A model generated the notes under the pieces. The model made no database searches. It worked only from the letters and a program-made list of their open reading frames with translations, and was not told the origin of the DNA. Positions 1-64,000 of a stretch of DNA of 64,000 nucleotides are shown in pieces; the stretch's first letter is position 1; every line of letters begins with the position of its first letter. Source of the DNA: Paramoeba atlantica (taxonomy: Eukaryota; Protista; Discosea); NCBI GenBank assembly GCA_977017575.1, contig CDRNVI010000048.1:124001-188000 (forward strand), in the 5' to 3' direction. The position numbers were made by a program, and so were the translations under genes.

Positions 1-559
1 GATGTGCGCACAGTGGATAACTACGCGCATTCGCCAACTCTCTGATCTGCTTTGGAATGCAGAATGCTTTCGGTGGAAATTTTGCAAGCGAGAATTGTAC
101 CGCGGCACGGTGGTTATGTTAGATGCTGAGTAGAAGTTTGTAAACGAGTGGAAATCTAGGCCAGATTGTTTGTGTACATTTTTTAAGGATGATGCTAGAG
201 ACAAAGAAGCAACAAAAGATTACCGCGACCGTATAAAGTGAGAACTTTACATTTCTGGGATCAGTAATGTAGGAAAGTGCCCAGCACATGCCAAGAAATC
301 GGATGTAACATATACAAAGCTAACGAAAAGTGAAATTCTGAGGAAAAATGAAAAGTTGAAACTCATACACGATGAAGAACAAACTTCCAAGAGAAAGTTT
401 CGCAAGTATTCCAATCAGATGGACAAGAAAATGTTTAATCAGAACGAATAATTTGGTGAAAGTGAAGCATTATTGCGCCAAAAAAATATTTTTCTCCAAT
501 TTTCAAATATTGGTTTGAAACAAGTATGTTTTCTTTTAGAGTGTCAGATTATTAAAAAT

Positions 560-830
560 ACAAACTTTTTTCACGGTTTATCACTATGAACTGCGCACAA
601 TAACACAATTAATTAAGTTGTCTGCTGGAAGCCGAACCGTAACGCGCACTGATGGGTGGCGAGCGAGTCGCTCGCTGGGAAAAGACTTGCGGCATGAGAC
701 AGTTAATCGTCGACGATCTTTGGTGCACACCAACACTGTTGAACGCATGAGTGAGATACTCAAGAAGGCAGTACGATCCCGTGGGAATGGGACCCTTGGG
801 TGCTTTGATGAAGAAAGAAAAGATTGACCA
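560..830 (+). mobile_element. Merlin/IS1595-family DDE transposase remnant
   Basis: ORF 618-827 reads GSRTVTRTDGWRA..RHETVNRR..HTNTVERM..LKK, a decayed form of the IS1595/Merlin motif GSxIxTDGWxAY..HxTVNH..HTNxIE. No termini found. Confidence 0.6.
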
Positions 831-1425
831 AAGTTCAGCGGAGACGTCGTCAATGGTCTGAAGATCGGAAACAGCGAGGGAGATCCTTTAAAACAGCTGT
901 GCGAAGATCTCTAATTAATGTGAAGACTCATCTTTTTAGAAGCGAAATCAAAAGAAATAAGTAGTAGCGGCCCATAAACGTAAAAAGATATCTGCATTTA
1001 TTTTTTTCAAAAAAGGCGCAATAATGCTTCACTTTGACCAAAAATTTATTCGTTCGTTATTATAATGTTATCAGAATCCGTGATACTATCCTCAGCGGTA
1101 AAAGAGTGGAGGAAGGCGGGTGTCCGCTAATTATTAGATAGGGTGATTTTTACTGAGAAAAAAGAATATCAGAATAATTTCAGTAAGGGCACGACGGAGG
1201 TCAAGTATTCTTCACTATTTCTGACTAAGTACTTTTCTTCACTACGTCAGAGTGGACTTCGCGGGTTTTGCCAGGTTTTGCCTTTCGTAGGTTTCAACCC
1301 TCTTAGTCAACTGAGGCAAGTCTAAAATAATTCGTAGTGGACACATCGTCCAAAGTTTATAATGATTAGAGGTCAAAGTTCTCATGGCCTCGAACAGGGG
1401 TCCGAATAACTTTATATAGTTTATA

Positions 1426-2179
1426 CAGTGGTTTCAGTTGATCTTGCCCCCCCCTCGGAATTTTGATTTTTTTGATCCGTTTTTGCTCATTGGAGTTTTT
1501 GCAGCATTGGAGAGATCTCATTCCCCTAGCGAAGAGCTTTGCCGCCTTTTTTTCATAGAGACCCCCTGGTGCCCCCTGGGTTCAAAAAGTACTGTTTTTA
1601 CGGAGTTTTTCTGTGTACACAACCATTTTTTGCCACATTTTCCCGATTTTCTGTGTATTTTGCACTTGTAAGTACGAGTGATAGCGTTCTAAATTGATAA
1701 TTTGAACGCTCTATGTCTAGTACCCTCTCTATTGCATAGTTCAATTTAGTCAACACCTCTACATTATGAAGATCAGACCCTCATACCCCAAACAGGGGGA
1801 GTACGTCGAACAAAGTAATGACAAAAGAGAAGACAACCCCACAATGTGTGCGACACAATTGAATTCGATCCCAAATAGACTTCGAAGCGTGTTGCAAAAC
1901 AATGGAAGCCATTCCGGACACTAGTTCTTTGCCTTCAGAGGTAACTTTTGGACATAAAATCCGTTTTTTGCTCTATTTTTCATAGGTAAAAAAATGTCAT
2001 TTGTTTTATTTTGGTCAACTTTCGGGTCACCCAGGGGGTGCCAGGGGGTCTCTATGAAAAAAAGGCGGCAAAGCTCTTCGCTAGGGGAACGAGATCTCTC
2101 CAATGCTGCAAAGATGAGCAAAAACGGATAAAAAAAATCAAAATTCCGAGGGGGGGGGCAAGATCAACTGAAACCACTG
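1426..2179. mobile_element. Tc1/mariner-type non-autonomous element (MITE) with ~155-bp terminal inverted repeats
   Basis: TA|CAGTGGTTTCAGTTGATCTTGCCCCCCC.. at 1426 is mirrored by ..GGGGGCAAGATCAACTGAAACCACTG|TA ending at 2179. Arms are about 1426-1581 and 2029-2179; TA flanks; no transposase inside. Confidence 0.85.
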
Positions 2180-2185
2180 TATATA

Positions 2186-2366
2186 CTGTCCCCCCCCTTT
2201 AAGCGCACCCGGTCAGACCCCCCCGTATAAGCGCACATAGAGTTGAAGGAAAGAGTCCGGCGCCGCGAATCGGCGCCAATTTTGTTTTTATGTAGTGATT
2301 CAGACCTCCCCCGTTTAAGCGCACTTTTCGCGGAAAACGAGGTGCGCTTAAACGGGGGGGGGACAG
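2186..2366. mobile_element. 181-bp TA-flanked MITE (pogo/Tc2-like ends)
   Basis: TA|CTGTCCCCCCCCTTTAAGCGCACC ... GGTGCGCTTAAACGGGGGGGGGACAG|TA, with internal repeats of TAAGCGCAC. Confidence 0.8.
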
Positions 2367-2802
2367 TAGGTAGAAAAAATAAATATAGTTACTATAAAGT
2401 ACCTATACTACCTTTAAAGCTTTATGTACCTATATTTTTGGAGGTCGACTTTTTGTGAAATTTGGGTAGGAAATCTGTGCAATCTGGGTGCTCGGATCGG
2501 GGAGAGTAGGCCTTGTTGGAGGGAGTGGTTCTTCTGATTACCTAAAATACATATAGAAACAAATCTTGCAGAGTTATAGTTTTCAGGCAGAACATGAAGA
2601 GCAAGTTTCATCAGCATCAGATGTGGAAAACACTTCAGGCGTTCCAGGCCTGCTCTAATCATCGTTGACAAGCCATGCGCATCAAAAGTATAAAGAACGT
2701 GTAAGAAGAAAGTCAATGTTATCAAAACGAAGAGTAAAAAAATTATGATTATTGACTGGTCATCTAAAACAACAGCATTTCACCGAAAGCAACGATATAC
2801 GT

Positions 2803-3265
2803 TTATTTGCTGACGATAAGGTTAAAAACAGGTATACACGTATACCTCTTGTTGTATGGATGAATGACGAAATCTATTGAAGCGCAACATCTCAGGTTAC
2901 AATATGTGTCAACATCACAATTTGTGACGCCTACAGGTTGCTTTACACGACATCGAATGGCAGTTTCAGCCTCAACAGGTTCAAGCTTCAGTCTTGAGCG
3001 AAGATCAGAGTGCACAAAGCCTACTGAGCTAAATATGCGCTCGCAGGCTGCTTCAGAAGTAACTGCAACCGACCATTTTCGAGCAACGTGTGACAGAAGG
3101 GAAAACGTATGTCGGGTCACAAGATCAATTTTCCGCTTTTCCGGTGCACTGCAGAGTTGGCATTCATGTTCATGTATGTCCGCTTCCCGGCCTCCACCTC
3201 CTTATAATGAGACTCAACAATTCAGCGCGACTTTCTGGGTTACTATCCGAGCGTCTAGGCATTGA
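2803..3265 (-). pseudogene. hAT transposase C-terminal fragment
   Basis: VTSEAACERIFSSVGFVHSDLRSRLKLEPVEAETAIRCR matches the hAT dimerization domain and aligns by eye to the transposase at 49684-51714 (ASEANCERLFSSVGFIYDDLRARMSPEMVAAETSIRCR). Confidence 0.75.
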
Positions 3266-3291
3266 AAAATTTCAAAAAAATAGTACGATTA

Positions 3292-4144
3292 CAGTGCAAA
3301 TCATTGACAAAAAAATAAAGGTAGATAAAGGTAGGGAAAAATTTCACACCAGCATTGGACCGTCCAAGACTGGAAGCGGGTACTTTGGACGGATGAAACC
3401 AAAGTACATCGTTTCGGTTCGGATGGGAGACGCTGGGTGTGGCGTCTGGTGAATGAGAAGCCCGATTCCCGGAACACGGAAGGGACGGTGAAGTATTGTG
3501 GCGGGAGCTTGATGGTATGGGCGTGCATTGCGCACGCAGGGGTAGGCAAGATACATCTAAGTGAGGGCAATTTAAACGCCCATCAGTACATTGAAATTCT
3601 GCACGAAAATATTGTCTCCTCCATTGAGCAAGTGGGGCTAGACCGGGGCGAGATCTTGTTTCAACAAGACAATGACTCCAAACACACTAGCAAGCTTGTC
3701 AAAGAGTGGTTGGCGAGCCATAGCTATGTGGTTTTGAAGTGGTCCCCGCAATCCACAGATCTTATTGAGAACATCTGGGGCCACTTAAAACGGCGTCTCC
3801 CTGCTTATAAAAAGGACCCCGAGGGAATAATTCAGCTTTGGGGCCGGGCCAAAGTTGTGTGGGATGTACTTCCCTGTGCCATGTGCGAGTCTACAGTGAG
3901 CAGCATGCCTTGCCGTATGAGAGCGGTGATTGTTGCAAAAGGGGGGCATACAAAATATTAGTTTTACCTTGTTTTAAACAAGGTTTAAACAGTTTACTAA
4001 TCAAGAAATTTTACCGTTTACTAATCAAGAAATAATGACTACATAACCCCCATATGATAACTACAGTACTTGTCTTTCAGTTCAAAGATAATCACTCAAA
4101 AAAATACTGTTTCATAACATTGAGACATTTTCTAACTTTCACTG
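3292..4144 (+). mobile_element. Tc1-family element, internally deleted, with DDE-domain transposase remnant (about 3350-3961)
   Basis: HWTVQDWKRVLWTDETK..GGSLMVWACI..FQQDNDSKH..SPQSTDLIENIW..GGHTKY. D-to-E spacing is 32 rather than 34 because the usual NP is missing. Putative ends TA|CAGTG (3292) and CACTG|TA (4144) match each other only poorly. Confidence 0.75.
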
Positions 4145-4408
4145 TATCTTACAGATTGTTTTACTCAGAATGATGGTTACAGATTGTAACTCCAACGCCT
4201 GGACGAGGATTCGCCGACTGTTGTTCCCCAAATGCTGATTACATGACATACGTACGTACGTGGAATTTTTGTCTACGCTTCGCGGATGCACATAACACTG
4301 ATTTATTGGATCATTAACTCATCCGGTGTAATAGCAAGGCGCTAAATAACGAGGGAGAGCAATCGCGCGGACACAAATCTGTTGTGATTGGAAGAATATG
4401 GCAAAATA

Positions 4409-5484
4409 CCGTTACCCCCTTTACTTAGCCCCCACTTTTTGGTCCAAAACCCGTACTTTGTGGTGAAGTAAGGGGGGTGGTGAAGTAAGGGGGTGAATAA
4501 GTGATTCAAAGTTCGATCAATTTATAGTTCTCTCGGAAATCCTCAAATTATTGAAGTAAACTATGCTATCGACATTGAGCATAATTTCCTTTTCTTGAGT
4601 GCTGTAATCCCTCGTGTTGCATTCTATATTTTATGTTTCTTTTAACTTGTCTACGATGTCCCATGCGTTTTTAACTTTCCCCCCATGAAATTTTCTTACA
4701 TCGTAAAATTTAAATGAGGGGCTGCGGATATGATCTCGCGTGATCTCACGTGATCTCGCATGATTTCACGTGATCTCGCGTGATCTCATATTGGGTCTCA
4801 CCCGCAGCCCCGCAAATGATGTCGCAGAACATAACCTATTGAACACCAATTTAAATTTTAGAACTACAAGACGTTGTGGCGCAACTTTATGATCAAAGCG
4901 ATGATGAAACTCACATGGAAGAAAACCGTTCTGAATTAGAAATCGTTCAACGAATCTAAGTCATTTCGGACATCTTCCGATCGGTCACTGGCAGGACAGA
5001 CCCTTCACAGATAAATTTTGAAGTTTCGATGCCGAAGTCCTCTACCTGTTTTCGTTAGTACAAGGCGGCAACAACGTTCTGCTACCAACCCGTTGCGTCG
5101 ACGAACCCAAGACAATCTTCAAAAGTTATCATTCCTTCAGCTAAGTAGCATTCTTGTAGCCGTTAAATTTCCTCCTCGGAACGTTAAACCGGACTGTGGT
5201 TTAAAATTCCGGTATGACGGCGTCGTCTTCACCAAGAAATTTGCACCAAGAACCTTTGTGCATCGATCTTTGTGCGCCATCAGTGTCGCCCCCTTTGAAG
5301 ACCACTGGGCTTGGCTCTGCCTCGCCTTACCCCGATGCAACAGTCGGTTGCAGTGCACCCCTCCGGCTGTGTAAAGAGGTGGTAAGCTGTCTGGGGAAAA
5401 ATCTGACACCCCCCTTACTTCACCGCACGTCCAGTGACTAAATATGGTGAAGTAAGAGGGGAGGCGAAGTAAGGGGGGGAACGG
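4409..5484. mobile_element. ~1.08-kb TA-flanked non-autonomous element (pogo/Tc2-like ends)
   Basis: TA|CCGTTACCCCCTTTACTTAGCC ... GGCGAAGTAAGGGGGGGAACGG|TA, with subterminal GGTGAAGTAAGGGGG repeats near both ends. Confidence 0.7.
4718..4811. repeat. 94-bp micro-element: 10-bp inverted ends around about six TGATCTCGCG-like decamers
   Basis: GGGGCTGCGG ... CCGCAGCCCC. Flanks TTAAATGA and GCAAATGA share AAATGA, a possible degenerate TSD. Confidence 0.6.
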
Positions 5485-5590
5485 TATTGTCGTTTTGACG
5501 GTGCGCCCCCCCTCTGTGCAAGGCAAAACTAAAGGAGGTAAAAAATGTACCGTAAAATGACAATAAGAAATCTGTACTTAAGCATTTTCA

Positions 5591-6643
5591 CTACCACTTT
5601 TTAGATCGCAGCGAGCGTCGAACGCTTTCTGAAACTTCAACGAATATTTTTTCTGCACCGTCTACAGTTACCATTTTCATATTGTGCAGTATATCAGATA
5701 AAATGGACGAAAAGGATCGTGAAATTGATTTATGGGACTCGAATACCTCATTTAAATTAATGTTAGAAGTGTCTACTTCAAAGTCGTCTGTTTCGAAGTG
5801 TTTAAATTGCACATCAGTACATCGTGTGGCAGACTCCTATTTTGCCGAGTCTCCGTAATAACAAATAAAGTTTTTCGTTGCCTTGCGTAGGTAGAAGGCA
5901 TAAGTTCTGAACGCACAAGCGGGTACAACTCTTCCGTAACATGGGCGTGTTGTTGAAGGTACAAAAATCCCTCTATGGAGGATAGCATTTCTCGCCTTGC
6001 CACATGGAGCGACAGAGGGCACACGTGCAGCAACGCCAGTGCCCAGGCCGTGCCACTAACATGAACGAATTGCTCTTGATGAGGAATACAATACGTTACG
6101 TGGGAAACTCCATGAGACTTGTTCATTTCATTCTTCTTTGTGTCCGCATATTCCTGTAGAACTCTAGTGTCCACTGCATGTGCCACAGTCGCTGAGTCTG
6201 ATGGAAGACAGTCCAGGCAGACGACACAAAAACGTCCCCCATCTAGAATAAGAACAGCAGCGTCACAAGCGTGGGATCCGTGACGGCTGGATTTCTCTGC
6301 AATGGTTGTCGGGGCACACACAGCCCCCTGGGGTATTCCATATATCGGGTCGGAAGAGTGAAGATCCCAATGAAACGCGTGCAGCAACGCACAACAGAGT
6401 TGATACACCAGTTCATTCTTCTAAAGTAGGAAACGGGATTCCACTTTGCGACGGTGAAAAATTGCTTTCTTCGCTGGCACGTGTGGCACGTAAAATTACT
6501 TTAATAATCGGTTGACGAGCTGAAGTCGTCGTCTGAACATTCGTGCTCGGACGTTTATCTTTCTTTTCTTTTTTTCCTTGGCGTCTGTAACGACGTTGTA
6601 CTCTGTTTTCTGACTCGCTTGATACTACATCTTTTTTCCTCAT
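5591..6643 (-). pseudogene. Hypothetical gene broken by about two frameshifts (or assembly indels)
   Basis: Three abutting minus-strand ORFs (6413-6643, 5773-6408, 5591-5812) on the strand of the gene cluster; no recognisable domain. Confidence 0.35.
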
Positions 6644-6944
6644 AACGGCGCATCGTTACCACGTGAACGAAACGACCTTGTACCTGTCAGAAAGTGACAT
6701 CTATGCAAGCCATGTACCTGTGTCAAAGGAAAATTCTGTTGGTTAACAATATGGCATAACAATGAACCATAATTTTATGTCAAATATTATGCGGAAAGAT
6801 GAATACGTTTGCCATGTGTACAAGTTCATAGGTCAAAAAACCTGTTTGCTTACCTGCGTCTAACACTAATAATGTGATTCAGGCAATATGTTATGGGAAA
6901 GCAGATTACAGAAAAAACTTTCTGTTCTGCGTGCCTCACGGAGG

Positions 6945-7991
6945 TCACACTTCCATTGCAATCTTGTCCACCGCAGACCGAAAGAACGCCTCCCCAAGTT
7001 GTTGTTTCGTAGTCAAGTGCTCTGTGCCGTACCGGCGAAGTGTCTCGTCCAGCACTTCCCACGTCATAATGGCATCCGTTAGTGCTCGGTGTGCCTTCGT
7101 CCCTCCAAGGGGTAAACCCAGCCAACGCTTTAAGTCAATTAGACCCCATGCCGGGGGTAGATGGTTGCTGGTCACGGGACGACGCCTGTGACGGTCCCGA
7201 ATTAACCCAGAGGTGTCACCAAAAGTAATCTCTGGAGGGACCGGGAGATCGCACTGCTTGCAATCCCATTTAAGCATACTCACATCTGCAAGCCTTCCCC
7301 CATGGGAGAGCAGTAAGAATTTTAAGGAGGAATTAAGTGAGGGGATGGCATCGGAGGTGGGAGAGATCTCCTTGTCATCTAATAGTGTATCTTCGCTGTT
7401 TTCTGTGCTTTCAGTCCCCGACGATGAAGTTTGCTCCAAACGCAAATAAGGTTCATTTGCACCGAGAGACAAGGGCAAAGGTAATTGAGTGAGCCAACGT
7501 AGGAAACTAATCCATACGGCGCGATAGGGTACTCCTTGCTTGGCGATATCTTTCTTTGTAATGCCTGTGAGGTCAACTGATTTTTGACTTATCTCCTGAC
7601 TTCGAGAATTCGAAACAAAACGCTGAAATTTCTTACCTGACTCGGGATGATATGCCCCAAATTCAACGATGCTAGCCGTGGGTCCCTCTTGTGTAAATCG
7701 GGGAATATCCGTGAATTCGAGATCAAAAGTGATAAGCTGAAACGGAACGGCGTAGAGCTTTTCGTAGTGCAGCTGCAACAGCAGCTTTGCTAGCTCGCGA
7801 GGGCCTTTGTCCAGGAGCTCACCCTCGGTTACACCTGTTTTACGAAGCTCCGGTTGGAATTTACACATAATTTCGGAGCGAGACTTAGATACTGAGGGAA
7901 CGTGTCCTTTGCGGAGACGTTGATACAGGACTTCCCACTTATCACCCGTACCCACTTTAAGGGATACAAGCGCCAGACAGGATCTTCTCAT
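6945..7991 (-). CDS. DEDDh (DnaQ/RNase T-like) 3'-5' exonuclease, possibly mitochondrial
   Basis: Exo I FDLEFTD, then LTGIT, Exo II SHGGRLADV and Exo III AHRALTDA. Start placed at ATG 7991 (MRRSCL..); an upstream in-frame ATG exists at 8072. Confidence 0.85.
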   Translation of the reverse strand: MRRSCLALVSLKVGTGDKWEVLYQRLRKGHVPSVSKSRSEIMCKFQPELRKTGVTEGELLDKGPRELAKLLLQLHYEKLYAVPFQLITFDLEFTDIPRFTQEGPTASIVEFGAYHPESGKKFQRFVSNSRSQEISQKSVDLTGITKKDIAKQGVPYRAVWISFLRWLTQLPLPLSLGANEPYLRLEQTSSSGTESTENSEDTLLDDKEISPTSDAIPSLNSSLKFLLLSHGGRLADVSMLKWDCKQCDLPVPPEITFGDTSGLIRDRHRRRPVTSNHLPPAWGLIDLKRWLGLPLGGTKAHRALTDAIMTWEVLDETLRRYGTEHLTTKQQLGEAFFRSAVDKIAMEV

Positions 7992-8715
7992 TAATGTCAA
8001 ATACGTATTACGAAAATAAGGATATAGAATAACAAGTGTATGTATTTCCCTTATGTTTTCATTCTCTCTCATTCAAATACACGAATCTGCATTTTACGAT
8101 AAATACATGGTCATGGTCATGGTCAGCCGCCCATTTGGCCTCGAAAGGCTGTGGGCCCTCAACCATCCAGATGAGGTGGCTGACAGCTCAGGTATATTCC
8201 GAGCCGTCACCGCTCCTTTCGGAGCAGCTTGCATAGCCAATTGCAGCTCGCCGCGATTGACCTTCGTTCAGGATGGGAGCAAGAGACGCAGTGAGGCTAG
8301 GCCACACACTATCCAGCGATCCCCATGTAGGGGGGCAACCAAATCTCTTCGCGCCCCCACACGGGGGAGGTAGGAAGGTGGCGACGGTGTAGTCGCGCTT
8401 CCCATTAGTCCTAGAACTATTGACATCCGTAACCAGCTCGGGAGGCTGGGGTCGCTAAGCCCCATCATCCGACGTGAGTCGGACGCCCTTACCGTTGATG
8501 TATAATGGATACTACCCTAGTTTCTTAACGTCTTGTTGTGCTGACGCCGGGTAGCTCCATACTCGGAAAATGCGGTGGGTAGAGCTACGGGTAGCGCGGC
8601 TGGTGGTGCGGCGGGGAGCGCAGTGGTGAGCGTGGCGGGGAGAGCGGCGGGTCGCGCGGCGTGTGGGGAGAGCGGCGGGGAGCGTGGCTGAGAGAAGGGG
8701 CACATGGGGGGGTGT

Positions 8716-8755
8716 CAACAAGGTACAGAATAAAATACAAGCCAACGAGGTACAG
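8716..8755 (-). repeat. Two tandem spliced-leader 3'-end relics ahead of a short Pro/Ala-rich ORF (8517-8705)
   Basis: Minus strand reads CTGTACCTCGTTG-gcttgtatttta-TTCTGTACCTTGTTG-acacccccc-ATG. The 15-nt copy is identical to the SL 3' end; the 13-nt copy has one mismatch. Confidence 0.65.
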
Positions 8756-8783
8756 TACTGTACATAAATACATGAACAATATA

Positions 8784-9329
8784 CTCTCCCTCTCATTAAT
8801 TTTTATAAATGACCTTTGGTATTTTTTTGCAAAAATTTATGTTTCTACAAAAATTTACAATTTTTTTCAGAGTCATATCCTTTTATGTTTTTCTAAAGTA
8901 GATTATTTCTATATCCCCGAAACGTTTGGACCGCACTTCGGACAACGGTCTTGGCTTTTATTTTTCCCCGCAGCGCATCGCTGATTACGAAGAAATTCGT
9001 AGAAATCAGCGTACAATCACGTTTGTGGAGACGAAGGGACAGGAGGAATTTTCTCCAGAAAGTACAGATCTGCCTTTTGTACATTAGCCCTCCCTTCATT
9101 ACTCTATGGGCGCTTAAGCAAATATTTATAGTTAACATCTCATAATTATCCTCGCTTACCCGCAATCTATCCTTACAGCGAAACAAATTGGTTCATCCTA
9201 TCATCTAAAGTGTTGTATATCACCCTCCTTCCACCTACCCTCTCTCATTAATTTTTATAATTATAAATATAAATATATATTTACATTTTTGTTATAATTT
9301 ATATTTATAAAAATTAATGAGAGGGGGGG
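8784..9329. mobile_element. Stowaway/mariner-like MITE with an extra internal TIR copy
   Basis: TA|CTCTCCCTCTCATTAATTTTTATAAAT at 8784; a second copy at about 9238; inverted copy ATTTATAAAAATTAATGAGAGGGGGGG|TA ending at 9329. Confidence 0.55.
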
Positions 9330-9489
9330 TAAAGACAAACCTTAACTGCAATAAAATACCTCTCGCTAAAATACCTATCCACCAGTGGACATTATTCAGC
9401 GGGGTTTACACTTAGAGAAGAGTGCCGATTCCAGAGTTTCAAGAATTTCCTGCACGACACTTCTTCGACCGCTCTGAGTCGAAATTGGT

Positions 9490-10494
9490 TCATCTCTTTA
9501 ATGAAACACAAAGATGAGATTGTGCACTACAGGCAGCCATCTTAACAACATCAAAAGCTGTCGGCCGTGCCGATGGGCTAGGATGGATCATTAATTCCAA
9601 AAAGATACGAAGGCCTTCGCTAAGATGGTGAATTCCTAGGAGTTTACCTTGCAGAAGTGAATTACAAATAGCTTCATCAATATCCTTTTCATGTCCAAGA
9701 GCCAACTCAAAGACACTGCTCCCTAGGGCGTAAATATCTGCCTCGCACCAGTGTGTGTTTTCTCTAAGGAATGTTGGACACAGATATCTCTTGTCTCCCT
9801 CTTCATCGCAAGGCATCTGGTAGTGACAGTTAGTCTCACGTTCCCCGTATGCTTCCACGTCAAAGCATCTCGCATGGCCGAAGTCACCAAGCTTAAAAAC
9901 ACGTTTTCCGCACAGATATCTGACATAAACATTATCCATTTTCACGTCGAGATGGCAATATCCCTTAGAATGAAGATATTGAAGTGCAAGGGCTACCTGA
10001 AACAAAATATCCCAAAGTTCTCGTTCGGACCAGTTATATTCTCCGCAAGGGTAGCGTTTCTTTACCGACCCCTCTTCACAGTACTCCGTGCGAATATGAA
10101 GCTGCGCATCTTCAAGCCAACTCTCATAATATCTAAGAATATGAGCATGTCCTTGGCACGCAGACAACGCATATACTTCCTGCATCCGTCTGAGACACTC
10201 GGAATTTCCACGAATCGTCGCTCGAATTTGCTTAATCGCGAATACCTTGCCTTCCAGCAAGTGATAAGCTTTCCACACAGTGGCGAAGTGCCCATTGTCA
10301 AGAATATCCACATCCGAATATTCCTTCCAAAGTTTCTTAATGCCTAGTGTGGAGTTCAGCTCGCTCATGTCTGAGCTTGATACTGATTCTCTAAGGCACG
10401 ACATTGTATGTGGTGGGCTTTCGCACAGCGCCTCCGTATCCTCGGGCAAGGATGTTCTCGACAGAAAGCGTTTTAAGGGATGTTGAATGGTCAT
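9490..10494 (-). CDS. WEE1: WEE1-family protein kinase
   Basis: GHFATVWKA, FAIKQ, EVYALSAC, HLDVKMDNVY, KLGDFG, EEGDKRYL (the Wee1 EGD signature). ATG at 10494. Confidence 0.85.
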   Translation of the reverse strand: MTIQHPLKRFLSRTSLPEDTEALCESPPHTMSCLRESVSSSDMSELNSTLGIKKLWKEYSDVDILDNGHFATVWKAYHLLEGKVFAIKQIRATIRGNSECLRRMQEVYALSACQGHAHILRYYESWLEDAQLHIRTEYCEEGSVKKRYPCGEYNWSERELWDILFQVALALQYLHSKGYCHLDVKMDNVYVRYLCGKRVFKLGDFGHARCFDVEAYGERETNCHYQMPCDEEGDKRYLCPTFLRENTHWCEADIYALGSSVFELALGHEKDIDEAICNSLLQGKLLGIHHLSEGLRIFLELMIHPSPSARPTAFDVVKMAACSAQSHLCVSLKR

Positions 10495-11044
10495 GAACGT
10501 ACGCAAGTGTGCTAACCGACAGTTCTGAAATTAAAAACATAACTTACCTTTTATGACAGTAAACCCGCTAAAGCATACAGTATATAGTAACATACAGTGT
10601 ATAGTAAGAAATAATCTTGTCTGTTGGCTATTTACATATTTATCGTACTGCTTAAAATTTGGCTACATGCTTAAATGGTACTCCGTATGAGGGGTGTGGG
10701 TGGTGTCGCGCGAAGCAGCGCGAAATCGAGGCTTACATTTGGCCCTCCAAGGTCTTGCTGGATATTAATGTGCGGTAGAAATATTCGTTTTTTTATATTT
10801 TCAAGTCACTTACGATGCGAAGGAAGTAATTTATACAATGGACTTACATCCGGTAAATACAAAACATTGTATAAAATGTACATCCAGTTTGCTTTCTCTA
10901 CCCTGATCGCAAAAACAGGAAAATGAAGAAAGAAATCAAAATGTAAGAAGAGTTTTTCTGGATTGCAAGTTATGATCTTGGCAGTACCGAATGTTATGAT
11001 CTTGGTAGTACCGAAAGTGAACATACACCCATGGACACAAGTGT

Positions 11045-11150
11045 GCCCCCTGCGAAGCAAATGTCGATTTTTCATCATTTTTTGCTCTTTTTGGTAGAAT
11101 TCGAGAGATCTCGTTCCCCTAGTGAAGATCTTTTTCGCCATTTTTTCAGT
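11045..11150 (+). repeat. Solo diverged copy of the inner TIR of the 1426-2179 MITE
   Basis: GAGAGATCTCGTTCCCCTAGTGAAGATCTTTTTCGCC resembles GAGAGATCTCATTCCCCTAGCGAAGAGCTTTGCCGCC at about 1510-1545. Confidence 0.5.
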
Positions 11151-11442
11151 GAAAGGTACACAAGACTTGAAATCATTTCTTGAATGGAACCCACTGGACG
11201 TCCCTGCGAAAAGGAGAAGACTTTTTGCTCCGAGAACATGTATGGAGATCCCTTTCTGGAATCGCTCTGGGGACTCTAATGTTTATGGCAACTGAGACAG
11301 TGTCAAGACCGCACTGAATCCCGATCCCCATCACCTCATATTTTTACATGCGGCAAAAAGATTGTTTCTCGACTGTTCGACAAATTTCGAAGCACGAATA
11401 AATAAGGAAACAATAGTATGCATTTACTTGTCAAAGAGTATT

Positions 11443-12804
11443 TTAGAAGATACAGCTCTGGCTCATTGATCTTTTATTATTAGATTCTTTCTTTCGCACT
11501 CTATGCATTACAGCCATGACCAGTCGTTTCCAAGGCAACCCAAAGCTTAGGTACAGTAAAGCGTTTATCCAAAGCGCCATACCTACAATAAAAAGTGACG
11601 CAAAGCGAAAAACATTTTTGGTGAATCTGTTTTTTAGAGATGCATGCCAAAAAAATGCTCTGATCTGATGAAGATATATCCAAGCATCCGATTTGGGTTG
11701 AGAATGCTGATCACCGTATACCACGCCCTGAAGCACATGATTTTTCTTATAGGTCCTATGATTGAGGTGAGACGTTGAATTGGTATGCAAAGAGAGATCA
11801 ATAAAGGAAGCACTCCGCCGGAACTCCTTGGAGGAGAGAAGTAAGCCGTTGTTTTCGGGGCTTCTCGTAGTATATAATTTACAATACATACTGTTGTAAT
11901 TCATATTATGCAACACCTTGCTGGAATATATCAAGTCGGAAACTGTGTTTTGCTCATCTCGCATTAACCATGGATGACACAATAATCTTCGAGCGCTCCA
12001 GCGGGCCTCATGATTGACTTGAAGCATTGATTTCAACATGTCAACAAGATCACACTCAAGCGAAGACGGAAACTTGATAGCACCACTTTTAATCCTTGAA
12101 AACAATCTTTCAGTGTCTTCTGCTACAAATGGCATTGTGCCTGTAGTTAGCGCATAGATACACACACCCGCGCTCCAGATATCAGAGGCAACACATGGAG
12201 GCTTTCCTTCCAAAACCTCAGGAGCAACATAGTGGGGTGATCCACAAATTTCGGAAATTTCGGAGTGCTGTAGTACGTCAATAGCAAAGCTGAAATCTGA
12301 AATTTTAAGAGTATTTCGTTTATCAAGTAAGAGGTTCTCTAGCTTAATATCCCGATGAGCAATGTTCTCTCCGTGTAAAGCGTTCAACCCAAGAAGAAGA
12401 TGACGCACATAATGTCGAAGAATAGCGACACGTATCTGCGAACCTTTGCTGCGTCGAAGTAATGTGCCATTGGAAGCGTATTCCATAACAATGTAGAAGT
12501 TACGTGCGGACTGCAGAATCATAACTGGGTGTATCAAATGCCGAGAACGGGGAATACGTTTGAGCACCTCCACTTCTCGCATAAATGTTGTCTTTGCACC
12601 TAGCTGTTGTAACCTATTTTTACTTACTACTTTGATTGCATACGAGCCCGACGAATCTTGGTCTCCAATGTACCTACATTTGTACACAACACTGAAAGAG
12701 CCTGTGCCAATCGGGGCTCCTATTAAAAAATCGCCGATTCTTCTAAATTTCGCTGTACTCGCCGAACAACTCACGTCTGAAGAGCTCGCGCTGGACGAAC
12801 TCAT
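11443..12804 (-). CDS. Ser/Thr protein kinase (CAMK/AMPK-like) with C-terminal hydrophobic segment
   Basis: GTGSFSVV, YAIK, HRDIKLEN, SDFS (variant DFG), CGSPHYVAPE, DIWSAG. First ATG at 12804. Confidence 0.9.
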   Translation of the reverse strand: MSSSSASSSDVSCSASTAKFRRIGDFLIGAPIGTGSFSVVYKCRYIGDQDSSGSYAIKVVSKNRLQQLGAKTTFMREVEVLKRIPRSRHLIHPVMILQSARNFYIVMEYASNGTLLRRSKGSQIRVAILRHYVRHLLLGLNALHGENIAHRDIKLENLLLDKRNTLKISDFSFAIDVLQHSEISEICGSPHYVAPEVLEGKPPCVASDIWSAGVCIYALTTGTMPFVAEDTERLFSRIKSGAIKFPSSLECDLVDMLKSMLQVNHEARWSARRLLCHPWLMRDEQNTVSDLIYSSKVLHNMNYNSMYCKLYTTRSPENNGLLLSSKEFRRSASFIDLSLHTNSTSHLNHRTYKKNHVLQGVVYGDQHSQPKSDAWIYLHQIRAFFWHASLKNRFTKNVFRFASLFIVGMALWINALLYLSFGLPWKRLVMAVMHRVRKKESNNKRSMSQSCIF

Positions 12805-12996
12805 GCTCTGCAGTTTCCTTCTTCGCGCACTAGTGGCAAGCTCAGCAGTCGGTAGGTAGTGCTCTACTTCAACTCCGTGCTTCAATAAATGTGTATAAGC
12901 ATCTTGTTGAGACTGATCTTATTTCGAAATAAAACGAAACAACATAATGCGATATTTTAGGTACCTCCGAAAAGCAGTATCTCATAAGTAGTATAC

Positions 12997-14385
12997 GGGG
13001 AACTTTACCCCTAAATGATATTTTAACCCCTTAATGACATTTTTACCCCTTAATGACATTTTTATCCCTTAATGATATTTCTAGGTGAAAAGGGACTTTT
13101 TTCCCCCAAAAAACAAAATTGTAAAATGTTTGTTTGCAGTAGTAATATGTTCTACAGTGTTCTACAGACTTTTCCATCATTATTTTTCGCTTACTAAGCA
13201 ATAAAACTGAATGAACTTTGATTGCGATGGATGCGAAACGTTTGATTGCGTTAATGGTCTAAAGGTCATGGAGTTAGGAAAAGTGAAAGATGCAATAATA
13301 AACAAGTGGGCCCGTCGACACGGTTTAACGTATGTATCACCACTTTGCCCGAAATGTAAAAATCATACCATGTCTTTAATGAAGGAAGGGGGACGCAAGT
13401 GCTTCCTATGCCCTTCTCGGTGTAGGAAAAGACTTCCTTTCGAAGGCCTGTACATACCATCTGGGCGAGGTCAACGATCATCCGTAAGGATCTGAATCAT
13501 CCGTTTAAGGAACTGATTTTCACCTTGATTGCGATGCATCGAGGGACCACGCGCAAAGCGATATGTGAAGAAGCAGGTGCTGACCCAAAGACTATTACAC
13601 GCCTCACGCAAACTTTGGATTATGGAATCGCCTTCGTCGCTTGGCTGCGCATGTCACTTCCCGAAAACTGGAGCGATGTCCAGGCCGATGAAGTCGCCGT
13701 GTCAAAGCGAAAGTATGAAAGAGGACATCGTGCAAGACGTGGCGGTGTCCAATGGAGTGAAAATGTGTGCAGGATTGAGGAAATCGATGGTAACAAGAAA
13801 ATTACGGACTTCTGTATCTCCACCCTTCCGAATCGGAAAGCAACAAGTGTAATTCCTGTGATCGACAAGACCTCCTCGCACAGTACCGTCACAACAGACA
13901 GTTTTCGTGCTTATAATGGCGTGAAAACAAGGTCTCGTATGCATCTAAAGGTGAACCACAAGACGGAAGGATTCAAGTCACAAGAAGGAATACATACGAA
14001 CCACGTGGAACGCGCAAACGGTCTTTGGAAAGACTCTATTCGAGTAGCGTGAAGTCGTCTCCCGATCAGGGGTCGCTCGCGCGAGCCCCGCTAAATAGGG
14101 GGGGAAGGTGGTAGTTGTGGGGTATGGAGGCCTTCACGCAACTCCGGGGCCTCACCGGGAACAAAAATGAGACACTGGCTCCAGTATTTTAGGCAAATTA
14201 AGTTTAGACTCAATTTTTCTCTTAAAACCACCTCTCTATCCTCGATTACCATTGGAAGGCGCTTTCGCAATTTTTTTTGCAAAACACTCCTTAGGTGATG
14301 AAAATGTCATTAAGGGGTAAACATGTCATTAATGGGGAAAAATGTCATTATGGGGTTAAAATGTCAATGTGGGGTAAAAATGGCC
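12997..14385 (+). mobile_element. Merlin DNA transposon with broken transposase (13211-13495 plus 13525-14052)
   Basis: Zn-ribbon CPKC..CPSRC; DEVAVSKRKY, TTDSFRAY, VNH, HTNHVE. Ends GGGGAACTTTACCCC / GGGGTAAAAATGGCC with inverted ~20-bp subterminal repeats (ACCCCTTAATGACATTTT). Flanks gTAGTATAC / aTAGTATAC give an 8-9 bp TSD. Confidence 0.85.
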
Positions 14386-15050
14386 ATAGTATACTAATGT
14401 ACTATGGTAATAAAATGCATAATGTACTATAGTCATACGTTGTAGTTCCGGGAACCTACCTCTGGTTCTGTTCTGGGAACACAGGGAACACCGCTCCGGG
14501 AGGAGAGAGACACGGATATTTTATAAACTGCAGACTAACATTTCTAACTGTAAACTAGAGATTTCTCGCCTAACTATCGAGTTCCATACCCTGGACTACT
14601 ATAATAGTATAAAAGTTTATACTAAAACTAACTTCTAGACTCCTTCTCCACGACATGTCCCTATATCACTACTTATCATTACGTAATATGAAATTTGTCT
14701 GACCTTTATGTTGGCGAACTAATTCCTCATCAGAGAATCTAAGCTCTTGCCAATAGCCTTAGCATAGTGGCCGATATCAGTGAATATGAGACCGCATATG
14801 AAGGTTTGAACGAAGTGACAAGGAATTAATTACACAGTGGAGGAATATGACGACAGAAAGCGATCTAGCAAAATCATTTGCAGCCGCCTATAAATGCATT
14901 TGCAGACTATGTTGCTTTAGATAATGGCACCTTCGAATCACAAAGCAGTATTCCCACGGCAATCGCTCCTGGGAGCGAGTTTTCGGATGAAGAGGACACC
15001 TCAGAGGTACACGACTTCATAGAGAATGCAAATATGGTTCCAGCACAAGT

Positions 15051-16568
15051 TCAGTGATCCGCATGAATATATTTCCACAAATCATCGACTTTAGATGGCT
15101 GAGATCGGGTGCAATGAATGTGCAATTCAGAGTCCGTATGGCTAATGATGACGGTCACATACTCAGGATAGGTAAACTCGATCAATGAGTCATTGGATGA
15201 TAGTTTCATCGTTGTACAGATCCCTAATTTGGGGATATAAACATCGCATGTTTGATTTCCATGTATGCCGCACAATACCCCGGGTACAGAAAATTTATTT
15301 TTCTCACTTAACATAGATTTTCGAAACGTTTCGATCTGATCGAGTGCCTCAATGTGATCCGCAATGGCCGACAACTGCGTAACCCTGGCACTAAGAGGCG
15401 TAAGTGATTTCATGTTTATTGTTGGCATCCCACACAAATAACTACAGGCTTGATACAACGTAATAGCGTCCGAGAGAGTGTGTGAAGGCTCTGTGACGGA
15501 TAGAGAGTGGCCTTTGGGGGAATACAAAGTTGTACAAATCCCTTTTTGTTGTTGAAGCTTCTGATCTACGGCCTTAAGAAACGTGGAATGAAGTGAAGGA
15601 TATGTCCCGTTGGTGTGTCGTAGAAGCGTTGATATCTTCTTCGCACAGAACCAGGTGTATAATTGATGATTAAAAGCAGCTAACAAGAACGGAATCGCTT
15701 GTATCTTCCTGAACTGTAGATTTTTAGTTAGTTGTGAACTCACCACTTCGTTGGAAAATATCTTTGCTCGTTCGCCCATGGATTGAATTAAACGAAGCGC
15801 TCGTCTATCTGCATCACCAGCCCACAGGGGCGTCTGGGCTACTTCCTCATCATTAGAAGTGAGTGCTACCCATTCTGACGGTTTGAGAACAATGAAATTA
15901 CGTGTCTTGGCTACTTTAAGTTCAAAGTCGTGTACTCCTCCCTGCAGATCAATTGTAAACGAGGCCGCTAGAACATTTTGAAATGGGTTTTGATTGCAGA
16001 GTTCATTGGACCAAGAGCAATAATTGGGTATCATAGGCGTTATGGACGTGGCACGTCTTACAGACCGGCACGAATTGATCCATGGGAGTTTAACGTCGCC
16101 ATGGCAGATTGGTCCTTCTTTGTATTTTTTAAAAGGTGGACAACAAATTGCAATGGTAATTCGCGGGTTGGAGTATTTGCCAGATGGAGCGTGGGGAAGA
16201 CGAGTAGGACAAATGCTTACTCCAAAGTCAGAGGTATAAGTTCCATTGTTCACTGCGTATATCCGCTGTGTTAACTCAGATTTTACACGTTCATCAAATA
16301 CACCCCCACTAGCAGTGGAAATTGTCAAATCCGAAAGTAGTTCACCATCAGAAAATTGGGACGAAGGATCGCATATTTCTTCTTTTTTGTTTGTTCCTTG
16401 TGTTACCTTGTTCGGACGCGAAAACCCAGAGCAAGCCGTATCCAGCGTCTCTACAACTCCGTAAGGAGCGACTCGTCCATGTGGAAGTATGTGACCATAT
16501 TTCTTAAGTATGGACGCATCCAAAGAGATCCACCCAAGCCTGTAAGCAGCGAACAAAGCGGGATTCAT
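15051..16568 (-). CDS. Hypothetical protein, 505 aa
   Basis: Long ATG-initiated ORF on the cluster strand; no motif I can assign with confidence. Confidence 0.7.
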   Translation of the reverse strand: MNPALFAAYRLGWISLDASILKKYGHILPHGRVAPYGVVETLDTACSGFSRPNKVTQGTNKKEEICDPSSQFSDGELLSDLTISTASGGVFDERVKSELTQRIYAVNNGTYTSDFGVSICPTRLPHAPSGKYSNPRITIAICCPPFKKYKEGPICHGDVKLPWINSCRSVRRATSITPMIPNYCSWSNELCNQNPFQNVLAASFTIDLQGGVHDFELKVAKTRNFIVLKPSEWVALTSNDEEVAQTPLWAGDADRRALRLIQSMGERAKIFSNEVVSSQLTKNLQFRKIQAIPFLLAAFNHQLYTWFCAKKISTLLRHTNGTYPSLHSTFLKAVDQKLQQQKGICTTLYSPKGHSLSVTEPSHTLSDAITLYQACSYLCGMPTINMKSLTPLSARVTQLSAIADHIEALDQIETFRKSMLSEKNKFSVPGVLCGIHGNQTCDVYIPKLGICTTMKLSSNDSLIEFTYPEYVTVIISHTDSELHIHCTRSQPSKVDDLWKYIHADH

Positions 16569-16827
16569 ATATTCGTAAGGACAAGAAGTTCATGGATATT
16601 TTTTATGGATATTTATGGAATCGCAGACAATATTTTTCTAATTTATCTCAAAAAGAAGCGCACCTTTTTATAATTCGATGTGGAGATTTAAAATCTTGGA
16701 GACAAAGGAAATCATGAAAGCCACTTCGTAATGCCCCCTTTGCGAAATCGTTGACAAACACAAAACCAAATCGCCGTGTTCCGTATATTTTCGCATTTTA
16801 TTGGACCAAGCTCTTCCCCCTACTGGG

Positions 16828-17208
16828 TCACGCGTCACCCGTTTCTTCCCTATGGTGCCCTGTACTTCTGGATTCAGCTTCGAGTAAATCTAGATATTTG
16901 GTCTTGTACTTCCATGGCGCTTCACCTGTATTAACCTCACACCTCCTACGTCGAAATATTTTTTCTGCCGACTTCGCATCTCCTAGAACGGCGGCCTTTA
17001 GAAGAGTAATGAACGCTTCATGACAGTCAGCAGGCGTAGGATCTGCAAATCCGATGTAATGTATGTTTGTGCTTCTGAAAGTACACTTGACGAATTCTTT
17101 CAGACCTTTCGAAATCGATAATGTTTCGTCTAGTCTTTCTTCTTTAGTTCTTACAAAAGGATACGGACCGGGAAATTCGTAGCAACGAAGCCAACTGCCG
17201 CCATACAT
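16828..17208 (-). CDS. Small hypothetical protein
   Basis: ORF on the cluster strand between two genes. First ATG at 17208; the track start at 17295 is GTG. Confidence 0.45.
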   Translation of the reverse strand: MYGGSWLRCYEFPGPYPFVRTKEERLDETLSISKGLKEFVKCTFRSTNIHYIGFADPTPADCHEAFITLLKAAVLGDAKSAEKIFRRRRCEVNTGEAPWKYKTKYLDLLEAESRSTGHHREETGDA

Positions 17209-17457
17209 TATTTGTGGGGAGGAAGCATTGTAACTGTTTGTCGAATCAAAAATGTCAATGCTTAGACAGAATGGCTGTCCAATTCTACTAAACACTAAAT
17301 AGGGGGAAGGTAATACTTTGCACTACATCGCTGATCTAAATTTTTTATTATAATAAGGATTAGGATCCAAATAAGAAATCCAGAATAAGGATCTGAAGTG
17401 AACAAGACGGGAAATAGAAATATCCTTTTAACATTGTTTTGTTTGATCAAAAAAAAC

Positions 17458-19488
17458 TTATATTTCAAAGTTAGTAAGAATGGAATTTGATTTTAATTCT
17501 TTTTCAGGTATAGATGAAGGCGCACCGGCTCGTGAGTTTGCACATATGGTAAGAAGATTTGAGTCCTCCCGGAAAGTGCAAGAAGGCATAATGTTCAGTA
17601 CAGAATCAAACGAAGAAGAGCCTGATGTCCATAGGGTTTCGATACCAAGACTCCGCCTTTGGGTATTTTTGCCTTGTTCAAATTGCTTCCAAGTAGAGAA
17701 CTCCAAGGAAGTTCCAATATTTCGACGAATAACTTCCAAAACGGAGTTTTTCTTTTTGGAAGGATACCTTCGATTTTCTGTATTCTCTGGCGCATTGTAT
17801 CGCTGGTGAAGAATATTTCCAAGTTGTCGTGCTGCATGTAGCAAAGGAAATGTTGAAATGGACCCAGAAAGCGTAGTACATGCCTGATGCAAAGATTGTT
17901 TTGTTTGGCAGAAGTCAGATACAGACGAATGACTTAAATCGTCAACAACTTCCATAACTTCAAGTGGTAAAATTGCGTGACTGCGTACAACAAGACAATA
18001 GTGCACCAGAGGATCGAGAGGGGGTTCCTCTGAAACAGGTGAGTATACGACCATTGCATTTGTGCAGTTGTTTGAAGTCATAGTTCGCTTTTTCCGTACC
18101 CCAAATAATAAGATATCTTCCACGCTAGGAGTGTACAATGCGGGAAGGAATTCAAACGAGGGGGAATACCCGTTTAATACAGTGGAAAAATACCACGCCA
18201 CTCCATTCAGATATACTTCAACGCTTTCTAATGAGACGGTCGATGATTTTTTCTCCATGGTTTTTATGAATGCTTCATGGGAAATCGAGATCGACTTGTC
18301 TAACGCATAGGCATACTTTTTCCTGCTCTTTCTTTCGTCTTTTAGAAGCAAACTGTGCTCTTTGCCAGTCTGAAGAAGCCACGATGAAAAGAAATCTAGT
18401 ATAGAATGTAATTTTACTCCCCATATTCGTCGTGGTGAAAACCATACCCATGTAGGAGGTTGACCCGAATCGATTTTGGAGGTTATAAACAGCGACTCTG
18501 TTTCATTGATCGCGGTCAGAGAACTGACGGAATCACTCAGACAACGATTTACGTACTCGAGGTAAAAAGTCCACATTGGAAGTATTGTTTGATCAAGTAC
18601 ACCACAGAGAATATCATTCGCACACATAGACATCAGGAATACGAAGTCAAGGCGAAGAATGCGTAATAGTTTGGTTTCCGGAACTGTGGGAACATTTTTA
18701 TTAATTCCTTCCATAGCTTTCGCTAGCCACGCCCGAAAAACGGATCCGACGCAAAGTAAGAGCTTTGACGATGTGTTCAATAATGTGAGATTATGCAGTG
18801 ATATGCTTGCTGCGCATATGATAAAAAGATCGCTATCTGAGCCCACGATTAAATGCTTTGCGTTTGATCCTCCGAGAATTTTAGACACGGAGCACTCGAA
18901 TAGTCTTTGGATAATTTTGTGTTCACCCTCCCCCGGAGAGTTAAAATCACTGACTACTGTGCACACGCTATTTTCAGTAGTTTCTCTACGCCGTTTTCTT
19001 GTTTTTCTGTGTGACGCCGTCCTCTCGTGCAAGAATATACTGACATGTTTACCGAGCCTTTTGGCAATCCAGTTCATCCATGGGCTTCCGGGACTAATGG
19101 TTTGTTTGACGATTGACTGCTTCAAGCGACGCATTCTCTGACTTGTAATTTTGGCCATAGCACCTGGCCCATCAAAGGCGAGCAACACGCTACATCTCGG
19201 AGGGTACTTCAATAAGATTTGTCGGATGTAATCCCATGTTTTGTTGAGCAACGTCATCATCAGTTGTGCGTCTCCATGCGACGATGAGTTCTCATCTCTA
19301 TCTATAAATATATTGTCCTTTAGAGAACACTTTGCATCTATAGATATCTCATTGAGCATTACATGGACCACCGCGTTCATATCAAAGTGGATGTGGTCGA
19401 ACCCCGTGCGAGTACTTTCCGGACCGAATGGAAGAGTACAGTGTTGGTACGTCCGGTACAAATACGCATTCAATCCGGGAATCCCCAT
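17458..19488 (-). CDS. XRN-family 5'-3' exoribonuclease (short, XRN_N domain)
   Basis: MGIPG, HFDMNAVVH, AFDGPGAMAK..QRMRR, ISPGSPWM, PGEGEHKII, VGSDSDL. Confidence 0.85.
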   Translation of the reverse strand: MGIPGLNAYLYRTYQHCTLPFGPESTRTGFDHIHFDMNAVVHVMLNEISIDAKCSLKDNIFIDRDENSSSHGDAQLMMTLLNKTWDYIRQILLKYPPRCSVLLAFDGPGAMAKITSQRMRRLKQSIVKQTISPGSPWMNWIAKRLGKHVSIFLHERTASHRKTRKRRRETTENSVCTVVSDFNSPGEGEHKIIQRLFECSVSKILGGSNAKHLIVGSDSDLFIICAASISLHNLTLLNTSSKLLLCVGSVFRAWLAKAMEGINKNVPTVPETKLLRILRLDFVFLMSMCANDILCGVLDQTILPMWTFYLEYVNRCLSDSVSSLTAINETESLFITSKIDSGQPPTWVWFSPRRIWGVKLHSILDFFSSWLLQTGKEHSLLLKDERKSRKKYAYALDKSISISHEAFIKTMEKKSSTVSLESVEVYLNGVAWYFSTVLNGYSPSFEFLPALYTPSVEDILLFGVRKKRTMTSNNCTNAMVVYSPVSEEPPLDPLVHYCLVVRSHAILPLEVMEVVDDLSHSSVSDFCQTKQSLHQACTTLSGSISTFPLLHAARQLGNILHQRYNAPENTENRRYPSKKKNSVLEVIRRNIGTSLEFSTWKQFEQGKNTQRRSLGIETLWTSGSSSFDSVLNIMPSCTFREDSNLLTICANSRAGAPSSIPEKELKSNSILTNFEI

Positions 19489-19710
19489 TTCAAGTCTTCT
19501 TGCAGCAACTCACAAGGTGGAGTGACAGATTGTTTGCAGCGCGTTGGGCGTTTCTCTCGACCATGTAAAAATGTTGGTAAAGAACCTATTACGTGTAAAT
19601 ATTCTGTTGAGCAAGGATGTAGAAACTATTTCTTTTTTGTTTTAATTACTCCAAAATTTGCATCAGTACACGAACGCCACCTGTTTCACATGGACATGTA
19701 TTGTTTCACA

Positions 19711-21063
19711 TTACACAGTCAATAGCATACATAAAGGATTTTCCACGTATGCTTTGAATGAATTACAAAATCGCGTAAGACATGCACCATCCAAAACACG
19801 ATGATCTCCCACAAATGTTGCATTCAAGACGTGCGTCCTCGCGATGCGGCCTTTTGAGTTATATCTCGGAAGACACTGGATACGACTAAAGCTTGCCATA
19901 CAGACTTCGGAGGACGGAAGTCGGGGAAACGCCATTGTTGTTCCAATGGTTCCAATATTGGAGAGCGTCAGGGTGGTGTCATCCATATCCTCCCTGCGAA
20001 GCCTTTCCTCTTTTGCAAGTGTCACTAGCCGAGATACCTCCTGTGATATGGTATCCAACGATTTGCTTTCGACGTTCTTTATGTTTGGTACAACTAAGCC
20101 TGTGGGTCCATCGATCGCGATACCAATATTGTGATTCGGTTGAAGCTCAATGCAAGAATTCTTTAGAAGGCGACTGTTTATTATGGCGTGGTCTTTTATG
20201 GCTAACGAGATAGCTTTGACTAAGAAACTCATTAAAGTATAACGCCTCACAATCTCAGGAAGAATACTCGAAGAGCTTTCAAAAATGCGTGCGGCGCCTT
20301 TAATGTCCTTCCTAAATCGTATATAAGGATTCATTTCAATTTCATCCGTAATGCCGAAAGACGGAACCTTAAGACTTGCATTCATAGCTGTTAACATGGA
20401 ACGCTGTAGCACAGTCATGGGTACAACTCTTTTCCCCCTTCTATTCTCTTTAATCGAATTCTGTTCATCACATGTCAAACTAGTCGAGAAATCGGTTTCC
20501 CTTTTTATCTCAGATACGGTAGCATCGACATCTTTCATGGTAACATACCCCTTCGTTGAATAATTCGGAGTATCAAGTTTCACGCCTAGCTCTTGACACC
20601 TGCGTCTTGCGGCGGGAGTCGAAAGCACTTTTTGATAAGTGGTATCATGCTGGTCCTTTTCTGCTGTCAAGCACTTTGTTGAAAGGCTCTGGTTGCTGTT
20701 CTCTAGAACAACCTCCTCTGGCTGATCACTTACGGTCATATCGACTAATGGGCTACCAACTTTATGCCGGGACCCGGGGAAGGCATGTATTTGCTCGACA
20801 CGACCTGAATATTTAGCCGTTATCTCAACAGTGGCCTTGTCACTTCGGACCTCACAAAGGGGATCAAATTCCTTCACGTATTCATTAGGCTTTACATACC
20901 ACTTTAAGATCTCGACATCCGCAATGCCTTCCCCTATGTCGGTCAGTGGAACCGAAACTCGTTGTGCAGTGTCGAAACGAGTGTTTAGATGGCGCCGCTG
21001 ATGCCGTGCAACGAGCCTGTGCCCAATGCAGTACCATGTCAAGCTGGAAATTTGTTTTTTCAT
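19711..21063 (-). CDS. DBT: Dihydrolipoamide branched-chain transacylase (E2 of branched-chain keto acid dehydrogenase)
   Basis: Lipoyl domain DIGEGI..EVRSDKATVEI, E3-binding STPAARR, catalytic DHRVLDG. ATG at 21063. Confidence 0.9.
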   Translation of the reverse strand: MKKQISSLTWYCIGHRLVARHQRRHLNTRFDTAQRVSVPLTDIGEGIADVEILKWYVKPNEYVKEFDPLCEVRSDKATVEITAKYSGRVEQIHAFPGSRHKVGSPLVDMTVSDQPEEVVLENSNQSLSTKCLTAEKDQHDTTYQKVLSTPAARRRCQELGVKLDTPNYSTKGYVTMKDVDATVSEIKRETDFSTSLTCDEQNSIKENRRGKRVVPMTVLQRSMLTAMNASLKVPSFGITDEIEMNPYIRFRKDIKGAARIFESSSSILPEIVRRYTLMSFLVKAISLAIKDHAIINSRLLKNSCIELQPNHNIGIAIDGPTGLVVPNIKNVESKSLDTISQEVSRLVTLAKEERLRREDMDDTTLTLSNIGTIGTTMAFPRLPSSEVCMASFSRIQCLPRYNSKGRIARTHVLNATFVGDHRVLDGACLTRFCNSFKAYVENPLCMLLTV

Positions 21064-21461
21064 TACGGTAGAACGAAAACCGAGTCGTCTAAAAACTAAT
21101 GTTAGTGACCTGTTAGATTTGCTGATAACTGAGTAACTATTATCGAATCTCCAAAGTACAATAAATCGGTGAGAAAAAGTTCTAAAAATGTATCGCAGTA
21201 CAACAAAGCAACTACAATTCTGTACAGCAAAAACAATGAAAAAAGAGACCAACAAACTGCTACATCCAGCATAACGAAATCCAGGGCATGTGTGAATTGA
21301 ACTTCTACATACGAAATAGATCAATTACATTCGCCGACGGATCGCTACACTACGGTCGCTCACCGTACTCGACAAAAAACCTCACATCCACACATCCCGT
21401 CAAAAAAGTTACTCGCCCCTCAACCGGTGTCTCACCCCAACCCCTCCCCCTCTCCCCCCCT

Positions 21462-22787
21462 TTACAAACTCGAAAACGACCAATCCAAATACGCCGGAGC
21501 CATGGACGGTGATCGTCCCTCCCTCCCCCCTATCCCCACCCCCCCTCCAGGGGTCCCCATCTCCCGCTCCCCGTACCCCACCCCGTTGGCCCCCGAGCCC
21601 CCCCGACACCCCGAGCCCCCCCTCCCCGCGGCCTCCACGCCCACAGGGGACCGCGAGGGGAGGCCGCGGAAGAAGTGCGGGGTGAGCACGCAGGGGCGGG
21701 AGAGGGCCATCTCGGGGGACATCGAGGACGGGAGGGGGAAGCCACTGAAGGGGGTCGGGGCACTGCCGTAGTAGGGCACGGTGCCGTGAGGGAACACCGA
21801 CTCGTGGGGGTAAGGGGTAGGGGGATACTCCGGGTGGGTACTCCTTGTTGTGGGGGTTGTCGCACGCAGAGGGAAGAGGGTCCCGGGGGCGTAGGGGAGG
21901 GGGGAGGCCGCGCGAGTCGTCGGGGTAGTCGTCGTAAGGAGAGGGGGGTAGGGGATAGGGCGGAGATAGGGTGGGGGGTGGGGGGGAGGAGGGGGGGCGT
22001 AGGGGTGTGTTCGTGAGGAGAGGGAGGCTCGACGACGTTGGGGGGTGAACCCGACGTCTTCGAGGGTGAAGGCATCCACGGGGTCGGGACAGGTCCCGAT
22101 GGGGGGTGGGGTGGGGGTGGGGGAGGGGTGGGATTTGGTTTCGGGGCGGGGAGGGGTGGGGGAGAGTGGGGAAAGGGTTTCGCTAGGAGACTCGTGGGAG
22201 GATCCCACGTTGTTGACTTGAATGAGTTCACGCATTTGTTGAATCTCGTGGAGGAGATTAGATTCGTTTTCCGCGGGATCGATGGAGGTGGCACTTCCCA
22301 ACTCTTTAAAGGTCAAGAAATTTTTATTTTGCATGAGAGTAGGGTCGGATACGGGGTCCCACAGGTGTAGAGTTCTTCTCCATTCCGCGACCCTCGTGTC
22401 CCATTTTCGTTTGCTAATCTTCATGTCGGGAGGCGGGGTGACCGGATGAAGAGGATTACCGAACTGCCGATCACTGGGAGGTACAAGCCTTCGGTAGTTT
22501 TCGTAGCCATGCGTAACTTTTCCGAAAGCTATCTGCTTTCTCCTTTGCTGCAGTCGACGCGCGTCGGTTTCAACGGCGTCCTCTTTATTCAAATGAGTTT
22601 CGCCAAACGTTTTCAGTCGTTTGGCCAGCAGTCCATTAGAAAAATTAGTCAGAAGGGGTGTAGGTTTTTTATCTTGGATGGGGTCTTTCTCCGTATTATC
22701 ACTTGGCTGCTCTGTTGTTTTTTCGACGATGCTAGTCGCAATTGGTTGATCAGCTTCTTCCATATTCTGAGTTTCATGATTGCTCAT
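21462..22787 (-). CDS. SLBP: Histone stem-loop binding protein (SLBP) RNA-binding-domain protein with Pro-rich tail
   Basis: RLQQRRKQIAFGKVTHGYENY..HPVTPP..ISKRKWDTRVAEWRRTLHLWD is the SLBP RNA-binding signature. Confidence 0.85.
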   Translation of the reverse strand: MSNHETQNMEEADQPIATSIVEKTTEQPSDNTEKDPIQDKKPTPLLTNFSNGLLAKRLKTFGETHLNKEDAVETDARRLQQRRKQIAFGKVTHGYENYRRLVPPSDRQFGNPLHPVTPPPDMKISKRKWDTRVAEWRRTLHLWDPVSDPTLMQNKNFLTFKELGSATSIDPAENESNLLHEIQQMRELIQVNNVGSSHESPSETLSPLSPTPPRPETKSHPSPTPTPPPIGTCPDPVDAFTLEDVGFTPQRRRASLSSRTHPYAPPPPPHPPPYLRPIPYPPLLTTTTPTTRAASPLPYAPGTLFPLRATTPTTRSTHPEYPPTPYPHESVFPHGTVPYYGSAPTPFSGFPLPSSMSPEMALSRPCVLTPHFFRGLPSRSPVGVEAAGRGGSGCRGGSGANGVGYGEREMGTPGGGVGIGGREGRSPSMAPAYLDWSFSSL

Positions 22788-22999
22788 GTGAGCGGGAAAT
22801 ATTCACAATAGTTTGAACGATATGTATAGAGGAAAAAGGCGATAAACAAAATATGAAATTGAGAAAAAAGAAACAGTTCCAAAGGTGCCACCCCCACATG
22901 CAGTGTCGCGCACACATGTATAGTGTCGCGAGTTTTTAAGAAACAGCGCTAGTCCACTTCATAGAGGGGGGTAACGCGTCGGAGGCAAATCGGCAGAAT

Positions 23000-23725
23000 A
23001 TGGCAGAAACATTCTGCGTGGGATATGGGCAGAAAGAAAAGCACGCTCACTTCTCGCGCTGTCGAAGCCACGTAACTCTGGAATCGCAGGTGGAATCTTC
23101 GATGGAGGAAACCGTGCAATTTACAATAAAGCAGGTTGCTTCCTACGTGCGAAGTCTCACCGGGGACAAATTTGTTGAGCAAAGCAAATGCGCCAGATTG
23201 CTGGACTCGAAGGCCGATAAAGAAAAATGGGTTTACGCGTCCTCTTGTTCAAGAAAAGAAGACATTACCTCCGTCTTGAGATACAGAAGTGGTAAGCTCC
23301 GAGCAGAAAGCACGTTTCCACACCTTAACATACGGCAATGTCGAGTCTGGAATGTCAATGAAACTGGACTCCTCGTTTCGCACGGAATGAAGTACTGCTA
23401 TTGCAAGAAAGGCACTGTTTCTCCGGAAGCCACGTCGAACATAAAATCTGAACACGGGTTTGTGCAAGTGGTTAAGCCACAAGTTGCACGAAACAATGAT
23501 TATTCATTTCATAGAGCGCATGGAAGAGAGCACCCTAGATACTTGGGCGGATTGGTTACTGAATCGTCATCAGCAGCTTCAAGGAGGATTAAAAACTTGT
23601 TTAAGACACTTTGCGAGATTCCTATCGATGAAACCATCCTACTTGAGACATTATTTTTGATGGCAAAGGCCCGTGACACGGGACACATGTTCTACAAAGA
23701 TACCATGAAAAATACAAAAATGTAG
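23000..23725 (+). pseudogene. Probable degenerate pogo/Tc5-type transposase
   Basis: The only long plus-strand ORF inside the minus-strand cluster. RVWNVNETGL resembles the pogo-family IxNxDETG with the catalytic D changed to N. TCATAAGCGCAC at about 23813 resembles the 2186-2366 MITE motif. Confidence 0.45.
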
Positions 23726-23732
23726 CATACTA

Positions 23733-23748
23733 TTTCTGTACCTTGTTG
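23733..23748 (+). repeat. Spliced-leader 3'-end relic (16 nt)
   Basis: TTTCTGTACCTTGTTG is identical to the SL 3' end and is followed by GG, not GT. Confidence 0.55.
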
Positions 23749-24114
23749 GGTCTTAACCTTACAGCTCGTCCTTTGTTTTTTACCTTGTAACTATTTGCCT
23801 TAGAAAAAGAACTCATAAGCGCACCAAAATTGGGAGAACTCATAAGCAGGGGGGCATAGTAATTTCACCGGTGGTCTAATTCGTTCAATGATTTGTGTGT
23901 ACATAGGAGGTGCCAATATGAGGCAAGTTAACATTATAGAAAGAACATCCCCAACGTAACAGCAAGTTTAGCAAGTTTGTTAAGGTTGGGGAAGGTACCA
24001 TTAATTAAAAATTTATCTAGCAAGTGCTTCACACAGTATACTGTAAGTCTCATGGATGTAGATCATGTACGCATATCACCTCTAAGCTTTGTACGACTAA
24101 TCAAGAGTCACAAC

Positions 24115-24873
24115 TCAGGACTTTCCTTCCAGCTTTTGCAAAATCTTACGCGCAGAAAAGAATTGTGGTGACGTAGATACAGGTATATTTTGGTTTCCTT
24201 TTTCTTCATGCTGTGTAAAAGAGGTATTTGGTTCAGAATCTTTCTTCAGCTCCGCGCCTTGTTCTATCTTTCTCTCATTTAGCCTCCGGAATTTTGTTTT
24301 TGGTACTTCTGCAGCAGTTCCAATAACGCGACACTTCGATTTCGTTATTGCAGTAGAATCCTGCGGAGCCCACTTTGGTTGTTGTAGCCCGGCGAATTGA
24401 TTAAAACATTTCGTGTGTAGGTGTATATTTGACATTCTGCAAATTTCATCCACATATGACGCACTTTTCGCATCAGTGGGTAGTATTCGGGGTTTACCTA
24501 TACAAATCAGACTCCCTAGCTCCCCTTGATCCCATCGGGTGCAACGATTTGCTTTGCTGCCGCTCTGTGCGCGAGAAACTCGGTGAAGGAGTTGGTCCCA
24601 AACTTTCTGCATTGTACTTATTTCGCTTACCAAATGATTGAAGTAGCCTCTTTGTTTTTCCAGTTTCCACTTTTTCTCCTCAAGCAAAATATCTAAATCA
24701 TGAATTTCCTTTTTTCCCGCATCGATTTGCAAGACATAGTCATGTACCTTGCAAGTCGTTTCCTTGAGTTGGGAGCTATGTTGCTGTAGGCTCTTCACTG
24801 TTGCCATCGTATCTTGCTCGCACTGTTGACTTTGAGCTTGTACTTCGCATAACAAGGAAAAGGTTTGATCCAT
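24115..24873 (-). CDS. Hypothetical coiled-coil protein
   Basis: Q/E/K-rich heptad-like N-terminal half; ATG at 24873. Confidence 0.6.
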   Translation of the reverse strand: MDQTFSLLCEVQAQSQQCEQDTMATVKSLQQHSSQLKETTCKVHDYVLQIDAGKKEIHDLDILLEEKKWKLEKQRGYFNHLVSEISTMQKVWDQLLHRVSRAQSGSKANRCTRWDQGELGSLICIGKPRILPTDAKSASYVDEICRMSNIHLHTKCFNQFAGLQQPKWAPQDSTAITKSKCRVIGTAAEVPKTKFRRLNERKIEQGAELKKDSEPNTSFTQHEEKGNQNIPVSTSPQFFSARKILQKLEGKS

Positions 24874-25416
24874 TTTTGTATGAAAAATAAAGATAAAAAA
24901 GACAGAAATTCCCTTTTTCACTTTATAACCCACTAAAAGTAAATAAAAAAAATCATAGCTAATTCAGTACTACCGAGTAAAATGTATTGACAACGTCGGC
25001 CAGATCTAAATAGTTTTTAACATAGTTCAATGGCAAATATTTCTAAATGTGGTTCCTTTCATTGGTCGACCTTCCATGCCTAAAGAATTATTCAACCCTT
25101 CATAAAAAAAAGGTGCGGTAAATGTAAATTCAATAAACAAGACGTATTGACATATCGAATAAATTAGCACGGGTCTAGATACAATTAGCCATCAATTTGT
25201 GTTTTAAATCCCAAGCCAACAAATCTCCAATAAAAATCAGGAACTGTAGCCTGTTTATCGTTTTTCTTAATAAACCAATATGTACACACATAGTTTCCAA
25301 TCCATTTATTTTTTGTTTTATGAACAATGACACATAATCTTCTTCAAACCGTATTCCTTTGCAAACAATTACCAACCTGGGTTCACTTTTGCATTCACCC
25401 TATTTCCCCCCTCCAC

Positions 25417-25896
25417 TTAGCCATCCATTTCCTCCACCGTCATCGTGTACATCGGCGGGGTGAGATGAAAGAACGGTCTAAGAAATTTCCCATCCGCGGC
25501 CCATACCTCAGCGCCGTATACCTTCTTGGACCACTCCTTGCCGTACGTACTGTCGAGGTGCTCCGGCAGACGGTTAAATATCGGCAAATAGAGCACAATG
25601 TAGTTCAAATCCACAAACAGCACGACGACGAGAAACCACATGAAATTCATCATGATCCACACGAGTTTGGAGGTTCCGTAGTTCCACCGAACGAGGCCTA
25701 ACTCGTACACCCGGCGGTCATCCCACTGGACAGCCTCATAGGGGGCTTTGTGTAACCAGGTGAAAGGCAAGTCGTTGTAGCACGCGTACATGCGCTCGTA
25801 GGAGTCCATGTCCGCCGCCAGCAGAGGTTTGGACCGTTTCATGAGTAAATTGATGCTCGAGGGGTGAAAGGACACCGAGGGTCGGGTGCGCCGCAT
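25417..25896 (-). CDS. Single-pass membrane protein resembling kinetoplastid cytochrome c oxidase subunit VIII
   Basis: Mitochondrial-type N-terminus (MRRT..), one TM segment, C-terminal WAADGKFLRPFFHLTPPMYTMT. The COX VIII similarity is from memory and needs a BLAST check. Confidence 0.5.
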   Translation of the reverse strand: MRRTRPSVSFHPSSINLLMKRSKPLLAADMDSYERMYACYNDLPFTWLHKAPYEAVQWDDRRVYELGLVRWNYGTSKLVWIMMNFMWFLVVVLFVDLNYIVLYLPIFNRLPEHLDSTYGKEWSKKVYGAEVWAADGKFLRPFFHLTPPMYTMTVEEMDG

Positions 25897-26237
25897 GGGA
25901 GAGGAGCTTTACGTCCGGTGATGCAATAAAGGGAGCTGTCTTGTAGCAGAAAAAAGGAGTATAATTCTGAAGCAAACTAAAAATACGAATTCAACCTTTG
26001 TTTATGCAGTTCTTAATCCAAAAATTGATGAAACCAAAAGCCATCTTAAAACAACAACCAGAGTATTACAAATAGACTACAACTAACACGGGAAGGTTTT
26101 TATTTACACGCCATATGCAAATCATTTATACGAACTAGAGAAGGCTGTATCTCACCTCTTACGTACTACTACACAACCTTGCTCACTCAGATACACTACC
26201 TAGGTACGTTACCTACCCAAGCTTATCCACCTTTGGA

Positions 26238-28829
26238 CTAAACATCAAACAAGAGCAGACGCTTCCACTCCTCACTTTCCCGACACCCGCTCCCCGACGT
26301 ATCCTCCCCAAGTGAGGAATCCGTCGACGCGTCCGAAGTCTCCTGCGTGAGTCTGGCAACTTGCCTCGAGTACTCACCCCGTAACGTACTGTACCACTGC
26401 AGTATTTGCGCTCGAGAGATCGCATCCCCCGCGGCCATATCCCGCATCACAAAATGAGCACAACTGCACAGCAACTGCACATCATCCCCCACCCGCAGTG
26501 CCTCCACCATCCCCGCCTCATTCTCCCTCCGCGCCTCCTCCTCCTTCTTCTCCCTCGCATAGACCCAGGACTGCACACGATGAACCATCGCCGCCACATT
26601 CCCCGGCACCACCCCCCCCCTCCCCCTCAACACCTCCACCACCCCCCTCCCCGATCCCACCCCCCCACTCTCCGCCCCCCTCACCACCTCCACCACACGG
26701 CACCCCAGCGGCAACCCCTTCCACCTCTTCATCCTCACCCCCTCTTCCTCTTCCCCCTCCTCCCCCTCCCCTCCCCTCACCCACCGCTGCACGGCCCTGT
26801 ACCCCCTCTCCTGGCCCCCTGCGCTACTCTCCCGCACCGCCCTGCCGAGATGGGCCCCGCACCCCGCCCTCTCCCCCACCACCCACGCCACCGCCGCGAC
26901 CATCCCGTGGAGGCCCGCGCGGTGGGGGCCGTCCCCCCGGAGCCGCCCGCGGGGGTAGGCCGCGAGGAGGCGGGCGAGGGCGGAGAGGGCCGCGACGGCG
27001 GGGCAGAGCCGCAGCCGGGCGACGTCGCGGAGGAGGGCGTGGGCGGAGAGGACGAACTTGGCGGCGAGGAGGAGGGCGAGGTGGGCGGCGTGGGTGGGGG
27101 TGAGGGGGCGGCGGTGGGTGGCGTGGAGGGCGGCGTAGAGGCGGAGACGGGCGTGGAGGGCGGAGAGGTGGGCGGGGAGGTCGTGGGGGAGGGGGGGGTC
27201 TGGTTGAGAGGAGGAGAGCTCATGGGAGGGTTGTTGTGGTTGGGGTTGAGAGGAGGAGGAGAGCTCATGGGAGGGTTGTTGGGGTTGGGGTTGAGAGGAG
27301 GAGGAGAGCTCATGGGAGGGTTGTTGGGGTGGTTGAGAGGAGGAGAGCTCATGGGAGGGTTGTTGGGGTGGTTGAGAGGAGGAGGAGAGCTCATGGGAGA
27401 GTTGTTGTGGTGGTTGTTTAGAGGAGGAGGAGAGCTCGTGGGAGGGTTGTTGTGGTGGTTGTTTAGAGGAGGAGGAGAGCTCGTGGGAGGGTTGTTGGGG
27501 TTGGGGTTGAGAGGAGGAGGAGAGCTCGTGGGAGGGTTGTTGTGGTGGTTGTTTAGAGGAGGAGGAGAGCTCGTGGGAGGGTTGTTGGGGTGGTTGAGAG
27601 GAGGAGGAGAGCTCGTGGGAGGGTTGTTGTGGTGGTTGAGAGGAGGAGGAGAGCTCGTGGGAGGGTTGTTGGGGTGGTTGAGAGGAGGAGGAGAGCTCGT
27701 GGGAGGGTTGTTGGGGTTGGGGTTGAGAGGAGGAGGAGAGCTCATGGGAGGGTTGTTGTGGTGGTTGAGAGGAGGAGGAGAGCTCATAGGAGAGTTGTTG
27801 TGGTTGGGGTTGTTGTGGTTGTTGAGAGGAGGAAAAGGAAGAGGAGGAGGAGGAGAAAAATTGATAAAGGTGGTCCCGGAAAGGAGTGGATGCGGCAGCA
27901 GTGGTGGGATGGGATCCCCAGGCGTGTCGTAGCCACAGACGAAGGCAAAGGAGGATGGAGGTGGTGGTGAAATTTTGGGGTGGGGGGTGGGGTGGGGGGG
28001 TGTTTTGGAGGAGCATGCGATGTAAAGATGAGGTTTGAAACGGGTCTATGGGCCAGACATGGAGTGGGGGGGTTGCGCTCGGAACGGTAGGGTCGTCGGT
28101 GGAGGGGAGAATGGAAATCCAATGGGTTAACAGGTGTACAAGTCGTTGTGAACTTTCTTCACGTGGCGAGACATGAGGCTGTGGCTCTACCTCCCTACCA
28201 TCCACTCTGCTTTCGGATTGATCAGGAGAAAGGTTCATGTTTTTAAGCACTTCGAAAAAACTGACAGATTGAACAGGCCGCTTGGACCCTGTGATAGGCT
28301 CACTACCTGCAGCATGCCTCGAATGATCGCTACGGTCGGTTTGCGTAAGCATTTTCTCTAAATAAAGTCGCTGAGGAGCAACACGGTAATAGGTTTCTGA
28401 ACTAGAGCACGCGACGCAGCGCTCTCTTCGTTCGTTCATTTGCGACAACGCACGGGAAAAGTGCTCATGTGCGGACTTAAGATTTCCTCTTCTCTCTGCA
28501 ACGTGTCCTGAGAGCTCATCAAGTTGTGTAAGCAATACACAATCGGATCTCTGCTGTCGTAACGTTTCGAGAGGGCGTAGGATTCGCCTCACATCTTCAT
28601 AGTTCGTTGTGTAGCGCAACAGAATAAATCCAATACGCACTCGTGTCTCGAACTCCGCATGCCGCGAGCAGTGGTATTCTATGTCTCCCTGTTGTGAATT
28701 TGTCACACGGATGGTTTGTATTTGGCTGAGTACGCCGTGTAACACACGTACCCCCTCCAGGATGTAACCAGATGACACCAAAACGTCGCATACGGCCCAG
28801 TGGGCGTATAATACTTCTTGGGTGAGCAT
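26238..28829 (-). CDS. Hypothetical protein (~860 aa) with a central S/Q/P tandem repeat
   Basis: Open across 2.6 kb on the cluster strand, and the repeat length variants all preserve frame. First ATG at 28829. Confidence 0.7.
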   Translation of the reverse strand: MLTQEVLYAHWAVCDVLVSSGYILEGVRVLHGVLSQIQTIRVTNSQQGDIEYHCSRHAEFETRVRIGFILLRYTTNYEDVRRILRPLETLRQQRSDCVLLTQLDELSGHVAERRGNLKSAHEHFSRALSQMNERRERCVACSSSETYYRVAPQRLYLEKMLTQTDRSDHSRHAAGSEPITGSKRPVQSVSFFEVLKNMNLSPDQSESRVDGREVEPQPHVSPREESSQRLVHLLTHWISILPSTDDPTVPSATPPLHVWPIDPFQTSSLHRMLLQNTPPPHPPPQNFTTTSILLCLRLWLRHAWGSHPTTAAASTPFRDHLYQFFSSSSSSFSSSQQPQQPQPQQLSYELSSSSQPPQQPSHELSSSSQPQPQQPSHELSSSSQPPQQPSHELSSSSQPPQQPSHELSSSSQPPQQPSHELSSSSKQPPQQPSHELSSSSQPQPQQPSHELSSSSKQPPQQPSHELSSSSKQPPQQLSHELSSSSQPPQQPSHELSSSQPPQQPSHELSSSSQPQPQQPSHELSSSSQPQPQQPSHELSSSQPDPPLPHDLPAHLSALHARLRLYAALHATHRRPLTPTHAAHLALLLAAKFVLSAHALLRDVARLRLCPAVAALSALARLLAAYPRGRLRGDGPHRAGLHGMVAAVAWVVGERAGCGAHLGRAVRESSAGGQERGYRAVQRWVRGGEGEEGEEEEGVRMKRWKGLPLGCRVVEVVRGAESGGVGSGRGVVEVLRGRGGVVPGNVAAMVHRVQSWVYAREKKEEEARRENEAGMVEALRVGDDVQLLCSCAHFVMRDMAAGDAISRAQILQWYSTLRGEYSRQVARLTQETSDASTDSSLGEDTSGSGCRESEEWKRLLLFDV
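27201..27792 (-). repeat. Coding minisatellite, 14 units of 39/42/45 bp (SHELSSSS[K]QP[Q]PQQP)
   Basis: Fourteen ELSSS units counted in the translation. Confidence 0.95.
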
Positions 28830-29131
28830 TCGGATAGGGGCACTAAGCACCGTAACCACGATCAGCAAAAACCACACCAGTTCATCGATCACAAAGGAGT
28901 CAGCGTTTCATTGTGGTAAGAAATAAAACAAGGTTACGTGGTTAGCTGATAAGCGTGGGTAGAGATTATTGTACAATGTCCAATCTAATTTATTGGGGCA
29001 AAAGCAATTTTTCGTTTCGCCACTATGAATATTCCGATAAACGAATAGAAAAATTCGCTTGATATCTACAAACTGTGAAGCAAGATTTCTTATTTCATTT
29101 ATAATTTAAGTTCTTTATTTGTGAAGATCCA

Positions 29132-30544
29132 TCATGTTTGCGCAGAATAATTTGCCTTTATGTCGGAAAGTAGTCGGGTGATGTCCCACTTGTTGCGGAA
29201 CCCAAAGCTAATGGTGGGGTGTGAACTGTGCTGATCATAACTACCACATAAAAGTTTCTTACAGATCTCATTCGTGGGATAAATGCTATGTTGAAAAACA
29301 CTAGGATCGATGCGCCCTGGCACATCTGCAAGAACTACTAATAAGAAATGTGTACATTTTTGGGAGGCAACTCCCGTATCTAAAAACTCAACGTGATGCA
29401 AGGATAGTATATTTTCAACTTCTAGGCGCAAGGAGACGTACTGGTCGCTCTCTGATGCGTTCGGTGATTCCTGCGACCATCGCCAACAATGAGACTCGAA
29501 CCGCAATTTGGTCACATGCGTGGTCCTAAATAAGCCTATGTGGACAAGTACAGGATTTCTCGTCATGATCTCATCAAAAACGCTCGTATTAAAGTTACAT
29601 GGAGACAAGGAGGTCAATATTTGAAAGTCCTGATCTTTTTTCTCTGTTTTATTCACAGAATTCTCGGTAGCAAAAATATTTTTCAGCGATGGAAGGGGTT
29701 TGAAGCTTGTATGAAAGGGAGATAGCGGGTCAGGTATGTCATCAACGTCGTTATCACATACACGTGATGTGGGACCTGCACCTTCCACGCAATACCCGAC
29801 TTTTCTACGCCCTAAAATGTTCGTCGGCCTGAATTCTAGATCACGGGGCCAAAAATCATTCTCCACACAAGTAGGTTGCATGTTATCAAAAATATTACGC
29901 AGCAGCTCCCCCCTGGGGTAAGATTCTATTCCTTGAAAGTCGTGACCAGACTTTGCTCTATTCGTGGTCGGATGGCTTGATAAGCCCACCGTTTCGAGTC
30001 GCGAAAATTGTGGAGTGAACGGGAGAAGCATAGACTCGCGAAGGCCTTCCGACCCGTCAGGCGACATTGCAGACTTCGAACGACTGCTTCTCTTGCCTAC
30101 AGGAGGCTCGGAGTTTTCTACAGCTATTCTATTCTTTCCGAACTCCGAAGCCGGATCCAACGACTCAAAGCGCCATACCTTGAGGAGTGGGTGACCGTAC
30201 TGCTGCATTGTCATTCGTTCACCGGGGCGTATGGACTGCCCCCCTCCGAAAACAATCTCATCGCGATCCACCAGTTGCACATCCTCAATACGTGCCCCAT
30301 TGACGAAGGTACCATTAGAACTATTTAAATCTTTCAAACGCACCTGACGCTCAGCAATGTTGAGATAGATCACCGCATGCCGTCTACTACAGCACGGCAA
30401 TGGTCCCGATTCAATAATAACATCACAGTCATTGCGTCCAATGGTACGTGATAACTCAGATTCCTTCTTCGGATCAAATTTAATCTCAATGCACTCAGAT
30501 GAAGTGTCCGAAGAGCTTCGAATGCAAGTCAGTTGGAATTTCAT
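29132..30544 (-). CDS. FHA-domain protein
   Basis: IGRN..CSRRHA..LKDLNSSNGTFVNG is the FHA GR/SxxH/NG signature. Confidence 0.9.
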   Translation of the reverse strand: MKFQLTCIRSSSDTSSECIEIKFDPKKESELSRTIGRNDCDVIIESGPLPCCSRRHAVIYLNIAERQVRLKDLNSSNGTFVNGARIEDVQLVDRDEIVFGGGQSIRPGERMTMQQYGHPLLKVWRFESLDPASEFGKNRIAVENSEPPVGKRSSRSKSAMSPDGSEGLRESMLLPFTPQFSRLETVGLSSHPTTNRAKSGHDFQGIESYPRGELLRNIFDNMQPTCVENDFWPRDLEFRPTNILGRRKVGYCVEGAGPTSRVCDNDVDDIPDPLSPFHTSFKPLPSLKNIFATENSVNKTEKKDQDFQILTSLSPCNFNTSVFDEIMTRNPVLVHIGLFRTTHVTKLRFESHCWRWSQESPNASESDQYVSLRLEVENILSLHHVEFLDTGVASQKCTHFLLVVLADVPGRIDPSVFQHSIYPTNEICKKLLCGSYDQHSSHPTISFGFRNKWDITRLLSDIKANYSAQT

Positions 30545-30783
30545 AAGTACACAAAAAATAGTTAAGATAGATACACAAACACAACGGATTAAACTCGGCT
30601 AAAAATCATTAAATCTATATAGCCCACCGAAGGGTCTCTTACCCCCACCAGATACCACAAAACAACCGCAAAAACCCCAATACAATAACTCTCACACAAA
30701 CAAAATAGAGAAAACGGCTAAAAGTAGAATACACAAAAGGGGGCAACTTATGGCATACCCCTCCCTACACCACATAACCAACA

Positions 30784-31568
30784 CTACGGATCTGTAGTTT
30801 GCCTCCTCCGTGCCTCCCACCATTTCACCAGTTCCTCCGTCTGTTTTGTCCGTAACATACACAGCGCCTCGCTACCCAGTTTCCGTGTCTCCGGGGCGGA
30901 GAACATCATGTACTCCTCCAACGTAGGCGTGGACGGCCGACTACTTTTCTTCTGCCGCGCCCGCGTCTTTAACGTCTCCGCGTGGTCCTGCAAATCCGAC
31001 GGCATCTGCCCCTTCGCGTTCGCGGCCCATTTCGCACGGAGCCTCTCTGTTTGGTCGCCATACAAATTGGACTCGGATTTCACCAGCGCATCGATTTGCT
31101 TCGCCTCACGCTCCCACGAGGCGGAGTACCGTGTGACGTAGTGCTCCCACTCCCGGGGGGAGAGGGTGCGGTCCCAGCGGGGGGGGGCACCCTCTCCGTG
31201 CGCGTCTCCCCCGCGAACAGCCAGGGGTTCCACCCCCCCTGGACACTCCTGCGCTCGTAGTGCACAGTGTCCTGTTTGAAATATCGGATCTCGTCGTTTG
31301 CGGTGTGGAGTAACTGGAAGATCACCGACATGATGGCCTGGGCGGATTTCTTTGCAATGTCCACACAGCAGTGACTCCCGTCGCTGTAGACCCCCGTGAT
31401 GGCTTTCGTTGGACAAACGCGCGGACGTAAATCAATTTCAACTTGAGGAAATCGTCGTTTAAAGGCAGGGATTTCTCTCCCCAAGGCGTGACGAATACCA
31501 CTGGAGTTATCGATTAACCCGTACGGGATGATAAGGCGTTTTAAACAGAGCGTCCCGTTACGACTCAT
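30784..31568 (-). CDS. MRPL43: Mitochondrial ribosomal protein mL43, split by a 1-nt homopolymer frameshift at about 31179-31187
   Basis: MSRNGTLCLKRL..SSGIR..SVQGGWNPW is the L51/S25/CI-B8 domain. One extra C in the 9-C run joins the frames as ..ERVPPP-RWDRTLSPREW.. Confidence 0.8.
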
Positions 31569-31659
31569 ATGAAATCTAGAGATGTAGGGTGTGCTAATCC
31601 TTTAATGATTTGCAGGTGAGTGCCTCACTAAAAATAAATTTGTCCAAGTTTATTGCTAA

Positions 31660-32443
31660 ATTGCGGTGGTTGTATAACTACCGCTCTACCCTCGATTAAT
31701 GAAAAAAGTGAACAAAAACAGTTAAAATATAAAGAGCAGCACAGCAATAAATACACAGCAATAAATTTAGTGGCTTCGCTAAACGCGGTGGTTGTTTTCA
31801 ACTTAGAAGTCACTCATGCTGCGCGCTACGCGTTGAAAACTACTACCGCGTTTAACGAAGAGCCTAAAAAAGAAAAATCGCCAAAAGATCATGAATAATC
31901 TATTTTTTTAGGTGAAAAAGCGCGATTTTTCGGCAAAAATTGCGATATTTCAACCCAAATTTGGACCGTTTTTGATGCCTTACCAGTAGGGGTAGGAAGC
32001 GAATTTGCCGAAAAAAACGTTGTAGAATGGTAGCTGAGGTCCAAAACTCGTAAAATACGTTTTAGTAGTCGATTTTGGAAAAATATTATTTTTACGTTTT
32101 TTTGGTCACCCCAAAAATTTCGGAAATTTTGACCTTGTCGGACCCTTCCTGCGCGTACCAGGGGGGGAGGGGGAAATTATCGCCGCGGCCCACTCTACCA
32201 CTTCCCTGCGCTCGATTTTGAAACGCAAAAAAATCGAAAAAAAAATCGAGACGTATGTCCCCCCCCTGGACCCCCCACATGGACACCCCTTTTTTTTTCA
32301 TTTTTTCATTTTTGGACCACCGGAGCCCCCTTTTATATTTTTTTTCTATTATATTACTGTGTTTCTCTTTATATTTTAACTGTTTTTGTTCACCTTTTTT
32401 TCAATAATCGAGGGTAGAGCGGTAGTTATACAACCACCGCAAT
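31660..32443. mobile_element. ~780-bp non-coding element with ~100-bp inverted ends and terminal/internal hairpins
   Basis: ATTGCGGTGGTTGTATAACTACCGCTCTACCCTCGATT.. at 31660 is inverted at 32443; internal hairpin arms at 31774-31802 and 31832-31860. Confidence 0.75.
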
Positions 32444-32450
32444 GTTTATA

Positions 32451-32774
32451 CTGTACCCCCCCCCCTTTATAATAGCCTCGCTTTTGCCCAAATGAACCTA
32501 TAAAGGGGGGGGCGATGGACGATTAAAAATTAGCACAGAAACCGTCCTACATTTGGGAGCGAGGAACCAGAAATTATTCATTCGCTCAGTGGGCCCCGGC
32601 GATCTGCCAAATTAAAATGTCCAGCACCACCCCGTGCCATACCTCGAAGAACCATGTAAAAATATCAAAATATTTAAGACCGTGCAAGAAAATAAGAAAG
32701 AATCTTCCTCGGTTTGCCAAAAAAAGAACCTATAAAGGGGGGGGGGTCGAGGCTATTAGAAACAGGGGGTACAG
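32451..32774. mobile_element. 324-bp TA-flanked MITE
   Basis: TA|CTGTACCCCCCCCCTTTATAATAGCCTCG ... CGAGGCTATTAGAAACAGGGGGTACAG|TA; ends resemble the 2186-2366 MITE. Confidence 0.75.
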
Positions 32775-32779
32775 TAATA

Positions 32780-33385
32780 CAAGAAAAAAATATAAAAGGG
32801 GGGCCCAGTGGTCCAAAACTAAAAAAAAGGGGGGTCCAGCGGGGGGTCCAGGGGGGGATCCAGGAGGGAGGGCATACGCCGCGATTCTTTTTTTATATTT
32901 TTTGCTTTTCAAAATCGAGCGCGGGGAAGTGGTAGAGTATGCCTCCGCGATTATTTTCCACCCCGCCCCACCTGGGGGTGACTCCCCCCTGGTACGCGCA
33001 GGAGAGGTCCGACAAGGTCAAAATTTCCGAAATTTTTGGGATGAAAAAAAAATTGGTCAAAAAAAAAAATTATTTTTCCAAAATCGACTCCTAAAACGTA
33101 TTTTGAGAGCTTGGGACGTCATCTACCATTCTACGACGTTTTTTTCGACAGATTCGCCTCCTACCCCTACTGGTAACGCATCAAAAGCGGCCCAAATTTT
33201 GGAGAAAATTTCTTAATTTTCGCCTAAAAATCGAGCTCTTTCACCCCCAAAAAAAAAATTATTCACGATCTTTAGGCAATTTTTCTTTTTGTGGGTTCTT
33301 TAAACGCGGAGGTAGTTTTCAACTCGCAGCATGAGTGGCTTCTAAATTGAAAACAACCACTACGTTTAACGAAGCCACTGAAAAA
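32780..33385. repeat. Inverted, diverged second copy of the interior of the 31660-32443 element
   Basis: Reverse complement of about 31770-32345, including the hairpin and the GGTCCGACAAGGTCAAAATTTCCGAAATTTTTGGG block. Confidence 0.75.
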
Positions 33386-33578
33386 GAAATTACAAATGTA
33401 AATATACATTTTTATGTCCCTGATAACTTGCGCGCACCTCTTGAGCTCCACACTTGTACTTCTTTTGTCCCATCTCAATGGGATGCCCCTCATATCGTCC
33501 CTTAAATACCCGTCCCGTAATTAAAGCGTCCCGTAATAAAACCAGACACTGTAATTATGATTTTGAGTATCACCGCAA

Positions 33579-34334
33579 CTATTCGTGACGTTCCTCCTCT
33601 TCGAAGGCACGAAATAAAGCTATTACTACCGAACAAATAGCAATATAGGCTACGCATCGAAGCCAGATATGGCTTTTGGATCTACGTATTTTTTGTCTAC
33701 GTTTCTTATCCGACTGATCGTGGCGCGGTTTCTCTATAGAGAGCGTCTTTGTACTAGTAATACTATGATGCGGAAGCCAAGAACGACCGAGCGCAATCTT
33801 TGGACTTTTATGTACCGATATTCGACGGAATTGGCTCCCCTTTTGTGAAGGTATTTCTCTAGTAATTCTCGTTTCCTGGCAGCAAATCGTACTTCCATTA
33901 TATGCACATTGGGCATCAATCTCATCCATAAGTTCTTCTGAAACGTCGGTATCTACAGTTTCCACGTTTACTATTCTTTTGTTCATTCGGGCAAGTTTCA
34001 GCAGGGCCTTTCCTGTCGAATCCCCTATCGGACTGTTATTTAAAGTTATCGAATTTATTCTAGGGTGATGCTTAAGTTGCTCACACAACCTTATAAATGA
34101 AGAATCACCTGCAACACTTCCCGACAGTATAATATTCCTAACACTAAAGTTAGATTCCATGGCGTCGGCCAGCGCATCAACTTCATCAGGACCAGAAATC
34201 GGAGAATCATCGTCCGAAATCAGAGCTACTGTATCGATACGCGATTCTAACACGTCCTCAAGCAGTATCGAGAATGATTTACCAGGTCTATACTTCGAAT
34301 ACGGACTTGTTTGTTCTGTGTTGTAATTCAGCAT
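33579..34334 (-). CDS. RNI-like leucine-rich-repeat protein with C-terminal TM anchor
   Basis: SVRNIILSG..INSITLNNSPIGDSTGKALLKL.. LRR pattern; hydrophobic C-terminal CVAYIAICSVVIALF. Confidence 0.75.
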   Translation of the reverse strand: MLNYNTEQTSPYSKYRPGKSFSILLEDVLESRIDTVALISDDDSPISGPDEVDALADAMESNFSVRNIILSGSVAGDSSFIRLCEQLKHHPRINSITLNNSPIGDSTGKALLKLARMNKRIVNVETVDTDVSEELMDEIDAQCAYNGSTICCQETRITREIPSQKGSQFRRISVHKSPKIALGRSWLPHHSITSTKTLSIEKPRHDQSDKKRRQKIRRSKSHIWLRCVAYIAICSVVIALFRAFEEEERHE

Positions 34335-34391
34335 ATTTCAATATAAAATGAGGCGTGAAAACCACACATTGAATAGTGAATATAAACCCTT

Positions 34392-34675
34392 ATTGCGGTG
34401 GTTGTAAACCTACCGCTCTACCCTCGATTATTGAAAAAAAATTGAACAAAAACAGTGAAAATATAAATAGGAACACAGTAATATAATAGAAGAAAAAAAT
34501 ATAAAAGGGGGCCCCGGTGGTCCAAAACAGAAAAAAAAATCAAAAAAATGGGGTGTCCATGGGGGTGTCCATGTGGGGGGTCCAGGGGGGGGGGTCCAGG
34601 GGGGGGGTCCAGGGGGGGGTCCAGGGAGGGGTCCAGGGGGCGGGTCCAGGGGGGGGGTCCAGGGGGGGGGTCCTG
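34392..34675 (+). repeat. Third, partial copy of the hairpin element ending in a G(7-10)TCCA tandem array
   Basis: ATTGCGGTGGTTGTAAACCTACCGCTCTACCCTCGATT.. followed by about eight GGGGGGGTCCA units at 34575-34673. Confidence 0.7.
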
Positions 34676-34927
34676 TTCGATGAATGAAAACGCAATTTTT
34701 TTTTGTAAAAAAAAAGCTCGTTTCGGTCTGCATCATGCTCCTGGCTGCTACCTTGATCCGTAAGACAAAAACAAATCCGAAACGTTATCAAAAAGCGGAA
34801 GGATTCTTAAAACTATTGCCTCATAAGTTTACAAAGATAAAATCATAACTTACAAATACACAAACCTGCGGAAGTGGCAGACACAGGTCCTCAGTGCGCG
34901 ACCCAAAAAATATTGGGTTGGGGGTAC

Positions 34928-34976
34928 GTTCGTTGTACTCAACGAACTGCCGGATTTTCGTTGAGTACTCAACGAA
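34928..34976. repeat. Pair of ~20-bp palindromes
   Basis: GTTCGTTGTACTCAACGAAC (near-perfect) and TTCGTTGAGTACTCAACGAA (perfect). Confidence 0.8.
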
Positions 34977-35315
34977 CGGAAATTTACGGTGCAAGTCAAG
35001 GACTTTTGCATATGTCAAGGACTTTTGTGGAACACCCAAGAATTGTTTTTAATTTTCATTTTCCGTGCGTTCAGTATCCTACACTTCACTATATACGTTG
35101 ACAACGCCTGCGTAGCGAAAACTACGAAATTCAGTGAGCTTCGCAAATTGCTTCCCACTAACGACGCACAGGGGAATCCTACGCGGGGTACGGCTCAGGC
35201 CCGCTCACGCGGGGGCCCCCGCGCGGCCAAAATGGGTACTAAAATTTGTTATCAAGGTAGTTGGGCTTCGCAAATTGCTTCCCACGAATCTAGAGAGAAG
35301 CACACGTACAATAAT

Positions 35316-35351
35316 CTTTAACGATAAAGATACAGTTTCTGTACCTTGTTG
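35316..35351 (+). repeat. Near-complete spliced-leader exon copy (36 nt)
   Basis: CTTTAACGATAAAGATACAGTTTCTGTACCTTGTTG, followed by ATTATT (no GT) and an ATG 23 nt later. Confidence 0.9.
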
Positions 35352-35374
35352 ATTATTTACTTTCTTTACCTTTC

Positions 35375-35550
35375 ATGGGAGTGTTCACACGCTCCAAAGC
35401 AAAAGAATCAGGAGTAGCTCCTGAGATTTTGCCGCTCCCTCGTGCCCGATGGAAAAAGAAGGCCGTGATGCCAACTCATCCGCCCGCCGTGCTAATATCC
35501 ACCACCTCCGCATGGAGCGCGCGGGTCGCCAAAAAATATAATTATGTCCC
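35375..35550 (+). pseudogene. 5' fragment of a CRE-like retrotransposon ORF
   Basis: MGVFTRSKAKESGVAPEILPLP matches MGMFTRSRAKDTGVAPEVVPLP of the full-length element at 55014-59621. Confidence 0.75.
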
Positions 35551-35766
35551 AGGGCTACGCTCACAGTTGGACCTTGCTCGAAAAGGAGGGCTTTTGCCTC
35601 CAGAAGCGGGCTACGCTCACAGTTGGGCCTTGCTCGCAGACGGGGGCCTTGCTTGCACACTTGGGCTTCGCTGACAGTTGGGCCTTGCCTCCAGACATGT
35701 AAACGAGATGGTAATGTTCAAATTCCCCCAAAAAAAATCGAGACGAAAAATTCGTGCAGCAGTGCC

Positions 35767-35903
35767 CGTTGGATGAATGATTCATCGAACGCACTGCCCG
35801 TTCGATGAATATTCATCGAACGGGACGCCTGGTCATCGAACGGGCCGCCGTTCAATGAATATTCATCGAACGCACCGTGCGTTCGATGAATTTTCATCGA
35901 ATG
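35767..35903. repeat. Array of four 24-25-bp palindromes plus a half site
   Basis: CGTTCGATGAATATTCATCGAACG (perfect, 35799-35822) and variants at 35767, 35849 and 35880. Confidence 0.9.
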
Positions 35904-35909
35904 CCCCCC

Positions 35910-36956
35910 CTGGCTCGGAAACATGCGAAATATGTAAAATCAACTATGTTGCGAAATGATCAATTTCAATGCCTCCCTATATTGTCCTGCGGGGCTCTCC
36001 ACAATAACACAAAATCTCTACTACAGCTCCTGGCGGAAAAGGTCTACCGCGAACCCAAGGCGATTCTGAATGATTTTGTGCTTCTTCAACAGGAATTGAA
36101 TGGAGCGATAGTCCAGGGGCAATTGCGTAGCTACTTGCCGGATCCGAAAGATGAGTATGCTTATTAGAGTCGAGTCCGAGTCTGGACTTATTTGGTGGAT
36201 AAGGTAGTAATAGGAAGAAGTGGAAATGGTAGGAGGATAAATTAGGAATACGAAAAAAAAAGATATTTTATGTATAAAACGGGAAGAACACCAAAAAAAA
36301 AATCCCGAAAGTCTGAAGAATGACGGATCATATGTCCCACCAGTTTTGCTACGTCCAACATTTGATTGCGATAGCTCGTGGACGATGGTGAAATCGTAGT
36401 ATACATCTCCGCTTGCCCAATGAATCACGATATCTGGGCCCGAATGATAAAAAGATCCGGATCCGCAGGTTCTTTGGTGATGGGATTTGCCGTCGCCATC
36501 TACGCTTGCTCCACATTTTGCGCAAGTATAGGTGGAGAACTGTCTGGGTTCAAGCTCACAGGGCAGACCTGATTTTATGCATAATTCATAAATATTCCGA
36601 ACCATCCTGTTGTGCTTTGCCGTTGCGTTATTGCCTGAACATTTGACGCACCCGGACACGTGCGTGAGCGCTGTATGGGGGGTAAGTAATGCATGGCACC
36701 CTGGACACTGTAAATTGGAGGGGAGGCTCGGATGTGCAATCCCAATGCGTGGCATAACTGCTAACTTGAAAAGTCGCGTAGGTACAAGTCTAGAATTTGA
36801 GGTGAGCCATGAATAGTTACCTTTGGAGCTAGCTGCTCGTATTATGTGGGCTTGCGTTTTGTCTGTCATTAATTTGTCCCGTATGTCGTTGTGGTAGAGT
36901 TCCTCGGTGACTTCTTCTTTTTTTTTTTGCGGGTATGGCTGTTGTATATACGACAT
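35910..36956 (-). mobile_element. CRE-clade 3' fragment (Zn knuckle plus RLE) whose last ~440 bp are inverted
   Basis: Minus strand 36956-36350 reads CPGC..H..C, GPDIVIHW..YYDFTIVHELSQSNVGRS. The continuation RKHAKYV..QELNG..QLRSYL is on the plus strand at 35910-36167. Confidence 0.75.
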
Positions 36957-37271
36957 TCCTCATACTTTCGAAGGGGGGCGTATTCCATTATAATCTTCCT
37001 CATTCCTGCGGCATTCATGCGCTTTTGAAGGGGGAGTCTGCGGTATACATATGAAATACAATCACTATTTTACACAAGTTTACATATTATAAAGGAACCT
37101 AATATTCTGATCTGCGTATTAGGAGGAAGAGGAGGATGGGAGTAGCTCGGCTAGCGCATCGTCTTTGGCTAGGAAAGAGCAAGCAACTAGGTGGAAGAAT
37201 CAAAGTGAAAGAAGAAGCAAAGTGAGAGAAGACTGGGGGAGGGAGAGTATGCGAACACACTTAGTGACCTT

Positions 37272-37589
37272 CTAGAAGCGAAGTCCACCTATCCAGTTAT
37301 CCTTCGGAATGTACTCACGTAGTTGAGATACCACCGTGTATGCGGACATCTTTTCAATCTCAAGTTGAAATCCCTGTCGTACATTGTCGTAGTTCATTTT
37401 TGCGCGCTGCGCTATTGCCTTCAAAAGTGCCTTGGTGTCATTGTGTAGAAGGCCACAGTCTGAGGTGGCCAGACAACGGAAGTATTCACTATCGACACCC
37501 TTTTCGGAGACATATTTCTTGATTTTTCGATCGATCGCTTGTTGTATGAGTGCTGAACTGGTCTGTTTCGCGTAACTGTTGCAACAGGT
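37272..37589 (-). mobile_element. Short 3'-terminal fragment of a CRE-clade element (W.GGL-ending type)
   Basis: My translation: TCCNSYAKQTSSALIQQAIDRKIKKYV..FQLEIEKMSAYTVVSQLREYIPKDNWIGGLRF*. Confidence 0.8.
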
Positions 37590-37623
37590 AGATTTCTTCG
37601 TATTTCTTTTGTTAAAAAAACGA

Positions 37624-39200
37624 TTAATGAATGAACACTATTGTGGTATTCTTGATTTATCGTGTATTCAAAATTCACCGTTAAAGATTTCCTATTTTTT
37701 TAACGCACCTCGCTGACGGCATTCAACTGGTATTCACAGGGCCGTTTCATCTCAATCGACCGGTGCCAAGTATTTCCTAAATTGAGACATTGCGACCGAA
37801 CCATTCAGTTCTTGCAATTGCAAAGCGAAATCCTGGTGAATCTTATCGCGTGCCAGTCCACATGCATCTGCAAGAGCCGACAATAATTCCTTGGTGTTTG
37901 GATGCATGGCGCCTCCAGAAAGCATGGGAATGCACAAAAACTGCTGTGTCGGAATTAAGCTCGACACGACGTACCGGTTAATCTTACGCTTGATAGCGTC
38001 TCGCATGAGAATTGCGCCGCTGCGTTTGATGTTGGATTGTGAAAGCTCGTGTATGACGGTAAAATCATGAAAGATGTCCCCGTCTGCCCAATGGATGACT
38101 AAATCTGGCCCGGAATGGTGGAATGAACCAGATCCGCAAGTCCTTTGGTGTGACGCTTTATTTTCACCGTCAACAGTGGTACCGCACTTTCCGCAGGTAT
38201 ATGTCGCGAATTGTCTAGGTTCGAGCTCGCAGGGAATGCCGGCCTTAATACATAGCGTATAGAGTTGACGCACCATTCTGTTGTGTTTTGTGGTAGCGTT
38301 AATCCCAGAACATTTAACGCATCCGGACACGTGAGCAATTGCGCTGCTGGAGGTGAGGAGAACGTGGCACCCAGGACATTGTACCTTCGATGGTAGCAAC
38401 GGATGCTCTATTCCGAAACGGGGCATTATCGCCAACGTGAAAAGTCGCGAAGGAATGAATTTGGTGCAAGCGGTGAGCCAATTGTAATTCCCTTTCGCAC
38501 TGGCCACACGAATGATATCAGCCTGACCCTTGTCTTTCATCAAAGACTCGCGCACTGCATTGTGGTGGACTTCTTCCGTAACCGCTTCATCAGTGAGAGG
38601 TCGTTGGCTGGAGAGCGAGTTCAGCGCTGGCAAATCCATTACAGTAGCGGGAGCTGAAAGATGAATTGGTCGCTCCATAGCTGCTCGTTTGGATTTGAAG
38701 AACGCTGCTTCGCGAATCGGTTCAGTTGGGGTGAGCCCGAGTCCTCCTTTCTTCAGTGGTAGCCTCATCCATGATATTTGGTCTTCGTTGAGGTTCCCGA
38801 ACCATGAACATAGCGTGTTTGCCACCTGGGAATCAAACTGCCGACTGAGTTCCAAAGACGCATCAGGATGATGCACGCGTATGTCGTACTTGTGACGCAT
38901 ATTCACGCAGTGCGATAGTAAAACGATAGAGACGTTGCTGGCCCCCATGTGCTGTAGGCGCCGGAAAGCTGCTTGATGCTTCACAACTTTTTGGACTAAT
39001 TTTTCGCTAACGCTTTCTTTCTCTCCGACGAAGGCCCCCAAAATGTTGGTAGCCCGGCTTTCGGATAAAACTCCCGCCTCCTGCAAGACGTGCGGAATGG
39101 GGATTCTTTCGATGCCTTCAAACCAGACGCATTTTGTTGGGGATAATTCCACTAGCTTAGCAGTCAATAAAACTCGAAGACGGTTGTAAGATTGTTCTTT
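37624..39200 (-). mobile_element. 5'-truncated CRE-clade copy (late RT, Zn knuckle, RLE, 3' UTR)
   Basis: KCVWF..NILGAFVG..LPLKKGGLGL..CPGC..GPDLVIHW..HDFTVIHE..KRKINRY. Confidence 0.85.
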
Positions 39201-39202
39201 TG

Positions 39203-39620
39203 TTAATGAATGAACACTATTGTGGTATTCTTGATTTATCGTGTATTCAAAATTCACCGTTAAAGATTTCCTATTTTTTTTAACGCACCTCGCTAACGGC
39301 ATTCAACTGGTATTCACCGGGCCGTTTCATCTCCATCGACCGGTGCCAAGTATTTCCTAAATTGAGACATTGCGACCGAACCATTCAGTTCTTGCAATTG
39401 CAAAGCGAAATCCTGGTGAATCTTATCGCGTGCCAGTCCACATGCATCTGCAAGAGCCGACAATAATTCCTTGGTGTTTGGATGCATGGCGCCTCCAGAA
39501 AGCATGGGAATGCACAAAAACTGCTGTGTCGGAATTAAGCTCGACACGACGTACCGGTTAATCTTACGCTTGATAGCGTCTCGCATGAGAATTGCGCCGC
39601 TGCGTTTGATGTTGGATTGT
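39203..39620 (-). repeat. Near-identical ~418-bp tandem copy of the 3' end of the adjacent element
   Basis: Matches 37624-38040. This copy keeps GGA (ending ..DGDETAR*) where the long copy has TGA. Confidence 0.9.
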
Positions 39621-39743
39621 AGCGTTTCTTGTCGTGATCATACTTGACTCCCAGGAATTCATATGATGTCGCATTACATGATTCGGTGTCTTTGAAAGTC
39701 ACATCTAGCAATGGTCAAAAACGCCTTCGATGAGTACTCATAC

Positions 39744-39843
39744 AAAAAGGTTGATCTTACAAAAAGGTTGATCTTACTTTATAAAAAGTGTGTTCTTTAT
39801 AAAAGTGTGTTCTCTATAAAAAGTGTGTTCTTTATAAAAAGTG
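39744..39843. repeat. 17-18-bp minisatellite (AAAAAGGTTGATCTTAC x2, then ATAAAAAGTGTGTTCTTT x~3.5)
   Basis: Read directly from the sequence. Confidence 0.85.
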
Positions 39844-40207
39844 AATCAAAATCTCAAATTCAAGTTCGTTGACTACTGTGAGATCAATCAATTTATTTGA
39901 TTAGTCAAATGGGCATGTGTATGATTGTTCCTAATGCATTGTAATTTTCAATAGGCAAAAATTTTAATAAAATTATATTTAATTTAATTTGAGGAATTCG
40001 CAAAGCATATTTTCAATCAGGAGTTGAAATCAGGGTTGAAGAGAGGCGGTACGAGAAGGAAAAGTGGATGGAGTCGCGTGGGTAGTGTTGTCGCAGCGAG
40101 CTTTGTGTTAGGATAAAATGAGAATAATAATAACAAGTAGAGCATTGCTGCGACCACTTGCGGACTGATATATATATATATATATATGTATGTGGTACTA
40201 GAGTCGA

Positions 40208-41460
40208 TCAATGATTTAGTCCGCCAAGCCATTGTGCTGATGGAACGTACTTTCGAAGTTGCGTTGCAATGGTATATGCATTCATCTTCTCAATCTCGAG
40301 CAGGAAGGCTTCTTTCACGACTTTAACGTCTTGTTGTGATCGTTGGGCCAATAGAGACAAAAGGGTTTTCGTGTTTTTGTGTAGCTGCCCTAATTCGGTC
40401 ATTGCCAGGCAGCTGAAACTTTCTTCTCGAATTCCTCCTTGCAGGACGTATTTCTTGTGTTTACGGTCAAGAGCATTCTGCATTAACTGTTCTGTGGAGG
40501 ACTTGGTGTAGCTAGGGGCACAACTGTGAACAACGGTGACGTCGTAGAGAATTTCTCCTGCATGAGACCACATAATGCCTAGGTCGGGACCGGAGCGTAT
40601 GCGCCTGGCTCTGCATGGGTGATTTTCGGAGAGCTCGTCAGAGACTGTTGCCTTACATTTAGTGCAGAAGAATGATGAATGTACTCTTGGCTCTACAACG
40701 TGAGCTAACCCTGCTTTGGCACACAGTTCTCCTAAGAAACGAACTAATCTTGTGTGTTTCTTTGTCGCATTGATTCCACAGCATTGCGTGCATCCAGGTA
40801 TATGTTGAAATATCGTGTCGGACGTATGTTCTGACAGGCATCCTGGGCACACGACTGTTTTTGGCATATTGTTGGGCACGATTCCTAGGCGCATCATTAT
40901 ACAAAATCGGAAGAGATATGGATTTATGTAATTGCTGGTTGAATATAGATGTTGAAAAGATGATGATCCTCGTTCCATCAGTTCGCTGAGGCGTTTATCC
41001 TTTTTGAGCTCGGTCGCAGTGCGTTTTTGCTCGGCTCGGATCGCTTTCATGGCCATTCGCTTGGATGTATCGTTTGTCAGGTTGGCGTGTTCGCTTTTGG
41101 TTCTGATTCGCTTGGATCCCGCAGTGACCACCGGAGCGTTGTAGGATTTTGATTGCTCTTCAATGGCCTTGCGAGAGGCAAGGAAAAAGGTGCTTTTGTT
41201 TCAAGCATGACGGCGTGAGCCCGAGTCCCCCAAGATACTGTGGTAGAGTTGTTAGAGTTGTAGATGGGCCCGTCGAATTAAACCAAAGTTCAATGATACT
41301 CGTAACCTCTGCATCAAAGCGTTGTGCTAGTTCGAGAGTGGCGTCAGGTTTGTGGACTCGTAGATGGTAGTCCTGACGGGGGATCGTGCAGCGATTCAGA
41401 ATTGCTAAGGAGAGGTTGCTTGGTCCATGAGTGAGCTGGCACGCACACGAAGTTTGAAAG
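40208..41460 (-). mobile_element. 5'-truncated, frameshifted CRE-clade copy
   Basis: MGPSNLSLAILNRCTIPRQDYHLR..LGGLGL, then CPGC, GPDLGIMW..YDVTVVH..RKHKKY..WLGGL. Confidence 0.85.
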
Positions 41461-41863
41461 CGCCAGACCAAGTTTTTTTTTAACTCTAAATCCTACCTCT
41501 CCATCCAAATCTGTCAACCACTATGACCTTGAACTTTTGAAAAACCTTTAAAACCCGTAGTCCTCCCCACTGTTCTTGTGAGGAAGGTATTGCCGAAGCT
41601 GCGAGTGGGCAGCTGCCCCGTTTAACTCCTGTAGATACAATTTGAATTCTGAAATCACGGACATACGCGGAAGTTGGCCCCTATCCGCCAGCGTCTTGAG
41701 AAGATTTTCTGTATTGCGATGCAGCGCTCCACCGGAAAGCAAGGGAAGGCATTCAAATTTGTTTCCCGGTATTAAACCCGAATTGACGTACGTTACTTGC
41801 TTTCGTTTGATCGCATCTTGCATCAAGCGATGGCCGCGCTTGCCTTGATTGGAGGGGCTTAAC

Positions 41864-43978
41864 TCATAGCGTTATGTCGTCCATGTAAGCGCGCACTGTA
41901 ACGTCTGGGAACGATTCCGCGATTTCTTTGAGTGAGTTTTGAATGAGGGCGCAAAAATATAGAGACGAGAGGACAGAGCCTTGCCGAACTCCGGAGGAAC
42001 TTTTCACTATTGTATGGAGTGTGTTGTTGGTGAAGAAAAGTAGGTCAGAAGGCTCTCCGTATTCCAAATTGAAGATGCGCATAAATGGTTTAAAGATGTT
42101 GTTGTGAGTTAGTGCCTCAGATATTGCTTGACGGGAAGGGGTGTTGTATGCGTTTTTGTAGTCAACTGTTAGAATGGCGTGCCCCTTGTCGTATTCATCG
42201 ATGAGTTCGTGGACAATACCTTCGCAGGCGTTCTTTTGCAGAATTCCTCGTTGCTCAGGCTCAAAGAATTTCTTGAGTTTTTCTTCGTTTCGGTTTAATA
42301 GAATAGACCCACATATCTTTAGCAGAGTTTCTCCGATTGCGATTGGTCTTATTCCGTTTTCTGGTTTGTTGATTGCCATGAGCCGGCATCGAGTCAATCT
42401 TTCGCGTACCGACGGTGCGATGTCTCCGTTTACCATGTCTCGCAGCATATGACACAGAGCCGTGCTAGATTCTTCGTCATCTGCTAGTAGACGCAACATA
42501 GCCTCGCTCAAACCTGTTGGGCCTGGGGAGGCTCCCGGGGCCAACTTTTCAATTGCTGCTCGGAGTTCGTGTTTTTCGATAATCCCGGTTCGTGGATATT
42601 GGGCTGACGTGAGACTAGGACGTTCTCCCTCCGGGTGTAGATCCTTAAGCTCTGCTACCTTTTCGTCAATGCTGAGATTCGTGTCTAGATATATGTTGTC
42701 GAGGATGCGGGTGGCTTTGCTCAAGTTTCCAGCTCTAGCTGTCCGTAGCGCGGAACGTATTGAGCGTTGGTCGGCCTCACGTTCTATTTTCTCATCTTGT
42801 GTGGTGAGGAACTCGTCCTTGCGTGTTGATCTGGTTTTCGGGTTGCTGTACTTTCGCTGGATCGCTTGCCGTACAGTAGCGAGTGAATCACGTGGTGCGT
42901 TAAGAAATTTGTGCCAGACAGAGGTTTTTTCTGATGCGAGATGCAGCGCGGGATATCCTCGTAAGATCTCTCTAAAGATTGCTACGACGTGGGATGCGAA
43001 TGTCGGGTCTATGTCGGTGAAGGAGGGGAGTGGTTCTAGGTCGCCGCCTGCGTCATAATCTTGTACTTCGCCCAGATCTAACTGTGTCGATTGCGTAGCG
43101 ATACGATTTAGTTTTATTGCGCGTAGTCGAAAAATATTTATCTTGTGTGATGCGGGTAGGTAGAGAAATCCTGATGGACCTGAACCATTTTTCGGTGTGT
43201 AGGATATCTTCACCCTAACTGTGCCTTTCCGGGAATGGCGTGACACAACATCTCCGATAGAGTGAAAGACTTCATCGCAGTGTCTGAATTTCCAATGCAC
43301 TTCGCAGGTAGATCCTTTTCCCCATTGGCTTATAATTTTCACGACCTGATCGGGGGTCTTTAATGTGCTTGCTGCGAGATCGGTCAAAGTCAGCATGTCG
43401 TCGTCCGAAATGTCTGGTCCACTTGTGCATGAGTCACTTGAGTCTTGCTCGTCCTGTGACATGTCTGCTTCTGCATGCTTCGCTTGCTGATGAGCTGGTG
43501 AGTTGGTAGTGCGAAGTATAACTTTGACTTTCTTTGGAGTTTGCTTTTTGTTTTTATGTGTGGTATTTTCTTTTCTGATCTTTATTTTAAATGCGGAGGG
43601 GTCTGATAGAGCTTGATCTGAGCTTTTGTTTCTTTGAACACTCGCGAAAGTAGCCTCTTCGCCGTACTCTTTGTGTTGGCCGGTATCTGCGGTTGGATTT
43701 TTCTCGATGCTGAGAGCGGCTTTCTCTGATTTCTCTGCCCAGTGCTGGGGTATATGTTGTGGAATGGAGGTCGTGTACTTGAGTTCGTCGTAGTTGCTGG
43801 TTGCTTGAATGAGTTTGTCGTTGGCTTTGAACTGGTCCCATGAACCAATCTCATGTCTATTCGCTTCTTCGGTGAAGTTCAAGTTGTTCTCCTGTACGCC
43901 AGTGCTCCTAACAGTTGCAGTGGTCTGCCGATTCTCCGACGGCGTACGTTGCGCCGCCCGCGAGGAAGGAACTGACAT
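41864..43978 (-). CDS. LsmAD - linker - non-LTR reverse transcriptase (truncated), 704 aa
   Basis: WDQFKAN..SNYDELKYTT..EEATFASVQR (LsmAD); PGPTG, RPIAIGE, VDYKNAYNT, GVRQGSVLS, YMDD (RT). Confidence 0.85.
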   Translation of the reverse strand: MSVPSSRAAQRTPSENRQTTATVRSTGVQENNLNFTEEANRHEIGSWDQFKANDKLIQATSNYDELKYTTSIPQHIPQHWAEKSEKAALSIEKNPTADTGQHKEYGEEATFASVQRNKSSDQALSDPSAFKIKIRKENTTHKNKKQTPKKVKVILRTTNSPAHQQAKHAEADMSQDEQDSSDSCTSGPDISDDDMLTLTDLAASTLKTPDQVVKIISQWGKGSTCEVHWKFRHCDEVFHSIGDVVSRHSRKGTVRVKISYTPKNGSGPSGFLYLPASHKINIFRLRAIKLNRIATQSTQLDLGEVQDYDAGGDLEPLPSFTDIDPTFASHVVAIFREILRGYPALHLASEKTSVWHKFLNAPRDSLATVRQAIQRKYSNPKTRSTRKDEFLTTQDEKIEREADQRSIRSALRTARAGNLSKATRILDNIYLDTNLSIDEKVAELKDLHPEGERPSLTSAQYPRTGIIEKHELRAAIEKLAPGASPGPTGLSEAMLRLLADDEESSTALCHMLRDMVNGDIAPSVRERLTRCRLMAINKPENGIRPIAIGETLLKICGSILLNRNEEKLKKFFEPEQRGILQKNACEGIVHELIDEYDKGHAILTVDYKNAYNTPSRQAISEALTHNNIFKPFMRIFNLEYGEPSDLLFFTNNTLHTIVKSSSGVRQGSVLSSLYFCALIQNSLKEIAESFPDVTVRAYMDDITL

Positions 43979-44010
43979 AAAAGAGTTTAAAGTAGTAGTA
44001 AAGAAAAAGT

Positions 44011-44048
44011 CAACAAGGTACAGAAATTCAACAAGGTACAGAAACTGT
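44011..44048 (-). repeat. Tandem spliced-leader relics (20 nt plus 16 nt)
   Basis: Minus strand reads ACAGTTTCTGTACCTTGTTG-AA-TTTCTGTACCTTGTTG-actttttc..ATG. Confidence 0.9.
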
Positions 44049-44630
44049 GAAAGAGAAATTGCTCGTGCGGTCTAGTAGCGCAGTCCTCTGCCTTCTTCGT
44101 TTCTTCTGCCTTTCGGCGAGCCGTTTCTTCTGCCTTCAGTCTTCTGCGTCGTTGCCCGTTAGTTTCATCCACGATGACAGCGGAGGGGTTAAGAGGACGC
44201 AATATTTCTTCATCTGTGATCGGGCGATTGTACTCTGGTGTTTCGGATTGGCAGCGGCAATGCTAAAAGGGTACCAAATAAACTAATAACGTTGTGAACG
44301 GGAATGCCCGTCCGCGCAACCCGCAGCCAACCAACCCAAACAAAAACTAGTGGTAACGTTCGGATGAAAATAGTCTCTAAAATAGTCAAATAATTGTGTA
44401 TATGTCAAATTGTTCATGATTAGAAAAAACTCATCATTATGCGAGGACTGTTTTTATCCAAGACATTTGTATATATGATTGTTCCGTGCTGTCTTTTTTT
44501 TTTTGCAGCAAGAAGTAAACTTCCTGTCTCTTCAGTTAATAACACACCCAGGTTTACATATGAGATTAGATCAAAAGGGGTTAATATTTCCACTTTTTCA
44601 TTTATTAACTACGTTCGAAAAAGAACTTCT

Positions 44631-44880
44631 TCAAAAGGCAGACTCTTCGTCGCTGCGAGGGTCAATGAATCTCCGAAGCTGAGAAAGCGCGATCGACCAG
44701 TTCAACTCTTGCAAGCGCAAGGCGAGATCATGTATTACGAACTCTCGTGATAAGCCGCACACATCAGCAAGCGAGTTAAGGAGAATCTTAGTGCCGCTAT
44801 GAAGCGCTCCTCCAGAAAGCATGGGGATGCATTTAAATTGCTCAAACGGTATCAAACCTGTTTTGATGTACGTTTTTTTT
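44631..44880 (-). mobile_element. Short 3'-terminal CRE-clade fragment
   Basis: KKTYIKTGLIP..CIPMLSGGALH..QELN..SQLRRFI. Confidence 0.8.
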
Positions 44881-45524
44881 TTTGTATTAAGACCACTTTT
44901 TTTGACCCAGCAGACGAACCAAGTAGGTCCATTGGGGGGGGGGTATACGAGTTGAAAACAAGCAATCAAATTAGCAATTTGAAAATTTATCTTTTTTTTT
45001 TTTTACTAAAAACTAGCAAACAATTCTACCCGAAATCCACCCCTAATCAAATCACTCCCGCACCAAAACTAAGACCCGTGACGGCACGTCGGTTAGTGAC
45101 TTGGTACCCCCCCTTGCCCCCCCCCTTTCGCAGAGAAACACCCTTTTTTTTTTTTGCAATTAATAAGGGGGGAGAAGTATGAATCGCGGCATTGCCTCTA
45201 TATTTTGACCCAGTAGACGAACCAAGTACATAGTAGGTCCATTAGGGGGGTATATGAATTTAAAACAAGCAATCAAATTAGCAATTCTTTTCATTTCCAC
45301 AGAAGTATATTTTCTTTTTCTTTTTTTTTTAAGACCACTTTTTGTATTTTTTTTTTCCAATTAATGAGGGGGGAGATACAATTTTCGCTCATGATTTGGT
45401 CTTACGGTACCTTTTGAAACACTCAACGTGGTTTGGCGATCAAAGCCCCAGGTCAGAAAACATACATCACCAGTTTTGGCATTGCCAATGGCATTTTCTT
45501 TTTCTTTTTCTCTTTATGATGATG

Positions 45525-45586
45525 AAGAACACACTTTTTATAAAGAACACACTTTTTATAAAGAACACACTTTTTATAAAGAACAC
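45525..45586. repeat. 18-bp minisatellite AAGAACACACTTTTTATA x~3.5
   Basis: Reverse complement of the unit at 39779-39843. Confidence 0.85.
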
Positions 45587-45846
45587 CTACCAAGAATATA
45601 AAGAATGAATAATGAGTAAGCTATTAAAACAAGCAAAATTCACTCCAAACAAACAAAATTCACTCCTTGGTTCCTCCTATTGTAAAGTATATTGAGAAAA
45701 GTACAGACATTAACAGCAGCAATACTCTCCATGAGCTCTTTATCTGAAATAAGTTAATATCAACTTAGATCATGAGATGATATCAACGTAGATGACGGGG
45801 AATTTTATCAAATCAAATAGAGGTTGTAAGTGAAAGGAAATTCTGA

Positions 45847-46880
45847 TTAGTGTTCAAGTCCTCCGAGCCACTGAATTGGTGGAAAGTATTGTCGGAGTTG
45901 CGTGGCAATTGTGTACGCGTTCATCTTCTCTATTTCAAGTTGGAACGCTTCTTTGACATCCTTCACGTTTTGTTGTGACCGTTGTGCGAGCGAGACAATG
46001 AGAGTTTTCGTGTTGTTGTGCAACTGTCCTAATTCGGTCATTGCCAAGCAGCTGAAACTTTCTTTCGGTATGCCCCCTTGTACAACGTATTTTTTGTGCT
46101 TGCGCTCAAGGGCATTTTGGATTAACTGCTCGACGGAGGTTTTGGCATAGCTCGGGGCACAACTGTGAACTACGGTGACATCGTAGAGAATTTCTCCGAG
46201 ATGGGACCACATGATACCGAGATCAGGGCCTGATCGCATACGTCTTGCTCTGCATGGGTGATGTTCAGAGAGCTCTTCGGATATGGTGGCCTTACATTTG
46301 GTGCAGAAGAATGATGAATGTACTCGAGGTTCTATAACATGGGGCACCCCTGCTTTGGCACACAATTCACCTAGGAAACGGACTAATCGTGTGTGCTTCT
46401 TCGTTGCATTTATCCCACAGCATTGTGTACATCCAGGAATGTGCTGGAAGATGGTATCAGAAGAATATTCTGTCAGGCATCCCGGGCATACCACACTCTT
46501 AGGCATATTTTCTGGCACTATTCCCAGGTGCATCATTATACAGAAACGGAAGAGGTACGGATTGATGTAGTTGCTGGTTGATTGCAGGTGGTGAAATGAT
46601 GCGGATCCTCGCTCCATTAGTTCTTTGAGGCGCATGTCCTTTCTCAGCTCGGTTGCAAATCGTTTTTGTTCAGATCGTATTGCTTTCATGACTAATCGCT
46701 TGGAAGTATCATTCTTCTGGCTGTCACGTTCGTTCAGAGCCCTGTTTCGCTTGGATCCCGCTATGACCACCGGAGCGTTATTGGTTTTGGATTGCTCTTC
46801 AATGGCTTTGCGAGACACTTAGAAAAAGTGCTTTTGCTTCAAACATGACGGAGTAAGTCCGAGTCCGCCGACGTACACCA
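45847..46880 (-). mobile_element. 5'-truncated CRE-clade copy, close paralogue of 40208-41460
   Basis: Shares NYINPYLFRFCIMM, CTQCCGINATKKHTRLVRFLGELC, GPDLGIMW and WLGGL. Confidence 0.85.
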
Positions 46881-46882
46881 GA

Positions 46883-47360
46883 TGGAGTGTGTTGTGTTTT
46901 TCATTTCAAAAGAAGTGTTTTTTTCATAAAGAAGATTTTCTTGTAGTATATAAAAGGGGTTACAAAAGATAAGCTGGCTGCTCGCGCTCGATCTGGTCAA
47001 ATCTTCGGATTTGACTTGCGTGCTGCGTGGCACAGCTCCTAGCAAGCGATAAGGGGGGGCTTGTCCTAGGGAGGTAACATCTCCTCGGAGATATATTGCC
47101 TTTTTTCAATCAATCAAAATGATGATTGATGATTTTTAGGCAATATATCTCCGAGGAGATGTCACCTCCCTAGGACAAGCCCCCCCCTTATCGCTTGCTA
47201 GGAGCTGTGCCACGCAGCACGCAAGTCAAATCCGAAGATTTGACCAGATCGAGCGCGAGCAGCCAGCTTGTCTTTTTTTTAACCCCTTTTATATACTACA
47301 AGAAAATCTTCTTTATGAAAAAAACACTTCTTTTGAAATGAAAAAACACAACACACTCCA
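46883..47360. repeat. 478-bp foldback: ~220-bp inverted arms with a 36-nt spacer
   Basis: Arms at 46883-47101 and 47138-47360, with a few substitutions and homopolymer differences. Confidence 0.9.
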
Positions 47361-47382
47361 AAGATTATGCTGAATGACACCC

Positions 47383-47575
47383 ACCCTAGTTCCTTAGTAC
47401 CTTGTTATATCCGGTACCGGGCGGTGTCATTCTCACGCTGCAATGTCTGGGTGACCGTTACCCTAGTTATTTTGTGCCTTGTTTTGTTGACACCGGGTAG
47501 TGTCACCCGCGGGACCTTGATCGTACCCACCCTAGGTATGTAGCGTCTTGTTGTGCGACGCCGGGTGTGTTAGCT
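47383..47575. repeat. Three diverged ~70-bp tandem units, with a dispersed copy at about 8513-8556
   Basis: Each unit reads ACCCTAG..CTTGTT..CCGGG. CGTCTTGTTGTGC(T)GACGCCGGGT is shared between about 47540 and about 8530. Confidence 0.55.
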
Positions 47576-47869
47576 AAGGATGTATGGATCCCTGGTGTGG
47601 CCTCAAAGTGTGAATCAATTCTGTCAATCCTGTCGTACATGTTTAATTCGCGCCAAGCTTCCATTTCTCCTGCAGTCATATCATACCTAATATTCGTACG
47701 GACCAACTGTGAGAAGCTAGGTTGCCTTTCCATGCAGGAAACGGGTGAGTCTGATTCAGATAATAGTTTGCAGGAAAGTGATTGCAACGTATTGTTTGCA
47801 CGGGTGGTGCGGAGTTATGAGTTCCTGATCATAACACATAAAATACGGTACCGATGATCGTGGAGATAA

Positions 47870-48048
47870 GAACATTGCCTTCGAAGCGGTGACCTCCATT
47901 AAAATACCGATAAATGATGATATCTTTTCCATGGAAGAGCTAGAAGATGGAATAAGCCGGCTCGCACGCAACAAAGCGCCTGGAATAGACCAAATTCCTG
48001 CAGAAGTACTTTCGATTATCACGGAACACAAGGATCTGAGAAACGTAC
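47870..48048 (+). pseudogene. Fragment of a different non-LTR RT (pre-RT region, APE/LINE-like)
   Basis: FSMEELEDGISRLARNKAPGIDQIPAEVL; cut off by the VIPER terminus at 48049. Confidence 0.65.
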
Positions 48049-48202
48049 TGAAAGTTTACGAAAGTAATTCATCGGAGTGGTTAAAAATTTGTTTAGTATG
48101 TTGTCTTTATTACCTTCGTAGTGACGAATTACAAAATAGCATATTATTTTTTTACAGAATATTTTTCTATTCTTTTTCCTTCTAGGTGGGTAGTTTTGTT
48201 CA

Positions 48203-49459
48203 ATGGTTAAAACGCGAAGTGCAGCTGCGGAAATCGCGCAAGACTCACACGAACTTCCTGCAGAGCCATTGTTCCAAACACCTGGTCCAGCGGAACCCAC
48301 GCAAGGAATTACAGCAGATGTTTCTCAAGTAGCGCAAGAGTTGACGCAACGGTTTACTAAGCTGGATCGTACAGTTGACATGTTGGCCAGTCATGTGAGC
48401 ACACTACACATGTCATGGGACTCGATTCGAGAGACAATTCGACAGGAACTTCGGCAGGCTGTCAGTACCGCACGTATCCCAATGGTGGGTCTTGACGAAG
48501 TATCAGCAACACGTGCAGATCGATTCAATGATCCGGTTCGCAATCGCTGCGCGGTTGATGTAAGTACAAATTCCTTGTATGCCAGTCTACCCGTATTGGG
48601 TTCGGAAGCCTTAGCAGCAAAAGTCGCGGTGATTGCTGAACAGCTCAAGAGGAATGACCTCGAGATTGAAGTAACTTGGTTCCTTGCAACAGATAATCCC
48701 TCCAGTGCTACCACATGGCGTGGAATCCCACTCAGTGTAGACGAAGAAGAAGAAGAAGGGAAAAGTATTACCGTAAGTTATCTTTCTGGAAACTACAAGT
48801 TGCCGAATCCTAAAGTCAAGTACACACGTATTGAAATAGTTCAAAGTGAACCAGCGATGCCTGATCGGGTAGAGCAAGCTGTTGACAACACCGAATCAAC
48901 TCCAAATGATCAAGATGACTTTAAGATTAGAGATGTTCGGACTTGGAACAAATATTTAATGACAAACAGCGAATTTGGTGTTGATTTCTTGATTATACGC
49001 GTACAAACTGCTCTAGCGCTGCCTTCACCGTTGCCAAACAATTTGCGTCCAATGTGGGAAGTGCTTGTAGAGTGGATGAACGACATGAAAGGAAGAGGCG
49101 GAATCGACCAGGAAAACGTGCCCCAAGTCCGGACTGGACAACGTGCTCTCGACGACCTTCGTATGCAACAAGGAGTTTATCGTGGTGCGGACCCCAATTA
49201 CCTCCGAATGATTTATCAAGCTCAAAACGATCCGGAAGACGTCATTGGAAATGGAATACACCACAGTATTAACGTGCAGAAACGTCGACAAGGACCCTAC
49301 AGTCGGGGAACATCGCGCGGGCGTGGCTACTTTTCACGTTCTCGAGGTCGGAGTCAAGGGCGAAGCTATGGTACACCAAGTTCAGGCGCAGTTCCCAACG
49401 CCAGTAGTGCGTCAGCGTCCTCGGATTTTTCACGAGGGGGCGCTGGCCATCGAATGTGA
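48203..49459 (+). CDS. VIPER Gag-like ORF1
   Basis: 418-aa ORF (MVKTRS.., RG-rich tail) directly after the terminal repeat and ahead of YR. Confidence 0.7.
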   Translation: MVKTRSAAAEIAQDSHELPAEPLFQTPGPAEPTQGITADVSQVAQELTQRFTKLDRTVDMLASHVSTLHMSWDSIRETIRQELRQAVSTARIPMVGLDEVSATRADRFNDPVRNRCAVDVSTNSLYASLPVLGSEALAAKVAVIAEQLKRNDLEIEVTWFLATDNPSSATTWRGIPLSVDEEEEEGKSITVSYLSGNYKLPNPKVKYTRIEIVQSEPAMPDRVEQAVDNTESTPNDQDDFKIRDVRTWNKYLMTNSEFGVDFLIIRVQTALALPSPLPNNLRPMWEVLVEWMNDMKGRGGIDQENVPQVRTGQRALDDLRMQQGVYRGADPNYLRMIYQAQNDPEDVIGNGIHHSINVQKRRQGPYSRGTSRGRGYFSRSRGRSQGRSYGTPSSGAVPNASSASASSDFSRGGAGHRM

Positions 49460-49514
49460 CTCAAAAGAGTCCACCCCCATATCAGCCAGTTACAAAAAAG
49501 CGTAAATCCAAAAG

Positions 49515-51912
49515 CAGGGTTCGCAGAAACTATAATATAGTAAAATATAGTTTTTTTTATTGAATATAGTTACTATATAGTACTATATTTACTATATTTT
49601 ACTATAAAACTATAAGAAAACTATAAACTTTTGTTGCATTCCAAATGGTATTTTTTGTGTAAGTGAGTAACACACACGCGTTTTTATACGTCCATCGTCA
49701 CTCCACCTCCGCACTTAGCCTGCCCAAAGCCAAAAAAAATATAGCCCAAACTCGAAGTATCCGTTTTTAGTAAGAAATCATAGTAAAAACTGACTTGCAG
49801 CGGTGCAGACTCCAAAGAAAGCGGCAGTTTCCACAGGAAAAACGGTATCTCCCTTATGGCATGAAGACAAGCATCTAAAAAGGTAGAGATGGGGTAGAAC
49901 CATTGCCCCCCTACCCAGATGCGATAGTTCTTCGGGTCCGCAGAAATCATAGTAAAAACTGACTTGCAGCGGTACAGACTCCAAAGAAAATCCATCTCCG
50001 ACGTGTTCACGGAGTCTTGTTTCATAAGAGAGGAATATTTATGAGCTATCCGTTGCCCCTGGGCTTTCAAAGCGCTGATTCCATCTCCTGTTGCTACGTG
50101 GGCTACCTCGGCGACCGGGTCCAACTCAACTTCTATTGCCTGCGGGAGCGGATTCTGCTTCTCCACGGAAGAACGTAACCTACATCGAATAGATGTTTCT
50201 GCCGCCACCATTTCTGGAGACATACGCGCACGAAGATCATCATATATAAATCCCACGGAACTAAACAATCTCTCACAATTTGCCTCAGAAGCAACAAAGG
50301 AAGTCAGCTTCAGTTCCGCCCTAGACAAATGTAAAAATTTTCCTTTAATTGATAAATCCGACCAAAACTGAAACATTTCACTTTCTTTTTCAATAGAGGA
50401 ACCTTCGCTCATGTTAAAAAACTCCTGCACACGTCCACTAAACCACAATTTCAAATCTTGACGCATTCCCGACTCGGACGCTTCTTTATTAGGGGTTTTT
50501 GACAACTTTATCGCTAATTGCGGGCAGCACTTGCTGAGTCCTACGATGCAAGACCGTCCGTTCCAGTCAATGCATGGAGACAGTGATGCAGCAAGAAGAT
50601 GTTCGTGTCGTAATATTCGCATGAGACGATCAGCCAAGACCATCCCATGTGGCTGAGGTACGTCATTTATTAGCTGTATCCTCATTTGCATTGCCGTGGG
50701 GAGCGTACAATCATCTCTTTCCATGAATCTGCCAACAATGCGATAAATGAGAAGCGACTCAAGCCACGAAAACATTCGAGCTTTTGTCGTAAACGCTTCC
50801 CAATTAGAATCACCCAGAGCACGCTCGACCGAGTCAAAGATCGACCACCAACGTGTCGGACAAGGTGCCCGCCACTTTTCGTAATTTTTTCCGAGGCCTA
50901 AAATCTCATCAGTATTTTCCATCCGCATTATGTGCCCCATGCAAAGTTGAAGCGAGTGGACCATGCAAACAGTATAAGCTATTCCACTCTCTTCAGCGAT
51001 TATCATTAAACCCTTTTTGATTCCAGCTCCTGCGTCTGAAACCACGTGCGCCACAAAAATTCGATCGGCGTAAAGCTCCTCTATAACCTCTTTTAATAGA
51101 AGTTGAAAGGCGGATGCATCACTTGCGGGCATGGGTCTGACGGTCCAACACATAGACACACCATAGTTGATCATTGTAACGGCGCAGGTCGTACGATGGT
51201 GAAAAGTGGCTGTGTCTAAACATAAACTCACATGCGAAAATTTAAAACCAAGGTCAACGCACATCTTTACTCTAGTTTGCTTTGCATACTCAATGGTCAG
51301 TTCGTTTAATTTTTCCCTTTGAGGTGGAGTGGGACACATGCCTCGTACAATTCTGTTAAGAAACCAAGGATGCTCAAGAGCTGCGGTTGAAATTCCGAAC
51401 TCTGCTTTCCAAACTATTATATCCTTATGGTCCTGAGGTTTGGACGCTTGTGAAGAGATGTTTAACGTCGGATTTGCACGTCGACGCTTTTCGTTTTGTT
51501 CAGCACACCAGGTATCATATTTTTTCTCGTGTTTCACTAAGTGCTTCTCTGCGGAATGATAATCTGTCGATAGCCCTCTTGGAACCAAAAAACGCTTCTT
51601 ACTTCCCTCCTCACACAGGTTGCATTCCACCGCTGGTTTCTGTCCTTCCGTGCGCGGTACTTCACTAAAATAGTCTTTACAGAAATTTCCCCTCGTCAGT
51701 TTCGTTTCGGGCATCTGTTTCGGTTTTAAAATGAAGAAAAATTAAGAAAAAAAGGGATAAAAACACATTTGCATATGACTAGGATGGGTCAAAGGGCTTA
51801 AAAGCACCTTGAAATACGAAGAAAAAAAATATAGTTTTTTATAGTTTTTGAAAAAAGTTTATAGTAACTATATAGTACTATATTGATAGTTTTATAGTTT
51901 CTGCGAACCCTG
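49515..51912 (-). mobile_element. hAT DNA transposon, 2398 bp
   Basis: Perfect 21-bp TIRs CAGGGTTCGCAGAAACTATAA; perfect 8-bp TSD TCCAAAAG (49507-49514 and 51913-51920); AT-rich ACTATA subterminal repeats. Confidence 0.95.
49684..51714 (-). CDS. hAT transposase
   Basis: BED-like C..C..H..H, LCLDTAT (D), VVSDAG (D), CMVH (CxxH), CPTRW, SEANCERLFS (E). The C-terminus carries a 48-bp internal duplication (about 49773-49820 and 49942-49989). Confidence 0.9.
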   Translation of the reverse strand: MPETKLTRGNFCKDYFSEVPRTEGQKPAVECNLCEEGSKKRFLVPRGLSTDYHSAEKHLVKHEKKYDTWCAEQNEKRRRANPTLNISSQASKPQDHKDIIVWKAEFGISTAALEHPWFLNRIVRGMCPTPPQREKLNELTIEYAKQTRVKMCVDLGFKFSHVSLCLDTATFHHRTTCAVTMINYGVSMCWTVRPMPASDASAFQLLLKEVIEELYADRIFVAHVVSDAGAGIKKGLMIIAEESGIAYTVCMVHSLQLCMGHIMRMENTDEILGLGKNYEKWRAPCPTRWWSIFDSVERALGDSNWEAFTTKARMFSWLESLLIYRIVGRFMERDDCTLPTAMQMRIQLINDVPQPHGMVLADRLMRILRHEHLLAASLSPCIDWNGRSCIVGLSKCCPQLAIKLSKTPNKEASESGMRQDLKLWFSGRVQEFFNMSEGSSIEKESEMFQFWSDLSIKGKFLHLSRAELKLTSFVASEANCERLFSSVGFIYDDLRARMSPEMVAAETSIRCRLRSSVEKQNPLPQAIEVELDPVAEVAHVATGDGISALKAQGQRIAHKYSSLMKQDSVNTSEMDFLWSLYRCKSVFTMISADPKNYRIWVGGQWFYPISTFLDACLHAIREIPFFLWKLPLSLESAPLQVSFYYDFLLKTDTSSLGYIFFGFGQAKCGGGVTMDV

Positions 51913-52435
51913 TCCAAAAGTACGTATTCCGTTTCCAATAAAAATAGCAATACAGAAAAAAATAGAAAAACAACAAAGCAAGTTAGTAGTAGTGCATTCA
52001 TTGAAAACAAATCAAGTGGGCAAAGTGCAGAAGACGCAGACAAAAAAAGTCGTCCTCAAACAAAGTCCCTCAGTAAAAGCAAATTACGAAAGGAAATCCA
52101 GTTCGTGCTTTCACGTACATTAACAAAGAATATGAAAAGATATATTAAGAAGAAATAGAACTGGAAATAGAACATAACGAAAATTCATTGAAATCGTCAT
52201 ACATGTAGATCAGTTTCTCAAAGAGTACAAGTCTCATCACATCAGCACAGTTTGAAACAATGTTCCGGAATTCCATAATCAAAGTAACTTGTGAACGGGA
52301 AGACCCATCCCCTCAGCTCGCAGCCAACACAGTTCATACACGTACATAATTATTAACAAACCCTATTCAAATATAATCCCTCCTGAATTTCAATCCGTAA
52401 ACTTTTAGGCCAGATCAGTAAAACTCAATCGAACA

Positions 52436-53443
52436 ATGACAACGAAATCAAGTACGAATCGCCAGAACCAATCGATACAGCAAAAATTTTCAAACACGAG
52501 CATCCCATCGCATCAGAGACAACAGTGCCCATCTTCGACATCAGGAAGAGTTTCCAAACGTGGTATGATGAAGCTACCCGAAACATCGGCAAAATACATA
52601 TTACAAAAAATATTTCGGATTGCTCATCCGGAAATTATCACCAACCTACAGGGTATGTGGGAAAAATGCACTTGGGACACGAGGGCACGATTGGTCTCGG
52701 ATATGGTACGTCGGAAGTTGCCGTTAACCGACCAGGGCGTAGTCCTATATATAGTACGTATTCATACTACCATCCAGACAAAACTGATCTATTTGCGTCA
52801 CCTAATCGCCATTTTGCGCCGTATGGGACGATCAACTACGCAGACAGAAATGTATTCCAAAACTTTGATCCGCAGGGGGGCTACCATCCCGGGTCGACAA
52901 TCATCCCCTCTTACACGTGCTGCTTTGGAGAAGGTAACACGACAGATGTCCGAGGAAATGGCTGCTATAGTCCATATTGCTTTCAAAACGGCCTCCCGGT
53001 TGGGCGAAGTTTCCAAACTGAAGAGAAAAGATTTTATCACCCTTACCCCCAACAGGATTGTGATCAATTGGGGATGCAAGACCAAAACCACCCGGGAGCA
53101 ACCCTTTCGACCGGACAATTTGGTAGTCATCGAGGGACGGAGTACAAACCGTATTTACAATTATATCAAACATATCCCGCCCAACCAGCGCATCAGCAAT
53201 TTGACTACCCAACAAGTAACAAAGGTTTTGAAAACACATTTGGGAACAGGGTTTACCTCCCACTCTCTCAAACATGGGGCAATATCAGGATTGATGAGCC
53301 AAGTTGCTCAGGGCGACCTTACCATGGAGGAAGTAATGCGTTTAGCACATCATCGACAACTAACGACGCTGGTACGGTATGCTGGCGCAAGCGAAAATAC
53401 CGCTCTGGCTCTCGGCACACAAAAGGCGACACGATGCCTTTGA
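52436..53443 (+). CDS. Tyrosine recombinase of the VIPER element
   Basis: ASRLGEV (R), KTKT (K), HSLKHG (HxxR/K), HHRQLTTLVRY (H..Y). Confidence 0.85.
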   Translation: MTTKSSTNRQNQSIQQKFSNTSIPSHQRQQCPSSTSGRVSKRGMMKLPETSAKYILQKIFRIAHPEIITNLQGMWEKCTWDTRARLVSDMVRRKLPLTDQGVVLYIVRIHTTIQTKLIYLRHLIAILRRMGRSTTQTEMYSKTLIRRGATIPGRQSSPLTRAALEKVTRQMSEEMAAIVHIAFKTASRLGEVSKLKRKDFITLTPNRIVINWGCKTKTTREQPFRPDNLVVIEGRSTNRIYNYIKHIPPNQRISNLTTQQVTKVLKTHLGTGFTSHSLKHGAISGLMSQVAQGDLTMEEVMRLAHHRQLTTLVRYAGASENTALALGTQKATRCL

Positions 53444-54764
53444 TGAATATTGAAAATCTTGCTACGGGAGATTGGTGCACGGTCGGAGGCTTGCCTTTAC
53501 CTGGTCGAAAACGTACTTTAACACGCATACATCGACGAACGACGCTGCCGACAATACAAGAGAGGGACGCATACCCCCTACATGCATCGGCCGTGCATCC
53601 TATAAATTTGCAACGGGTACGTCAGTTAATGAATGATGAAACAAGGGCTAGGTTTGATGAACTATGAGGTACTCTAACAGAACCGAAAATTGAACTTAAT
53701 CAATCTACAATGCAACCGGTGTCCAAGACTACTTTGTCCATCCCAGATCTATACAAATTGGTTGAATGCGGAATAATTTCGAAGGTGGATGAACAAACGC
53801 TGAAAGATAACCCCACACGAGGATTGGTTGTTCCATTTACTACGGTAGAAGAGCGAGAAGACGGTATGCGGCGAAGGTTCATCTGTTGGCCATGTGAACA
53901 CAATGCCACTCTTCAAAATCAGTATACACCACAAGTTCCTATCACGCAACCAGTATTCTATGTTGATGCCTTAAAACATGAGCAAGCAATTAAAAGAGAT
54001 CTTAAATGTAGCTTTTTTCAGTTGGAGCTGCCACAAAAAGCGCGGGCATACTACCGTTTTCTATACCAGGGCAGAGTCTATGAATTAAATCGAATGCCGA
54101 TGGGTCACATGTGTGCCCCAGAGATCCAACAAACCGTCACTTCGGTTATAGCGGGACATGCAACATATTGCAACAACAGTGCAGCGAATATTCGGTTTGG
54201 ACGGGAAGGAGATTTGGGCATTTATGTCGACGGAATACGTTTTAGTGGTACAGCGACAGCATGTAAGGAGTACGAAACATGGCTCGAAGGTCGCGCCCAT
54301 GAAATTCAAGCTACTTTCAAAGAATCGGAGTCGATACGGGGCACAGCATATTCGTTTGTCGGTATCGAGTTTGATCACGATCAAGGCCAATATCGTCTCA
54401 CCTCTAAGTTTATCAAAAAAATTCCTCACATATTACCAAAAGAACTTCCGCTACACGCATTAAGGTCACTGAGCGCACGTTTGATTTACGGATCCGGAGT
54501 TTTGAAAATTAATATGCCTCGATATTATTGGGCCGTAAAGTTTGTTCGCCGACAGCTGTCCAAGTTAAATAGGGGAATGATAACAGATGTCGAAAAAGTA
54601 TGCATTCCTGTTAGCGTTTATAACGATCTTCAAATGTGGGTCAACGAGGTTAGGGCTAATCGGTGGTATAGTTATGATGCGCGATCGATATTAAAAACTG
54701 CTGTGATGTACACCGATGCTTCTCAAGCTGGATGGGGAGCCGTATTATTTACACCACTAGGCGA
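53434..54764 (+). pseudogene. VIPER RT and RNase H N-terminal part; one in-frame TGA at 53665-53667; interrupted at 54764
   Basis: ATG 53434 overlaps the YR stop. Motifs DLKCSFFQ, RMPMG, YVDG and YTDASQAGWG. Confidence 0.85.
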
Positions 54765-55013
54765 TTTGGAGTTGACTGCGGACGATAGTTTATTTTTTTT
54801 TTGTTTAGCGTGTAGATGTGCGACCCTTTCTTTTGTGGCAACCTAACAAGGATATATAAGATAATAGTAAATACCCATCCATCGTTTTTTGTAAGACCCC
54901 TGTCATTGCATTCTGCCACAATGACGGATCAGAGATAAGGCTTATATAAGGCTTGCGCGACTTTGCAAACTGTGTAATATTTCGTATTATGATATAAAAA
55001 CTAATGAGCTGAT

Positions 55014-58000
55014 TTATAGACTGAATTCCTGCGTAGCGCCTTCTTCGTTTAGGTATTTCCGAAGGTGGGAATAAACTTCTAGACCATTTAATTCCTGCAC
55101 CAGTAGTTTAAATTCCTGTTCAACCCTCTGCCGGTCTAGTAAGGCGGCATCTGCTATCGCATGGATCAGACTTTGCGTGTTGCGATGTAAAGAACCTCCG
55201 GACAGAACAGGCAAGCATTGAAAGCATTCTTCTCGTATAATATTCGTCTGCACGTACGTGTTATGTTTCCTTTTGATCGCGTCGTTGATTAGTTGGATGC
55301 ATTTTTTAGACCTATTGCTCTGCGAAAGCTCGTGTATTACGGTTAAGTCATAGTATACCTCGCCGTTGTTCCAATAAATAACGAGATCCGGTCCGGATCG
55401 GCATAGCCGTCTTCCAGTGCAAACTTTCTGATGAGTTACGTGATTGCTTGGACTAATTATATCTCTGCACTGCAGACATTTCCATGACGAGAAAGCTCTG
55501 GGTTCCTTTTCACATGGCAATCCAGCTTTGTGGCATAGTCGCTGTAGAAATGTAACAAGTGCATTGTGCTTCGCCGTTGAATTGAATCCTGAGCATTGAA
55601 CGCATCCTGGGATATGTGACAGAGCATTCCGATTGTCGAGAACAATGCCACATCCCGGGCAAAGAAGGTTGGTCGGAAGATTTTGATGTTGAGCATTTAG
55701 CCTAGGCATAACCGCAAGCTTAAATAGGTGTGACGGTATACTTCGTACATGTGACGTGAGCCAGTCGTTGTTGCCTTTGAAAGAAGTGGCTTGAAGTATG
55801 GGCTTAAGTTCGGGATTTAGCAGCAATTCTTTCCAATCCTTTTCATGTTGAATCACGTTGGATGTTTCGTCGTCAACAGGTGTAATTTTTAGACTAGATT
55901 TCTTTGGAATGCATTTGTGTGCAGCTGTGGTGTTTGTTACAGTCCGAGCTGAAGATCTTTGGCGCTCAAGAACTGAAAAACGCGAAGCAGCGTACGCATT
56001 CGCTCTATTGGGATTACTGGCTGTTAATCCGAAACCCCCTTTTTTGAATGGAAGACGGATGATTTTCTTTCGATTTGATGATAACGGCCCGAACCAGGCT
56101 TCCACGACATCCTCGACTTTTTGATCAAACTCCGCAGTAGCAGTGTCTGTGGTGTCCGCTTCGTGAACGCGCATGAGGTATTGCAGTCTAATGTTTACGC
56201 ATTTAGACAGCAGCAGAAGAGAAATATTATTTATACCCATTTTCTTTAGCCGCCTAAACCCGTCATCATGTTTGTTTACCTGTCGAAGGAGCCTTTCACT
56301 AATCGACTCGTTTTCACCTATGTGAGCACCCAGTATCTTAATGGCATCGGATTCTGTTTTAAGACCTTGCTGTTGAAGAGACCATGGTATGGAGTTTCCT
56401 GACATTCCCTGAAACCACACACACTTCGTCTCGGCGAGACTCACCCGTTTCTGCTTGAGAAGATCTCTAAGTCGGAAAAACACCGTTTCTAATTCGTTAG
56501 GGTCTCGCGAAACCAGAGTTATATCGTCGATGTAAGCGTTGATTTCTACACCAGGGAATTCCATGGCCAACGTTTCAAGGATCGGCTGACAAAATACACA
56601 AAAGTATAGACTTGCTAAGGCAGAACCTTGTCGTACTCCAGCGGAACTCGGTATAATGCTCGCTAAATTGCCATCAGAACCGAAATACAGCAGGTCAGAG
56701 GGTTCGGAGTATTCGGCGGTGAAGAACCTCTGGAAAGGTTTGAGTGTTGCAAATGCAAAGACGCTTTTGGCCATTTCGGTCCTTGAAGGGGTGTTAAATG
56801 CATTCCTCATGTCGACAGATAGAATCGTGTGACCGTCTCGATATCGGTCGCGTAGCTTGTGGACGATTCTTTCACACCCCGCCTGCGAAAACACCCCCTG
56901 TTGCATTGGAGAGAAAAGGGGTTCCAGCGTTTTTTCATACCTCTGCAGCAATATCAGGCCGGCTAGCTTACCAAATATTTCGCCAATCGCTACAGGCCGA
57001 ACTCCTCCGTCGGGTTTTGCTATTGCAACCAGACGGGCCCGATTAAGTCTTTGCATCACTTGGCGTGAAAGAAATCCGTTGATCAGGTCCCCCATCATGT
57101 GACACATACTCCCACAACATGGCTCGTCGTCAACCAGTAGTCTAATAACACTATCCGTTGTTCCTGTGGGACCCGGGCTGACGCCTTTCGCCAACCGTTT
57201 GCTGGCGCTGCGAATTTCGATCGGCGAAACTGCAGCTATGATGGGTGCATCTTCGGGTACGTTAAATTTGCTGTTTTGTTCCGGATGCAGGTCTCGCAGC
57301 TTTTGTATGGTTTCTTGGTCTGTAAGTGACTTATTCTGAAACGAACGATCGAGTACTTTACATGCTTTGGAAACGCAGCCTTCTAAGGCAAGACGTGTTA
57401 CTCTCTTGATGGCTCTTCGGTCCTCTTTCGCTACTACTTCTTCTTCCGCCTTGTCGTCATTAAACGGGTCTCGTAGAGGTCTTCGGCGTCTTTGTCTGAC
57501 ACTGGATTGACGGACCTCTGCAAGAGACAGTTTCATAGCAGACAGAACTTGGTTCCATATTTTGTTCCTTTGCGGATAGTCGCTTTGATGGTACGGTTGC
57601 ATAATGTCTCGATATATGGCAAGTATTCGCGGAATGAAGTCTGGACTAATTGTTTTGGCCGTGGGAATCGGAAGGTGGTCAACGTCGTCGCCTTTCCAGT
57701 CACTCACATTGAAACCTAAACTGTTGAATGTGGTATCTTCGTGTGATTGTTCGTCGCTTTCATCCAACTCTGGCGGCGTTATGTGCCACCGTAGGTGAAA
57801 GATCCGTACGTTTTCTTGAGGCGGAAGGAAGCCGTCGAAATATTCGCTTGCATGATGGCCTTTGATACCTCTGTACCGAAGAGTGATCTTCTTCTTGTTA
57901 GCTCTGCGATTTGTTTTTGTAACGACACCCTCCGATATGTTGATTTTCGTTTGCCTGTCGAAAGTCCAAGCGATAGTGCACGTCGCTCCGTTTTTGATGT

Positions 58001-59621
58001 GAGATAGTGATTGGATGATGTCATTGGAGGTGATGGGGAACTCTGTTTCCGGTTTTATGGCTCCGATAATGTTCTCGAAGACTTCGCCATTTATTCCATC
58101 GCAAAATGTGATCGCGGAACCTCTCTGTATTTCGTCAGCTATGTCCACAGGAATAGGTGGTAGTGGGGTTTCAAGGGCTGCGCCGCGAGTCGGAGACTCA
58201 CAGTCGTGAAATTCAACATCTTTGTCTATAGACTCTTCTGCTCCTGTACTCTTTTCCGTAATTGGAGTCGGGGTAGCGTCAGTGTCATTGTTGAGATCGT
58301 CGGCCGGGGATGGTGTCATCGGTTTTCCGGGAAGCTGTTCTAGCATGGTTTTTCTTCGAATTCCTAGTTGCTCTCTAGGAACATCGTTCTCGGCAACGGT
58401 TTGTGCTGTGTCTATCTGTTCTTTGTATCTCCGTCGAAGATTTTCCATCATCAAGGAGGATGGATTTAGTGGGCGCATGACAAGTTCATTAAGGGTTTCC
58501 GGATCCTTCGGTGGGGGGGTGGCTGCGTCCGCGTAAGTCGGTTCTGTACTACAGTTGGTAAAGGCAGTTACTTTTGCAGTGTTAGTTTTTAGCATGACGC
58601 TCCCTTCTGGATGTCGAAGTGTCGGGTTGCTGTTCTCGTGTTCTTTACTTTGTTGTACTAAATTCAACTGTTTGTTCCGTCGACTAAAAAAGCTGGACGA
58701 GAGGAGCGAGTTCTTGAATCGAATACGGCAGTTGGATTTCGAATGTTTATCGACTTCTTTGCTGGCCATCCCATCGCTCGGTGGCATGTTTGGCGCTTCG
58801 CTGGATCTGTCTTGACATCTTGGGGAATGATTCATCGAACTCGTATGATTTTTAGCAGAATTTAGTGGATTATGGAGGTCTGGAGCTGATAACGGTGTCA
58901 GAGGTGGCAGCGACGGCGGTGGCAACGGCGGTGGCAAATCTGGCGATTCAGGGCTCGGGCGTGTAGTTTGCGTGGTGATGATTGCAGATAGTTGATGGCT
59001 CTCAGTTTGCATCGCCGTAACGCTGGCGCGGGCTTTCCGCGACAGCGCATGCATGCTCGATTGCGTAAAGGGTGTGACCTGCACCAGTGCAGCTGGAGTG
59101 GACGGCGGAGCAAGTAAAGGTGGCGGCGCAGCGCAATGGGACGGCGGCGGCTGTGGCGGCAGGGTCTCAGGAGCTTTATTTTTTTGCCGCGAAGGTGGCG
59201 ATCGCTGCGGCGGCGGCGGCGACTGTTGCGGTGTTGTGGTCGCTGGAGGCTCTGGACTGTTGCGGTGGTGGAGGCGCTGGTGGCCTGAGCACGTGGAGGG
59301 TGTGACCTGCACCAGTGCAGCGGGAGGCGGCAGCGGCGGCGCAATGGGGGGGAACGGAGGCGCAGCGGGAGAGCAGACGTCGCAGAGAGGCAACGCAGCA
59401 GATTGTATAATCCGTGGCGGCGACTGTGGCAAATCCTCAGAAGGTTTCTTTTTTTGCCCCGAATGTGGCGATCGCTGCTGCAGCGGTGGCGAATGTTGCG
59501 GTGTTGTGGGCGGCAGCCCCACTTCAAGCGTTTTCTTCTTCCCTCGTCGGGATGGCGGCAGCGGTACAACCTCTGGAGCTACTCCAGTGTCCTTCGCCCT
59601 GCTCCGCGTGAACATTCCCAT
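55014..59621 (-). CDS. CRE-clade polyprotein (Pro-rich N-terminus, RT, Zn knuckle, restriction-like endonuclease), 1535 aa
   Basis: SPGPTG, RLVAIAKPDGGVRPVAIGE, VDMRNAFN, GVRQGSALAS, YIDD; CPGC..H..C; GPDLVIYW..YYDLTVIHE..KRKHNTY. Confidence 0.92.
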   Translation of the reverse strand: MGMFTRSRAKDTGVAPEVVPLPPSRRGKKKTLEVGLPPTTPQHSPPLQQRSPHSGQKKKPSEDLPQSPPRIIQSAALPLCDVCSPAAPPFPPIAPPLPPPAALVQVTPSTCSGHQRLHHRNSPEPPATTTPQQSPPPPQRSPPSRQKNKAPETLPPQPPPSHCAAPPPLLAPPSTPAALVQVTPFTQSSMHALSRKARASVTAMQTESHQLSAIITTQTTRPSPESPDLPPPLPPPSLPPLTPLSAPDLHNPLNSAKNHTSSMNHSPRCQDRSSEAPNMPPSDGMASKEVDKHSKSNCRIRFKNSLLSSSFFSRRNKQLNLVQQSKEHENSNPTLRHPEGSVMLKTNTAKVTAFTNCSTEPTYADAATPPPKDPETLNELVMRPLNPSSLMMENLRRRYKEQIDTAQTVAENDVPREQLGIRRKTMLEQLPGKPMTPSPADDLNNDTDATPTPITEKSTGAEESIDKDVEFHDCESPTRGAALETPLPPIPVDIADEIQRGSAITFCDGINGEVFENIIGAIKPETEFPITSNDIIQSLSHIKNGATCTIAWTFDRQTKINISEGVVTKTNRRANKKKITLRYRGIKGHHASEYFDGFLPPQENVRIFHLRWHITPPELDESDEQSHEDTTFNSLGFNVSDWKGDDVDHLPIPTAKTISPDFIPRILAIYRDIMQPYHQSDYPQRNKIWNQVLSAMKLSLAEVRQSSVRQRRRRPLRDPFNDDKAEEEVVAKEDRRAIKRVTRLALEGCVSKACKVLDRSFQNKSLTDQETIQKLRDLHPEQNSKFNVPEDAPIIAAVSPIEIRSASKRLAKGVSPGPTGTTDSVIRLLVDDEPCCGSMCHMMGDLINGFLSRQVMQRLNRARLVAIAKPDGGVRPVAIGEIFGKLAGLILLQRYEKTLEPLFSPMQQGVFSQAGCERIVHKLRDRYRDGHTILSVDMRNAFNTPSRTEMAKSVFAFATLKPFQRFFTAEYSEPSDLLYFGSDGNLASIIPSSAGVRQGSALASLYFCVFCQPILETLAMEFPGVEINAYIDDITLVSRDPNELETVFFRLRDLLKQKRVSLAETKCVWFQGMSGNSIPWSLQQQGLKTESDAIKILGAHIGENESISERLLRQVNKHDDGFRRLKKMGINNISLLLLSKCVNIRLQYLMRVHEADTTDTATAEFDQKVEDVVEAWFGPLSSNRKKIIRLPFKKGGFGLTASNPNRANAYAASRFSVLERQRSSARTVTNTTAAHKCIPKKSSLKITPVDDETSNVIQHEKDWKELLLNPELKPILQATSFKGNNDWLTSHVRSIPSHLFKLAVMPRLNAQHQNLPTNLLCPGCGIVLDNRNALSHIPGCVQCSGFNSTAKHNALVTFLQRLCHKAGLPCEKEPRAFSSWKCLQCRDIISPSNHVTHQKVCTGRRLCRSGPDLVIYWNNGEVYYDLTVIHELSQSNRSKKCIQLINDAIKRKHNTYVQTNIIREECFQCLPVLSGGSLHRNTQSLIHAIADAALLDRQRVEQEFKLLVQELNGLEVYSHLRKYLNEEGATQEFSL

Positions 59622-59649
59622 TAAGTAAAAGTAAAAAGTAAACAACAAG

Positions 59650-59685
59650 CAACAAGGTACAGAAACTGTATCTTTATCGTTAAAG
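59650..59685 (-). repeat. Near-complete spliced-leader exon copy (36 nt)
   Basis: Identical to 35316-35351; followed by CTTG, not GT. Confidence 0.92.
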
Positions 59686-59689
59686 GCGA

Positions 59690-60011
59690 AGTCCTCGGGA
59701 CGGGAGCTGCTTGGACAGAACCAATTGAGATTAATAGAGGAGAAGCACTAGCTGTTCATCACGCCCTCCAAGCCTTCATGAAGCAGTGGCAAGGAATTGA
59801 AAAAATTCAGTTGATGATTGACAACACAAGTGTTGTCGCAGCTCTGCGCAAACGTTGGGCAGAATCTCCGGCTCTGGCAGAAGTATTGTCAAATCTTTTG
59901 CCGATCTTTTCAAAACTGAATATACAGATAGAGGTGTTATACGTCCCAACACAGGAAAACCTGGCCGATCCCTGGAGCCGAAATCAGTTTGGTACTTGGC
60001 GAAAGGGTTGA
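59690..60011 (+). pseudogene. C-terminal part of the VIPER RNase H
   Basis: EVLGTGAAW..INRGEALAV..LMIDNTSVV..YVPTQENLADPWSR continues ..TPLG from 54764. Confidence 0.85.
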
Positions 60012-60299
60012 GTACTTGCGAGGGGGTGGGTGCCGGCGAACACCCACTCGTAAGTCAACTAGATTTCAAGTAATAAAAAATTTTCTCTTCAAAGTTAGCG
60101 TAAACAACATACCTTTCATCAAAGAACGAATATGTAGTAGCATTTACTCAATTCATATAGCATAGAAACTTTACGTCTTTCTTCTTACAAATGTGGAGAT
60201 AAAATAGCAGAGAGCATACCCGGAGAGGAATTATGAAAGTTTACGAAAGTAATTCATCGGAGTGGTTAAAAATTTGTTTAGTATGCCTTCTAAAAAAAA

Positions 60300-60330
60300 A
60301 ACGATAAAGATACAGTTTCTGTACCTTGTT
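60300..60330 (+). repeat. Spliced-leader exon copy preceded by an A tract
   Basis: AACGATAAAGATACAGTTTCTGTACCTTGTT; the terminal G is missing or changed to A. Confidence 0.85.
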
Positions 60331-60381
60331 TAATTATTTTTCTTCATTTCAATTACTTTTCAGGCACGAGCCTCCCCCCCT

Positions 60382-60672
60382 ATGCCCGACGCCGACAAAA
60401 CGACGACCCATTCCACGACACACCCCGAAGCAAAGCAAGAATCAAACTTTGGTGACGAGGCCGCCTCACACGAATTGGGTTCTTGGGATCAATTTGAAGC
60501 GAACAAACACCTCACGATCGGGGAAAGCACATATGATGAGGCGCTGTATACTACTAAACTTCCTGACGATCTTCCGCCGGAATTGACACAGCGATCCGAA
60601 GAAATCGCTCGAAGTATCATCAAATCGCGCGCAGGCCCTACACCAGATACGGGGAACGTTGAAGGAATGTCT
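60382..60672 (+). pseudogene. 5' fragment of a second LsmAD-type element
   Basis: NFGDEAASHELGSWDQFEAN..STYDEALYTTKL..EEIARSI..PTPDTG aligns to the N-terminus of the 704-aa ORF. Confidence 0.8.
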
Positions 60673-60673
60673 A

Positions 60674-61727
60674 GAAGTTTACGAATAGAATTGTTCGAAG
60701 GGATTTATACGCCGATAAATGGCCGGCGGGCATTGTACGCTTGTATTTAGAATGATTTGAATATGCAGTTTAGTCCGTATGATTATCGCTTTTATTTGAA
60801 GAAGTGTTTTTCTCCATACAAAACTTTTTGTTTATGCCTTCGTCGCCGCGAGAATCCCCACGTGAAACGCGAAGTTGTTCTCCCGACATGGTGCCGGATA
60901 ATCCGATGGGACGGGAGGAAATGTCAGTGTTGAAGTCAAGGGTTTGCGAGCAACTGCTCTTATCTAAGGAGTCTCATCCAGTTTTGCATATCAAGGCAGT
61001 GTGGCGACGAAAAAACGCGGCGACTTCGGCAAAGCGCATGTCTCATGGGAAAGTACGGCGGGAAGGGATGGAGATGTGGGCTGTTTGGGATGACGAGCCG
61101 GGTAAAGAGCACCCTTTTCCGCATCAGCAGCTCGACTATTTCCGCGTGGATGTGGAGGACATGGGAGTGGTAGAAGGGAGTGGTGGGTTAGAGTTTATAG
61201 CGCTGGAAGGCGGACGGCCCCTGCCTCCCGATGCACAGCCGGTGGTGCCCACGAGTGGAGTGAAGATTGACCCGTACGAGCCAATTACATGGCCGGGGTA
61301 TATCGACGCCAAACATGATGACGGATTTCGTCTCAAGGACTTATTTCGGGAATTGAAGGAGGCACCCGAATATGGATTGCGTCTAAATCAGTTTTTCCAG
61401 GATAGGTCTTTTCAGAGGCAGCAGGAGCGCAATTTCGATCAACTTCTTGGGAAATGGATTATACTAGCGCGTAAAACTCCAGGATGGAATGAGGGTGAAT
61501 TTCTCGAACTGGGCAAAGCAATCATTCAAAGTCTTCGCGATGCATATTGGAGGGCGTGTAAAGTTGATGTAGAAGCAGTGCATCGCAAAATGGATAAGGA
61601 TGACCGGGCTCACAACAAATTTTTTCAACATGTAACTGACCAATTGAGTGAGCGAGAAAAGTATAGGAACAGGTATGGTGCCACTTTCTTTGCGGGTCGC
61701 GCTGGTACGTTTGCACTTTTTTTTTAA
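60674..61727 (+). mobile_element. Probable 5' part of a second, divergent VIPER-like element (gag ORF 60834-61727)
   Basis: GAAGTTTACGAATAGAATT resembles the first VIPER terminus GAAAGTTTACGAAAGTAATT; similar distance to the ATG (about 160 bp); the protein parallels the 48203 Gag in motif order. Confidence 0.55.
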
Positions 61728-61753
61728 GGTGGTCTTTACAAAAAAAGGTGGTC

Positions 61754-61937
61754 TTTTTTATTAAGATCAACCTTTTTATTAAGATCAACCTTTTTATTAT
61801 GATCAACCTTTTTATTAAGATCAACCTTTTTATTAAGATCAACCTTTTTATTAAGATCAACCTTTTTATTAAGATCAACCTTTTTATTAAGATCAACCTT
61901 TTTATTAAGATCAACCTTTTTATTAAGATCAACCTTT
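61754..61937. repeat. 18-bp minisatellite CTTTTTATTAAGATCAAC x10
   Basis: Read directly; one variant unit. Confidence 0.95.
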
Positions 61938-62049
61938 TGGGGGGAGAGCTCGCTGAGGTCTTTCTCTAGGCAAGAGAAAGAGATACGAGCTTGTGATTAA
62001 ATGTAAAAAAATTCATTCGACCAATTCTCTCCGTAAACTATAAAAAAAA

Positions 62050-63984
62050 TCATCTGGTATTTTATCTTATGTGCCGTCATCACTGTTTTTTGTGTGTTAT
62101 CTTGCGTGCTTTTGGCACGATTTCCGGAGTAACTTCAAAGATTCAGCATTGCAGACTTCCTACCCAATGTTCTTGGGCCATATATATATAAACTTTTAGA
62201 ACTTGATAAATTGATAACCATTGCAAATACTCAGTTGCACTTTTTATCTATCTTTATCACCAAAGTCTGTCCTAAGATGTTGCAACGTCTTGAGATTAAA
62301 ACCAAAACCTCATCTGGTATTTTATCTTATGTGCCGTCATCACTGTTTTTTTTTGTGTGTTATCTTGTGTGCGTTTGGCACGATTTCCGGAGTAACTTCA
62401 AAGATTCAGCATTGCAGACTTCCTACCCAATGTTCTTGGGCCATATATTGCCGCAGTTGCGAGAAGAGTGTATGCGGAGAATTTTTCAATTTCCAATTGG
62501 AATGCTTCTCGAGTGTTTTCTGCGTCTAGGCCTGCCCTATTTGCCAGTGTCTTGAGGAGTTCCTTAGTTTCTTTGTGAAGAAGACCACAATCTGTTACTG
62601 GTATGCAGCGAAAGTATTCTTGGTCCAATCCTTTTTCCTGCACATATTTCCGTTGCTTACGGTCTACCGCATTTTGGAGGAGGGCAACGCTTGTCTGCCG
62701 CTTGTAGCTCCCACAACAAGTGTGCACCACTGTCACATCATAGAGTATCTCCCCAACATTTGGCCACATTATGGCCAGATCAGGACCTGAACGAATTCTC
62801 CGAGCACGACAAGGGTGATGTTCTGCAGCTTCAGGTGAAATGGAACATTTGCACTTCGTGCAGAAGAAGGAAGAATGAAGGCGTGGTTCTATAGCGCAGG
62901 GTACTCCAGCTTTGGCACAAAGATCGGAAAGGTAGCGTACGATGTGGGAGTGTCTTCTCGTACAGTTCATCCCTGCACATCTTGAACACCCAGCTACATG
63001 TGTGGAATGATTCCATGTGGTGTTTCCGTGGCGCCGCATCCTGGACAAGTAATTTCATTCGGCGCACCTTGGAGTGCGATACCAAGCCGCATCATGAGTG
63101 TATATCGGAAGAGATACGGATTCACGTAATTATTTGTCGCTGCTAAGTGGAGATTTGCTTCTTTTGATCGCTTCATAATGCCCGCAAATCTGTCCTTTTG
63201 CATCAGTTCTGAAGCCAGTGTTTCATGTTCTAGCTTAATCTGCTTTTTGAAATCAGTACGTGCAGCTTGGCTGGAAATTTTCTTGTGGTTGGCACCTTTC
63301 CGCTCTCCCGTGATATCTACTGGAGCGTTAGTGGGTTTAAGTTGCTCATCAATAGAATTACGGGAAATCGAAAAAAGATAGCGTTGCTTCAATATCGTCG
63401 ATGTTATGCCTAAGCCGCCCATCTTACATGGTAGAGAAGCTAGTCGGAGGGCTTCATCATCTGCATTGCACCATCGTCTCAACACTTTGTGGATTTCTTT
63501 ATCAAATACCTCAGCGAGGGAAAAACGTTGCCTCTGGAACGTGCACTCTAAGATGATAATCGTGACGTGGAAGAGTACACCGACGCAGGATTGCTAGCGA
63601 CAGGTTACTTGGCCCCATCACCCGTAGACGACGAAAAAGACATTCATGTTTACTCAGCTTTTCAATCAGTTTATGTTCCACAACTTTCGCACTTCCTATG
63701 TATCCACCTAACACTTTGATGGACTGTTCGCATGTTGTGACGCCAAGCTCCTCGAGGTTGGTGTTATTTAATACTTCGTTCGTGTTTCGGAACCACTCGC
63801 ATTTTCCGTAGTTTATATGTAAATTCAAATCCTGGGTAAGTTCACGTAAATGATGAAAAGCTGCCTCCAGTGACTTTACATTCCTTGAGCTCATTGTAAC
63901 GTCGTCTTGGTACGCTCGAATTTTTACTTCGGGATAATTTTTGTTGCACAATCGGGAACAGGGATCCAATCTACTCGTTTTCAA
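62050..63984 (-). mobile_element. Frameshifted CRE-clade copy with a duplicated ~137-bp 3' end (62050-62186 vs 62310-62448)
   Basis: AYQDD, GKCEWF, MGGLGI, CPGC, GPDLAIMW..YDVTVVH..RKQRKY across three frames. Confidence 0.85.
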
Positions 63985-64000
63985 CGTCCGCCATACGGGA

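Follow-up and report, generated by a model that had tools for sequence, protein, structure and literature searches.

The window, meaning the whole 64,000-nucleotide stretch of DNA that was analyzed, carries on its minus strand a 704-amino acid open reading frame (ORF; 41864..43978), present as the earlier note had described it, that makes up the 5′ two-thirds of an LsmAD-bearing non-LTR retrotransposon with a reverse transcriptase (RT) and a restriction-like endonuclease (RLE). An LsmAD-like segment and an RT do lie in one frame here, as had been claimed, but the ORF is not a complete element; it belongs to an interrupted copy and stops directly after the residues YMDDITL. The protein begins with the LsmAD module (aa 37–116; 43631..43870), identified by Pfam PF06741 (22.3 bits), alignments, and a reciprocal profile search; the LsmAD-like segment proper spans aa 47–116. 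This is followed by a low-complexity linker (43379..43630), read from the ORF translation as a basic patch (KIKIRKE..KKQTPKKVKVILR) and then an acidic Ser/Asp-rich stretch, which alignments show to be poorly conserved between element families, and by a small SH3-like β-barrel domain (aa 201–308; 43055..43378) with the motif WGKGxxC..W.F, recognized in an AF2 model. The N-terminal three-quarters of the RT domain (aa 536–704; 41867..42373) contain the motifs PGPTG, RPIAIGE, GVRQG, and YMDD, the last at aa 698–701, and match Pfam RVT_1 with an E value of 6.6e-16 over profile positions 1–158 of 205. All of these features lie on the minus strand.

Directly beyond the stop, a tblastn map placed an interruption of about 440 nt on the same strand (41427..41863, with inferred exact boundaries) in place of about 97 element codons, its size being derived from the spacing relative to an intact copy on contig C47. 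The interruption contains a 3′-terminal fragment of about 95 codons (41548–41868), with the ORF 41548..41826, from a different, LsmAD-less family that resembles the element at 55017–59648. The 3′ part of the interrupted element (40208..41426, minus strand) comprises the end of the RT, the CCHC motif, and the PD-(D/E)XK restriction-like endonuclease domain, with a frameshift near 41186; the endonuclease was recognized at the level of motifs (CPGC..H..C and RSGPDL..D.TVVH), which were found at 40211–41131. The 307-amino acid ORF of this part is 98% identical to C47:31494–32414, which according to the search tables shares one 1223-amino acid open frame with an LsmAD at C47:28812. Over its first 160 amino acids, the window ORF in turn shares 98–99% identity with two copies on C47, one at C47:28812 in an open frame of 1223 amino acids and one at C47:55741 in an open frame of 1239. 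The window copy is dead, since a piece of another element interrupts its RT and a frameshift disrupts its 3′ part; its 98% sibling on another contig is intact.

At 44010..44047 (minus strand), 32 nt upstream of the ATG, the sequence shows the 3′ part of a spliced leader of kinetoplastid type as two relics in tandem (CAGTTTCTGTACCTTGTTGA followed by ATTTCTGTACCTTGTTGA), and the word CAGTTTCTGTAC occurs just upstream of the element ORF in 28 loci examined. The stretch before the ORF that resembles the spliced leader corresponds to its 3′ ∼20 nt only, the sequence farther upstream not being spliced leader-like, and tblastn placed the window copy among piled-up element fragments and not in a spliced leader array. 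Two further features of the window bear on the comparison of families. A second, diverged LsmAD module, detected by tblastn on the plus strand (60349..60672), is the 5′ fragment of another family; it is 99% identical to the first 108 amino acids of the element L050 and was itself hit in the genome searches at C48:184364–184657 and C48:184523–184633. The element at 55017..59648 (minus strand) is an open RT-RLE element of 1544 amino acids, assigned by the RT tree to the same deep RT lineage, and served as comparator. Its N-terminus is Pro-rich, as had been stated for this sister family, and it matched RVT_1 only in Pfam and the element-module HMM not at all, even unfiltered.

Architecture and class of the element protein

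The element protein consists of a single ORF in which LsmAD, linker, small β-barrel, RT, and CCHC/PD-(D/E)XK endonuclease follow one another in that order. The description of LsmAD as the N-terminal module of an RT plus restriction-like endonuclease ORF is borne out by the intact sibling, in which LsmAD and endonuclease lie in one open frame of 1223 amino acids. In full-length relatives, the RT matched RVT_1 with E values from 1e-13 to 7e-21, and the motifs CPGC-x12-H-x3-C, (R/K)H(N/T), RSGPDL-x14-D-V-T-V-V-H, and a later K/R..Y are conserved in both RT lineages found here. The β-barrel (AF2 pLDDT 85, pTM 0.73) is present by alignment in all elements of its RT lineage, with or without LsmAD, and the best PDB matches of the AF2 model were bL19, Tudor, and the EDC3 LSm domain, at Z 5–6. 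That the barrel might be a displaced Lsm domain was rejected at the sequence level (hhalign probability 0.45% versus SM-ATX); at the fold level, the barrel matched many SH3-like barrels with Z values of 5–6, and an Atlas feature search gave no usable match.

The Lsm domain is absent, as had been noted from the sequence: even at E values as high as 10, Pfam searches of the window ORF returned neither SM-ATX (Lsm) nor PAM2, and full-length relatives had no SM-ATX and, at E up to 0.01, no PAM2. The element LsmAD begins 15–70 amino acids after the start codon. Relative to ataxin-2, Pbp1, and trypanosome PBP1 (SM-ATX, LsmAD, and PAM2), the elements thus have a homologous LsmAD with the near-invariant residues kept, but they lack SM-ATX, PAM2, and the long disordered C-terminus, place the LsmAD at the extreme N-terminus of an RT/endonuclease protein, and have an element-specific TPDTG in its second half.

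The designation CRE-type holds solely in the sense of a single-ORF RT plus RLE element with spliced-leader relics. A word-index protein search with the RT-RLE part retrieved relatives only, none of which was called CRE, SLACS, or CZAR. With the site-specific CRE-clade elements of trypanosomatids (CRE1/2, SLACS, CZAR) and, more broadly, RLE elements (R2, NeSL, R4, HERO), they have in common a single long ORF with RT and then CCHC plus PD-(D/E)XK, an association with spliced-leader sequence at the 5′ end, and the occurrence of 5′-truncated copies. The CRE elements described so far lack LsmAD and begin with zinc-finger-like structures (PMC12278014). In the elements studied here, the N-terminus is LsmAD or, in sister families, Pro-rich or other, and many families coexist. 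Host-domain captures by LINEs include the RRM and coiled coil of L1 ORF1p and the esterase or PHD domains of CR1-like ORF1s. As in those cases, an accessory non-enzymatic host-type module stands upstream of the RT, presumably for RNP formation or RNA fate, but the module here lies inside the RT ORF and not in a separate ORF1, and its source is an mRNP regulator. A literature search found no published LsmAD-RT fusion and no LINE of such architecture, in agreement with the earlier note, whose author knew of none.

Identity and distribution of the LsmAD module

Besides RVT_1, LsmAD (PF06741) was the sole other Pfam family matched by the window ORF, with 14.8 bits for the whole ORF and 21.7–22.3 bits for the excised module, aligned to profile positions 4–71 of 72. 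The excised segment of aa 40–120, for which a HMMER comparison with PF06741 had been proposed, does match (22.3 bits, E 1.9e-4), but under the curated gathering threshold of 25 bits, and the 98% siblings of the window copy, at 20.9 bits, are also below it. The signature that had been read from this copy would be no more than suggestive when taken alone; it is at the family level that the homology is solid. Genome-wide, the 25-bit cut-off is exceeded at more than 80 element places, with scores of up to 37.5 bits, and the full-length ORFs L059 and L042 reach 28.9 and 27.1 bits for LsmAD together with RVT_1. All 17 diverged element modules examined with Pfam matched LsmAD and no other family (best E 9.6e-9). 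When a profile built from element modules only (A1) was run against 1.84e9 proteins, it gave 1359 matches at E ≤ 1e-3; among the 63 that were checked, LsmAD was present in 62 and SM-ATX in 39, and ataxin-2/PBP1 proteins were retrieved at E values of 1e-13 to 2e-9.

The module core reads W-D-Q-F..N..S.YDE..YTT...A..IE...EE..F.SV. Columns invariant in the 17 element modules (W, Q, F, N, S, Y-T-T, E, and V) coincide with near-invariant columns of the 63 ataxin-2-type proteins. The second half of the module is diverged, with the TPDTG motif replacing the canonical ...H..EERG... stretch of LsmAD. AF2 modeled the module as five short helices that do not pack compactly (pLDDT 71, pTM 0.29), which is compatible with the flexible, helical structure described for LsmAD but not discriminating, and solved structures searched by sequence with the module profile gave chance matches only (E > 0.3). 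The segment represents a true LsmAD domain, the hallmark of the ataxin-2/PBP1 family.

The module was found at no fewer than 150 genomic places (34–100% identity). Open frames of at least 1150 amino acids surround it at about 70 of these places, and many of the frames span ∼1200–1480 amino acids. Copy counts are possibly inflated up to twofold, since host PBP1 is present twice in the assembly, which may therefore include haplotigs. Two deep RT lineages have the module, with at least 14 families between them; the families were sampled via LsmAD matches, so that prevalence in lineage B is biased upward. The LsmAD-bearing elements are a large, recently active group in this spliced-leader protist. 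With LsmAD-RT junctions at at least 150 places, the fusion is a family trait and not the one-off chimera or misassembly that had been considered. That the stretch might be non-homologous, or its junction an artifact, draws on the window copy scoring below the Pfam gathering threshold. This reading is ruled out by the recovery of ataxin-2/PBP1 in the reciprocal search, by the places above threshold, by the many junctions, and by the occurrence of the same proteins in an independent ENA assembly, and DNA contigs from three public runs also contain the stretch; we assign it a negligible probability.

A word-index protein search with the module gave one match, in the independent ENA assembly. None of the public RNA runs contained the stretch, and one possible RNA run of the species yielded nothing. 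A scan of JGI metagenomes yielded 63 LsmAD loci, 42 of which had Lsm on the same strand and represent ordinary ataxin-2 genes. RT-like sequence lay near LsmAD in none of the 63, the short contigs L064 and L065 being ambiguous, and no LsmAD-RT combination outside the source organism was found in that scan.

Relation to host PBP1, spread, and selection

The host PBP1 consists by Pfam of SM-ATX and LsmAD, and the element profile scores it at 84 bits, compared with 65 bits for the best other ataxin-2. The motifs H-x2-GSW, HL[IV], and YTTxIP are common to host PBP1 and the elements, whereas other LsmADs, that of Bodo saltans among them, do not have them; an upstream E-x3-H-x2-G-S extension is likewise common to the window module and host PBP1. 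The PBP1 LsmAD of B. saltans is clearly unlike that of the host, and B. saltans was rejected as the source organism. In the LsmAD tree, which was built from about 100 columns, element modules, host PBP1, and P0027 group together with support of 100/98, and the element modules alone with 99/83. As judged from these sequences, all element LsmADs form one clade, with the host's own PBP1 LsmAD as nearest relative. The earlier proposals that a retrotransposon family captured a host module, and that a tree be built against host PBP1, thus find an answer in a host protein standing beside the element clade. Diplonemid proteins with PDZ, two LsmADs, and RRM (Diplonema papillatum KAJ9472136.1; Flectonema neradi) resemble the elements in having LsmAD outside the ataxin-2 architecture within Euglenozoa, but they are host genes without RT, and their LsmADs group in a clade of their own (99 SH-aLRT), which does not stand as sister to the element modules.

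LsmAD is present in two RT lineages divided by very long branches in the RT tree, and a sister pair supported by RT is rejected by the LsmAD data (AU p 0.001). The one clade beside host PBP1 fits a capture that happened once, from PBP1 mRNA in the host lineage, after which the module spread and was apparently exchanged among at least 14 families in the two lineages. The N-terminal position of LsmAD would be in keeping with a capture in which the template was switched, at the 5′ end of the element RNA, to a PBP1 mRNA.

Estimates of dN/dS across copies, another of the proposed checks, came to 0.06–0.22 for the module, similar to RT, in comparisons of subfamilies whose dS is unsaturated. Identity between families is 35–51% for the module and 24–28% for RT. 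Across the two RT lineages, no segment is better conserved than the module, the linkers being unalignable. The module is under purifying selection. Close RT relatives without LsmAD exist (P0168–P0170 and the element at 55017–59648), and the module is therefore dispensable for transposition as such. That absence, and the capacity of non-LTR elements to acquire foreign 5′ sequence through template switching, would suit a functionless passenger, a 5′-transduced piece of PBP1 mRNA that hitch-hiked on successful element lineages. Such a passenger would hardly show these dN/dS values, outlast unalignable linkers across two RT lineages, or be retained in so many families with apparent transfer between them, and this already disfavored reading is very improbable. 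The explanation as a whole, namely a genuine N-terminal LsmAD in an RT-RLE ORF, derived from PBP1 by a single capture, spread, and selected, has in our judgment a high probability of being correct.

For transposon biology, the elements document RLE-type non-LTR retrotransposons capturing a domain of a host mRNP regulator. The domain apparently originated once, was later exchanged between element lineages, and has been kept under strong purifying selection, and the elements have been active recently. They illustrate how LINE-like elements might influence what becomes of their mRNA in organisms whose gene control is purely post-transcriptional. Retention of LsmAD without Lsm or PAM2 over a long time shows that it has, by itself, a function on which selection can act. 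Dozens of natural variants among the elements also mark the residues under constraint (W, Q, F, N, S-x-Y, Y-T-T, E-E, and V), which makes the question of the LsmAD partner directly testable.

Possible functions of the element LsmAD

LsmAD is regarded as the unique hallmark of the ataxin-2 family, with function and interactors not known according to a 2026 survey (PMC12898128). The domain alone is helical and flexible, has no stable tertiary fold, and binds no RNA (Zhang et al. 2025, PMC11898529). Because it is flexible and without RNA binding of its own, LsmAD is proposed to be, probably, a fold-on-binding docking peptide. The element protein would bind its own trans-spliced mRNA in cis, and its LsmAD would engage a partner of the PBP1 LsmAD in the PBP1/LSM12/XAC1/MKT1/PABP or DDX6 network, by which RNP assembly, stability, or translation of the element would be favored. 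Members of this network, when tethered to an mRNA in trypanosomes, stabilize it and activate its translation. In T. brucei, a reporter is expressed more strongly when PBP1, LSM12, XAC1, or MKT1 is tethered to it (bioRxiv 10.1101/2020.03.02.973057). Yeast Mkt1 contacts Pbp1 outside LsmAD (PMC12345631), so that a route through MKT1 would need to be indirect. Docking onto a PBP1-network partner via the element LsmAD is put forward tentatively, with somewhat less than an even chance of being right; the fuller proposal, in which an autonomous docking module still binds a PBP1 partner and plugs the cis-bound element mRNA into an mRNA-activating network, is more doubtful. The purpose suggested in the earlier note, a recruitment of translation or granule machinery to the element RNA, is likewise hypothetical. 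Searches of the genome for LSM12 (PF09793, PF21166) gave no match, but the controls were equally without match, which makes this result uninformative. A predicted complex of the element LsmAD with the Lsm domain of host PBP1 scored 0.00 with an uncertain partner fold and is evidence neither way. Were docking the true reading, the elements would amount to a natural separation-of-function experiment on the role of LsmAD in all eukaryotes.

The same identity evidence would also serve a decoy, whereby the element LsmAD and host PBP1 would be rivals for the partner of LsmAD and element RNA would be kept from PBP1- or DDX6-dependent repression or granule sequestration, as opposed to recruiting an activating complex. 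A competitor would be expected to lack Lsm and PAM2, the RNA and PABP contacts of PBP1, as the module does, and hundreds of copies could give a high dose. However, a decoy needs neither fusion to an RT protein nor the N-terminal place found in every family, and element proteins are usually scarce and cis-acting, which together make this antagonist role distinctly unlikely. The contact with a PBP1 partner might otherwise have been lost in favor of an element-internal or non-PBP1 role, such as nuclear import or localization, multimerization, or a chaperone function with the β-barrel. Divergence of the second half of the module, with TPDTG in the place of ...H..EERG..., points in this direction, as do the link of human LsmAD to Golgi/ER localization signals (PMC12898128) and the Tudor/Sm-like barrel downstream in one lineage. 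The barrel is nevertheless also found without LsmAD, and we consider such a role unlikely, since the residues near-invariant in ataxin-2 (W, Q, F, N, Y-T-T, E-E, and V) are the very ones that are invariant in the elements; their retention argues that the ancestral contact surface has been kept.

The window copy and its family

A genuine LsmAD derived from the host's own ataxin-2-type protein, PBP1, is a conserved N-terminal module of a diversified and recently active group of non-LTR retrotransposons of the restriction-like endonuclease (RLE) type. In the window copy, the ATG-initiated ORF of 704 aa (41864–43978, minus strand) matches only two Pfam families at E values up to 10, RVT_1 (aa 536–704, E 6.6e-16) and LsmAD (PF06741; aa 60–112, 14.8 bits), and the earlier note was correct in reading an LsmAD-like sequence in frame with the reverse transcriptase (RT). 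When aa 40–120 were excised in frame, PF06741 aligned over nearly its full length (profile positions 4–71 of 72; 22.3 bits, E 1.9e-4), but the score, like that of the whole ORF, stayed under the curated cut-off of 25 bits; taken by itself, this copy is only suggestive of LsmAD.

The RVT_1 match covers profile positions 1–158 of 205, so that the RT is truncated directly after YMDD. An interruption of ~440 nt follows aa 704 (41427–41863, minus strand) and includes a ~95-codon 3′-end fragment of an LsmAD-less family, after which the 3′ part of the copy's own element resumes (40208–41426, minus strand) with a frameshift near 41186. A 307-aa ORF at 40211–41131 is 98% identical to positions 31494–32414 of genome contig C47, which share one 1223-aa open frame with an LsmAD at C47:28812 (98% identical to that of the window copy). 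At least one full-length copy of the family is thus open, its frame running through LsmAD, RT and RLE, and the window copy is a decayed member of its group. Piled around it, between 36 and 47 kb of the window, are 5′-truncated 3′ fragments of several families, all on the same strand (36357–41868 and 45853–46872, minus). The 3′ part of a kinetoplastid-type spliced leader is present as two relics in tandem 32 nt upstream of the ORF (CAGTTTCTGTACCTTGTTGA, followed by ATTTCTGTACCTTGTTGA; 44010–44047, minus strand). The corresponding word, CAGTTTCTGTAC..., stands directly upstream of the start codon in nearly every full-length element and was found in 28 loci (e.g. L042:237–248 and L057:298–309), the window copy having the tandem duplicate.

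Matches to the first 160 aa of the window ORF number at least 150 across the 45.7-Mb genome, at identities from 100% down to 34% (a lower bound, given 288 candidates; because host PBP1 lies on two contigs, the assembly may contain haplotigs and element copy counts could be inflated). About 70 of these places sit in open frames of 1150–1480 aa, and the fusion described in the earlier note is not a one-off chimera. Misassembly or chimerism at the LsmAD–RT junction was likewise excluded, since the window stretch is present in contigs of three public DNA runs and near-identical proteins occur in an independent ENA assembly. A Pfam LsmAD search of the genome gave more than 80 element places over 25 bits (up to 37.5 bits); in full-length ORFs of two families, L059 (1401 aa) and L042 (1446 aa), LsmAD matches of 28.9 and 27.1 bits, respectively, occur together with RVT_1. 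The two top matches, identical at 53.4 bits, are host PBP1 (L031, C44:329205–332399, with SM-ATX, the Lsm domain, and LsmAD; L032, C66:47048–50242). A further canonical-type match, L033 (G000:C163:167722–170829), consists of two pieces (43 and 31 bits) separated by ~117 nt; the sequence around it is AT-rich and of low complexity, and the locus may be a paralogue with an intron or may come from another organism represented in the assembly.

Homology and origin of the module

An alignment of the window module with those of 16 diverged families (33–61% identity to the window copy) has invariant H, G, W, Q, F, N, L, S, Y-T-T, P, T-D-G and E positions, and all 17 members match Pfam LsmAD and no other Pfam family (best E 9.6e-9). 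Searched against 1.84 billion representative proteins, the element-module profile gave 1359 matches at E ≤ 1e-3. The 63 that rank directly after the top 36 (E 5e-13 to 2e-9) were examined; LsmAD was present in 62, SM-ATX in 39 and PAM2 in 6, and these are ordinary ataxin-2/PBP1 proteins. The near-invariant positions of ataxin-2 (W, Q, F, N, E, Y-T-T, A, A, I, E-E, V) are largely those conserved in the elements. Homology of the module to LsmAD is established.

The LsmAD of host PBP1 scores 84 bits on the element-only profile, the best other ataxin-2 in the large library reaching 65. It shares with the elements an E-x3-H-x2-G-S extension ahead of WDQF, HL(I/V) where other LsmADs usually have LFGV, and YTTxIP in place of YTTKLD. 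All three are missing from other LsmADs, the Bodo saltans domain (given in a supplement of PMC12898128) among them. A tree against host PBP1 had been proposed in the earlier note; a careful maximum-likelihood tree (65 LsmADs) sets host PBP1, the metagenomic protein P0027 and all 17 element modules on one side of a branch (100/98) and the element modules alone on one side of another (99/83), in agreement with a quick tree. Ataxin-2 carries LsmAD throughout eukaryotes, whereas the fusion has been seen in this organism alone; transfer was therefore from host to element, most simply by a single capture.

Architecture, spread and selection

The closest full-length relative read, L041, is 52% identical to the window ORF over aa 22–704. 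From L041 and alignments within the window copy's RT lineage, the domain order is LsmAD, a low-complexity linker (basic, then acidic), an ~80-aa beta-rich domain, RT and a C-terminal domain, whose motifs (CPGC-x12-H-x3-C and RSGPDL-x14-D-V-T-V-V-H) identify it as a predicted CCHC plus PD-(D/E)XK restriction-like endonuclease. Neither the window ORF nor its full-length relatives gave a Pfam match to SM-ATX or PAM2. The beta-rich domain (43055–43378, minus strand) was modelled with confidence as a small SH3-like barrel (pLDDT 85, pTM 0.73). Its best PDB matches are generic, with Z scores of only 5–6 (bL19, Tudor, the EDC3 LSm domain), and profile comparison found no similarity to SM-ATX, so it is not called an Lsm domain. 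The barrel is kept in all elements of the lineage, with or without LsmAD, and may be a nucleic-acid- or target-binding domain that takes the place of the zinc fingers found in other elements of the RLE type.

The RT–RLE tree has two lineages, A and B, with very long branches between them. All 22 sampled lineage B elements have LsmAD, a prevalence biased by their having been sampled through LsmAD matches. The tree places L041 in lineage A; the window family and its 64% sister are assigned there because they resemble L041 (52%) and are only ~25% identical to lineage B in RT, and LsmAD is present in all three. It is absent from other close relatives in lineage A, namely P0168–P0170 (54–57% identity to L041 in RT–RLE), the window element at 55017–59648 and P0175 from a JGI metagenome. 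Module and body trees conflict in the placement of L042 and L057 relative to L056, L059 and L060: L042 and L057 are sisters by RT (support 99), a grouping, picked post hoc, that the LsmAD alignment rejects (AU p 0.001). The conflict suggests that families have swapped 5′ modules; taken with the monophyly of the element modules, the pattern points to such swapping, through template switching or recombination, to losses, or to both. At L014 (G000:C147:55707–59168), a P0169-like LsmAD-less element lacking its 3′ end runs in frame into a complete LsmAD-bearing element, giving an open frame of 2073 aa; a junction of this type could generate module exchange.

The dN/dS comparison across copies that the earlier note had suggested was made by NG86 between subfamilies with unsaturated dS, and gave module values of 0.06–0.22 (L047/L048, 0.12; L056/L059, 0.13; L038/L059, 0.06; L056/L060, 0.07; window family and its 64% sister, 0.22), comparable with 0.09–0.14 for the RT–RLE part. 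Between distant families the module retains 35–51% identity versus 24–28% for the RT, and the linker is unalignable; that the module is a neutral passenger is very improbable. Several families have open-frame copies with dS near 0–0.01, which indicates recent activity.

Proposed function and distribution

In PMC12898128 (2026), LsmAD is described as the unique hallmark of the ataxin-2 family, without known function or interactor. The Lsm/LsmAD region of the Drosophila protein has been proposed to accommodate further RNA-binding proteins (PMC7946432), the Mkt1 binding site of yeast Pbp1 (aa 491–549) lies outside LsmAD (PMC12345631), and in T. brucei mRNA expression rises when PBP1, LSM12, XAC1 or MKT1 is tethered (bioRxiv 10.1101/2020.03.02.973057). 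On its own, LsmAD is flexible (PMC11898529). The element module as modelled by AF2 (short helices, no compact fold; pLDDT 71, pTM 0.29) agrees with this without being discriminating.

Exactly the residues invariant in ataxin-2 LsmADs are kept in the elements, which would be explained most simply by continued contact of the module with its ancestral partner. Such contact would couple the element's cis-bound RNP to host mRNA-fate machinery, a proposal that we put forward tentatively. A diverged role unrelated to PBP1 is unlikely, and a decoy or antagonist role somewhat more so. The elements offer a natural separation-of-function case for LsmAD.

Outside this genome and ENA assembly ERZ24900291, which is from the same organism or a near one, searches found no LsmAD–RT protein, and a scan of JGI metagenomes found RT-like sequence at none of 63 LsmAD loci, 42 of which had a same-strand Lsm domain. 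A full-text literature search for LsmAD with retrotransposons returned no relevant paper; the accessible text and supplements of the 2026 ataxin-2 chimera survey (PMC12898128) contain no mention of reverse transcriptase or transposons, and PMC12278014, which surveyed the mobile elements of trypanosomatids in 2025, describes CRE elements with RT, RLE and zinc-finger-like structures and does not mention LsmAD. LsmAD-bearing retrotransposons are real and, as far as could be searched, unreported.

In two environmental sequences, L064:2103–2219 (Ga0169931_10110721) and L065:1284–1400 (Ga0194126_10156361), the ORF starts ~35–45 aa ahead of an LsmAD whose matched segment shares 49–54% identity with the window module. 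Upstream are stop codons and no Lsm domain, and the contigs are too short to show any RT. Diplonemid host proteins combine PDZ, two LsmADs and RRM, and their LsmADs form a clade apart from the element modules. Two tandem LsmADs occur in P0014 (Diplonema papillatum KAJ9472136.1; L063), P0023 (Flectonema neradi), P0025, P0026 and P0031, some of which add PDZ and/or RRM, and P0034 has three with a protein kinase; LsmAD thus also occurs outside the classical architecture of ataxin-2.
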